Assembly: GCA_977017645.1 (NCBI GenBank)
Contig: OZ360222.1
Span: 208,196,001 to 208,260,000, forward strand
Reading direction: 5' to 3'
Origin: Torpedo marmorata
Lineage: Eukaryota
Length of the DNA: 64,000 nt
The translations under genes and the position numbers were made by a program. Of this stretch, positions 1 through 64,000 are shown one piece after another. Below the pieces are notes generated by a model. The model saw nothing but the letters and a program-made list of their open reading frames with translations, made no database searches and was not told the DNA's origin. Position 1 is the stretch's first letter; every line of letters starts with the position of its first letter.

Positions 1-80
1 ATTCCAAATACATGTGATATATTTCCCCCCCCTCCCACCCTCCCCTCCCCAACCCCCCAGCACTATTCTAAAAAAAAATA

Positions 81-2351
81 TTAGTTATAAAGAAAAAAAA
101 AAGAAAAGAATTGAATAATAAAGAAGTAAAGAATTAAAGTGAGGAGAAAAACATTGTTTACTGTTGTTTCCTTTGTTTCTGTTTGCTCCTTTTCCAATTC
201 CTTGTTTCTGTTATGGATATGCAAAATTCTAGGATGTTTCAAATTGCATACGTTACAATTAATTCGCTTCTCACAGTTTTTACTGATGTGCCCTTTACAC
301 AGACAGCTGAAACATATTCCATTTTCCTTTAAGAAAGCGATCTTCTCCTTATGTTCCTTCTTTTCCAATCGTAAACACATTTCCAAAGCATGTCCACCTT
401 TACAGAACAAACAACTCTTTTCATCAGGCAAACTTTCCTTTTCCTTATTTACTTTGTCCTTTTCTTTATTTATAACTGATACATTAGTAGCAAAAGTACT
501 CCTTTTCAATTTCGGACTAGGCTGTGAGTTAGACCTCCTTACATCTTTGCCCATTGAATTATCTCTGGTATTTCCATATAGTGGATCTGTTTCAACGTAC
601 ACCTGTTGTTCAAGAAAATTTACCAAATCCTTTAAGGTAGCTTTTCGACCGTAATTTACTTGTAAATCACAAGCCAAATTTCTCCACCTATTCCATAACT
701 TGTAAGGTAATATTTCTAAGATGATTCGCATATTACTATGCACTTCAAGCTCACGAATATTATCGATATCTTCCATAGCATTACAACATCCTCTTAAAAA
801 TAGAGTATATTCTTGCAGAGCCTTTACATCATTTTGTTTTATTGATGTCCATTTAAGAGCTTTATCTATATAAGCTAAAGCAATTCGATGCTTGTTGCCA
901 AAATGTTGTTCCAGTAAAGCCTTAGCTGTGTCTAATCCTCTTTCTGATGACATTTGTTGAAAACTCTTTACCAGTTCTTTTTGATGTCCCTTTGTGAACA
1001 TTTCCAAATAATAAAGACATTCATCACGATCTTGACATTTATTTTCAATATTGCGTTTGAAAGATTTCATAAATGATTGATACTGAAGTGGATCACCATC
1101 AAAAGTTTGTATCTCTTTCTTGGGTAAAGAAGAGAGAGACTGTAACTGAATCAATGATGTAGCAATTTCATTTTGTCTTCCCTTGGATGACAATACATTG
1201 CTCTGTTCACCATCTCTTGTTGCAGGTAATGTATCTGGAAACCTCACTGGTGTAGTTTCTTCCATATTTCTGATGCTTGACTCAAATAACAAAGAAGCTG
1301 CTTCGTTCGACCGAACCCAAGCCGCAGCTTTGCTTTCAGATGTTACCACTGGTACATGTGACTCAATACCAATATGCTCTTGAAAGGTTTGTCCTTGTAT
1401 ATGCAAGTTTTGTATCCTTGGTTCTAAAATATCTATCCTTTTGGTTGGTTTCTTTTCCTGTGACTCCTTTTTTAAATATGACCTTTTATTATCAGACACT
1501 TTCGATAATTTACTTCTAGCACCAGATATCATTGAGCCTTCTATTGCTTTCTTTTCTGCCTTGGCAATAGCAATGTTTGCTTCCAGCTCCTGCTGTTCTT
1601 TTCTCTGCCTTAGCTGCTCCTTCTCTTGTCTTAGCTGCTCCTTTAGCTGCTTCTCATTTTGTCTTAGCTGCTCCTCCTCTTGTCTTAGCTGCTCCTTTAG
1701 CTGCTTCTCATTTTGTCTTAGCTGCTCCTTTAGCTGCTCCTCCTTTTGTCTTAGCTTCTCCTTTAGCTGCTCCTCCTTTTGTCTTAGCTGCTCCTCCTCT
1801 TGTACTAAAATATATTTATCCTTAAGCGTTTTTAGTTGTGCAAGAAGAGCGGCCAATTTAACATCAATCTTTGTACGTGACGATGCAGAACTTGAAGTAT
1901 GAGAAACTTTGGAGCTAAAACCAGAACTTCTTTTGCTTCTGCTTTCAGCATTTGAGACACTGTCACTTGCTTGTATTTCGTCCTGCAGTTCATATGTTGT
2001 CTTCATACTTACCTCTTTATCCAATTCGAATTGTATATCCTTTGCATCTTCAACCTCTTCAATTTCTTCATCATTTTCTTCATCCTCTTCATTTGGTGAC
2101 ACAATTTCAGCCATTTCCACGTTATCTTCTTGTTCATCTAATGAAGCTGCCTCTTCATCCTTTGCCAGCTTCAATCTTGCGATGAGAACCTTTTTATTTC
2201 CACTTATGTCCTTTTTCAGTCACTTCAATTCTTCTTTAATATCCGCAACCTTCATGTCTTCAATACGTTGGTCCTCAATAGCAACATCAGCGGTTGCTGC
2301 GTCAGCTGCTGATACATCAGTGGCTGCTGTATCAGAGGCTGCTGCGGCCAT
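81..2351 (-). pseudogene. BEL/Pao retrotransposon gag with an N-terminal SAP-like domain; one in-frame TGA (2220-2222); 3'-truncated, no pol
   Basis: ORFs 2220..2438 and 81..2174 share a frame. Read from ATG 2351 through the TGA: MAAAASDT...IEDMKVADIKEELK*LKKDISGNKKVLIARLKLAKDEE. This is followed by an acidic tract, a coiled coil, a Pao-gag (DUF1759-like) motif LPKKEIQTFDGDPLQYQSF and the triple Zn knuckle CLFCKGGH..C / CFSCLCKGH..C / CNVCNLKH typical of BEL/Pao Gag. The frame runs into T-rich non-element sequence at about 140. Confidence 0.8.
1600..1803 (-). repeat. Tandem coding repeat (21/33-nt units) encoding an (E/K)EQL(K/R)Q coiled coil inside gag
   Basis: Recurrent ttagctgctcct units; the protein reads EEEQLRQKEEQLKEKLRQ... 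Confidence 0.85.
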
Positions 2352-2805
2352 TTTACTCGTCTTGTTCCACTGTCCTTCAAGCATACACAACACTAGCCAA
2401 ATCAACAGTCCCCAATGGACCAGCGGCAGCAATTCCAATCTGTGTTCTTACTTGCCAAAGATACACAGGAGTCCACAGACTTATGCCTACCACTTCAAAT
2501 GACTGTAATGTGCTGCTATTCACAAACGAGTTTCAACCACAACATCCGTCAATAATATAGCTGATTTTCCAAAAATGGTTTCTCCAACGTATTTATAGTA
2601 CACTTTACTATAAGATTTGAAGCTTTAAATCCCTCTCTGGCTGTTGCTCATGGCAGATGGATGTGGATTACAAACTGCCCCCAACTCGAGGCATCTCCAA
2701 GATGGCCGCCATTTTATTTAAAAAATCAGTCCAAAGCACAGAGAGATTATTCTATCTTCTTTCCTTCAATTTTCTGTTCCAAACATCTACTTTTATTGAC
2801 TATAT

Positions 2806-3405
2806 TATGGTGACTTCGATCCAACAATAGTCACCTGGAGGCTAAGTGAGATACTTGTCTTTGACGCGTTTCAATTAATTTACCAACAAAGTCCCATATG
2901 TTCAAAAACTTTATTTACACACGTGACTTGCAGTAATCTTCAATGACTTAATATAAACAGTTCTTGAAAACGATGTATAATGAGTTCCTTTAAATGATTC
3001 CTTTGACTGTAGTTAGATGTTCAATTAAACGACTTTAAACCACAAAGTAACTAGTTAAGTTCAATGAAACAATGTATGAAACGTTCTATGAAACGGTCAA
3101 TAAAAGATATGGCGATCTCACTCACCCTCCTACGTCGCCATCTTTTTCCTATTCTTTCCGATTCGCGCATGCTCCATCGCTCCTATTTCACTGCGCACGC
3201 TCCACCGCGCACACTACATCTCCCACACTACACCGCGCACAATGACGTCAATTCCAGACTGCGCATGCGCCCGTCGGCACTCCAGCGCATGCGCAGAGAA
3301 CTAAATAGGCCGAGGACTGCCTACAGACACCGCGACTCCTCCATAACACGTCGAGGCATCGGAGCACCGCAACCAAGGTAAGTAATTAAGCCTACGGCTC
3401 TTACA
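2806..3405 (-). mobile_element. 5' LTR of the BEL/Pao element
   Basis: On the minus strand it starts TGTAAGAGCC (3405), carries AATAAA near 2910 and lies upstream of gag. It aligns end to end with the solo LTR at 4974-5555. The 2806 end is uncertain by about 3 nt. Confidence 0.8.
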
Positions 3406-3730
3406 GATGGCGACGGAGGAGGGTGAGTGAGATCGCCATATCTTTTATTGACCGTTTCATTGATGGTTTAAAGTCTTTAAAGTCATTTCATTGAACATTT
3501 AAATACAGTCAAAAGAATCGTTTAAAGGAATATATTAAACATCGTTATCAAGAACTGTTTATATTTTGTTTAAAGAAGATATTAATGTCATTGAAGATTG
3601 CTGCAAGTCACGTGTGTAAATAAAGTTTTTTGAACCTAATGGACTTGTTAGTAAATTAATTGAAACGTGTCAAAAACAAATATCTCACCTAGCCTCCAAG
3701 TGACTATTTGTTGGATTGACGTCACAATAG
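3406..3730 (+). mobile_element. Partial LTR of the same BEL family in the opposite orientation
   Basis: 3406-3460 (gatggcgacggaggagggtgagtgagatcgccatatcttttattgacc) is the near reverse complement of about 3094-3142, and similarity continues to the LTR end (gtcacaata, about 3729). Confidence 0.8.
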
Positions 3731-3732
3731 TA

Positions 3733-4177
3733 TGGCTGGAGAGTGCCCAGATGGAAGATAAGGTGTTGTTCCTCCAATCTGCGGGTGGTCAGGGTGGGAT
3801 GGTGCAAAAGGCCATGGACAGACATGTGAGTGTGGGAGTGTGACTCAGAATTGAAATGGTTGGCTACTAGGAGGTTGCTGTGGTTGCGGATGGAGAGGAG
3901 GTGCTCAGCGAAGCGATCTCCCAATCTGCGACCGGTCTCTCCGATGTAGAGAACGCCACAAAGGGAGCACTGGATGCAGTAAATAAATCCTGTGGATATA
4001 CAAGTGAAGTGTTGCTTCACTTGAAAGGCCTGTTTGGGGCTCCGGACCGTGGTGAGGGAGGAGGCGTGGGCGCAAGTGTTACACCTCCTGCGGCCACCGG
4101 GGAAGGTGCCGGGGAGGCGATAGGTGGGGAGGGATGAGTGCACGAGGGAATCACGGAGGGAGCGGTCCCTGCGGAAT
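3733..4177 (-). mobile_element. Penelope-like element fragment (GIY-YIG endonuclease)
   Basis: ORF 3685..4143 contains FTCISTGFIYCIQCSLCGVLYIGETGRRLGDRFAEH...VANHF, a GIY-YIG nuclease of Penelope type. Confidence 0.9.
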
Positions 4178-4289
4178 TCATGACTTCTTGACTGCCTCTG
4201 GTGGTATAATGCTGGCCTTGTTTCCAGGTTACTGGAACTAGATCACTGTCCACTCTCACTTATGTTCTGCCATGTTAATGGTGCAGTGA

Positions 4290-4720
4290 AATGCAAACAA
4301 AAAGTGTGGATGCTGAAATCTGAAATTTACAAAAAGAGAATGTTGGAAATACCCAGTAGTTCAAGTCAACATCTACAGAGAGAGGAACGGAGTTAATATT
4401 TCATTTTGATCTGAGATCTTTTATCTGAGTTTTGAGGTAACTGAGATGATAAACAGGAAACTCTGGAAACACTCAGCAGGTCAGACATGTCAGTGGAAAG
4501 AGAAACAGAATTAACGTTTCAGATCCGAGACCCTTCATCGGAATCGTTTCACTTTGTGCTGATGCTGTCTGATCTGTTGAGCAGGATTTTCTGTTTCTTT
4601 TTCAGAATTTCAGCAGCTGGAATTTCTTCTTTAATTTTCATTTTAGGTTAGCTCTGCTTCTTGCCACCTGCTTACTCCATCACCTGCTGAGTATCTTCAC
4701 TATTTTCATTTTTTGGCTAA
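4290..4720. repeat. Nested fold-back remnants of Penelope-type terminal repeats
   Basis: Arms ...actcagcaggtcagac... and ...gctgtctgatctgttgagc... flank an HHR-like centre (aacgtttcagatccgagacccttcatcgg). Confidence 0.55.
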
Positions 4721-4973
4721 AATCGTGCTGGTTTTGTTGATAACAGCTCTGCTTTAGTTGAAAGTGTATCATTCTGAATCTACGGAGACCCCATTGCCTC
4801 TTCATTCTTAGTAAGTTTTGTGGAAAAGATGTAGTTTATTTATTTTTTTATTTCTCTAGGTACCACTTGACATTTCAATTTACTACATTAATATTATTCT
4901 GCTGTTGTTCACCTGTTTACAGATCATGCCCAAGGTCATTCTGAAGTTCCTGAGTTGCCTTTTTCATACCCAT

Positions 4974-5555
4974 TATAGTGACTTCAATCCAACAAATAGT
5001 CACTTGGAGGCTAGGTGAGATATCTGTTCATGACGCGTTTCAATTAATTTACTAACAAGTCCAATAGGTTCAAAAACTTTACACACGATGACTTGTAACA
5101 ATCTTCAATGACTTAACTATCTTCTTTAATGAAATATAAACAATTCTTGATAACAATGCTTAACAACGATTCTTTAAAACGTCTTTAAACTTCCTTTAAA
5201 ACGATTCTTTATAAATTCCTTTAAACGTTCCTTTAAACGATTCTTTCCAACGCTCCTTTAAACGGTCAATGAAAGCTATGGCAATCTCACTCACCCTCCT
5301 CTAGGTCGTCATATTCTTATAATACTTCTTCTCCTGATTAACGCGCATGCTCCACCGCGCATACTCCACCCACTTCCACATTGCGTATGCTCCAGCCACT
5401 TACCCACTGCGCATGCGCCCGTTGGAACTCCCGTGCATGTGCAGAGTACTCAATATGCCAAGCATGGCCTACTAATCTCCGTGAGTCCTCCAAAACCCGC
5501 TGGGCCCATTGGAATGCCGCGATTAAGGTAAGACACCAAATCTATGGCTCTTACA
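4974..5555 (-). mobile_element. BEL/Pao solo LTR with 5-bp TSD CCCAT
   Basis: Homologous to 2806-3405. Flanked by CCCAT at 4969-4973 and 5556-5560. The empty site (catacccatgttctggcagg) survives in the duplicated copy at about 6512-6531. Confidence 0.9.
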
Positions 5556-5804
5556 CCCATGTTCTGGCAGGTTTGTGTTGTCTGCAAAGTTGATCATTTC
5601 CTGCAAAATCTTCAAATGCCTGGAAGCACCTCACTCAAACTTAACGTCCATTCTGATTTGTCACTTTTTTAAAAAAAATCCTATCAATTCTTATGGATAT
5701 CTCTGAGTTCCACCCTCGCACCTCAATCCAGCTTTGAGTTAATAATTTTACAGTGTTTCCTGTGAAACTTCAGTCAAGATTTGGGTGGCCGCTTCCTAGA
5801 TGGT

Positions 5805-6473
5805 TGTGTTGGGAAGAGTATCAGGTTCGGTGGGTTCACAGAGAGACGAGTCTGGACACAAGTGTTACAATCACACGTAACTTTAATTAACACATGGGAG
5901 ACAAGCAGGGGAGAACGTTAAACGGTACTCGATTACTATTTCACTTAAGCAACGATATAGACATTCACCTTGAGCTAGGTTGGACTCCGACAATAGTGAA
6001 CCTATACTCGTCACGCTCACACACTTGAGTACAAACACTACAAACAGGGACTCTTACACACACGTGGTTCCCGGTACCAATGGGGGTGCGGCTCTCTGCA
6101 AATATTGATCTATTGCAATACTACGGCTCAGCTTCAGTGTAGTGCACACCTTACCCGCGACACTTCCAGCGATGTCCACAGTAGCGACCTGGCGTGGAGC
6201 GGTGTCCGGGATTTTGACCATGAGGCAGAGAGAAAGAATGGGCTATGCATCAATGTTATATACAGAGCTAATCTGTGCTTCTAGCCAAATATGACCCGAG
6301 GTGATTTAAATTAGCCAACGGCAAGGTGTGCACTAATGGGTGGCCAGAGTCCAACCTTGATTGACAGGTGATGTGACTTCCGAATAAGTTTCAGACGGGG
6401 AGGACACGTGACCACCCGCAATACACACATTCCAGTCAGGCAGGGAGGCCACGTTTCCTCCACACACAACACA
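5805..6473 (-). mobile_element. Solo LTR (probably Gypsy-type), 669 bp
   Basis: Termini TGTGTTG...CAACACA (7-bp inverted repeat, TG...CA rule). ATTAAA on the minus strand near 5882-5887. No coding sequence. Confidence 0.7.
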
Positions 6474-6837
6474 GGCCCAAGGTCATTCTGAAGTTTCTGA
6501 GTTGCCTTTTTCATACCCATGTTCTGGCAGGTTTGTGTTGTCTGCAGAGTTGATCATTTCCTGCAAAATCTCCAAATGCCTGGAAGTACCTCACTCAAAC
6601 TTAACAAGTCCATTCTGATTTGTCTCTTTCTTTTAAAAAAATCCCATCAAATCTTAAGGATATGTCTGAGTTCCACCCACACACCTCAATCCAGCTTTGA
6701 GTTAATAATTTTACAGTGTTTCCTATGAAACGTCAGTCAAGATTTTGGTGGCCGCTTCCTAGATGGAGGAGGATAACCAGGATCTTCCCCTGGTTGTTGG
6801 CATTGACTGAGTTATTGTTGTACAGCTTTTCAAATAT

Positions 6838-7130
6838 ACGGTACAGCCTTTTGGCCCACAATGTCCGCAACAAATATATGTCAAATTAAACTAAATCTCC
6901 TGCCTGCACATGATCCATACCCTGCAATGCCTCCATATTCATGTATCTATTGAAAAGCCTCTCAAACGCTATTATTGCATCTGCTTCCCTCATTGGCAGC
7001 CTGTTATTGGCATCTACCACTCTCTGTGTAAATGACCTTCCTTTGCACATCTCCTTTAAAATTGGCCCTCTCATCTTAAAGACATGCCCTCAAGTATTTA
7101 ACATTTTTACCCCAGGAAAAAGATTCTGAT
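6838..7130 (-). mobile_element. CR1-type LINE 3' fragment
   Basis: Degenerate CR1 ORF2 C-terminus (FTQRVVDANNRLP...AFERLFNRYM) plus 3'UTR. Confidence 0.75.
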
Positions 7131-7364
7131 TGTAAATATACTTTAATTAATTCTATTGTGTTAAATGAAATGCTGTTACTCGATTCCAATTGTCAGTGCT
7201 GTTTGTCATAATTTTGAGAACTTATGCACATCAGCCTGTTTACAAAATGCTGGGGTTCTTCCTGACCCCCAGTCTATGTTCATTGACATTCAGATAATGA
7301 TAGTCAGTGCCTTACTAATTTCCTCCCTGGTCTCGCAGCACTCTGGGATAAATACAATCCATCC

Positions 7365-7600
7365 CTGGTGGTTTGAAGGAAGGGTGTTTTTTTTACACAG
7401 AGAACGGTTGATATCCACTGTCAGAGGAGATGGCGGAGCAGATACAATCACTAAGTTCAAGAGATATTTAGACAGGCACTTAAAAGACAAGACATAGAAA
7501 GATGTGGCCTTAATGTGGATGAATGATGTTGGGCAAAAATGTTTGCACAATGTGGTGGGCCAAATGGCCTGTTTCCATGCTGTTCAACTCGATGACTCTT
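7365..7600 (+). mobile_element. CR1-type LINE 3' fragment
   Basis: ttttttacacagaga...gcagatacaatcactaagttcaagagatatttagacaggcac...gggccaaatggcctgtttccatgctgt, the typical CR1 3' end. Confidence 0.75.
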
Positions 7601-7764
7601 AAGAAACACAGAAAACTGCAGCTGTTGGAATCTATGGCCAAACAGAATCTTCTGGAAGAACCCAGCTGGTCTAGCAGCATCAGTGGGAGAAAAAAAGTGG
7701 TTGACATTTCGAGCCATAACCCTTTATTGAGACTGGTAGAAAAATATTTCCCCTTGTCTTCACC

Positions 7765-8680
7765 TCCCACCCCACCAGCCCCTGTATCCAACATATTATC
7801 CTCCCAATTTCCGCCACCTGCAACACGATCCCACCATCAGATGCATCTTCCCCTCTCTGCTTTCTGCAGGGTCCGACCGGTCCCTCTGGCATTCTCTCGT
7901 CCGCTCATGCTTTCCCACTAATTGCCCCATCGGTACCCTATGACCGCAAGATATGCTACACTTGCACCCACACCTCCTCCCTCACCACCATTTGGGGCCT
8001 CAAACAGTCCTTCCAAGTGAAGCAACACTGTGATCATCTACTTCATCTGGTGCTCCAGTTGAGGCCTCCTTGGAGAGACTGGACGCAGACTGGGAGACCG
8101 TTTCATTGAGCACCTTCGCTCTGAGTGCCCAATGGCCAACATTTTAATTCCACACACCATTCCCACACCGCCATGTCTATCCATGGCCTCATGCACTGCC
8201 AAACCAAGGCTGCCTTCAAATTGGAGAAGCAACACTTATTATTTCATCTGAGCACTCTCCAACCAGATGGTATTAACATCAACCTCCAGTTTCCATTAAA
8301 CCCCTCCCCTGGGTCTCTCTTTTTCTGATTCCTTTCCTGCAGCTCCCCACCCCTTCCCTCTCCATTCAGAGAGCTACCCCCTCCCCTATCACTTCTCAGC
8401 TTTTTTTTCTTCTATCCTACCACTCATATCCACCTATGACATCTTATCTGTTAGCCCCTGCTCTTCCCCCTGCCCATTCTTCCCTTCTCTCCTCTCTTCC
8501 CCTCCCCCACTTTTTTATTCAGGCACTGTCTGCTTTTTGCTCATACCTTGATGAAGGGCTCAGGCCCGAATCGTTGGTTATCCTTCACCTCCTATAGATG
8601 CTGTGTGACCTGTTGAGTTTCTCCAGCACTTTTGTGTATTGCACTGCAATCCCTGCGTCTGCAGACTTTCTTGTTTAAAA
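7765..8680 (+). mobile_element. Degenerate Penelope-like 3' fragment with terminal HHR-like motif
   Basis: Translates in pieces to HFNSTHHSHTAMSIHGLMHC...KLEKQHLLFHLSTLQPDGINI. Pyrimidine-rich 3'UTR; HHR-like motif at 8542-8581. Confidence 0.8.
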
Positions 8681-9292
8681 CCATTCTTTTTCTCCCGCTG
8701 ATGCTGCTTCACCCGTTGGTTCCTCTATGACTCTTAAACTCAACCTTGCCTCTTGCAATCCATGGATTCTGCATGACCTGCGGAGTTCCTCCAGCACTTT
8801 TGTGTATTGTTTCTGTTCTCCAGCATCTGCACACTTGTTTAACTCTTTTAACCTGATTTGTTAATCAAGTGATGATGAATTAATATGGGCTCTGTTAAAG
8901 GGTAAATATTTTTATCCTGATTTTCAGAATACTGGTGACCTGCAGCAGATCCAGGGTGACAGACTACGCCATGACATTGGGATGTTGGTATCACCCGTTG
9001 CCCAAACAAGAGATACCCGAGTACATTCATGCCCGTACAAGTAAAGCTGAAGCACGTTTCACACCTTAACCTTCTTGGTGGCAGGCTGCATCCATTTTTT
9101 CACTTTCATGTTTTAAAACACCGATCGCCAAATCTTTATGTGGACTATTCCAACCAAAGCCACGAGATGGCAATATTAACGTGTGCAAGGCTTCACATTC
9201 GTGTTCGAACCACAAACACCAGCACTTTGTGTGTGTGAGAGAGGGGGCGGGTAAGGGAAAGAAAACGGCGCCTCTGTTTAGGAACAGATATA

Positions 9293-9293
9293 C

Positions 9294-9325
<32 letters not shown>
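9293..9325. repeat. (TG)n/(TA)n microsatellite
   Basis: tgtgtgtatatatatatatatatatatata. Confidence 0.9.
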
Positions 9326-11149
9326 GTTCTATAATTGCCTCCCGGATAAATACGCACAGCAATATACATATGTTTATCATTCTTACATTTCCCAAACTAT
9401 ATCCTCGAGTTGGTACATCAGTAGTAAATGAAAGCCTGAGAATGAATGGGAATTAAAGAATTCTGATCGATAGGAAAGAATTGCAGTTAAACTTCTCAGA
9501 ATTGAAGAGCTGCTTTACAATTAATATTTTAAATTTAAAAAAAAAACATCACTTCTGCGATTTATATCTGACAAAGGACGGAGTTCACCTGCGATCCAGG
9601 TGAACACTCCGGCTGTTTATTTTAGTGTTGATTTCATAATATATTTATGTATAAATATTATTCATAACAAATATTTATATACTATCGGTCGCAGATAAGT
9701 ATTTAAACCATGCAAATCTTTATTAAAATTTGAGCACTAAATAAATAAAATGGGTTTATTATTGATGTCTTTGGGAAGGTTTTTATTCTGGTCTATTTCA
9801 CTCTACTTGATCACAATGTAAATTCGTTGAAATCTCTCCCAGCCTGTCACATCCTAACTAATAATTTCAGTGTCGAAGTTCATTTTGACGCTGTTACTCA
9901 ATACCTAAAAACATCACCACGCGGATGGCCCACATGAAAACTAATTACACAGAATCAATATTTAATCACTGGCTTCAGCTCCTTGGATTCCGTAACAGCC
10001 AGCGCACAGATTCTTTTAAAAAATCTACTGCAATACATTAGTGTCCCCCCCGTCCCCCCACTCCGCCTCACGTATTCGTCAGCTCGGGTCATTGTAACTT
10101 CACCTTCTCCAAACTTTTTTTAAAAAATAAAATATCAGTGTGGTTTGGCAACCGAGGAGAAATTGACCTGAAATTAACACGTATTGTGGAGAATTAATTG
10201 TATTTGCCTAAACATAAACGGAGCAGGTCTGGGAGTATTTAAATTCGTGGCTATTTAATTTTATTTTATTAATAGCTGGAATTATTGAATTGCAGCTGAT
10301 TCCTTTGGCGGTAATACCCTTAGTGCGTGCGATCCTCCATTCCCCATGAAGCTGCTCCCTGGGTCCCTGAGAAGGATCGGGTTGCGGTGAGCAAGAGGAG
10401 CCCTTTGCCTTGTGTCTCATCGTGGGATGAATTTCAAGCCTCCGCCACTCCGCGCTCAGATCACATAAAGGTTTAAACATTTTAACTAGAGGTTATTGGC
10501 ATAAATATTTCATAAAGTGAGGAGGAGATATTAAATTGCACTATTGATTTTAGCATCACAACAGAATTGCATTCGTTAGCCCCCGAAGACTAATTGGGTT
10601 GTTTAAGGAGGCATTGCTGATGTTGGAATATATTTTTAATTAATGGGGGTTTTGTTTCGTGAACACCAGAGTTCATCAAATGAGTAAAAAGTCGGGGGAA
10701 GCATGTAATAACGATTAAACTGAGAGAGTAAGTACTCTGAATGGATACTGGACCCCCTTCTCCCCCACCTCTCTCTCTCTCTCTCTCGGGAACATCTTTA
10801 TTAATTCCTCGGTAAGAGTTTCACAGCATTAACGCGCAACGATGATTTAATTCCCGGTTTTACATGGGAAACGCGACAGACACATATAATTCCGGCTTTT
10901 GTGTTGTAAATAGGGGTGAAATTGTCCGGTAAAATCTCAGACACAACAAGCACCCTTTTCCTTTTTTTTCGAAGTAATCTTTAACTTTTTTCACCAACAG
11001 ATTTTTTTTAAAATGTATAACTTAACGGGTCCAAACATTGTCCAACCTGACTGCGGTGGCAAAATATTGTTCCAAATACAGTTGATATATATAGGCATCG
11101 ATAAACCCTTGCTGATCAGTTTGATTCGAAATCTTGATCCCATGTTACC

Positions 11150-12169
11150 TATAGTTATCCCCTCCCCGCCCCCTAGCCGAAACTCCTCTTTTTCTCTCTA
11201 TCTCAGGCTATATATATATTTGTCCATTTTCCTCTTTGTCTTCCCCATTTTATTAAGGGAGGAACGTGTCCCGGTCCACCTTAACTCCAAGCCCCGCCTT
11301 CTGGCCAGGAGCATGCGTAGCAATGATTGGTGGAGGAATAATGGCTGAAATTGATTGCAGACACCAGTATGCAAACTTGTTGCTGGCTTTCCGGGGGATG
11401 AGATCAGGCTGTGTTCCTCTAGCCAGCAGTAGTGATCGAGACAGAGAGAGAGAGGCGGACAGAGAGAGAGAAAGAGAGAGAAAACAGACAGTGCTAACCT
11501 CATACTCAGTTACATGTGTTGGATCAACATTTTTACAAGGGAACGCGAATTGCAACTAGAATATTCCAGTCAGGATTGTTTGCTCCGGGGATTTCAAGTC
11601 AGTGGATGTCCGCAAGTTTGGAACCAGTGTGAGCGGGCAGTGGATACACCGACCGAGCGTCTTCTGTCCGATCTCGTCTCGCCGCCTTCTCTGGACTATC
11701 GCTGGACAACAGAGAGAGAGAAAAAAAAACTCAACCCCCTGTTTTCCCCCGAGTTGAACAGCGCTGGGAGATTTGCATCCCTCCTGCCAAAATCAAGGAC
11801 AGACTGAGAAAGAGAGGAAATTCAGAATAAATAATAAAATCCAAGAATTATTTTTAAAGAAAACAATTGCTGATATGAAGGCTGAAATGACATTATTGAG
11901 AGAGTGGAATCACAATGTGATCCAGCGCAGGGTGAGTTTCTCTGCAAACGTTTCTCATTGTGTTTGAGGCATTTTTAAAATAATCTTTGGACATTGGAAG
12001 AGACCGGAATCTTTATTTCCCCCCTCCCCTCCCATTTACTTTTATGGTTTTATCTTGATTTGGGGTATTTAAAACCCTTTAATTATTGTATTTTTTGCTG
12101 TATTTGAGACTGCGAAGATAGCTCCGGGGGCTCGGCTGTCATGCCCTATTGATCGGGGCTTTGGGAAGT
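11150..12169 (+). promoter_or_regulatory. Putative MN1 promoter and long 5'UTR
   Basis: Transposon-free, CpG-containing sequence directly upstream of the MN1 ATG, with an inverted CCAAT (attgg about 11326), a GC-box-like ccccgccc (about 11164) and GA repeats. The TSS cannot be placed from sequence. Confidence 0.45.
12141..12152 (+). promoter_or_regulatory. Minimal upstream ORF ATG CCC TAT TGA (MPY*)
   Basis: Directly visible. It ends 17 nt before the MN1 ATG at 12170, is out of frame with MN1 and has G at -3. Confidence 0.6.
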
Positions 12170-15100
12170 ATGTTCGGGCTGAATCAATTCAGCAGAAGCG
12201 GTGGCCAAGGAGCGGAGAGAAACTTCGGCCAAGCTACCTTGGGTATGTCGGGGCATTACAAGGGCCCGAGTTTTGCCAGCGGGGGCGGCAGTTCCATGGG
12301 AGAACAGGGTATCAGTGCCCTGAACGAGCCCCCGATATTGGGGATGGGCATGGGCCCGGCTCTAGGTGGTGACCAGTACGCCTTCCACGCCCGGGCTCAC
12401 TCGGAGCTGCACGGAGCCGGGGCCATGTCACAACCGCAGCCGCCGCCTCCTCCCCCTCCTCCACCCCCTCCTCCTCCTCCTCCTCAGACCCAACCTCAGC
12501 CCCAACCCTCGGCAGCGCACGGTTACTTCCCCAACGGGCACCACCACCATCACCCGCATGCCCACCACCATTTCAGCGGCAGCTTCTGCGGATCTGAACC
12601 CGGCCCTTCCTGCCTTCACGGGGGGCGTCTCCTGGGTCCCCACGGCTACAGCAGTGGACAGCAGCCAGCTTTTGGAGAAAGTTATGATCCCATGGCCGAG
12701 AATGCTGGTGGAGGGGGAGGCGAAGCCTTTGCACAACAGCAGCCGGCCCCGGGCAGAGCAAGTAACCTGACGGACTACCGCCAACACCATACCCCTTCAT
12801 CTAATCCCACGCCTTGCCTCCCTCTGGACCAGTCACCCAACCGCGCTGCTTCATTTCATGGACTTCCATCTTCCTCCTCCTCCGAGGCACACGGACTGGA
12901 GCAGCGTCGCCTGCCGACCCAGCCGCCCGTGGACTCGATGGAATACAACTATCAGAGTGACCCTCCCTTTGACATGCCTGTCTTTTCTCCCTCTGAGTCC
13001 AACGCCCAGCTTCCTCATTTCGGCGCCGGAAGGCAGGTGCCCAGCAGCAACTTTCCTGCCAGCCCCGTTATGCCCAGGACCCCGGGCTTGGTGGGCATGG
13101 GTAAAGTCCACCCTCCGCAACAACATGGTGGTGTGTTTTACGAAAGGTTTGGGAATGCTCGAAAGATGTCTGTGGGCATGGAGCCCGGGGTCGCTGCCAG
13201 GAATCCTCTGATGCAGCAACAGGCAGGTTTGCTTGCTCGGCAGAACTCTTGCCCCCCAGCGATACCAAGGCAACAGCAAGCGGAGGCTGGCGCTCCTAAC
13301 TCCAGTGTGCAGGACAATGGGCCGATGATGCAGAATCAGCATGCTCCGTTTGAGTACCCCATCCAAAGGTTAGAGAACAGAAATATGCACCCTTACAGCG
13401 AGGCGATGTTCAACATCCAGCATCAGCCGAATCAGAGGCTACAACATTTCGATGCCCCTTATCTCAACGTAGCGAAGCGGCCCAGGTTTGACTTTGCCAA
13501 CAATCACAACGTGGACAATTGTGCGACTTGGAGTGGTACCAGTTTGCATAACGCCAGTTTGGAAGACCATTTGTCACCATCCGCCTACCCTGGGCTTCCC
13601 AATGAGTTTTCGCCACCTGGTCCGGAAGGGTTCCCTCACGGTCCCCCTCTGCAACACCCGGGGACCGATCAGCAGTCCTTGCAGCAGCGCCAGAACATGC
13701 TGATGATGTTTAAGCAAATGGTGTCGCGGAACCAGCGGCACCGAATGAGGCAATCGGATCTCCAGCAGTTGGGCCACCATGGTGATGTCAATCAAAACAG
13801 CATGGCGCACAATAACCAAGTGGGTACCATGTCCCAGCCGAACTTTGAGCGGGAAAGCGGCGGCAGGATGTCGAATTTCGATCACCAGAACCCACCCATG
13901 GCTCAGGAAAACTCGTGGTTTGCAGGTCCTCACCCGCCCGGAGATATGCTTCAGAGAAGGATCGGCGGGTCTGGCGTGGCATCTGAGGGGAGCCCCCACG
14001 AATCTGTCCAGATGAACTTGCAGCAGAATGGGTCAAACATGCTGTTCAGGACAGGTGGGAATGGACTGGCTATGCAGGAGCCAATGAGAATGCCAGGCGA
14101 GGGACATGTACAGGGTTTGCACTCTCCTGGGATGCACTCACAGTTTGGCAGTAATATGGGAAATGTCTCCCAAATGCAGTCTCCAAGTGCCAGCATCGGG
14201 CTCTCGAACACCTCAAGCGACAGAAGAGCCGGCCCCGATTTTCCTGGTCCCCAGATTGGCGGACAACCGGGCTTTCCCTTTGGGGGACCGAGCCGGTCGG
14301 CCAACCCCCACAATAACCCTGCTGGAGTCCCTCCATCTCCCGGCAGTTACCCGGCCCAGTCCGAATTTCAGCCCAATCAACGCCCCTCTATGAGCAAGAT
14401 CGGTTCTCTGTCCTTGGGCTCCTTCAGTAAGCCTGGTGCCAAGGACAACACCATCTACGGTCAAAGCTGCCTTGCCGCCCTCTCCACGGCTTGTCAGAAC
14501 ATGATCGCCAGTTTGGGAGCCCCGAACCTCAATGTCACGTTCAACAAGAAGAACCAGAACGAAGGGAAACGCAAACTGAGTCAGACCGAGCAGGACGGTG
14601 GGAGCGGCGGCCCGACCAATGGCGGTGGGACTGTCGGTGGCACCGCCACCGGAAACAGTGGCAACGGGCCGGAATACTTCCAGAGCAACACTCCTCAAAA
14701 CAGCCAGATGGGGGTATCTGGCAACGGGAGCGGGAAGCTTGCTGCGCCCGCGCCCCAAAACTGTATCCAGGGCCAGAACCAGCCGACACAGGTGGAATGC
14801 AACCTCTCCCCAAACTATGGGCTGGAGTCCGTTCCAACTGAAGGCAAAGGACAGACGGGGAGAGGGAGAGGGAGGAGGAAAAGAGACAGTGGCCACGTTA
14901 GCCCGGGGAATTTCTTTGACAAGTATTCAGCTGAGAACGTCAACCCGGTGGTCAGTCCCGGGTCCCAGGGTCAGTCGACACACGCTGGAGATCGAGGTGG
15001 GATCACGCAGGACAAGTCCCTCACCTCTCCATCCTGGGCGAAAGGGAATGACCTGCTCCTCCCAGACCAACCCGACCTCATGTCCTCCCTCGACAGTGGG

Positions 15101-15755
15101 ATCCAAAGCGTGACAAAGTCCGACGGCAGTTCTCCACAGGTCGACTTCCCCGACGATGTCACCAACAATTACGGGAACGAGGACGAGGTGTCGTCGAGTT
15201 CCGACAACAACATATCCAAATCCACGCGGTTAATGACCAGTTCCCCAAAATTGCAGCGCGTGGACCACGGTCTGAAACAGATGGGTCACGCCATGCTCAA
15301 CGCACACCCCAACAGCAACACTACCTCCAACGCAGGGCCTGTCACTGACAGCTTTGGGCTTAGCAGCAGCGGGAGTGGGCATCCCGGCACCCCGGGCATG
15401 GAGCAGGTCCGAACTCCAACCAGCACGTCAACGCAGGACGAGATTCACCCGCTGGAAATCCTGCAAGCACAGATTCAGCTTCAGCGGCAACAGTTCAGCA
15501 TATCCGAAGACCAGCCTCTCGCCATGAAGAACAAAAAAACTGAGTGCCCCGGTCAGAATGGGGACACAGAACTGGCCGCTTGTGGCACGGACAATAGCAA
15601 AGCTGCCATCAGCACAATAGACATTGAGTCACTGATGGCGGAGCATAACTCTACCTGGTACATGCCCAGCGACAAGGCCATGATGGATCCACAGGATGAG
15701 GACAAGCAAATGGCACCGTGGGAAAAGGCCAAAACTGCAAGTACCAACAAAGAAG
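12170..15755 (+). CDS. MN1: MN1 transcriptional co-activator (meningioma 1), coding exon 1
   Basis: Starts MFGLNQF. Contains MN1 hallmark motifs [119 protein letters not shown] and APWEKAK. Ends at donor AAG|GTAACT (GT 15756-15757), phase 1. Confidence 0.96.
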
Positions 15756-18700
15756 GTAACTTCTTAATTTCTGTTTTACACTGATCCATAATCCACCTTC
15801 CAGTCGCCAAGTCGTCGGTTTGATCAGAGCTTTTGAAGTTTGAAAGCTGTCCATTTCCCAGTGCAGTTGAGGATAAGAAAGCTTTGAGGGAGTCACTGCG
15901 GCTTGTACTCTCCTGGGGTAGGCGGTTAGTTCTGTCAGGTAAACAGGCGTTGGAGAGAGGAAGGACAGTTTATGGTGTAAGGGCAATTTATGGTGTAAGG
16001 GAAGTGCGATCACGCTTTAAATTTAGAGGACAATGCTCGTTCTCGCAGTGAGCAAACGTTTTCTTTAATGAATTGACAATTGACTAGCGGATTAGGTTTC
16101 GGAAGGTTCTCCTACTTTCATGGGCAGCAGTGAAAAATTCATTGCAGTTTCTTACAAACAAAACCATCTCAATTCCTGGAGGGCCGGGGAAGTATACTTC
16201 ATCTATGATTAATGTTTACTTATTGTGTGTGAAATGAAATTGGGTCTTTTAATACAGCTTCTAAACACTGAGGTTGTACTTCAGCAGGCCTCCCGGGCTT
16301 GTGTAACCCCAAAGTGGGTGGTTAAACCTTCCGCCTGCAACATTGGTTAAATTAACCCTTTAATTACCGCCCTAAGGGTTGTCGCGTTTATCAGGGGCGA
16401 GAGAAGAACGCTGGGCTGCCCCAGGTTGGACTTAACAATAGTCTGAGCGATACTCATACACACACCAACAGGTTTACTTCAAATATATTGATTAGAAGTT
16501 TTGTTTTGTAGTGTTATGTACGCGACTGGTACGAGAGGGGCGAGGGGTACCTAGACTCAGCGGAGTGCACCGGATAACAAGGTTATCGTCAGACAAAAAT
16601 CCTTTGCTCATTTAGGTTCAAGACACTCAGTTGTAGAATAGTCTTACCCAAGAGTTGTTGACGCTAGGACTATTATTCCGTTCTATACCATCATCGTTTT
16701 GTTAGTATCGGTTTTATAATTCAATACATTTTTCAAGAGCTATATTGTAAAACAAAGCTGCATTGGTTTATTCCGCTTTTGTTCTTTCTCAAGAATAATT
16801 AATTTGCCTCGGTTTAAAGCTGACTTCCTCCGGCTTGCGGGCGAAACTACACAACAGGTCCTTGCAGCTCTGTGTTGCTCTTGCTTGACTGCCAGCTCAC
16901 ATATGTGGTTTGCCTGCCCGGCTCCTGACACAGACACATATCGCACTGATAAGGTTTCTTGCACAGATTTAGGAATTGGTTGGGAGAGGAGGGTGAGGAT
17001 GGTGGGGGTGGAGGAGTGGGAGGGTAGATATGAGCCCAAGAAGTTGGCACTGGAATCATGCGATCGCCACTGTCTCTCCTGTTGTGAAAGTGTAAAGGTG
17101 GCCCTCCTGGTAGTTCCTTTGTTCTATTTAATACTCAGCACAGGAGGGTTGTGATCTAAGGCGGGCTTGTTTAACATGCAAGGGCTGTGAAGGGGAGACG
17201 CACATCAGCATTCTCAGAGCTTCGCGCCTGCAAGCATATAAATTGGTTTGTTGAGAATCTTCTTTCCATCTTTAAATGTAGTTGCACGCAGTCCTTCCTG
17301 TCCTTTCGTGTTCACAGCAGTTAAGGCCAACAGGATCAATAACTAGTTAGCAGAATTCCTGTACAGAGCTGCATTTTGGGTTTGGCTGAGGAATGAGTTT
17401 GAAATAAACCTGCATCATGTGGACTGATTGACCTGTAACAATCTCTATTGATGAACTGCTTTGTTTGCGTGGTTCCTGCGGTTTTACACCCCCACCCCCA
17501 ACAAACCCTTGCCCAAAAAGACCTACACAAATTCAGAATTACACCTACATCCAGAATAATCTTGTCTCAAATTTACAGATGTACAATTCAATTACTTATG
17601 TATTTGCACATTGCAGTCACAAGAGTCCTTTCTGTTGGGACTAATAATATCTGAAGACATTCTGCTCCAACTCTCTCGTTTAAATTTTCATGTTAATACA
17701 CACAGTCGGTCATATAGGTACACAGAGCTATAGATATCCTTACACACTCAATTAGAAATATTAACCCAGCTACACTCTTAATCTAAGTGGTCAAACACTC
17801 ACACTTCCAATGCATAAATACAGACGGTTGGAGCTGCATCAATTTACACTCAGGTTCACTCACACGCAGCTATTTACATTAAACACTATTTCAGCTACAC
17901 ACACTCACCCCAACCCCTGCATTTGTGTTCTGTGCTGCTCTTGTATCCTCCTTGATTTTTCCGACCTTCCTATCAAGGATACAGAACATCTTAAATGTTT
18001 TGTTAACTAGCCGGACATATTTTGTAAATGATAGATAATAGTCCATTGGTTAATCAGACCCACCATGAAAATATCATGATTGTGAGAGCCCACTCTCCTG
18101 CTTGGGAAAGTTATGTTAATTTTTCTGAATGGAATATTTTTAGATTTTAGTTTAATTGGAAGAAGGTTCATGGAAAAGTGTAACATAAAAGTTGATTTCG
18201 GTGTAACCAAGGGATGGAAGTGGTGTTTTTGTTATTGTCCTTTCAGCTTAATTCCAATTGACCTGGGGTTGTAGGATGTTAGTACTTCTGAATGGCGCTT
18301 TCTCAAAGAGTAACATTGCCAGAAACGCGGCGTAAGGTTGCAATCAAAATCCAAACCAGCCCACATGTAAAACTTTACTCGTTCTCTGCAACTAGGAAAC
18401 TGAATAATTTCTTAGAAAAAAGTCACAATCATTTCTTGTAAAAAAAAATCACAATTTATTCTCGCTCTCTATCGAAATTCACACATAAATAAACAAGCGC
18501 ATTCCCTAATAATTTAGAACCAGTCATAACTCAGCTGGCTTTACTAGTGGGCGCCTTCTCATAGCCGCACCTGTTTGCGATACAATTGTCCAGCTCGCTC
18601 GTTAGCACTTCCTCCTTTCCAACTTCTTGCAATATTAAAATGCTTTCAAGTTGAAAGTGTTGAGACTATTCAGTATTTATTCATCGGAGGGCAGAGTCGT

Positions 18701-21700
18701 TGTTTAGGTGGAAGATTTTGGTTTGGTCGAACGGTCAGCATTCCGCATACTCAGAAATAGAATTTGGATTCATTAGAGTTGCTTCTGTCTGGATTCTCGC
18801 GTTGTGCTGATGAGGAGTTGTGCTGTGTCTGGAATCTGTACTCTGTGCAATCGGAATGAATGGCCTTACCCGCTGTGACCCGTGCTGAGATGGACTCTGT
18901 TTATCTGCGGTAACTATAATTTCGGCACTGTCACCTTTCCTACAGTTTACTCAATCAATCCGCCGCTAGATGATATAACCACAGTTTGGTAGGTACTAGA
19001 AAATTAATAAATGACATTCGGCAACTTGGATTCACATAGCGCCTTTAACGCGGCCAGCCCTGCCAGGTGTTAACAGCAGTTTACTCGTTGTTAGCCACGG
19101 TATTTGATTTTACTTATTTGAAAATTTAGAGCACATTGTTACGTGCTGCAGTTTACCTGTGGGTGATATTAAGAATGCATAGTTGTGTGATTTAATTTTC
19201 AGTGTGTGACATTCCTGGTTAGAGATTCAGAATACTCTGTAAAAGCACAACTGACTGGGATAGTTGTACTGACGTATGAATCAATGTTAGTGTTATTCAG
19301 TATGATGTTGCAGGTGTGATATCTGAATATATTCTTAATGTGTTATAGGTTAGTAAAAGTAGGGTACCGCTCACCGCAGAATGTCTAATGTAACATTCCG
19401 CACAGTTGGATTTTATTTCAGGCAATGGAGTGATGGGAAACACATCTGTTTTTCTGGAACTGAAAACATTCCTGGGGTCCTCCGAGGGGTAACCCTTTCA
19501 ATACTACCAGACTTTAACCTTAAAAGCTGTTTCAGAGCTAGACAGTGTCTGGGGAATGGGCTGCTGGCTAAGCCGTGGTAATGGAGGAGAATGGAAACAA
19601 CTGAGAACAGTGAGGGGTAAGGAAGAGATACACTGAGAAAGGAATTTTGTTCGTGCAAAGCCTTTAATTATTAAATTAGACCGCGGGTGGTTTAGATTTT
19701 GAGACCATCCTTTGTTGGATTGGCAGATTCCAATAGCGAATGTGTTTTAAATATTTCACGGGGGTGGGTGGTAAGTGTTGGGGGTCGGGGAATGGGGAAG
19801 GCGTTCAAAATTTAATAGGAATTCTTCCAGCAACACTGACACTCAACTTGTTAACCAAGCTGAGATTTTAAAACCTGAGCATTCTCCACAGAGGCTGCAG
19901 TAATCTCGGTTAAACTTTTTTTCCCTTTGTCCAATGGAACGGATCGACTATCAGATATCACGATTACTGATTAAAGCATGACTAATCTCATGGTTATTCT
20001 AAGACTTGTGAATTCACTTAGATGTTTCGATGTGACTATTCCTCCATTCTGTAGGTGTAAATAATATAATATTTTTCCCCTGGTGATTAAATGAAATGTT
20101 TGTGTTCTCCGCTATATTTTTCTTGGGAATATTATGCTGCGGTGAGCGTTGTGTCTTTTAAATCAACTTTACCCATAGTTTAAAAATCCGAGGAAACATC
20201 GCAATACCTGCGATGATCTTGTTAGGTCAAGACTAAATCTCGAGTTATTTAGGTGAAAATTTACTGTGTGTGTAAAAAAAAAAGACAACAGTACATCGCG
20301 AGTATGCGAACTGCGCTTCAGTTGGTGTGGGCGCTGGGCTCCCGCAGGGGGGCAATTCTGGAACTGCAGTGGATTGTTTGTCCCCTACCGCTGTTCACAG
20401 TAGCCGAGAGAGAAGTCGCCTTCTTCGAGTCCGCTGTGGATTCAGGCTTGCTTCTGTCAGGAGGCCCGCCTATTCATTCACCCGAAACATAAGCGGTAGC
20501 CGCTGATTCTGAATAGTGCAATATTTTTGGGTGTATTTTGAACGTAAACTATCTTAACCTCCTCTATCTCAATACGTAATATATATAATCTATACATCTG
20601 ACTCTGTGTGTGTGAGAGAGAGAGACGGACCCTTCTCTCTCTCACACACACACACACACTTATCCCATTCCTTAATTTACACAAATTCATTATCCCACTC
20701 GGTACTCTCCCCTTTTCTCGCAGAATTCTGCAATTCGCCTACACACAAAGCTTTCTTTTATGTATATGCATTTCACGGTGATAATTTGAACACTGTAGAC
20801 AGGAATTGTGTCAGGCTAGCAAAGTTGTCCGTTTCTGCATGGAAGCTGAAATGAAGAAAAATTGAAAGTATTATTCCCTTTCATTCTCTTAGCTGGATAA
20901 CTAGTCATTGCATGCAATCTCCTATGAATTTATATCCATTTATCCCATTAGCTGTGTACTATAACTTGCTCCAATTTCTAAATAAGAGCGATTACAGTCA
21001 GCTCAAACTTCAATGCAATTAAACAATGCACACTTCCAACATTTGAGAATACTGGACTCTGTTTGAGGGGAGACTACATTCATGATACAAACAGGTTGTT
21101 ACTGAGAGACAGGGATGAAATCTGTAAAGCTCACTCCATACAAAAATAATCATTAAATAGAGAAGGGAATAAGTGCCTGTTCAGCTTTATATTAACAACC
21201 TATTCATCTATTGAACGGCTGCTGCAGAAGAGATCCCAGGAAACAGTCTGTGGGGATATTTGATTTTCTGTACAATAAGGGACTATTCATCTACTGAAAT
21301 TGTTTCCAGCCACTCTGGGCTTGATACAGGTTTTGCTGATCATTTGTGTCAGTGTGTCTGACTTTCTGTTAGGTTTTCTAATTAATTTGGTTTATACCGA
21401 CAGTCGTTTTTTAAAAAACAAAAATGCAGAGCTCATGTAATTAAATTCCGTCAATTTTGATCTATTGATGCTGAAAATGACTCTTAAAGGCTTTGCTATT
21501 TACATTATTTGTTTACTTCTAGCAGAATGGGATCATGAATGTCATTTACTGAAAAAAAAACAAATATATACTGCGATCTGTCTGGTGTAAAATGTATGAG
21601 GTGCTGTGTTGGTGAATTGATTCTTTCAGCTCTTGGTTGATCTCCTCATTTAGTCTTCCCTGTGTTGTAATCTGGATATTACATTAGAAAGTTCATACCT

Positions 21701-22424
21701 ACCTTCAGATTGAAATTTTTACCGTACAAATTTGCACTTTGTTTGAATTTCTAAGTATTTAAAGCAAGATGCTACTATCAGAAAATGTGCCAATTCATTT
21801 AATTGATTATAAATGTAAGCAGTTTGGCATTAAAACTGTGAAAAGATCAGCATCCAATAAACTGTTCATAGATCAGAGTGAATTTTTTCACCAAGTAATT
21901 AAATCTTGAAAGGATAAAGAAATGCTAATGTTGTTCACAAAATGCTGTAACTAGGAGTTTCACTTGGTTGCATTCATACACAGAAGTGATAATACAGTGC
22001 TCACCATGTTGTTAATAGTTATGTTTTTGCATTATAACTATTTTGTCTGGAATCTAAATATAATCAAAAATCCAGCTCAAGGTGGTTTCTGTTCCTGCCA
22101 GTCAGATGCACACCCTGTTGAGGCATGGGAGGGAATATATTTGAAAAAAAGGAAGAATCATTTGGTAGAAGGAAATAGGCTTATTTTTCGTTATATTATC
22201 AACACACTTCCACACTGTTTGTGTCTTGTTTACTTTCTTGTTTACCTCCACACTGTTCAATACTTTCCTTGATTATTTTTTGGAACAGAATGGTCCATTT
22301 TTGAAAGTTATTTAATGAATCTCCATCACTCTGTTCCATCTCCATGCCAATGTAACTGTTTCTTTTTCAAGTATTCATCCAACTCCCCTTTGAAAGTGAA
22401 TATTGAATCTGCTTCCACTGACCC

Positions 22425-22570
22425 TCGGTCATTCGGGCGCCTGTCCACATTTTGCTCATACCTTGATGAAGGGCTCAAACCCAAAATGTCGGTTATGTAT
22501 TTTTATCTTTGCTATATAAAGTACACTGTTTGACCTGCTGTGTTTCTCCAGCATTGTGATTTTACTTAAA
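22425..22570 (+). mobile_element. Isolated Penelope-type 3' terminus (degenerate HHR motif) in MN1 intron
   Basis: ctcataccttgatgaagggctcaaacccaaaatgtcggttatgtat...gacctgctgtgtttctccagc matches the tails at 48851, 51845 and 55500. Confidence 0.75.
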
Positions 22571-24882
22571 TAAAATCTCCTCCTCTCCTTTGTTACTTTT
22601 TGCCAGAACTCTGATTCTGTCAGTTCAATTTTTTAACAGGAAGCTTATCTACAATTGTTTTATATTTTAATTTGATTTCCTTTGTTTTGTGATATCAGTC
22701 CTCAGTGCTTGGTCTAAGAGTGAGAGCAGTCAGTGTGAGAAATGACTCGGGATTAAAGGCTGGCTGTATGATATCTATGTGCACTGATGCCTGTGACACC
22801 AAACCACATGATTCATACACTTCTGAGCCCAGCTGCACACTGCCGAGAAAATGGGGATCAAGTTCCTTTTTGGAGAGTGGATCGTGGAAGATTAATGATC
22901 ACAGATCTTTGCTGTAACTTTGCTGTTAGGGAAAACTAGAAAATTGTTGAGAGAAGGAGGGTGTCTTTTTAGTTTTACTTTTAAATCTATTGATCTTTCC
23001 AAAGGTTAAAATGGGAGTGGTAAGTTAAATGTCATTCTAAACAGCGCTGCTGCGTTTGTGACTTGGAACTGATAATGACACCTCTGTGAGGAAGTATTTC
23101 TGTGCTGGGTATTTAGTTTCAGTCTTAGCTGAGGAAGGCGACAGTGAAGGTGTTAATTACTCTTGCTGTAAATAGCTCACTTATTGCAGATCAATTAAAT
23201 CAGCTTTTTTGGAATTATTTTGGAACCAATGCACACTTAAAAAAACAAAACCCCCTGTTCAAAAATGTAACGATTGAAAATGTCTACCTGTTGCTTTATG
23301 TGGGCTATAAATCAAGCAATGTTTGAGAGAGGAAAGAGACGGTCATGGTGGAGGGAGTTGGTGATGGTGTGTGTGACGTTAAACTTGTCTTTATAAAAAC
23401 TTGCTGAGTGTTTGATGACTTCATTCTGGAAATGCTGAACTGCACAGAATAGGAGGTTCAGTGGCTTGATGTTGAAGTCTGAAATTGTCCAGGTTGCTGA
23501 GGTCTACAGTTTGCCTCATTACCGTTGGCCTGGGCCCAGCAAGTTCTGCTGTATAATTCATGCTAACTGAGGTCAACAGTGAATCCTTCTTTATTTCTTC
23601 TATTGCAGTCAAATATCCCTGAAAATAGAAACTGAAGCTTTGTGCTTTGATTTGTATATGAAAGACAAATAATATGTGTAGGATTTGATGTTTTTGAACC
23701 ATCTGAAGGAAAGATGGAAATATTTTTTAGTTGGGGGCGGGAGAGTAAAAGATCAGACAATTGATATAAAGGTGAGAACTATGTTACCCCACTGACACAG
23801 TCATTTCAACAATGGTTCCAAGACATGGGATTTTGTACTCCATCTCATCGGCAGTCTGGGTGCTACAGTGAAGACTACAGTAGAGGTCTCACTAGCTTGT
23901 TGACATAGGAATTATTGGTAAGGAAGACATCATTAATGTGTATTTTTTGAGTAACCAAAATTACTTACATGTGTCATTCTGCAGTCAACCCTGCTGCAAT
24001 CTTTGTCAATCTTTTGTTAATTCTCAGCTTCTCTGCCTGTATGGTGGATCACTGCCCATTGTCAACCCTTGATTTCAATGGAATGACAATTTGATGGGTA
24101 CTACATTGAGTGGCCTTGGAGAACACAGTGACATAGGCTTTGTGGTCGATAGTATTTAACCCCTCCTGGATGCCCCAGACTTACTATTGGTGTTATATAA
24201 CAATTATCCAAAAGATCTAGGCTTGACAAGCCTATTAGTGACACAAATTCTTTAGATAATCTCAATCATATTTATGAGTACATATTATGAGACTCACACC
24301 CACTGTCAATTTTTTGATGAATACAGACAGTCTCCTTACAAACTCTGTTGGTCCTATTATGAATCTATCAGTCCTCTCAGACATTATCAGTCCACAGTGA
24401 GGACAGTCAGGCCCAGAACAGTCACTTACAAACACCATCATTATTATTTTGAATCCATTCAGTACTTTTACAGAGGTTGTTAGTCTCATCACGGACCATG
24501 AGTTTTTTGGTGATTACCTAATATGATGGTATTTTATGTAGCATTTATGTAAGTGGTCCAGTTGCTGACTGGCACAAATTGAATCGAGTATTGATCTGGA
24601 TTCTGGGCCAGGTGGATGTGTGCACAATATGGCAGGAGAATTTGTTGAGGAGCTGGACTCTCTCTGCTTCACCCTTGAATTAGCTGTGTGTGTTGACAGC
24701 CATGTAATACATTGTAAGGTTGATGTCAATGCTGAGACTGAGTGCCCTTCCCTATCTTGGGTTTATAACAGAAGTTAGAGATTGACATCGCATCAATTTG
24801 TAAAGAGAGCAAGGATAAAGATGCTGCTGAGAAACCAATGTCTTGCGCCTCCAAATGGTCTGATAGACAATACTACATAAGC

Positions 24883-25050
24883 AAACAATGAGAAGCTGGA
24901 GGAACTCAGCGGGTCAGGCATCATCCATGAGTAAAAATGGTCAGTCAACATTTCAGGTCTCGATAAAGTGTCCAACTCGAAACATTGACTGAACATTTCT
25001 ACCCACGGATGCTGCGTGACCCGCTGAGTTCCTCCAACTTCTCATTGTTT
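24883..25050. repeat. Fold-back (hairpin) element made of two inverted Penelope-type termini
   Basis: aaacaatgagaagctggaggaactcagcgggtca... versus ...tgacccgctgagttcctccaacttctcattgttt; arms are about 70 bp. Confidence 0.85.
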
Positions 25051-25445
25051 ATTCAAGTTTCCAGCCTCTGTAGTTGTTGTGTTTCTAAACTATACTTCCT
25101 AATTTAGTTTTAAGCCTTATAGTTGAGAATATTTTCATATTTGTTTCCTGGACTTTATTCAGTTTTTGTTCCTGATCAGTATCCTGTTGGGAAAGGTTGG
25201 TGAGGGACTGACTTGTGATGTTACACGAGTCAAATACCTCTTGATGTTTTACAATCGTCTAAGGGTAGGAATGAAGGGTGACTGGTACCTCTACAACCAA
25301 AAGTCAGCACAGTAAAATAGGAAAGGCCCAGATGTGAGTTGACTCCAGGAAGGTGGGATCCCCATAGAGAGTCTGCACTTTCAATTGAGGAAGACCATTG
25401 AGAGTTTGCACATTCAAGAGGAGGTGCCCACAATGAGAGGTAGCA

Positions 25446-25730
25446 CCAGGAGAGGAGAGGTGGTGAGGGACACTTCAGGAGAGGAGAGGTGGACCTTCAG
25501 GAGAGGAGTGGTGGTGAGGGGTGGCACCAGGAAGAGAGGAGTTGAGAGGAGGCACCTTCTGGAGAGGAGAGATGGTGAGAGGAGGCACCTTCTGGAGAGG
25601 AGAGATGGTGAGAGATTAAACCTTCAGGAGAGGAGATGAGGTGAGAGATGGCATTTTCTGGAGAGGAGAGGAGGTGAGAGGTGGCACCAGGAGAGGAGAG
25701 GTGGCTCATTCTGGAGAGGTGAGGATGATA
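25446..25730 (+). repeat. Purine-rich degenerate minisatellite (caggagaggagaggtggtgag-like units)
   Basis: Repeated ggagaggaga...ggcacc(ttct) units, including an exact ~30-nt tandem copy at about 25544-25613. Confidence 0.8.
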
Positions 25731-26509
25731 TCCACTCCATCCCTTTATACTCCCCACCTAAGAAAGTCTGAACATCCCCCCCACCCCTGCTCCACCGTGA
25801 GTTTACGCTTTCAGGAAAGGATTGAAAATAATTGGAGTTAATAAAAACAAGTTGCCTCCATAAAATTATTTGCTGGAGCAAGTTTAATTTTAGTAACTGA
25901 ACTGCTACAAATACGATCTGTGTCTGAACCTCATAATTCAGTTGAAGTAAACTCTCACCACAATTAACAGTTCTACTCATGGTGGTGTGTTTATCGTAAT
26001 TATGACCAGCATGTTCAGAGTAACATTACTGCTCTGATTTTGGTTGTTAAGTGCTGAGTTCAAATTTTAACATTGAATTTAATTATAGTAGTTTCTTTCA
26101 ACTCTATGAAGCTCTGAATAAGATTGGCTAATCGTATGCCTTGTTACAGTCATGCCTATCCACCTGCCTGAGTCCGTTGTTCTCTATCTGTTTTCTCATC
26201 TCTGTGTGTTCTTTAGTTTCTTCTGTCTACCTGTCTCTACTAAGCCATTTATTTACACCTGAATCTTTTGTGTTAGTCTGTCTCTCCGTGTCATTCAGTT
26301 TGAATCGGTCTGTCTTCATTTGTTTGCCTGTGTCTTTCTGCATCATTCTCGGTGACTGTCTTTGTCTGTTTGTTCTTATCTGTCATTATTCATTTTCTCT
26401 TCCTTTGTTCATGCATCTTCCAATGTCTGTCCACTGTCTTCTGTACATTTTTTCATCTACCTATGATCAACTACTTGTATCAAAATTCCCGTGTCTGCCT
26501 TACCACCTA

Positions 26510-26710
26510 TCCTCATCTCAAAGACATGGGCGTTAGTAGATTAATTGGCCACTGTAATTTACACTTCATTTGTAGGTGAGGGGTAGAATCCTGGAGGAGT
26601 TAAAGAGAATGTGGGGAGAATAAAAAATGGAATTAATGTCAGATTAGTATAAAATCAGTGGTTGATGATGAGTGGGCCAAATGGCCTGTTTCTCTGCTGT
26701 ATCTCTCCAT
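26510..26710 (+). mobile_element. Degenerate V-SINE/CR1-tailed SINE 3' portion
   Basis: ttagtagattaattggccactgtaa...gggccaaatggcctgtttctctgctgtatctctc. Confidence 0.55.
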
Positions 26711-28450
26711 GACCATGGCATTTTGTTCATCTAACCGTTTTCTGTTTATTTATGTCCGTTTAGCTGTCTGTCCATCTTTGCCCATTTACTCTAATTCTTT
26801 GTCCTTGTCTCCCTCTATCTACCTGCTCAATCTTTGCATGTCTCCAGTTGTTAGGTATTGGTCTGTCTTTATTTCCCTATGTTTGTCTTACTTTATGTTT
26901 ATCCATGTTTGCTAACTCTTTCTGCCTTACTTTGCCTGTGAGTGTCTGTCTCAGTCCCTGTGTATCTGTATCTGCTAACTGTGCCTGTCTTTGTTTACCA
27001 CTGATTGTCTCCCTGCCCCCCTTCGCGCTATCTCATCCAACTTTTTAAAATCTGTTATCTTAAATACAGTGTTAAAACCACATCGCATTGTATATTTGAC
27101 AAATTATGCCTGAATGTATTCTGGCATTTTTGTCATATTTTATTTGACAGGCTCGCAGATGGAATGATTCTTTTAAAAGTTTACAGCCAGTATACTTGCT
27201 TGGTGTGTCCGTGAGTGCATTGAGTGTCCTGTTTGATATTCGACAACTGGTGCACTGAGCTGCTCATTTCAGTCGTCTTTCTGATTACCTTCACAAGGTT
27301 TGAGTACTTTTATTAATTTTAAGCTCAATTTGATGGTGAGTTCTTCAAGGTGTTTCTAAATTTGACAACTTGCGCATGGTGTTGATTCCAGCCTTCCTTG
27401 GTAAAAAAAAATTAAATATGTTCCCTGGGAGAATATAACTTTCTTATCTGTGTTCCATAGGGAATAATGTGTGGCGTGGCGCTGAAAATTAATTTTAGCA
27501 GGAGGCACTTGTCACATGTTTTGTTTTGACAGTAAATATGTGAGAACAAGGAAGGAATTTCATCTATATTTTAAAGGTTATATTTTTACATGTATTGCCT
27601 TTCATGTAGTAAAGTGTGCCCCTTCCTCTGCTGAAGATACTGAGTGGTCTGTGCATGTCAAGCAGGAATTATTTACATGCTGGTAAATGTCGGAGGCGGT
27701 TTGAATTTGGAAATGTTCACACCCATCTCAATCCTCTCCTCAGCCAATTTCTGCAAGGAAATAGCTTCCAGAAGAAGCTTTGGATATTGCCCAGGATTGA
27801 AAACTCTGGGTATAATGAGGAGAATGCACTCTGCACGTTTGGTTGAAACCATCAAGCTCTGAGGGTGTGTCTGTCTGTGTGATATTACTACCATGTACAG
27901 CTCAAATGCAGCAACTGGATGACGTTCACTGTGCTCCTTCTCCGCTCTGTTGCACTCCCGACATTTTCTGCTGTTGACCATGGAGCCCAGATCTCAATAA
28001 ATGTTGAAACCTGTAATAAAAAAAGTCACCTCAGTATTGAGGAAGCCACTGTTACATTATTTTGCCATGACCCAGCTCCTTCATTGTAAAAGATCACACT
28101 AGACATAGGATATCTTCTCTAAGTTGAAGAATGCCCGTGGAAGCATTCAAATGTTTGTAGAACTCTGAAACTCGTTTCCATTGAAATTCCTGGCTATAAA
28201 TTGTCCATTTAAAACTACTAATCATGGGTGTCTGAATTGGGGTGGGTGGGGTTACATGTGATCCAATCCCATCTCGATGTTGCTTTGAATGATAGTGGGG
28301 AAAGGAGAGGGAAGAAAGAACGAAAATAATGCAGCTAAGCCATCAACATCAATAGAGGCCTCCTAGACCATGTCAGCCTTGACCCTATCCTACAGAACTG
28401 GAAGCATGGCATGCAAAAGAATTGCCACCCTTCCAGGTTACTTTGGAGTA

Positions 28451-28620
28451 AAACAGGAAGATCTGTAGATGCTGAGGTCAAGTGCAATACATAAAGTGCT
28501 GGAGAAATTCAGCAGGTCATGCAGCATCCACAGAGAAGTATCCTTTCCTGATGAAGGGCTCGGGCCTTTTACTTTCTATGGATGCTGCGTGATCTGCTGA
28601 GTTTTTCCAGCACTTTTGTG
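28451..28620. repeat. Fold-back element with an HHR remnant (cctgatgaagggctcgggcc) in the loop
   Basis: Arms 28491-28540 and 28570-28620 are near reverse complements. Confidence 0.8.
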
Positions 28621-29567
28621 TTATGAGCAAGATTACTTTGGGGTCTTCAGGAATCGATTTCTTTGGCACATGAGAAAAATTATATGGAATTATGCCAAAT
28701 CAGGAGAGAAATTCATCTTCCATTGCATGCATTGAATGGGTAATGTTTTTCCTTGCGAGTATTGAACATCACATTGAAATTTCATATCTTTTGAAGACTT
28801 TATAGTCTGTCGAACAAAATTTCAGATGCAGTTCAGTGTATAAATGCTGCTACATATGCATATTGAACCTATAAAACATAGGATAAATTTCTATGCTTCC
28901 AGGAGTTTTACATTAGTTTTCTTCAAACATTTTATTTTAATTACAAACATATTGGGGAAGGAGAAAAAAATCTTTTGGATTGGGTGAGGTCTAAAGCAAT
29001 GTGATGAAACTTCCAACAATATGTCCACTCCAAATTGCCAGGCATGGGGTTAGGGGGTGAGGTGAGGGTGTCAATTGATAACCTTAGGAAGTCTTTGAAC
29101 AAAGACCCTTACCTTGTGTGAACACTCAGTGATGATTGCATTTGCACACAGGCAGAAGGAGATGCTACAGTCTCTTAAACAGCTAAACTCCACAGGCATG
29201 TTGGCAGTTTGAGGTATTGTGCAATTTGAAGAGGGGTAAGAAAGGAGTTTTTTTTCTGCTTTTCCACCACATTTGACCCTGTGTTATATCTTCTCATTCA
29301 GGGTCAGTTTGCCCGAAATGGAAAAGACAGGATAGGGAGCACAGGGCCTCATTCGGGGGCAGCCAAGTAGAAAGACCAGTTTCTGCAGGTGGTCGGTATC
29401 TGATCAGCTCAGAAAATGCTGCTGGAACAACTGGTTTACTTGTTTAAAAACGTCAACCTCAGAAGTAAAATGCAAAAGGCAATTCTTGATTCATTGATTG
29501 TTTAAGTACAGGGTGCATAACTATTTTGTTGCCTTTCAGGAAAAGGGAATGGATTGCATATTCTAAG

Positions 29568-29606
29568 GAGAGAGAGAGAGAGAGATAGAGATAGAGAGAG
29601 AGAGAG
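29568..29606. repeat. (GA)n microsatellite
   Basis: gagagagagagagagagatagagatagagagagagagag. Confidence 0.9.
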
Positions 29607-31489
29607 AAAAAAAGGGGGGGGAGGTTCATGCATGAGCAGCCATTGTGAGTGGTTGTCTTCATATGGGCCTCATGCTGTGCTCATTGGATGGAACTCGGGC
29701 TGCAATTGTGCAGCAGTTTGTCAGCGTCCTCCAGTGGGTGAAAGGGACAAGCCTAGAGGTTGCGGCAGGCATTCAAACTTGGTCCTGTCACTTAAAATCT
29801 CCCAGTTGTGTTTAAGTACAGTGTACATCTGATTCTCAGGAGTGACCCGTGGCAAATTGCAATTTCAAATAACTTCCCAACGCAGAGAGAAGGGAAGCAG
29901 CATCAGAAATAAAACTGCGCACACATAATATCACGGAGTAAGATGGATTGTGGCTCCCTGATGTCAAGTCACTGCTTGTGATTTCTGTTGGAAGGATTTA
30001 TGGTTGCGTTTGAAATCCTTGGAGTTTGATATTTCTTCTAAAGTTCATGTGATGCCATGTGCAGGTGGTGCAGATGTAGTTTAAAATGTGTGTGCGCATA
30101 TGTGGGTGTTTGTGTGGGTGGGTGTGGATGGTGGGAAGTTGCATTGTTTTTTAGCAGGAAGATGAAGACAGTGAGGCATTAATTTTGAGTACAGTAGAAT
30201 AACCAACAAAGGGACCCAAATTGTACATGCTCAATTTCACTGATTGTGACAACCTAATCGGTAAAGATTATAATGAAATGGATTGAAAGATAAAATTGAG
30301 TAATGTAGTGTTGCTGTGCTCTTGCTAAATTTAATTATTTTGATGTTGGGCAGGAATGGGAATTAGATTTCACACTTTGATGTGCTTGCTGTACAGGAAT
30401 ATGTATATCCACTTTATAAAAGGCTCATTTATTTCTCTTGGTTGTTTGCGCCTCTCCCTTCCCCCTGCTTTTTGGATAGGAAAAGCTGGGATAACCTTGC
30501 AATTTAAATTCCTGCAGCTGGATTTTTTGTTCTGTGTGTGAACATTTTCTTTCCCAGTTAGTTCCCTCGGTGCATCCCAGTTACTCAGCCGAGAGGTACT
30601 GAGTCTCCCTATGATGGGGTCTGGAGCCCTTCCATCTTCCAGCCAAGTAGCTAATAGCACAAACAACTTCCATGTATGTGGCATGCTTAACATTAAAAAA
30701 GAATAAAATAGGCAGTTTGCAGAAGCAATTATGCTGAAAATTTGAAACCAAGCCATGCAAGGAGATTGGGGAGGTTTGGACAATATACCAGGAAAGGAGC
30801 ATTTTAAAGGGGAAATTTATGCAGGGAGTTCCAGGGCTCAGGGTGTTGGCAGCTAAATAGAGTCAGAGAAAATGGAGGTATTAACATTAAGTGCATGTAA
30901 GTGACCAGAATTGTAGGAGCACAGATATCTGGGTGGGTCTTTGCTGCTCGAACGTGTGCTGAGGTCAAACGTTTACAAAAAAATTCTAAAATGTTGTGGT
31001 AACTGAGAGTCAGTTGAGCATTTAGCTATGGACTTAGGGTTAGCCATTCATGAATGGCCAGTCTCACTGTGATTTGAAAACATTTCCATAGTTGCTTTTT
31101 GATATCAGACCTTTGCGTAAAATTAAGTGAACAATAAGATGTTGGAGGGACTTAGCTGCTCAGGCAGCATTCAAGGAGAGAAATGGTCAGTTAACATTTT
31201 GGGTTGGGATCCGTTTGTTGGGATAACTCTGGTGACGTGTTTCAAAGGATTCAAATTCCCAGTTTCAAATATTGCTGGTCCTCTGGACCTCCTGAGAGGT
31301 CTCACAAGATCGCCTGCAGCTTGTGATCCCAGCACCTAGCCTCCGAATTATGTCACCTTACACTCTGGACCTCCTCGGAGGACCAGCTAAAGATCACCTG
31401 TGGCTTGTGACTGATCACCTGGCCTCCGACTGATGTCACTGTACAATCTGTTTCCTTTCACACCAGTGGGGTGGGCCATGCTGTGGTGT

Positions 31490-32035
31490 CTGACTTATCT
31501 CCTGACATCCCAAAGTCTTTCCATCATCAACAAGCCACAAGTTAGGAGTGTGATCGAATGTTCTCCACTGGCCCGGATGTATGCAGCTTACTCAACACAC
31601 AAGAAACTTGACACTATTTAGGACAATGCAGCCACCTGATTTGCACCCCATCCACCATCCTAAACATTAATTCCTTCCACCTCTGAACCACAGAGACTGC
31701 AGTGCGTACCATCTATAACATGTACTCCAGTTAACTGCCTAGACTCCCAACAACATCTCCCAAGTCCACAACCTCCACTATGGAGAAGGACAAGAGCAGT
31801 CAGCGTCTAGGAACACCACCCCTTCAAGTTACACACCGTCCTTACCAGGAAACATTTCACTCTTCCATCATCATTGTTGGTTTTAAATCCTGGAATTCTC
31901 TCCCCAACAGCATTGTGGGAAGACTTTTGCAAGAAGGAAAGCTGTGGTCAAGAAGGTGGTTCATCACCATCTTCTCAAGGGCAATTAATGCTGGCCCTGC
32001 TAGCAATACCTGGATTCTGCAAGATGAATAAAAAA
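31490..32035 (+). mobile_element. Old CR1/L2-type LINE 3' fragment
   Basis: Degenerate C-terminal ORF (QVRSVIECSPLA...KKLDTI; KSWNSLPNSIV) ending ...gaataaaaaaa. Confidence 0.6.
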
Positions 32036-34474
32036 AAGAAAAATTGATTCTTGTGGGTTTTATGTGTATTATTTAATTAGCACATGATGTTAGCGTCATG
32101 GTAATGCACAAGTAACATAGGTGCACACAATGTCAATTAGTGCGAACGTACATATGCACATGAATATTGTTTTGTACGGATGCATACAATGTAACCTGTA
32201 TATGCACAATGATTTGTTTGTGTGCTTACAATATATGTCACAGATTTTGTGTGCAGTGTAATCAATGTATACTAAGTGCAATGTGTATATCAGGGAAATA
32301 GTCCCTGACTTGTTACTGCCCATGCACTGAATTATTGGATAAGATGCTTCTGATATCCACTTTGTAACCTGACAACGGTTGGTGTCTTTAGAATGGAGCT
32401 GAAGTTTAACTTTCCAGTTCCAATTTTGTTATTTTATGAATTGTGTAAACTGTTCTTTTCTGTAACTTTCTTGAAGAGGTCCACAGTGCTATGGATGAGA
32501 GTCCATTCTCAAAGCCACTGATGCCATCATGCATTACTGTTATAATTGTCATTCAGCATGTATGCTGGTGTCCTTGTGTTGCACTGCAGATTTCCTGGCA
32601 CAGAACCTAATGTAGCAATGAAGCTATTGCTTTTCCTCAACTAAATTACTTTTCAATCACCATGGTTGGTAGCTATTAAAAAAAAAACATTGTATGTTTG
32701 ATGTGTAGGCATTAGGGATGGAGATATTAGGTTACTTGTCTGGGCTGCTCTGACAGCTTCTCCCAGCCTGTAACCCCCACCACCAAGGACATGGGCAGCT
32801 GTGTCAAGGAAACATTATCATTTGCAAGTTTCCTTCGACCATCATGACTTGGAAACATATGAGAGGGATAAGGTAAATAGGGATGATGAGGGCAATGGTG
32901 GTGTAAGTGTACAAGGAGTGAAGATACAGGGGACGAGGAGTGAGGATGCAGAGGGAGAGCAATAGGGTGAATGTAGAGGGGATAAAAGGATAGCATGAAG
33001 AGTGAGGAGACAAAGGGTGCAGGTAAGGATATGAGTGAGATAAAGGAGCAGGGGGGGCGAGGGGATTAGAGATGAGGGAATTTGGGCGTGTGTACTAAGA
33101 AATGGGTGAAGACACCAGCAACAAGGAAATGTGGTGTGGCTACTAGGGGTGAGGAGATTTGTGGTGAAGGAGTAAAATGAGGGATGCTTTTGTTGAAGGA
33201 ACTGGAGGTGGGTAGAGGGGAAGGAATTAAGAGTGCATGGACCAGGCTTTGTGATTTGGAGGGGTGAGGTGTCTACTGGTGAGAGAACTAATGGTGTGGG
33301 TACAAGCGGCAAGGGAGCTCAGAATGTGGACACAGAAGTTATTGGCACCAATTGAAAAGTCCATTGGTGCAGGCACTAGGGCTGAGGGGATTTTGGCTGA
33401 AGAAGCTTAGGGTGAGCACTCCAGAGGTGAAGGCATGGGGGGGTTGTTGGCAATAATGAGGCGTGTATGAAATGTGAGGGCACAAGTGAAGGAGCTGACA
33501 ATAAATGCAGCTGGAGCCATCGTGCAGATGTGTTGGAAGGAAGGAATTAGTTTGGCTGGGCTGTTGTGGGGACTGAAGTGTGGGTAGGAGGTTGGAGGGG
33601 GAAGGAGAGTATATGAAGGCTGAAAATAAGTTGTGTGGCTTACACATGACATCTAAAAGAACTCGAGGTTAGTGCATTTGGGCAACGAAGAATGAAAAAG
33701 GAAAGATCGATTTAACCAATGCGATTTTTATACTACAAGTGAAGTTTATTTCCTGCCTTGTGTTGTATTTGTCATCAACATGATGAGGTTTAGTATTCTC
33801 TCAGAATCCTGAGCTCTGGTCCAGTCATCTAGTAAACTGAGTTCTGTTTGGTAATGTGTTCAGGTGTGGATGCAGCATGAAGTCAAGTTTCGGATTGACT
33901 GAGGTAGCCTGCGGTGGTAAAGTAGTTTGATAAGCATCACTGCCCATGCTTGTTAAATGGAAATCAGGCCAGAGTTCAAGTTGACAGCTAACACTCAAGG
34001 CATCTTCCTGAAGGAAAACAAAGCGATGAGGAGTCCAAGTGTGAAGAACTGAGGCTTCAGAGATTCATGTTGTATCTGTTGTGGCAGCTCCCTGTTTAAG
34101 TGTGAGTGTTCTTGCGAAGAATGCTTTGATTTTTTTTGGGGGGGGAGGGTGGTGATGAGTGGATGTAGGAGTACAGCTCTGATGACACGTCTGACTGCCC
34201 TCTTTATGTTTTTTAGATGCCGTTCTCCACGAGGACAGCTGACACAATGTTGCGATAAAGCAAACTTGTTACTTGTAGTCTGTAGCTGGGCAGTTGGCGT
34301 GCGCATGGGCTGAAAGAAACGTAAAGCAGTTCGAGGTATTCAGCGTGGCATCGGCGCGCGAGCGCGTGACAAAAAGCACGGTGCGTATTTCCTCACGGGA
34401 TGTGTGGTGCTGGTATCAGTGGAGCTGAATACAGATCAGACATTTAAGTGTGCAGTAGATCAGTGATAGAGGAG

Positions 34475-34640
34475 GAACGAGAGACTGTAGATGCTGGGAT
34501 CTGAGGCAAAATAAAACCATCTGTTGGAGGGACTTGGTGGGTCGGGCAGCGTCAGTGGGATTGCAGACCTCTCCGGTTGAGGCCATCATTAAGCCTTCAT
34601 TGACTCACTGAGTTCCTCCAGCAGGTTGATTTCTTCTCCT
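34475..34640. repeat. Fold-back element (Penelope-terminus derived)
   Basis: ctgttggagggacttggtgggtc... versus ...gactcactgagttcctccagcag. Confidence 0.6.
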
Positions 34641-37210
34641 TTGCCTCCGATTACTGAAATTTTCAGGTTGATCCAGAAATGCTGAACAGTTCAACCCTGC
34701 CATCTTTGCACTTAGTTTGAAGAGCCACCAATTTGGGTAGCAGGACCTTGCGTTTCCTCATGGAGTTTCACATCTGTCTCCACTTTCCTTTGAGGTACAG
34801 GATAATGTTTGTCCTGGTTTGCAGTTCTACTCTCCCACCTGCTCCAGAACCCCCTCCAAGTAACGTTCCTGATGCTTCACAGTGGTGTAGTAGGACAGGG
34901 ACCCTGCAGCAGTTCCTGATCTCAGTCACTGCCCTGAAGAAAATTGGCAAGTGGAGGGAGACCAGGGACTCTGTTGCCACACCCTTGCTGCAGCCAAGGC
35001 TGCCGTACCAATATCTCTATTCAGCACGTTCCTTCCACTTACTGTCTAGGAATTGGGGATAATTCTGGCTGATAGTAACATTCACTTTGTTTTGTCAGCG
35101 GAACAGCATTCAGATCTAGTCTGCATTTGGGCAGGTTGTGAATGCAGGTCCAAATACCAGCTGAGGGCAACGGATAGTGATGATGCTGTCAACTCTGACT
35201 GGAGGTTTCATCAACATGGAACTCCTCCTCCTCCCCAAACAAAGGCTACCCATCAGAACATTCATGCGCATGATCTCAGCAATTGGGCCTTCCAAGGCCA
35301 ATTGTGAAGCAGAGACATTGTTATCCAATAGAATTATTCTAGACCATCAGCCAGACATTCTGCATCTCTGAAGCTCCTTGTATCCCTGAAATGTTTGTTG
35401 AAACATTCCCAGAGGTGTCCAGGACAATCCAGGACTGTTGGCCACCTAAATGCAAAGATAGTGGCTTCGGCTACGTCAGGAGTCCCCTTGTCCTACTACT
35501 GGTTGATGTGATGTAATGTATGTTGTTACTTTGATATTTACTCAGTCTGAAATTACTGAAGCTACCTTGCAAAAGAAAGCTTTTAAAGGAATATTTCATT
35601 CACTGATATCCTCAGGTTGATTACTCTGATGTAGCTTGGGTGAGAGGGCCACTGGTGGACCATCAACAATATAACTGCTTCCTTAAGTCACACTTCCTCT
35701 GAGTGCACATTGACGCGAAGGGCATGCGATGTCAAGGGTCAACCTGTGTGTTTGTCCCTTCAGATTTAGAGGTTAAACAAGAAGTCTGCAGATGCTGGAG
35801 AACTGGAACTTTGCATAAAAAAATGCTGGAGGAACTCAGCAGGTCCTGCAGCAATCCATGAAAAGCAATAGGTATTCAATGCTTGAGGCATGAGCCAGAT
35901 TTAGATATGTTTTGTGCTGTGAACACCTTTGTCATTCAAATTGTTTTGAAACCTAATATTTGAGGTTCTGCTCTGATCAAATGTGGAAATAAATGGGAGA
36001 GGGGAACTTGTCTTACTACGGAGTGATTGCTCATCTTTTTGTTGTCTCTTCAAGTACATGAGCTGACTGGTTATGGAGTAGGAGCTCCGAATATGACCTC
36101 AAAGCTGTGTTACTATTTTATTCCTTCTTTTGAATAATTTTTAAAAGATATTAACAATAGAATTTCCTTCACTTCCTCTGCCCTCTGGAGCAAGGAGATG
36201 AATTGCATCCTTTGACAAAAAAATGACATTCATCTGCATGCTTCAAATGGTGCAAAAATGAAAGTGGTATATGATTAAAGGAAGTGTTATTTATTTCTTC
36301 TGGACAAGTAGAAAACAGAATATTTTTGGTTAGTTTTAGTTCTGAATGAGCCTTATTGCTTCTTTGAGAAGGTTGCCCCAGAGACTGAATGGCATTGGGG
36401 ACTCTGCCACTGGCAATGCTGGGCCTTGCATACTTTGCCCAAATGCCTGGATTTCATGTGAGAGAACAATATTTGCTGGTGACTATTCCATTGTGAGATA
36501 TCACAACCAAACACAATCTTTGAACCTCCCCTTGATACACTGGACTGCTCCGATAGCATAAAAGGACGGTCTGCACTATTGCATCACTTTTTTTTGCACT
36601 AGGGTTACTGTGAATATTTATTAACTTTCTTAAGTATTTATTGTCTTTTAATTAAATTCAGTTAATTTACAATTATAATTTTTATTTGCTGTTTGGCTGC
36701 AGCAAGTAGGAATTTCAGTGCATATGTACATTGTATGATGACAATAAACTCATTATTATTATCATGCTGTTCACACGGCAATGCTGCTTCAGGACACTAC
36801 TTAGAAAAAGACTTTTTGGAATAGTTGTTATTTATAATTATTTCCTAAATCAGCAAAATCCAGGGATTAAACTTCTGCAATGTTTGAAAGTGGGCTTTAT
36901 TGAGAAGTGAACTGAATAGTTATCCATTCTCTTTCACTCTGCGTTCACAAGGAGAGAAGTTAAATGCAATGATCACTGTGAACGAAGTAAAATAAGGTGC
37001 AATGAAGAACAGGTGGTAAAGTGACACAATGAATCTTCAACCCAAAAGTTGAGGGAATTAGACATTAAAAAGCTTGTGTGCCTCAGGGAACAGCACGGAA
37101 GTGGAGTCATGCATGTTACAATCACTGGAGTGTTGTGGGAAAATCTGTTTCCTCACCGTTCCGAAGCCATACGTGATGATGTGTCTACAGGTGTGCAACT
37201 CCCAATTTCG

Positions 37211-39027
37211 CATTCTGCAGGACTGATTTGAATCGGTTGATTGGAACATATCCAAGCACTCATCCATAGACCTGAATGAATATGCAATAGGTGTCACCGA
37301 CTTCATCAAGACCTGCGAGGATGAGTGAGTGCCCATGCGCAAATACCAGGTGTTTCCCAACCAGAAGCCCTGGATGAATCAGAGAATTCGCAACCTGCTG
37401 AGGGCGAGAACCAGGGCGTTTAAGGCCGGGGACTGGGATCTTTACAAGAAGTCCAGGCACGACCTGCGGAAGACCATCTCTGAAGCAAAGTGGCAATTCC
37501 GGAGGAAGATGAGCTGAACACCTTCTATGCCTGCTTTGAGAAGAAGAACCAAACAGTGCCTACTAGAATCCCTAAAAAGGCTGAGGACCCTGTGATATCT
37601 GTCTCTGAGGGCGACGTCAGATCATCATTCAAGAGGGTGAACCCTCGCAAGGCGTCAGGCCCTGACGGCGTACCTGGCAGGGTGCTGAAAATTTGCACCA
37701 ACCAACTAGCCGGAGTGTTCACGGACATTTTCAACCTCTCATTGCGGCAGTCAGAGCTTTCCACCTGCTTCAAAAGGACATCAATCATCACGGTACCCAA
37801 GAAAAGTAGTGTGAGCTGCCTCAATAACTACCGCCCAGTAGCACTAACTTCTACTGTGATGAAATGCTTTGAGAGGCTGGTCATGGCCAGAATTAACACG
37901 TACCTAAGAAAAGATCTGGACCCACTGCAATTTGCCTATCGTCACAATCGCTCCACAGCAGATGCAATATCGCTGGCTCTCCACTGAGCTCTGGATCACC
38001 TCGAAAACAGCAATTCATACATATGGCTGCTCTTCATCGACTACAGCTCGGCCTTCAATAACATTATTCCCTCAGTGCTGGTCAAGAAGCTACAAACTCT
38101 AGGCCTCTGTACCCCACTCTGCAACCCACTGCTCTACTCGTTATACACCCATGACTGTGTGGCCAGGCACAATTCCAATGCCATATACAAGTTTGCCGAT
38201 GACACCACAGTTGTCAGCAGAATCACAAACGGCAATGAGGAAGCATACAGGAGGGAGATAGATCAGATCGTTGAATGGTGTAACGACAACAACCTTGAGT
38301 GAAACGTCAGCAAAATCAAGGAGATGATTGTGGACTTCAGGAGGAAGTCAGGGGAACACGAACCAGTCCTCATCGAGGGCTCAGTAGTGGAGAGGGTCAA
38401 GAACTTCAAATTCCTGGGTGTCAACATCTCCGAGGATCTGTCCTGGAGCCTCCACGTTGATGCAATCATAAAGAAGTCTCGTCAGCGGCTATACTTTGTG
38501 AGGTGACTGCGAGATTCGGTATGTCACCGAAGACTCTCGTAAACTTCTACAGGTGTACCGTGGAGAGCATTTTGGCTGGTTGCATCACTGCCTGGTATGG
38601 AGACGCCAACTCTCAGGACAAGAATAAACTCCAGAGGTTTGTTAACTCGGCCTGTGACATCACAGGCACCAGACTTCACTCCATCGAGTACATCTACACG
38701 AGACGGTGTCTTAAAAAAGCAGCATCTGTCCTCAAAGACCCCCACCACCCAGGCCATGCCCTCTTCACTCTGCTACTATCGGGAAAAAGATACAGGAGCC
38801 TAAAGTTGAGCACTCAATTGCACAAGGACAGCTTCTTCCCCGCTGCCATCAGATTCCTGAATAGTCAATGAACCAAAGACACTGCCTTACTTTTCGTGCA
38901 TTATTATTTATATATTTTTATAGTAATGTCGTAAGATGGTAATAATATGAATGTTTGCACTTTGACGCTGCCGCAAAACACCGAATTTCATGACTTGTTC
39001 ATGACAATAAATTCTGATTCTGATTCT
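37211..39027 (+). mobile_element. Rex1/Babar non-LTR retrotransposon, 5'-truncated, internally deleted, with stops and frameshifts
   Basis: RT fragments [70 protein letters not shown] and DPHHPGHALF. 3' tail aataaattctgattctgattctg. Confidence 0.9.
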
Positions 39028-39910
39028 GTTCTGCCCAATCCACATTTCACTTTTCTGCCCAATCCACATTTCACTGTCGCTGTTGATTTGTGAGTGCTCC
39101 AATTGTACTGTGAGTTATGAAACAGATAAAATGAGCAAAGCCTGCCCTGCCCAACTGCCTTCAAGAGAGCAAGTGCTTTGATGTTGCCACTTTTGAAGCT
39201 TAAACTGACAGAAAATAGTTCTTCTGTTGCTTACTTTTTTAGGTCAGCATAATGTATTCTGTGTAAAAGAAAAAAGACAAATGCTATAACCAACCTGAAG
39301 TAGATGTGACGTGTTTTTATTGTCTGATGTGCATGAAAGCGACACACATATACAAGGGTGACCTCTGCATTGGAGCTTGAGTTTCAGGAGAAGTGGATGT
39401 ATAGGAAAGTATGGAAGGTGTGATCATGTTCTCGTGCAAACTATTCTCCGGGTGACTACAGCTGAATGACAACCCACAGTTTTAAATAGAGAATAAATAT
39501 TTAAGGTTTGCAACAGAGGAGGCTTCTTAAATTTAGTTGAATCAGAACTATTTTGTCATTTTTAGAGTTACTGTTGGTTCATTCACTTCAAATAAATCAA
39601 CCTCCTCATCTCAGTTATTCACAACCAAGAGCAGATAATGATTCATCATTTGAATTGTAATTCTAGGGCCTATAATTCCTTAGTCAGAGTTTAGTTCCTT
39701 TATACATTTAACCAGCAAGGGTAGGGGAACAGAAAGGTTCTCCAAAACAGTGATTTAACCCCTATGGATTTGTTTTGGATTGAAGAGGGTTTTACTGTAG
39801 ATCAGAAGAAAAATGCTCAGTTTGTATTTTTTTTATTTTGAAAAAGATAAAACGAAAATGAACCTTAAGCAGAAAAACTAAAACTTATTCTGTTTATTAA
39901 CCCTTTCCAG

Positions 39911-40092
39911 CCCACGAGCTTTCCCAGAACAAGGCTTCATCAGTCCAGGCAGGCAGCCACTTGCAGTGCCTGTCAGTCCACTGCACGGAAGACCTTACTG
40001 ACTCTAAGGGCCGGAGCCCCATGCAAACTTGGAGATCTTTGCATTCGGACATCTCTAATCGATTTGGGACATTCGTGGCTGCTTTGACCTGA
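39911..40092 (+). CDS. MN1: MN1 coding exon 2 (conserved C-terminus)
   Basis: Hand translation: (A)[59 protein letters not shown], with TGA at 40090-40092. This matches the MN1 C-terminal motif LQCLSVHC...[20 protein letters not shown]. Preceded by a pyrimidine tract and CAG. Confidence 0.95.
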
Positions 40093-40810
40093 ACAGAGAT
40101 GAATTTTCTTTTGATTTCTCTTGTTTTTTTTGTATTGTTTTCCTCCTCTTGGCTGCTGCAGTGTGACCGACAGACAGAACATCAAAACAAATAAAAGTAA
40201 TAGTTACAAAAGGATCTGGGTCCCCTTGTTGGTACTTCGGTTCATGACCCACAACTCTGACTGAGGGCCTGGAAAGGGTTAATTGCAAGCCCACACCACC
40301 CAGGCTTTGATACTTGCTTGATACCAGGCCTGTTGGATTGCTCAATAAATGCTGCAGAGACCATTCCCAAGCTGATCTGAACAGGATGTTGGTTTGTGGA
40401 AGTGCACAACATTCTTCTCACTGGATTCCTTGCACATAACCTGACTTCTCCCCAACCCAAGGCGTCAGCCTCCCAGGCAGCAGCAAGGCATTGACAGCAA
40501 CATTCCTCTCAGACCTCTTCCTCAGGAGTTTAAAGTCCATGGTATGCAAGCCTCGATCAACATTGGTTCGCATGGGGTGGTTACCTCAGGCAATGCCATG
40601 TGGGGAACAGGATGGGTGCAAGTGAAGGGCTGGGATTGTGAATTGAGGTTCAGAGCTTTTGTTTGCTACTTGATGGTTCCCTGATAACTTTAGCCAATAA
40701 TGGCTCAATAGTGATGAGGCACAGAAATCTGGGTGAACAGAAACTCAAGTGTTTTACTGAACTGTTAGAATTTACAAATGTCTGGACCGTAAAATAAAAA
40801 ATAAACACAG
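40093..40810 (+). other. MN1: Proximal MN1 3'UTR with candidate polyadenylation signals (AATAAA at 40190, 40344, about 40793-40805)
   Basis: The hexamers are visible. The true 3' end may lie further downstream. Confidence 0.4.
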
Positions 40811-43144
40811 GTGGGAGCGTGGTGCTTAAGTCAATATATTCCACCAAGTTATATTCAATTGTAGTGGTCCTGGGCTAATCTGAGCTCAATATGTTTAACT
40901 TTCTGCAGCAAAAATGCATTAAAGAGAAAAAACACACAAAAACATAAGTTGCTTCCCATGAAGTGTGTATGTCTGCGTTGTTTTTGAAACTGTTTCTTTC
41001 ACTTGAATGTTTAAAATTCCTTCTCTCTGACAGCTCAGTGGACGTAACATCAAACAAAAGTTTACAGGTTGGGGAGGAATGAACGATCAGGGTGGGTTTC
41101 CCATCCCGTGCCCTGCACACCTATTGGCACCCTGACACTCACCCTGCCCACATCCAAGGCACCATCTCATTATGTAAAGGATAGGATCAGGCACTTGGAG
41201 TTGACACAGGACTGCCCTGATCTCACTGAAGGGCAGAATGACTGCAAGCGTCCACTTGATGCTGCATCCTATTACATAAATAAGGGGTCAGAGAGACCAC
41301 AGTGTAAGGAGGAGGGAAAGGGCCATAATCCATGCCAAAATAAAGAGTATGGGGACACATTCTTCCTACCTGGACTCTCAGCTGCTCCATCTTCATGTTC
41401 TTTCTTACTTTTCCCAACTTAGAGTGTGGTCCTTTTTCTCGTGAGCATCCCATTCCCAGCTCAGCAGGCTACGTGTGTGCTTTAAGGCCTAGTTGCACCT
41501 CATTCCCGCTTTATTCAAAGGACTTGTTCCTGCTGAGGAATTTAACATGAAAGAGAATGTTAATCGTGGGTGGATGATGCTACGGATGGCAGAACATGTT
41601 CCATTCCCCTTTTACCCTCTCCAACTTGGAAACAGTTCAAGAAGATAAAAAAAATAAGATTAAACGAGGTCAGAAAGACGTATGGTGCATTTGGCTGTGA
41701 GGAGAAGGGCTTATTCCCAGCTTCATTCTTCATGCAGCTGTGACACACGGATGCTTGTCAAATTCACATGAAGAAACGTCAAGGCAGTTGTGGGCAAGTT
41801 ACTATAATCTGACGAGTGTGCTTCCAGGTGAATGTTAAGGATTCACTCTGTATCCAATTCCCAATGTCCACTGCTTCAACCTTCAGCAACCCAACTCCCA
41901 GTTCTGATTGAATTTGAAACTCATGTTTGATATCTGAAGCCAGGTGGTGATGTTCACAGTTTGATGGCATTCACCTCGTGGTGCAATCACCATAAAAAGA
42001 AGCTTGCCACATCTGTGCTGCCTTGAGTCCATCCATTGCAGGTGTCTATTTTAAATTGCTGGTTTAATCCTCTCTATAGTCATAAAACCATTAGTGAATA
42101 TTAAAACAGAAATGACAGAGAATGCTCAAGGTGGGTTATCTGCGCTGAGCCACACAGATCCAGTTGGTCAGGTCCCATCGCTGGGATGTCCTGAGATAGC
42201 TGTGGTCAGCTGGGAATAAGAGCAGGCTTCCATAATGAGCTTGTGGTGACAGAAAGGAGAGTTCCCCAACTTGATTCCCTGCCGGGAAGGGTGTGTACAT
42301 GCATCGGCTGAAGCTGGGATCACGCTGAGCTCTGATGTGTTCCTTCCTGAACTGCTTCAGAATTCATACATGGAGAATCAGTGCTGCAGCAATGATTCTG
42401 CGGGGCTGCTGGTTACAGAGGAGAAAGCTGGGGAAAGACCAAGCTTCCTATCACTGGTGAATGGGAACACTTCCCTCCGTTGGAGTCTTTGGGTGCATGG
42501 GCAGGAGGTGGACATGGTGCCCTCTGGTCTAAATTACCTGGCTATGGCAGAGTGACAAATTTTACTCAATGCCTTGTTTGTGGCTTGAAGTCCTCTCCCT
42601 CATAGTAACCCTGATTTCACAAAATAGAGGCTTCTGATGCAATCCCAGGGGAGAAAGTTTGTTTGAGTTTGCCAACATTACATGTGTGAGAGTATCGACT
42701 GCTGGTTGTACTTGTCTCTGCACAGTTGGTTCCATTGACTCTGGATGTGCCGACGTGTTCAGCGGAGACTGATGGCCCCAATCAAACTTTGCACCTTGGA
42801 ATAAAGTTAGCTTCTTCCCAACATCACATAACATCAGCTATCACCCCTCTCCTTAAACCTGGAGGTTGTTTTTACCTTGTGGACAACTTGTGGGTCATGG
42901 GTAGATAATTTCTCCAGTATCCAATATCACTGCATAAAAACATCAAGTGATAACTCAAAGGGTGAAAATAGGAGTTCATTTCAGTTATATTCCAACTTCC
43001 TGTCAGAAATTATTCCATTAATCAAGAAAATACTTTAAAATATAATTTAATCTGTTGGCACTCCTGAACATTTAACCAATTTGTTCGGCTGCAAGTAATA
43101 ATCTCGGTGCATATGTACATTGTACAATAAACTCATTATCATTC

Positions 43145-43938
43145 CCGTATTTGATGGCATATAAGACCCACGGGCATATAAGCCCCCCCCCCCCCATTTC
43201 AGCAGGGAATATTGAGAATTTTTTTTAGTGTATTTACGGGTAAGCATTTAATGTTATTGAAATATGTAGCTACAGTACAGCAGAAAAAGAACTTGGACAA
43301 AACATGCAACTAGGACAACAGGAAAAATCTTTTTAATAATAATACTGCTGTAATTTACAAGAGAAAACAAAAGCAGCTTAGCTATAGCAGAAAACATTTT
43401 ATAAAAACAAACTGCCACTGTCGGTCCCTGCGCTGGTCCCACTGCCCCGCTCTCTCCCGGCGGCCCGCTGTCCCGCTCTCTCCTGGTGACCCGCTGTCCC
43501 GCTCTTTCCCGGCGGTCCGCTGCCTGCTCTCTCCTGGCGGCCCCCTGTCGGTCCCCGCGCTGGTCCCACTGCCCCACTCTCTCCCGGGGCGGGGGGAGGG
43601 GGGAGCAGGGCAGTAGGATCAGTGTGGGGACTTGTGGCGGGGTGGAGCAGGGCGGTGGGATCAGTGTGGGGATCGACAGTGGGCCGCCGGGAGAGTCTCC
43701 CGACAGCCCGTCACCAGCCCCCACAATGATCCCACCGCCCCGCTCTCCCCCCAACAGCCTGCCACCAGCTCCCAACGATAGATGGCGGTGTGATGCTAGT
43801 GAGCCATGTAGCGACGATGATCACTGTCGGCGTTACTCACCATTATCACCCTAATTTCAACTTCGCATATAAGACCTGGGGGATATTTTTGAGCCATTGT
43901 TTTGGGAAAAAGTGGGTCTTGTATGCCATCAAATACGG
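43145..43938. mobile_element. Non-autonomous Tc1/mariner-superfamily (Tc2/pogo-like) MITE
   Basis: 27-bp TIRs ccgtatttgatggcatataagacccac / gtgggtcttgtatgccatcaaatacgg (1 mismatch). TA on the right flank, TC on the left. GC-rich interior; no transposase. Confidence 0.8.
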
Positions 43939-46900
43939 TAATTGTGCCCTGGTTTACACGGACGGGATAATAATAATAGTAGCAGCACACAATGGGAGAC
44001 ATTTTTTATGGATTGAAAAAAGATACTGATGCACAGAATAAGATTTCAGTGTCTGGTTACCTCTATTTGAGGTAGGTTATTTTTATCTAAAGCTTTTGAA
44101 TTTTTAGGGTTATAATTTCTATTTCCAGTCCAGCAATTTGTATTGGTCAATTCAAGTTCATTGTTTGACACCTGCTTGAAACAACAGCATCATTAATTAA
44201 AACAGGAAATGCAAGAAATGCATAGCTGGTCAAGAAGTGTCTGTGAAGAGAAAAAAAAAAGTTAATGTTTTAGACCAATGACCTTTCATGATTGTCACCT
44301 CTCCCTATACCTCTTCCAAATTTCTAACCTGCTGATTATGTCCAGCAATTGTTATTTAATGTTTTTTATTTCAAATGTCTAGCATTTTGCTTTTGAACCT
44401 TTTTATGGCTGTTGGATAGAGGGCAGATTTAGACAAACTTTCAAAATAAAAACAAATGCCAGGAATCCCAGCCTTTTTGGTGACTTACTTTCATCTTGTA
44501 TTTTGAAACGGTGAAGCCATTCACACACATGCCTATTGTTTTCTGGTTAGTTCCTACACTTTGTTTGAGGGGCTGATACAATGCATTAGGGGTAAGTTCC
44601 CATCAGCCTGTTGAAGAGGAATTTATTTGAAATGCCTTGGAGCTCAGCTCTACAACTTGTTTTATGTCTCTCTTCTTTAGAATGTCCATTGATCCTCAGA
44701 CCTATTTTGAAGTTATGTGCAATGACATTTTATATTAAAGGTGACTTTACACAAAGATCTTCCACCTGCTTCAAGCCACTGTCTTTATGAAACACTGACC
44801 TGATCATCAGTAAAATATACCATGCATGGAATATTTCCTTTATGGTACTGGATCGTTGTTCAGCTGTGCTGTTGCTGAAACAATCTTGTGGTCCCTGTGG
44901 TGCAGTGTAACAGTGAACTAACAATTGTGTGCTGTGTAATATCTGGTCAAAATGATGACTTTGGGGGGAATTATTTCCACTTTCTACGATATATTTGCAA
45001 CATGATGGACTCAATGACAGTATTTCCCATTGTCTTTTCCAGCAAATCAAGAACTATTTTCCTGCAGAACGCCGTGCTAATTTTGCTAGAAATTGTGAAT
45101 AGAGGGAGGGCATGAGGTTTATCTTCCAGGATAGCAGAGCTAAGCCACCTGTAATTCTCTCTGCCTGACATTCAATTCTACGGCCTTAGCAATATTAACT
45201 GTGACACTCAAGAGAACTGACCCACTGTTTAGCCAGACAGCTACTACAAAGATGCAAAGTCAAGTACTGGTTACTCAATGGCATATCTATTGAACTCTTC
45301 CTTCCAGATAACATTCTCAATCCTGTGTAAATGTACGCCCAAAATTGCCCACTTTTGGTAAGCTCTATTAAAATCATTCAGCATGATAAAGTAAGTTTTT
45401 GGAATTATTAAAATGAGGGTTCTTCAACTCCCAATAACTCCCACTTAAAACATTGGACATGTATTTTAGTTAATAGATTTGGATTGTTAATCTTTAAAAA
45501 TTTGTATGTGTAATGTGTGTCCTGTTTTTCTCCCAGCTTGTGAGGTCTGTTCAGTGTGAAGGAGTTTTATTTCACGCTGCAGCCCATTTGCATTGTCCTG
45601 CTTGCTTGCTTTTGGTGCATGGGAGTGCAGCAAACTATTGCAGTGCAACTGGTGACTGATACCAAGTGTTACCTGCTCTACAATTCATTTCAAATACATG
45701 CTTCTTCACATAGTCATTAAGAACAATCATCTCTCACTTGACACTTTCCAGTGTGGTCCAATTCCTTAAGTTAACAACGTAATCACTGCTGTAATTTGTA
45801 CCAGAATACCCCCCTGACTCTAGCTTTGTTCAATCTATAAGTGGTGTTAAATGGTGTCTAGCTCAGATTCTATCCAGCATTCAGCATGCAGCAGTATAGT
45901 TGCCTGACATTTAATAATGACTGGATATTTCACTGCCTTTGTGAGCCTTGTGATGGTTTTTCGAGGTGTACTGGTCACGTGCACTTGTTTTGACAGGAAG
46001 GTATTAAAAAATCCATCACATTCCTTCAACCGTATCTCTTCTCCACTGGCACAATTCTATTGATAACTAGCTCTGGCAGAGTAAAACTCAAAATGTTCTC
46101 GTGCACATTTTGTTTTACCTCTGGTTTTTCTTTCATCTCACATCAAAATCCTACACTATTTTACTCCTCCTTGTCTCATCAATCTGTCATTCCCATGCAT
46201 AAGCCTGTATTCTTCCTACCCACGACTAGTGATCAACACTTCCACCACTAATTATTCATCCACGGTGACTCCACAGTCATTCTGCAATTTAGCTTTGACA
46301 CCCCATTTCTCCCCGACTTCTTTTTTGTGTTTCAATAAAACCTTCTTGGTGGGTTCCATCTCTGGCCCATAAAGTGTTTTTGACTGACCCCACACTGTAA
46401 GAAATGCACATTGTTATTGGTTCATACTCCAGTTTTTCAGAGCAACAAATCTTGATGTCACTTTTGGAGCTTCACAGTTCACATTTTCCTTTTAGTCCAT
46501 GCCACACTTTTGAGACTGTCAATGCTGAGAGGGCCCAAGCCCTGTTGTTATTTACAGCCTGTAACGCCTGCCATTCTGGGCTGGGATTCAAACAGTGAGT
46601 GAAGGGGTGAAAGGACAGATTGTGTAATCCACCGCAGAACCCGACTGCCATCAGGAAAGACCTGCATTCCCTTTGTATCTGGGCTGGATTCCCATGCAAA
46701 GAACAACATGGTAAAAGTGCAGAAACCAACAAACAAACACCGTTCTCCATCTGGCATTGAATTACTGTGTGAGAATTGAGATATCATATGATTGTGGCTA
46801 ATTTGAACTATTCTCTATATTCAAAATGTAGATTGTGAGGGCAAGGAACAGAATGGCCCATGCAGTGAAACATTACCAGGAATCTACCGCATCATGGACC

Positions 46901-48289
46901 CATCATCTTTTGGATAGCCACAATATCCATTCAAATATCAGGGTGGGATAGGACTCATAACTTCAGTTCTAGCTGCGGGTTAAAGGTAGTTGCAGATCTA
47001 ACAATATAAAGTGATGACTTCTTGCTGCGTCATTTGACAAATCCTGTTATTGCCATTTTGAAATTTAGTTTTGTTTGGCTCTGTCCCTCACACAATGCTG
47101 CTTTAGTCCCTGCTGACCGATGCCAGCAGTTCCCACGGTTTTTTTTGAGTGTTTTGTCTCATTCAGTGCAACCGGATTTAGTTTTGGAAACAGGAAGAAA
47201 AGCGATATGGACTATGTACTGTAGGTGCATTTGCCTGTCTGTACTCATACCTAATGTATACATATGTTTTAATGAGACACAAGACAATGAATAAAATATA
47301 ATGCAAGAGACAACTCTCGTCTGCTCTTCTACACTTTCTTTATTTGACACTCTTGGCAGATGACTTCCTGTGAACTTATTGCTAGTTGATTTATTTTTTA
47401 AATGGCAGCTGCTCTATTGGCTCAACAAGTAAATATGCTTATTTTTCAGTGGCATGCTTCTCCAATCAAAATGATCTGTGCTGTGTCACCTGATGTCACT
47501 GAGGGAATCAACAGTGATCCCATATCCTGGACAATGACAGGGAAGTGGGGGAGGGGAGGCAGTGACTGAGGAATTGCAGAGCAATGTACCCCAATGGAAT
47601 TGTGCACTTACATTGGGAAATCTAGGATCAGGGTCAGTTGCGATAAGGTTCTGTTTCAATTCCTGTTGAGGTGGGAGTCACTTTGCAGTCATCTGTAATC
47701 TATTATTCATTCTTGCATTCAGGGGGCTACAGGAGGGGGGAAAGCTACGGGGTTTAGAGCAGATTTGTTTCACCAAGACAACCAAATCTATCAAATCTGC
47801 CACCTACCCAATGAAAATCCAGCAAATGTAGGGATCACATTTAAAATATATTTGTATTGTTCCTGATTGTGCGGAAGACTTTCGGCAGTGAATTACAATG
47901 TTGAGTTCAAGGCTGTTTTTACTCTCCCAACAGAAATTTGTGTGTTCAAGTTCCTTCACAGACTTGAACTCAAAACCAACACTCCAGTCCTGAAGGTGTG
48001 CTATTCCTTTGGAGCTGCTGCCTTTCTCTCATTGAGGTTGACATCAAAGATCACATGCCACTTCTTTGAGAATGAGCAGGGGGCAGTTGTCGTAGTGTGC
48101 GTGGAAAGCAGCCAGTTGTAGCACCCAGCGGCAATTGAGCTGAGATGGAAACAATCTGCCTTGTGTGTGTTACTCCGACGATTTCAGATAACTGGACATT
48201 ATCATTCTGATATTTGTGAGATGTGCACACTTTACTGGCATTGACAACACTTTAAAAGCACTGTATTGTAATGTAGTGAAAGTCACTAT

Positions 48290-48610
48290 TCTGGAGTTAT
48301 AATTGCACAGCAAGGAAACAGCCCCTTCCACACAGCCTGTCCATGCTGGTCTGGTTGCCTACCTGACCTAGTCCCATTTGCCTGTGTTTGGTCCATACTC
48401 CTCTAAATGTTTCATATCCATTTACCTATCTAAATGTCTGTAAAAGTGGACCTGCCTCTATGACTTCCTCTAGCTGCTCGTTCCACATACACACCACCCT
48501 CCATGTGAAAAAGGTACCCCTTGGGTCCAGTTTAACTCTTTCTGCTCTCACCTGACACCGATATTCACTGATTTTAAACTGCCCTACCCTGGAAAAATAC
48601 TGTGACCGTT
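48290..48610 (-). mobile_element. CR1-type LINE 3' fragment
   Basis: Reverse complement of a CR1 3' end (ggaaacagcccctt...tagtcccatttgcctgtgtttggtccata...caccaccctccatgtgaaaaa). Confidence 0.65.
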
Positions 48611-48634
48611 CACTTTATTTAAATTTTTGAAATT

Positions 48635-48800
48635 TAAATGAACAGCACAGTAACAAGCCGTTCTGGTCCATGAGACCATGGCCCCCCAACTAACCTACAA
48701 ACTGCTGTACATAATTGAACGGTAGAAGGAAACCACAGCACCCGGAAGAAACCCACACAGACAATGGGAGAACGTACAAACTCCTCACAGACAGAACCGG
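48635..48800 (-). mobile_element. V-SINE fragment
   Basis: Reverse complement of the V-domain (gaaaccacagcacccggaagaaacccacacagac...agaacgtacaaactcctcacagaca). Confidence 0.75.
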
Positions 48801-48850
48801 ACGTGGCCACCCATTTCAATTCCCCGCCCCATTCCCTTACTGACATAAAA

Positions 48851-50027
48851 AACACAAATGCTGGAGAAACTCAGCAGGTCAAACAGGGTCTTTTATGTAG
48901 CAACGGTAGAAATACATAACCGACGTTTCGGGCTTGAGCCCTTCATCAAAGTATGAGAAAATGCCGGCAGGCGTCCGAACAAAAGAGTGGGGGGGGGGGA
49001 AGGGGGAGTGGCAAAGGCAGGAGATGATAGGTGGAGAAAGGAGGGAGGGGACAGCAGCAAAGAGGGGGAGGAGGGATGGCTGGGTGGGTGTAAAAAAACA
49101 GGAAGGACAGGTGAGGGGAAAAGACAAGCAGGTTTAGTGGAAAGCAGAAAAGTCAATGTTAATGCCATCTGGCTGGAGAGTGCCCAGACGGAAAATGAGA
49201 TGTTGTTCCTCCAATTTGCGAGTAGTCTGGGTGGGATAGTACATAAGGCCATGGACAGACATGTGAGTGTGGGAGTGTGACCCGGAATTGAAATGGTTGG
49301 CTACTGGGAGGTCGCTGTTGTTGCGGACGGAGAGGAGGTGCTCAGCAAAGCGATCTCCCAATCTACGACCGGTCTCGCCGATGTAGAGAAAGCCACAAAG
49401 GGAGCACTGGATGCAGTAAATAAGTTCTCTGGATGTACAAGTGAAGTGTAGCTTCACTTGAAAGGCCTGTTTGGGGCCCTGGACCGTGGTGAGGGGGGAG
49501 GTGTGGGCGCAGGTGTTGCACCTCCTGCGAGCACAGGGGAAGGTGCCGGGGGATGCGATGAGTGGGGAGGGATGAGTGCACGAGGGAATCGCAGAGGGAG
49601 CGGTCCCTGCGGAAGGCCAAGAGGGGAGGAGAAGGAAAAATGTGTCTGGTGGTAGGATCCTGTAGTAAGTGCCGGAAATTCCGGCGGATAATGTGTTGGA
49701 TGCGGAGGCTGGTGGGGTGGTAGGTGAGGATGAGGGGGATTCTATGTTTATTGCGTCTGGGGGCAGAGGGGGCCAGGGCAGATGAGCGGAAAATGGAGGA
49801 AATGCGGGTGAGGGCTGAGTTGATGGTGGTGGAGGGGAAGCCACGTTTGTGGAAGAAGGCAGACATTTCAGAAGATCTGGACTGGAAGACCTCATCTTGG
49901 GAACAGATGTGGCAGAGACGGAGAAATTGAGAGAAGGTGATGGAATCCTTGCAGGGGACAGGGTGTGAGGAAGTGTAGTCCAGATAGTTGTGGGAGTTGG
50001 AGGGTTTGTAGTAAATGTCAGTGGAAA
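48851..50027 (-). mobile_element. Penelope-like element, 5'-truncated (RT thumb/linker + GIY-YIG + 3' terminus)
   Basis: Frameshifted ORFs 49134..50138 and 49363..49866: SAFFHKRGFPS...RIPLILTYHP and LIYCIQCSLCGFLYIGETGRRLGDRFAEH...LGTLQPDGINIDF. Confidence 0.92.
48915..48955 (-). ncRNA. Putative minimal hammerhead ribozyme (U3 variant) in the Penelope 3' end
   Basis: Minus strand reads CAUACU-UUGAUGA-A-GGGC(UCAA)GCCC-GAAAC-GUC-GGUUAUG. Stem II is intact, stem III is the loopless palindrome ACGU and stem I pairs with one bulge. Confidence 0.6.
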
Positions 50028-50029
50028 GC

Positions 50030-50335
50030 TCAACACGTTTTGCAACCAGCGCACAAAGGAAATTAATGTGCGCACAAAGTAGTTCAAAGTATAGAATAAA
50101 ATCTTAACTAAATACATTACTTCGTAGAATGCAATCATAATTGTATTATATTAAAACATGCCAATACAGTTTTATTAGCCATAAGAGAGAGGCTGTGCCA
50201 AAATTATCTTGAAAGAATTTCAAGTTTACATTTGCACAAGCATTCAGTGCACACATACTTTTGTCACAGGAAAAAAATTTGCACAACATAAGATTTTTTG
50301 CACACACTGACTACTAAAAATTAGAGAAAACATTG
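50030..50335. mobile_element. hAT-like MITE fragment (one end only)
   Basis: Ends ...aaaaattagagaaaacattg with internal gcgcac repeats. The other TIR was not found. Confidence 0.45.
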
Positions 50336-50339
50336 CTCG

Positions 50340-51470
50340 TAATCCTCTATTTTTCTTTCATCCATGTTCCTGTCTAAGAGTCTCTTAACTGCCCCCAATG
50401 TTTCAGCCTCCACCACCATCCCCGGCAAGGCATTCCAGGCACCCATAACTCTCTGTGTAAAAAACTTACCCTTGCTGTCTCCCCTAAACTTTCCTCCCTT
50501 CACTTTGTGGAGATGTCTCCTGGTGTTTGCTATTCCTGCCCTGGGAAAAAGGCACTAGCTGTCCACCTTATCTATGCCTCTCAGAACGTTGTAGACCTCT
50601 TATCCTTCTTTGATCCAAAGAGAAATGTTCCAGCTTTGCTAACCTTACCTCATAAGACTTTTTTTCCCAATCCAGGCAACATCCTGGTAAATCTCTGCAC
50701 CCTCTCCATGGCTTCCACATCCTTCCTATAATGAGGTGACAAGAACTGAACACAATACTCTTAAGTGTGGTCTCACCATAAATTTGTAGAGTTGCAACAT
50801 GACCTCTCAACTCTTGAACTCAATCCCCCTATTTATGAAGCTCAGCATCCCATAGGCCTTTTTAACTACCCTTGTAAAGTTCTATTAAGTCACCTCTCAT
50901 CCATCTTCACTCCAAAGAGAAAAGCCTCTGCTAAACTTGCCTCCTTAGACATTCTCCAATCCAGGCAACATCCTGGTAAATCTCCTCTGCACCCTCTCCA
51001 TAGCTTCCACATCCTTCATGAAATGAGGTGAACAGAACTGAACACAATATTCCAAGTGTGGTCTAACCAGAGTTTTATAGAGCTGCAACATTACCTCGCG
51101 ACTCTTGAACTTAATGCCCCGACTAATGAAGACCAGCTATCATAAGCCTTCTTAACTACTCTATCATCTGCGCAGCAACCTTGAGAGATGTATAGATTTG
51201 GGCCCCAAGGTCCCTCTGTTCCTCCACACTGTTAAGTATCCGACCATTAACCCTGTACTCAGCCTTCAGGTTTGACCTTCCAAAATGCATCACCTCGCAC
51301 TTATCGGGATTGAACTCCATCTGCCACTTTTCCGCCCAACTCTGCATCCTGTCTATATTAATCTACGACAACCTTCAGCACTATTCTCAACTCCTCCAAC
51401 CTTCATATCATCATCAAACTTACTGACCTATCCTTCCACTTCTTCATCTAGGTTATTTATAAAAATCACA
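50340..51470 (-). mobile_element. CR1-type LINE RT/C-terminal fragments (two overlapping pieces)
   Basis: WAEKWQMEFNPDKCEVMHFG...EEQRDLG and KFFTQRVMGAWNALPG. The segment ccaatccaggcaacatcctggtaaatct occurs twice (about 50667 and 50956). Confidence 0.88.
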
Positions 51471-51643
51471 AAGAGTGTTTTTTTTTCTCATCTTTGGCTG
51501 GGAAAGGAAGCCATTTGTAGCTCCCAGCACCAACTGTGCTGAGCTGGGAGCAACCCAGCTCGACTGGCTCTGATTGATTGACTGACTGGTTGAGAGTTAG
51601 CAACTGAGCAGAGAGGAGTGGACCATATGGTTATGGTTTAGAT

Positions 51644-51792
51644 CAGAGGTACTCAACCTTTTTTTTCCACTCACATACCACCTTAAGTAATCCCTTACTA
51701 ATCACAGAGCACCTATACTATACGTGCTCCGTGGTTAGTAAGGGATTACTTAAGGCGGTTTGTGAGTGAAAAAAAAAGGTTGAGAATCACTG
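51644..51792. mobile_element. hAT (Charlie-like) palindromic MITE
   Basis: Nearly complete 149-bp hairpin, cagaggtactcaacc...ggttgagaatcactg. Degenerate 8-bp TSD gtttagat / gtttaaaa. Confidence 0.8.
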
Positions 51793-51844
51793 GTTTAAAA
51801 AGTAAGTGAATATCATTCTGTATGTTTCAGTGCTCACTCTTTCA

Positions 51845-52248
51845 ACACAAAAATGCTGGAGAAACTCAGCAAGTCACGCAGCCTTTTTTTATACAGCAAA
51901 GATAAAGATACAGGTACATAACGAACGTTTCGGGCCTGAGCCCTTCGTCAGGGTATGAGCAAACAGCACCTGAATAAAATGGTGGGGGGTGGGGGTGGGG
52001 CAGGGGGAGGAGCACAGGCCCACAGGCAAGAGGTCATAGGTGGATATGGGTGGGAGGGCACATGAGAAAAAAACTGAGAAGTGATAGAGGGAGGGGATAG
52101 CTCTGAATGGAGATGGAGGAGGATGGAGAGTTGGAGGAAAAGAGGCAGAGGGGTGGGAAGAGAGGGAGATGGGGAATGGCCTAATGGAAACCAGATTAGT
52201 CAATGTTAATGCCATCCGGTTGGAGAGTGGCCAGGCAGAATATTAGGT
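51845..52248 (-). mobile_element. Penelope-like 3' fragment with HHR-like motif (51917-51957)
   Basis: Minus strand reads cataccCTGACGAagggctcaggcccGAAACgttcgttatg. Contains the end of the ORF (aatgccatccggttggagagtg on +). Confidence 0.8.
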
Positions 52249-52404
52249 AGCAGTGATTTTTGCCAAAACATTTCCTCCTTCACATGGATAGCACAGAATT
52301 TGTCTGCTATGTTGTCTTATTTGTACCTCTACTTGACTTTGCCTGTTTGGTATATGGTTGAAATGGCTAGAAATGGGCTAAATTGTAAATTCACTTTAAA
52401 AATA

Positions 52405-52520
52405 CAGGTTCAAATGCCACTTCAAATTATCCAGACAGACCCTGCACTCAGGGAGTGCTGTACTGATGGAGTGATGTGATATTAAACCAAGGGCTAGCCA
52501 AGTGGAGGTGAAACCTCCCA
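52405..52520 (+). mobile_element. Ancient Deu-domain-like SINE, 5' part (continues at about 53410-53447 and 57850-57957)
   Basis: ggttcaaatgccact...cagggagtgctgtactgatggag...tattaaaccaaggg resembles shark Deu-SINE sequence, recognised from memory. Confidence 0.5.
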
Positions 52521-52526
52521 GGACCA

Positions 52527-53400
52527 AGATTCAAGATTCAAGATTCAATTTATTGTCATAGTAATAAGACAGTGTCATATTCCATGAAATTTCTTTTTGC
52601 ATGCTGCAAGGCAGACAGATTCGCCACCGGCAGAAATTGCCTAAGCGCCTCTAACATTCCTCACAGTCAGAGAAAGAGAAGCAAAAGAAAGTCCCCCCAG
52701 AGTCACCAAGTGTCCATAGATTCGCCTCCAGCGATTCCGCAGCCACACAGAGTCCAGTCCAAACGATCGGCATCCCGACCTCCAGATCCGAACCTCCATG
52801 AACCTCCAACACGGTCAGGTCGCCCTCGGCACCCCCTCGCATCCCGGTTCTGATACCTGGTACTCCTCCAGCCAGTTCGAGCCAGCCTCCAGCAGTCCGC
52901 AGCCCGGTGTGAGTCCTCCGACAGCAGTCTCCAGCAGCCCACAGCCTCCGCGGGTTCCTCGCCTTGAGTTGCCAGCAGCCCGCCGCTGGTCCTTCAGCCT
53001 CAGATCCCCTCACTGGTCCGCCGCCCTGGTCACCGTCCCGTGGGTCGTCTCCTCCGCTTCTCCTTCTCAGACAGGGGTGATCTTCCCGCCCTCTGGTGCC
53101 CTGCTCCAGTCCTCCGCTTCCCCGGAATCTGCAGCCCCTTGTGGCTGCTGCCAGTTAAAAGGCGCTGCCATCTTGGGCGCAGACCCCGCGGTCGCGGAAT
53201 CTTAAATAAAACCACCGTCGGCTCCTTTAATGGGCCATTCAAAGCCCGTGCGGAACCGACAGTAGTCGACTGGGCGGCTGGACCCTGCGGGAGCGCTGTA
53301 TCTCTGCACCCATGCTCCCCGCGGGTCCGCACCAGCGGCAGCGCTGCTACTACAGCGGCTCCGGCAGCGCCGCCATTTCCTTTGCACCAGAATGGTTTTC
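52527..53400 (-). mobile_element. Non-autonomous element with a Rex1/Babar-like microsatellite tail and GC-rich 5' body
   Basis: (aagattc)n tail followed by tttattgtcat (minus strand atgacaataaa). CpG-rich non-coding body. Confidence 0.55.
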
Positions 53401-53449
53401 GTCATTTGGAACACATTTATCCCTCAATCAACAATAACTAAAACAGAGT

Positions 53450-55455
53450 GAAACACGAAACTCTGCAGACACTGTGATTGTAGTAAAAAACCCTCTGAAA
53501 TGCTGTTCTCAGCCAGTTTTCCATAGGAGACAAAGATATATTGTTGATGTTTCGGGCCTGAGCCCATCTTTAAGGAATAAGCAGAATGAGCAAAAAAACA
53601 GGAAATCTTAGAGTACAGACAATGCTGGCTGGGGGAGGAGTCCAGACCAACAAAAGGTGTTAATTGGATATGATAAGGGGAGAGGTGAGAATTGATTATG
53701 TCTGTGCGAAAGGTGACGGAAAAGAGGGGAGAGACAGACAGAGCTGGGGGAAGATGACAGGCGTGGGTGGGAGGGTATTAACGAACGCCAGAGAAGTCGA
53801 TATTAATGCCATCCGGTCGGAGGGTACACAGTAGGAAGATGAGGTGTTGTTCCTCCAGTTTGCGGGTGGTCTCAGTCTGTCAGTGCATGAGACCATGGAC
53901 AGACATGTCAGCAAGGGAATGAGATGGTGAATTGAAATGGATGGCCATTGGGAGATCCACGCTATTGCGGTGGACAGAGCCAAGGTGCTCAACAAAGCGA
54001 TCGCCCAGTCTGCGCCCAGTCTCTCTGATGTGGAGACCACAACGGGAGCACTGGATGCAGTAGATGACCCCTGCAGATTCACAAGTGAAATGTTGCTTCA
54101 CTTGGAAGGACAGTTTGGGGCCCCGAATGGTGGTGAGGGAGGAGGTGTGGGCGCAAGTGGAGCATCTCCTGTGGTCACAGGGGTAGGTACCAAGGGGATG
54201 ATTGGTGGGGAGGGATGAGTCAAGGGAGTCACGGAGGGAGCAGTCCCTGCGGAAGGCAGAGAGGGGAGGAGAGAGGAATACGTGTCCAGTGGTGGGATCA
54301 CGTAATAGGTGGCAGAAATGGCGGAGGAGGAAGTGTTTTATGCGTAGGCTGGTGGGGTGGTAGGTGAGGACAAGAGGAATTTTGTCCTTGTTGCACATGG
54401 GGGCGCAGGGGGCCAGGGCAGATGTGTGGGTAATGGAGGATATGCAGGTGAGGGCCAAGTTAATAGTGGTAAAGTCACATTGTTTGAAGAAGAAGGACAC
54501 CTCTGTTGATCTGGCATGGAAGTCCTCGTCCTGGGTGCAGATGCGATGGAGACGGAGGAATTGAGAGAATGGAATGGAATCCTTACAGGGGACAGGGTGG
54601 GAAGAGGTGTAGTCGAGGTAACTGTGGGAGTTGGTGGGTTTGTAGAAGATGTCTGTCGAGAGTTTGTCTCCCGAGATGGAGACAGGGAGATCGAGGAAAG
54701 AGAGAGTGTTGCTGGAGATGGACCAAGTGAATTTGAGGTCAGTGTAGAAATTGGCAGCAAAGTGGATGAAGTCGATGAGCTCATCATGGGTACATGAGGC
54801 AGCACCAAAGTAGTTATCGATGTAGCGTAGGAGGTTGAGGGGCCTTGCCTGTGTAGTCTTGTAGCATGGATTGCTCCACGTAGCTAACAAAAAGGCAGGC
54901 ATAGCTGGGGCCCATGCGGGTACCCATGGCTACCCCTTTGACCTGGAGAAAGTGGGATGAGTCAAAGGAGAAATTATTGAGGTGAAGACAAATTCTGCCA
55001 GCCGAAGGAGGGTGGTGGTGGAGAGGGACAGGTTGGATCTATTGTCCAGAAAGAAACGAAGGGTTTTGAGGCATTCGGTATGGGGGATGTAGGATTGGAT
55101 GTCCATGGTAAACATGACGTGATCGAGTTCAGGGAACTGGAAGTTGTTGAAGTGATGGAGGGCGTGTGAAGTGTCCCGGATGTAGGTGGGGAGGGACTGG
55201 AGCAGAGGGGACAAAACAGAGTCAAGGTAAGCGGAGACCAATTTGGTGGGGCAGGAGCACGTGGACACGATGGGTCTGCTGGGACGATTAGGATTGTGGA
55301 TCTTGGGTAAAGGTAAAGGTAAAGGTAAAGGTTCCATTATTGTCACGTAATACTACATTTAGAATGTAACATACATGAAATTCTTTAATTTTTGTCTTCC
55401 GTAAGGCAGACAGAGGGTCGCTACTTTGTCCAGCGCCCCTCAAGGAGGTAGAAAC
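53450..55455 (-). mobile_element. Penelope-like element (RT + GIY-YIG), degenerate
   Basis: PKIHNPNRPSRPIVS...LVSAYLDSVL, LRYIDNYFG, SFLDL, KPTNSHSYLDYTSSHP and VIYCIQCSRCGLHIRETG. Interrupted at 55308-55440. Confidence 0.92.
55308..55440 (-). mobile_element. Short LINE/SINE 3' tail with (ggtaaa)n inserted in Penelope
   Basis: ggtaaaggtaaaggtaaaggtaaaggttccattattgtcacg... Penelope-like sequence appears to resume at about 55441. Confidence 0.6.
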
Positions 55456-55494
55456 CTCAGGTTATCTCAGGCAATTTACCGGTTCGGTACCTTA

Positions 55495-57850
55495 TTGCTG
55501 TAAAAACACAACGCTGGAGAAACTCAGCAGGTCAAACAGTGTACTTTATATAGCAAAGATAAAGATACATAACCAACGTTTTTGGCTTGAGCCCTTCGTT
55601 AAGGTATGGAAAAATGTTGGCAGGCGCCCGAACAAAATGATGGGGGGGGGAGAGGCAGGGGGAGGAACAGGATCCCAAAGGCAGTAGGTAATAGGTGGAT
55701 AAGGGAGGGAGGGCACACCAGCAAGCAGAGGGAGGAGGGATGGCTCTGTGAATTGAGAGGGAAGGGAGAGCTGGAGGAAAGAAGACAAAGAAGGGAAGGG
55801 AGGGAGAACGGAGAGCAGGTTAGCAGAAACCGGAGAAGTCGATGTTAATGCCATCTGGTTGGAGAGTGCCCAGACGGAAAATCAAGTATTGTTCCTCCAA
55901 TTTTCGGGTGGTCTTGGTGGGATAGTACATGAGGCCATGGACAGACATGTGAGCATGGGAGTGGGGCGCAGAATTGAAATGGTTGGCCACTGGGAGATCC
56001 CTGTCACTGATGCGGACAGAGCGAAAGTGCTCAGCAAAATGATCTCCCAGTCTGCGCCCAGTCTCTGTTGCTTCACTTGAAAGGACTGTTTGGGGTCCCG
56101 AATGGTGGTGAGGAAGGAGGTGTGGGCACAAGTGTGGCACTTGCTGCGGCCATAGGGAAAGATGGCGGGTGGTCGATTGGTGGGGAAGGATGAGTGGACA
56201 AAGGAGTTACGTAGGGAGAGGTCCCTACGGAAGACAGAGAGGGGAGGAGATGGGAAGATGTGTCTAGTAGTGGGATCATGTTGGAGGTGGCGGAAATCGC
56301 AGAGGATAATGTGTTGGATGCGGAGGCTTGTGGGGTGGTAGGTAAGGACAAGGGGAATCCAGTGTTTGTTACGTCTGACTTCAGAGGGGGCCAGGGCAGA
56401 TGAGTGGGAAATGGAGGAGATGCGGGTGAGGGCTGAGTTGATGGTGGTGGAGGGGAAGCCACGTTTGTGGAAGAAGGCGGACATTTCAGATGATCTAGAC
56501 TTTAAGACTGCATCTTGGGAACAAATGCTGCAGAGACGGAGAAATTGCGAGAAGGGAATAGAATCCTTGCAGGGGACTGGGTGTGAAGAAGTGTAGTCGA
56601 GGTAGTTGTGGGAGTTAGTGCGTTTGTAAAATGTGTCTGTGGAAAGCTTGTCTCCCGAGATGGAGACAGAGAGATCAAGAAAGGGGAGAGTGTTGGCGGA
56701 GATGGACCAGGTGAATTTGAGATTGGGGTGGAAGTTTGCCGCGAAGTAAATGAAGTCAATGAGCTCATCACAGGTGCATGAGGCAGCCCCGACGTAGTCG
56801 TCAGAATAGCGGAGGAAGAGTTGAGGGGCCTTGCCTGTGTAGGCTTGCAGCATGGATTGCTCCACAAAGCCCAGAAGCAGGTAGACATAGCTGGGAACCA
56901 TACAGGTACCCTTGGCCACTTCTTTATTTTGAAGGAAGTGGGATGAGTCAAAGGAGAAGTTATTAAGAGTGAGAACATGGAGAGAATGCAGGAAGAGTGG
57001 CGATCATACCCATATTCTTTGGGACTGTCCCAAATTATATCAATATTGGAGAGATATTCAGGTGGAAATTAAACAAATCATGGGGGTAGATCTACCTTTG
57101 GAGCCAACATATTTTATATTGGGAGTGACTCCAGAGGATATAGATACCAAAAACCAGGCATGTTTACTTGGGGTGTTGCTGTTGATCGCAAAGAAGATGA
57201 TTACAGTATTATGGAGAAATGTAAAACCACCAACTGCCCAACGATGGAGGGAAAGATTAAAAAGTGTATATTTGATGGAAAGCATAACAGCTAAACTCCA
57301 ACTAAGGACTGATGTTTTCAACATCAAGTGGTCACCGGTAATACTACATTTACCGAGATTGATTAAGAATATAACCTCTCCGTAATCTCAGTGGTGGAGG
57401 AGTTCGACCGGTGCACTCTACATGTAATTGGAGTAATTTATACAGATGAAATTGTGATTGTATACAAGTGCATATATAGTGATGACACAGTGATAAATTT
57501 AATAAGATTTATTCTGACCCTCTCCTCTTTAAGCTCAAAAGTGTCACAATGGGCATATGAAGAAGTGTATGGTTAAATATATAGGTGACTGCATATTGGT
57601 TAGAATGAGGTTAATTGGGTGCCTAAATCTGTGATGCCTCTATGAACAGAACTCGCATAAGATAGATTGATGCGCTGTATACATCTGATATGTGATTTAT
57701 GTATTTATTTTGTATGCTCACAAGATATGACTGCATATGGAAATAAAAGTTAAGTTCCAAAAAAAAAGAGTGAGAACATGTTCTGCCAGGCCGAGGAGGG
57801 TGGTCGTGGAGGGTGGCTGGTTAGGTCTCTTGTCAAGAAAGAAAGAGCTT
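55495..57850 (-). mobile_element. Second tandem Penelope-like element (RT + partial GIY-YIG), interrupted by L1
   Basis: ORF 55882..56919 contains FLRYSDDYVG, PFLDL and YLDYTSSHP. The sequence continues past the L1 at 57781 and aligns with 54990-55035. Confidence 0.9.
56980..57765 (+). mobile_element. 5'-truncated L1/Tx1-clade LINE with poly(A) tail and 15-bp TSD
   Basis: ORF2 C-terminal Zn knuckle WRECRKSGDHTHILWDCPKLYQYW. AATAAA at about 57742 followed by an A-run. TSD aagagtgagaacatg at 56965-56979 and 57766-57780; TT|AAGA target. Confidence 0.9.
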
Positions 57851-58328
57851 TCATTGCTGTATGTGGGATCTTCCTGTTTGCAAATTGGCTGTCACGTTTG
57901 CCTTTACAAAACATTTTGGGATGTCCTGAGGATGTGAATGGCAATATATAAATTACATTCTGGGGGTAAAAATTCTTTACATGCATGATATAGAAAGCCG
58001 GCTTGTTGAACTCTACTTCTGAAATTAAGATCCATCAACTTCAATCAGCTGCATTCCAGAGTTTCAGGACATCAGAACTTGTTACCACATCAAGTGTTTC
58101 GCAGATACATCAGAGGATAAATGTTTACCCTCATGTCTTTAACCCTTTTAGTGGCGAGAGACCCAGTGGCCATTGCTTAATAAAGGATGTAGTGCATCTA
58201 ACTGGCTTGCAGTGATTTTGTGCAGTGATCTGTTTGTATGTGGTCTACTCCATCTGATCCCATCCTCTGGCTGTTTTTAACCGTGAGGATGCATAGAGTT
58301 TTATTATTATTAAATTATTATTATATTA

Positions 58329-59878
58329 AAGATCTGTGCTGACCAACTTACCAAGGTATTCACGGATATCTTCAATATCTCACTCCAGCAGGGCGTGGTA
58401 CCCACCTGTTTCAAACAGGCGTCAATCATATCGGTGCCCAAGAAGAGTGCAGTAACCTGCCTTAACGACTATCGACCAGTAGCACTTACATCAACAGTGA
58501 TGAAGTGTTTTGAAAGGCTGATGATGAAGCATATCAGCTCCTGTCTGAGCGGTGACATGGATCCACTCCAGTTCGCCTATCGTAGTAACAGGTTTACGGC
58601 GGATGCCATCTCACTGGCTCTACACAAAGCCCTGGAACACCTGGACAGCAAAGATGCATACATCAGGATGCTTTTTATCTAGTTCAGCATTTAACACCAT
58701 CATCCCCTCAAAACTGTTCAGCAAACTCCAAGACCTGGGAGTTAACACCCCACTGTGTAATTGGGTCATGGATTTCCTCACCTCCAGACCACAATCAGTG
58801 AAGATTGGTAAGAACTTCTCCACAATCTCCATCAGCCCCCTGCTCTACTCACTTTACACCTACGACTGTGTAGCTTGGTATGACAATAACACCATCTACA
58901 AATTTGCCGGCGATACCTCGGTAGTGGGTTGTATAAAGGAAGGGGATGTGTCAGCATACAGGATGGAGATTGAAAACTTGGCTGAATGGTGCACCAACAA
59001 CAACCTTGCACTCAATGTCACCAAAACTAAGGAGGTGATTGTTGACTTCAGGAAAGGAAAGCCAGAGGTATATAGTGATGACACAGTGATAAATTTAATA
59101 AGATTTAATCCAGTGATCATTGGGGTTCAGAGGTGGAGAGGGTGAGCAAATTTAAGTTTTTGGGAGTCACTATCTCGGAGGATCTTTCCTGGACCCAACA
59201 CACCAATGGCATCGTGAAGAAAGCACGTCAGCGCCTCTACTTCCTCAGGAGTTTGCAGAGGTTTGGTATGACATCAGAAACCCTGGCAAATTTCTACAGA
59301 GGTGTGGTGGAAAGTGTGCTGACGAGCTGCATCACGGTCTGGTATGGGATCACCAATACCCCTGAGCATAAAGCCCTCCAAAAGGTAGTGGACACAGCCC
59401 TGGATATCACAGGCAAAATTCTCCCCACTATTGAATACATCTACAGGGAACACTGCCGTTGGAGGGCAACAGCAATCATTAAAGACCCTCACCACCCAGC
59501 ACATGCTCTGTTCTCACTGCTACCATCAGGAAGGAGGTATAGGTGCCACAAGACTCGCACCACCAGGTTCAGGAACAGCTGCTACCCCGCCACCATCAGA
59601 CTCCTCAACGACAAACTCAATCAGAGACTCATTTAAGGACTCTTACTTGTGCACTTTATTGATTTTCTTTTGTTCTCTCTGTATTGCACAGTCAGTTTGT
59701 TTACATTTGTTATCTGTTTACAGTTCTTTATTTGTTTACATGTTTACATTGTTTACAGTTTATTTTTTGCACTACCAATTAGTGGTAATTCTGCCTCACC
59801 CGCAGGAAAAAGGAATCTCAGGGTTGTATGTGATGTCATGTATGTACTCTGACAATAAATCTGAATCTAAAATCTGAA
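58329..59878 (+). mobile_element. Rex1/Babar LINE (second subfamily), 5'-truncated, degenerate
   Basis: [16 protein letters not shown]...[29 protein letters not shown] and DPHHPAHALF. Tail aataaatctgaatctaaaatctgaa. Confidence 0.9.
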
Positions 59879-60523
59879 GGTTTGCAGAGTGAACTTATAT
59901 TTCAAAGACACAGAGACTGGGTTTTCTGCTCTTATCACAATTTTTCCTTTGCCAACTTCCATCTTCTTTATTCCTAAGATGCTCGTCAGTAAAGGAAGTA
60001 ACACCGTTGCTTCACAGAATAGTTTTGGGGGAATTCAATTTCATGGAGATGCTGGTGTCTATTTTCTCACTGGCTGGAGGAACAGGAAGCATGCATTCTA
60101 TTTTTCTCTCTTTTTAAAAAATATTTTGCCCTGCCAGAGTCTGCAGATGTGTATCAATAAATGAAGGCAATGCTTCTATAAAACTAATGGCGCTCAGGGG
60201 ACTCCGGGGAAACACAAGGCAATGAAAGCCTGCTGAACACTCTGAGTCTCACAATTGTTGGGTTCTGTAGGAGACTTTGGTCCCAGGGCTGACTGGAGGA
60301 CATGAAGTCTGAAGTCCTGCTGCTTCTTCCAGCCTCGGTCCAAACACACCCCTACTTCAGGTTACTTTCCTTTCACTCATCACAGCATGTGGATGTCACT
60401 GGCAATGCCAGCATTTATTGTCCATCTACGATTGCTCTTGACAAGAAAAAGCAATTTATGATCTATCAATTTGGTGGTCCGAGAGTCCCACGTAGGGTCA
60501 GACTGGGTAAGGTTGGCAGATTA

Positions 60524-60574
60524 CGAATTTCATGACTTGTTCATGACAATAAATTCTGATTCTGATTCTGATTC
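60524..60574 (+). mobile_element. Extremely 5'-truncated Rex1/Babar tail
   Basis: cgaatttcatgacttgttcatgacaataaattctgattctgattctgattc matches 38982-39027. Confidence 0.85.
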
Positions 60575-61318
60575 CCTTCTTTGAAAAACTGATGTTTTTT
60601 GCAATAATTCATTGCAAATGCTAATTATATGCTTTTATTCTATATTACACCAAATTTGAATTCCCCGCTGAGGTGAGGGGATTGAAAATTGCGTCCTTGA
60701 ATCAATGGTCCATTCCTGATCCAGTTACTTAACCACATGCCACCATTCTCTGGGTTTGTGAATGTGCGGTTTAATCTCCCAGACCGTTAACAGGAGTTCA
60801 GGGGTAAATGAACTAGCCCAGCATGACTCGGAGTTAGTCAAGAGCAGGAAACTGAGCAGCAAGTAGTGAGAGAGCTGACTTTCATCCACAAAGATGGAGG
60901 AGCTTGAGGGTGGAACGGTGGGAGTGGGAGGATGAGGGGACGCATGCATGCTGAAAGTCTGGGAGGGAGTGGAGAGGGTCAGTATTCACTGAGGCGACTG
61001 TATCGGGAAAGGTCAAAGCACTGAGTAATCAGTTCCCAGAACTCTTTTCAGAGATGGGCAGGTTGAGATCCTCTTCCTTTATTCCCACTACTCCAAATAA
61101 ATGGCAATGGTTACTTCACTTTTCTTGCAGATGCTGGTTAGTTCCTTAACTTCCAACAGAAGTGAGTATGGTCATTTTAAAGTTGACTGCTGTTGAAAGA
61201 GCTGTTTAAGTGGATGCACATATGCACACATGCATGTGGGGGTGGCGAGGTATTGTGACCCTATTCCCTCAGGAATGTCTCTGACTGTCCTAATTCAATT
61301 CTAGACTCTTGTCCACAA

Positions 61319-61565
61319 GGGTGGCACAGTTGATGTAGTGGTTAACGCAACGCCTTTACAGCGCCAGCGATTGGGACAGGGGTTCAAATCCCACGCTGTC
61401 TGTAAGGAGTTTGTACGTTCTCCCCGTGTCTGCTTTGGTTTTCCCCGTGGGCTCCGGTTTCCTCCCACCATTCGAAACGAACCGGGGGTGTAAGTTAATT
61501 GGGTGTAAATTGGGCGGCACGGACATGTGGGCCGAAATGGCCTGTTACTGTTCTGTATGTCTAAA
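61319..61565 (+). mobile_element. tRNA-derived V-SINE (HE1-like)
   Basis: A-box-like ttgatgtagtgg, B-box ggttcaaatcc (61381), V-domain gagtttgtacgttctccccgtgtctgc...ctccggtttcctcccac, and a CR1-like tail gggccgaaatggcctgttactgttctgtatgtctaaa. Confidence 0.85.
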
Positions 61566-61625
61566 TTTTTAAAAAATTAATTATTCCACCATTGGTGATT
61601 GTACCATCAACTGCCAAACTTCCAA

Positions 61626-62352
61626 ACCAAAATCCTTGTGCCGTTGAGTGCTCGTCTTTAGGCTCCTGTACCTTTTTCCCGATGGAAGCAGTGAAGAGGG
61701 CATGGCCTGGATGTTGTGGGTCTTTGAGGATAGAGGCTGCTTTTTTAAGACACCGCCTCATGTAGATGTCCTCGATGGAGTGAAGTCTGGTGCCTGTGAT
61801 GTCACAGGCCGAGTTAACAACCCTCTGGAGTTTATTCTTGTCCTGAGAGTTGGCGCCTCCATACCAGGCAGTGATGCAACCAGCCAGAATGCTCTCCACG
61901 GTACACCTGTAGAAGTTTACGAGAGTCTTCGGTGACATACCGAATCTCCTCAGACACCTCACAAAGTATAGCCACTGGCGAGCCTTCTTTATGATTGCAT
62001 CAACATGGAGGTTCCAGGACAGATCCTCAGAGATGTTGACACCCAGGAATTTGAAGTTCTTGACCTTCTCCACTACTGAGCCCTCGATAAGGACTGGGTC
62101 GTGTTCCCCTGACTTCCTCCTGAAGTCCATAATCATCTCTTTGGTTTTGCTGACGTTGAGCTGATCTATCTCCCTCCTGTACGCTTCCTTATTGCCGTTT
62201 GTGATTCTGCCGACAACTGCGGTGTCATCGGCAAACTTGTAGATGTCATTGGAATTGTGCCTGGTCACACAGTCATGGGTGTATAACGAGTAGAGCAGTG
62301 GGCTAAGCACGCATCCTTGGGGTGCGCCTGTGTTGATAATCAGTGAGGAGGA
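61626..62352 (-). mobile_element. Rex1/Babar RT fragment, closely similar to the 37.2-39.0 kb copy
   Basis: ORF 61561..62310: (GAPQGCV)[12 protein letters not shown]...YKFADDT...FKFLGVNISEDLSW. Confidence 0.9.
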
Positions 62353-63744
62353 TTAGAGTTAACTTGTGTTAAGTTAGATTAGAGTTAGCTTGTGTTGTGT
62401 GCGAATATCTCGGAGCCTTCATCAGGCCTGGCGAACAGTGACCCAGGTGCTAGGGTCGAACTCAAACAGCAGGAGGAAAGCCCAATAGCCTTTTCAGAGG
62501 CTAAAGATTTGGGGGTTTAAAATTCTGAAAAAGCGACCTCTCAGCTGTTTGTTAATGAGTCTCCAGCCAGCCAGCAAACAAATCTAATCAATAGTTTATT
62601 AAAAAAAACACACGCATGCACCCTCAGCATAAGGCTGCCAAAAAAAAACCCACGCCAGGGGCACTGAGAGCTGAGGCCAAATGCCGCACAGACAAAAGGC
62701 TTTTCCTCTCAACATTTGTGAAATCTCAACTTTCTCACATATCCCGGCCCTTGAATGGTGCTTACTTAGGCCGAGACTCCAGTTTCAGGTTGGGTTCCGT
62801 CATGGAAACTTGAATCCAGTCAGTTGTTCCTTGAGTCCTTTGTGATGCCACTAATTTTTTGTTCTGTTTGAATGGAGTGGCATTGGAAAGTCATTAAGTA
62901 ATGATAATTGGCCTAATCAGCAGGCTTTAAGCCAGGGGCTGAGGTGGAAGGCGGAGAATATTTGTTCTTGATTATGGCCCTTCCCCCAGCCACTGTTTAC
63001 AATTCCTTTTCTTAGAATAGTTTAGTCGCAATTGAGAGGGAGCCACCTTCCCCTCCATGCCTGAAAATGAAGCAAGCTGAAGGTTGCCTGATGTCACAAC
63101 ACAATAAGCACATCCAGTCAGCAGCTCGCTCAGAGTGTCTTTAAGGATGAAATACAGCTTGTGACGGGACAAGTAGCTGTTACTTTGATAATTAAAGCAT
63201 TTTATCTTAATTTGACCTGTTAGAAATTGTCCTTTTCATGATTTATGATTACACAGATTAGAATGAGAGAGCCATTGTAGTAACTGGGCCTAAGTATCTA
63301 TTCTGATACACCCCAGTGGGCCTATAACATTGTCAAGATAGTTTGCCTTTAGTCTCTTGCCTGTTTGTTTCCAATTGACAACTGCGTATCAAACATGATA
63401 TAGCTTCTCGTGAGTGATTGTTCAAAAATATGACTTTGTCATCTCACGCAAACAGACTGCTGATTATAAAATAATGGTACAGCAGTCATACGTGATAAAG
63501 TATTTTGAATCAGGGAGTTGTAGAGAGATGCAGCACGGAAAAAGGCCCTTCAGCCCACAGAGTCCATGCACTCATTTTGAGCCAATCCTTTTCTAACCTC
63601 TTATATTCTCCCCACATTCTCAACAGGGTTTCTTTTGATGAGTGTCAAATATTGGAAAGCCTTAAAAGAAAGGGAAGAGAAAGTAAACAGTATCCGGCAT
63701 TTACAGATATGGGCATCAAAAATAAATGGCCTTGTTACTGAAAA

Positions 63745-64000
63745 GCAGGAAATGCTGGAATTTCTCAGCAGGTGAGGCAGCATCTGCGGAGAAAGAAATA
63801 GGCTTTACACGTCGAGTCAATGATCTTTCAGCAGAACTACTTTACTTGCTTTTGTGATTCTCGAATGTGTGGAAGTCTGAGGGCCGAGGAATCAGGGTGG
63901 GAGCTGGTCAGTTAATTAAAAGGACAGGCAACTGGAAGCTTTCAGCCATGCTTGAGGACTGAACATTAGTGTTCTGCAAAGCATCACCCAATCTACCTGT
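63745..64000 (-). mobile_element. Degenerate Penelope-type terminus and fragment at the window edge
   Basis: aaatgctggaatttctcagcaggtgaggcagcatctg... and ttctgcaaagcatcacccaatctacc resemble other Penelope copies. Confidence 0.5.

Follow-up and report, generated by a model that had tools for sequence, protein, structure and literature searches.

The window, a 64-kb stretch of Torpedo marmorata DNA, carries on its minus strand a dead, 3'-cut copy from an abundant BEL/Pao LTR retrotransposon family (Table 1). As the sequence-only reading had described, a single frame runs from the ATG at 2351 to 81 with one internal stop, at codon 44 (nt 2220-2222), and the Ala-rich leader, SAP-like segment, acidic tract, coiled-coil repeats and three knuckles named there are all present. 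The extent then given to the Gag stands as far as ~150 (aa 734), where homology stops; the last 23 codons, down to 81, are unrelated flank. The hydrophobic C-terminal 23 residues were therefore rejected as a Gag feature. The proposed start was supported in part: the ATG at 2351 lies in a strong context, but a second in-frame ATG at 2384, 11 codons upstream, leaves the start site uncertain. The Gag frame thus extends from 2351 to 150, and its break at ~150 coincides with the point where the alignment of the relatives ends, just ahead of the protease; loose contig ends occur at 150 in four of four public runs. In fish-type relatives the Gag runs directly into the protease, whereas the window copy has lost everything from the protease on. 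Indeed, pol (protease, RT, RNase H, integrase) is present in the nearest relatives of the window copy, and no protease or pol pieces were found within the 64-kb window. The cut before the protease was absent from the sequence-only reading, as was the recurrence of SAP in BEL/Pao Gags. Searches with Rfam on positions 1-12000 and with ARAGORN on the whole window gave no match.

Table 1. Coordinates of the element, its domains and the neighbouring LTRs in the window.
Feature	Position	Strand	Remarks
Solo LTR, related subfamily	4974..5555	-	Perfect 5-bp target-site duplication, CCCAT on the plus strand
Related LTR, 3' part, opposite orientation	3405..3729	+	Adjoins the 5' end of the element; 76% identity, 359 columns
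5' LTR, ~600 bp, TGT...ATA termini	2806..3405	-	68.6% identity over its length to the solo LTR 4974-5555
5' internal leader	2352..2805	-	Weaker in-frame ATG at 2384
Start codon (strong context) and Ala-rich leader, aa 1-28	2268..2351	-	15-nt tandem repeat
SAP domain, aa 30-61	2169..2264	-	Pfam PF02037 above cut-off; model and fold matches
In-frame stop within SAP	2220..2222	-	Copy-level lesion
Acidic linker, aa 65-125	1977..2159	-	Net charge -25
Ser-rich segment and helix, aa 116-195	1767..2006	-	Homology to SAP-less relatives starts here, 36-44% identity
Coiled-coil region	1592..1803	-	Expanded by 21/33/54-nt tandem repeats
Conserved Gag core, aa 386-600	552..1196	-	45-55% identity to the six nearest relatives
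Triple Cys-His nucleocapsid box, aa 647-711	219..413	-	CX2CX3HX4C, CX2CX4HX4C, CX2CX3HX4H
3' break at ~150, then low-complexity, unrelated flank in the same frame	81..150	-	Loose ends, alignment end

The BEL LTR that had been noticed upstream of the Gag was recovered at 3405 to 2806, together with a solo relative (5555 to 4974) bearing a 5-bp duplication. The CpG observed/expected ratio is 1.30 in the 5' LTR, against 0.43 across the window. Its termini are TG...TA and not TG...CA, and its length of ~600 bp compares with a BEL/Pao range of 0.2-1.2 kb; the 3' LTR was lost with the truncation. The inverted LTR fragment at 3405-3729 is probably an older LTR that received the element insertion. We also considered the segment 2802-3733 as a foldback DNA transposon, and rejected this candidate because the segment resolves into the LTR and the inverted LTR fragment. 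In BEL/Pao elements the primer-binding site is of the tRNA-Arg or tRNA-Gly type and lies 3' of the 5' LTR (PMC8742986); by eye, no TGG-type site was seen beside the LTR end of this decayed copy.

That the element belongs to BEL/Pao is virtually certain, because of its homology to Pao polyproteins and its Cys-His pattern, and the identity given to the Gag by the sequence-only reading was borne out. Residues 390-720 are 41-57% identical to 38 long proteins, and all 38 carry PF05380 (Pao). DUF1759 (PF03564), a Pfam family suggested as a check, gave no match to the window copy at E<=1; it is also missing from 4 of the 38 close relatives in a precomputed domain list. The three Cys-His knuckles (aa 647-659, 680-693 and 699-711) are intact, and their patterns agree with those given for Pao/BEL elements in PMC554778. 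The closest likeness is to the fish-type BEL/Pao elements (Belpaoviridae, Semotivirus; P0002-P0008, with P0007 from Pimephales, and P0009 from Sarotherodon), with which the window copy shares the Gag core at 41-57% identity, the triple Cys-His box, an LTR of ~600 bp and the 5-bp duplication, seen at the solo LTR. By its position the core at aa 386-600 is presumably capsid-like. Tandem repeats have also shaped the protein: the Ala-rich leader is a 15-nt repeat of 3.9 copies (2284-2341), and the coiled coil is ~58 residues longer than in the relatives.

The SAP domain at the front of this Gag is real. For protein, Pfam and structure work the stop at 2220-2222 was read as X, and Pfam SAP (PF02037) then matched aa 30-61 with an E-value of 2.3e-7 and 30.7 bits, above the curated cut-off of 23.9; the score rose to 36.5 bits for a 64-residue piece. 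In the structure predicted for aa 1-205, with the stop codon as X, pLDDT was 90-98 across aa 21-70, and the helix-extended loop-helix fold of SAP domains was seen. Rows 1 to 16 of the Foldseek output were SAP-domain proteins, superposed with an rmsd of 0.8-2.8 A over 34-54 columns, none of them at E<=0.001, as is to be expected of a domain of 35 residues. They comprised ERI1 (1ZBH, the top match), MRTF-A/MKL1 (2KVU), DEK (8KD1), Tho1 (1H1J), hnRNPUL1 (1ZRJ) and Hcc-1 (2DO1), host proteins that share the two-helix SAP fold with the window Gag and nothing beyond these 35 residues. The window SAP has a net charge of +5, its C-terminal half of +6, and six SAP positions are invariant in an alignment of 10 sequences.

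We then asked whether the domain and the stop that interrupts it belong to the family or to this copy, by aligning contigs from six public runs (X1, X2, X3, X5, X6 and X7) to the window; X1 is possibly the window's own sample, and the run organisms possibly represent fewer than five host species. X1 provided 216,525 contig pieces on positions 1-4000, with a depth, which is not a copy number, that was roughly flat over 135-2814, SAP included. On 2100-2370 no piece ran into unlike sequence in X1 (0 of 13,355) or in X3 (0 of 404), and no indel reached 8% of depth. At the stop codon another base was found in 88% (X1), 100% (X2), 98% (X3) and 100% (X5) of depth; the single X7 contig (218 nt) also differs there, X6 has no coverage, and ~12% of the X1 depth shares the stop. 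Since most of the depth has another base, the stop is a lesion of the window copy and of a like minority, as had been suspected from the sequence, and a family-wide stop or programmed read-through was rejected. The same observation, taken with the coverage of the SAP region, indicates that the SAP segment belongs to the family, as the sequence-only reading supposed, and not to a one-off chimera, which the contig depth and the clean SAP region across the public runs led us to reject. We consider the SAP to be very probably family-wide, on the strength of contig pieces of at most ~220 nt, none of which spans both the SAP and the Gag core of another copy. Shorter forms of the leader also exist, as joints in X1 and as one X6 contig that largely lacks the leader. 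Protein sequence searches found no intact SAP-bearing protein of the window's own family. Over leader and SAP, 8 of the 21 variable places fell at third codon positions (p 0.40), and no signal of purifying selection was detected; the best-supported variable places across the gag frame were equally even (8 of 23), so the codon-position test is dominated by decay after insertion.

The association of SAP with a BEL/Pao Gag is not peculiar to this family. Among 188 relatives (38 close long proteins and the best 150 of a wider search), 14 have a SAP-like start at the same place (P0076, P0081, P0082, P0086, P0088, P0089, P0091, P0092, P0104, P0131, P0138, P0160, P0164 and P0182), and the architecture therefore recurs; a barnacle RefSeq protein, XP_043238749.1, belongs to this set. 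SAP is missing from all of the 38 closest long relatives. When 16 relatives picked in this screen were run against Pfam, the SAP was above the cut-off in nine, below it in four and without a match in three; one of these three is P0160, whose SAP was detected only by our own profile of BEL SAPs. Scores against this profile are circular for 12 of the 14 SAP relatives because those 12 seeded it; the window SAP, which was not a seed, scores 29.3 bits against the 12-sequence profile. In P0104 and P0206 the protein is complete, running SAP-Gag-protease-RT-RNase H-integrase. In these Gags, as in the window, the SAP stands at the extreme N-terminus, followed by a Ser-rich segment, a helix and the Gag core, with no three-helix domain. 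They differ from the window Gag in that their cores are only 30-37% identical to it and distant in the tree, their SAPs are 29-41% identical, and their frames are open, some of them in complete gag-pol. Neither of two natural SAP-bearing Gags used as ESM Atlas queries led to a cluster with SAP among the matches listed; one row at 0.90 was of the SCAN family. The PHD finger, named in the sequence-only reading as the accessory domain of BEL Gags, was not confirmed as such: a simple PHD pattern had no match upstream of the Gag core in 189 proteins, and the papers cited here do not mention it.

What the nearest relatives carry in place of the SAP is a different domain. Ahead of the point equivalent to aa 116, these fish-type elements start their Gag with a conserved 110-residue domain predicted to form three helices (pLDDT 89.8), where the window has ~115 unrelated residues made up of leader, SAP and linker. 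This domain matched no Pfam family above cut-off, and Foldseek returned generic bundles only, none at E<=0.001. Its profile finds the domain in 67 of the 106 rows without SAP and in none of the 15 that have it (the Fisher p of 1.6e-6 overstates independence because kin share labels); SAP and the predicted three-helix domain are mutually exclusive in the rows compared. These rows are those of a Gag-core tree of 121 sequences (15 SAP, 106 SAP-less), from which 62 proteins with fewer than 150 residues before the core and six short core matches were left out. In this tree the window nests in starred sets of 5, 19 and 55 rows, all the others being SAP-less, and the other 14 SAP rows are distant from it, in starred groups of 4 and 10 that are weakly joined. 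The SAP label requires 2 changes on the 121-core tree, against 14.3 for shuffles, and 3 changes (2 forced) on a tree of 49 rows. We rejected a shared ancestry with the SAP-bearing Gags of the other BEL elements: a single SAP clade has an AU p of 1.35e-64 (49 rows). The nesting, the rejected single clade and the mutual exclusion together point to an exchangeable Gag front end that has been filled by SAP at least twice. The SAP of the window Gag thus probably has an origin separate from that of the other SAP-bearing BEL group. Its independent gain in the window lineage is likely, and the simplest reading is an exchangeable slot in which, along this lineage, SAP took the place of the bundle. That the swap ran from three-helix domain to SAP is inferred from the nesting, because the trees are unrooted, quick LG+G4 runs.

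Where this SAP came from is a separate question, and both a host gene and another transposon are possible donors. Because homology to the relatives begins only at about aa 116, the ~115 N-terminal residues came from elsewhere. The window SAP is 50% identical to the SAP of MRTF-A over 36 columns, and 29-41% identical (10-14 of 34 residues) to 13 BEL SAPs; the higher identity to MRTF-A fits a separate source. Likewise, it scores 25.6 bits against MRTF-A and at most 14.1 bits against any BEL SAP, with query lengths that differ slightly, and MRTF-A/MKL1 was the only SAP matched by sequence at E<=10 among 177,635 solved sequences. Eight proteins, seven of BEL type and one unrelated, came from an alignment-based search with the SAP, and no host SAP protein was among them; a weak search for long proteins that used only the SAP had 10 candidates, none of which was a match.

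It is possible, though the balance leans against it, that the SAP was acquired by recombination from another SAP-bearing mobile element, be it another BEL/Pao branch, a Ty3/Gypsy, a Zisupton or a Penelope-like element. The presence of SAP at the same position in 14 of 188 BEL relatives is in favour of such a donor, as are the 29.3 bits with which the profile of 12 BEL SAPs finds the window SAP and the SAP reported in Zisupton and Chlamys elements (PMC8557442). However, only 10-14 of 34 residues are shared with the BEL SAPs, fewer than with MRTF-A, and a closer transposon SAP was not found in searches that are weak for a domain so short. This reading concerns the origin only: the second gain would then be module shuffling, and it is compatible with a tethering role.

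In the N-termini of SAFB and SLTM an Ala-rich leader, a SAP and an acidic tract follow each other in this order. The sequence-only reading drew on this resemblance to propose SAFB or SLTM as the origin, and its strongest form, in which the first exon of a host gene, SAFB or SLTM, supplied SAP, leader and acidic tract together, now appears improbable. The shared order, the onset of the relatives' homology only near aa 116, and the higher score of the window SAP against the SAP of a vertebrate host protein, MRTF-A, than against BEL SAPs would suit it. Nevertheless, neither SAFB nor SLTM was among the matches of any SAP search, and the best solved match was MRTF-A. Moreover, the leader is built from a local 15-nt tandem repeat and varies in length; repetition is enough to account for it, although homology to a host leader is compatible with that, and the family expands repeats elsewhere too, in the coiled coil. 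Leader and acidic tract are of low complexity and bring little signal, and a 35-residue domain has a weak phylogenetic resolution.

The role of the domain can be approached through its position. In LTR elements Gag builds the particle and is processed by the protease, and the newly made DNA has to get back into the nucleus (PMC8742986). In the scenario that we favour, the SAP, borne on the acidic linker at the Gag N-terminus, would have taken the place of the three-helix bundle of the nearest relatives, and active ancestors would have made a SAP-Gag-Pol polyprotein such as P0104 and P0206 encode. A small basic SAP (+5) on a long acidic linker (-25) at a free Gag end would be well placed to reach nucleic acid, and it may have held Gag, or a particle remnant that carries the new DNA copy, on host chromatin ahead of integration. 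Some retroviruses carry Gag-borne chromatin tethers. Our guess of tethering rests on the analogy with these, with CopiaMBD and with the chromoviruses, and we put it forward tentatively as the main role of the SAP, somewhat short of an even chance. PMC6673714 provides the precedent, since CopiaMBD (centipede, spiders) and the chromoviruses are LTR retrotransposons with a host-type reader of chromatin or DNA proposed to steer integration. They belong to other superfamilies and use other readers; for them binding and insertion bias were tested and a host origin of the MBD was established, whereas the tethering role of the window SAP is a proposal and its donor may be a host gene or another transposon. 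The whole explanation, that of a dead BEL/Pao copy whose separately gained SAP replaced the bundle and served as a chromatin tether, seems to us about as apt to be right as wrong.

Among the fold matches, DEK was solved on nucleosomes and the Tho1 entry is titled S/MAR DNA binding. Binding to RNA is equally possible because the top match, ERI1, was solved on an RNA stem-loop. A SAP that handles RNA or the element's own cDNA within the particle, as a chaperone or in packaging beside the knuckles and with no chromatin role, would be in keeping with this histone mRNA stem-loop complex, with the matching SAPs of Tho1/SARNP (Hcc-1), with the basic C-terminal half of the domain (net +6) and with RNA packaging as a known task of Gag (PMC8742986). 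We regard it as the main alternative to tethering but as rather unlikely, as three intact knuckles already serve RNA binding, other fold matches (DEK, Tho1) are DNA or chromatin binders, and SAP occurs in the DNA transposon Zisupton (PMC8557442). Least probable of all is a SAP that is a mere passenger, of no use to the element and fixed by chance in a successful master copy: the variable sites lack a third-position excess and ~12% of the X1 depth has the same stop, a state open to any dead copy, but the SAP replaces a conserved domain rather than being added to it, the same fusion is kept with open reading frames in a deep, divergent BEL group, indels across the SAP are not frequent, and six of its positions are invariant across 10 aligned sequences.

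According to PMC8557442, where the SAP of a Penelope-like element is described and that of Zisupton is cited from other work, the Zisupton DNA transposons and the Chlamys-1_pPol Penelope-like elements likewise have SAP as an accessory domain; these are not LTR elements, their SAP is not on a Gag, and that of Chlamys sits inside the reverse transcriptase. Literature searches yielded no paper in which the Gag of a BEL/Pao or another LTR element is described with a SAP; those made by family name are weak because of the slash in its spelling. SAP as a whole word is absent from the main texts of PMC3118150, PMC6238403, PMC6673714, PMC3286476 and bioRxiv 10.64898/2026.05.21.726589, whose supplements could hold domain tables, and from the available part of PMC554778. 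P0086 and P0104 already bear an automated Pfam label for SAP, which on some public proteins is accompanied by DUF1759; given these labels, the architecture may be catalogued, in Repbase, Dfam or GyDB for instance, without comment. The feature described here is a SAP at the N-terminus of the BEL/Pao Gag, seen in two or more separate branches, where it alternates with a three-helix domain.

The copy described here is dead, and accessory readers in transposons are a known theme; SAP is now to be counted with the host-type readers that LTR elements carry. BEL/Pao replication has been described as poorly understood (PMC8742986). The pair of three-helix and SAP front ends in close relatives, with two or more separate SAP groups, offers a natural comparison, which allows one to ask what the front of Gag does, how these elements reach or choose chromatin, and whether an LTR element can target DNA through its Gag rather than its integrase. 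A fuller version, in which the SAP of a host nuclear protein displaced the three-helix domain, the resulting Gag tether biased integration towards AT-rich or matrix-attached DNA, and the slot was filled by SAP at least twice, is in our view unlikely. If true, it would be the first chromatin-tethering device described in Belpaoviridae, and a convergent, Gag-borne counterpart to the chromodomains of chromoviruses and to CopiaMBD.

Three related LTR copies lie within 3 kb of one another, and each terminates in ATA where CA would be usual. A perfect target duplication of 5 bp flanks the solo LTR. The insertion site of the element itself was apparently an older LTR of the same kind, lying in the opposite orientation. 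The GIY-YIG fragment, which adjoins this inverted piece, probably derives from a Penelope-like element.

Other features of the window, with their strands
Feature	Position	Strand	Remarks
5' LTR of the element	2806-3405	-	
Inverted LTR fragment	3405-3729	+	
GIY-YIG endonuclease frame, fragment	3685-4242	-	Pfam E 5e-4, below cut-off
Solo LTR	4974-5555	-	
Open frame, 1220 codons	12122-15784	+	GC-rich; runs of Pro, Gln, His
Long open frame	49134-50150	-	GC-rich; strong G skew
Long open frame	53880-57003	-	GC-rich; strong G skew
LINE-type reverse transcriptase fragment	61561-62352	-	Pfam PF00078 and PF09004

None of the long open frames matched a Pfam family. The 1220-codon frame is putatively the large first exon of vertebrate MN1, and it is the sole feature on which the description of the host as a vertebrate is based. 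The two frames on the minus strand are probably simple-repeat arrays.

At the N-terminus of most BEL/Pao Gags compared (P0002-P0039, the nearest long relatives of the window's Gag; alignment A3) there is a conserved three-helix bundle of 110 aa, which was found in 67 of the 106 SAP-less rows and whose predicted model has a pLDDT of 89.8. This bundle gave no Pfam family above the cut-off and no clear structural match; it may be the matrix-like domain of the BEL/Pao family. The alignment-based SAP search also returned P0223, a protein of 1781 aa in which at least three SAP domains accompany a phage-type RNA polymerase domain (PF00940) and Rho_N and SurA-like matches; its architecture is odd, and it is unrelated to the SAP-bearing BEL/Pao Gag. 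Within the element's own family, contigs from two public sequencing runs, X1 and X3, had loose ends on both sides of window positions 2205-2214, which shows that a subfamily exists whose sequence diverges more strongly over the SAP loop. The family therefore contains at least two SAP variants.
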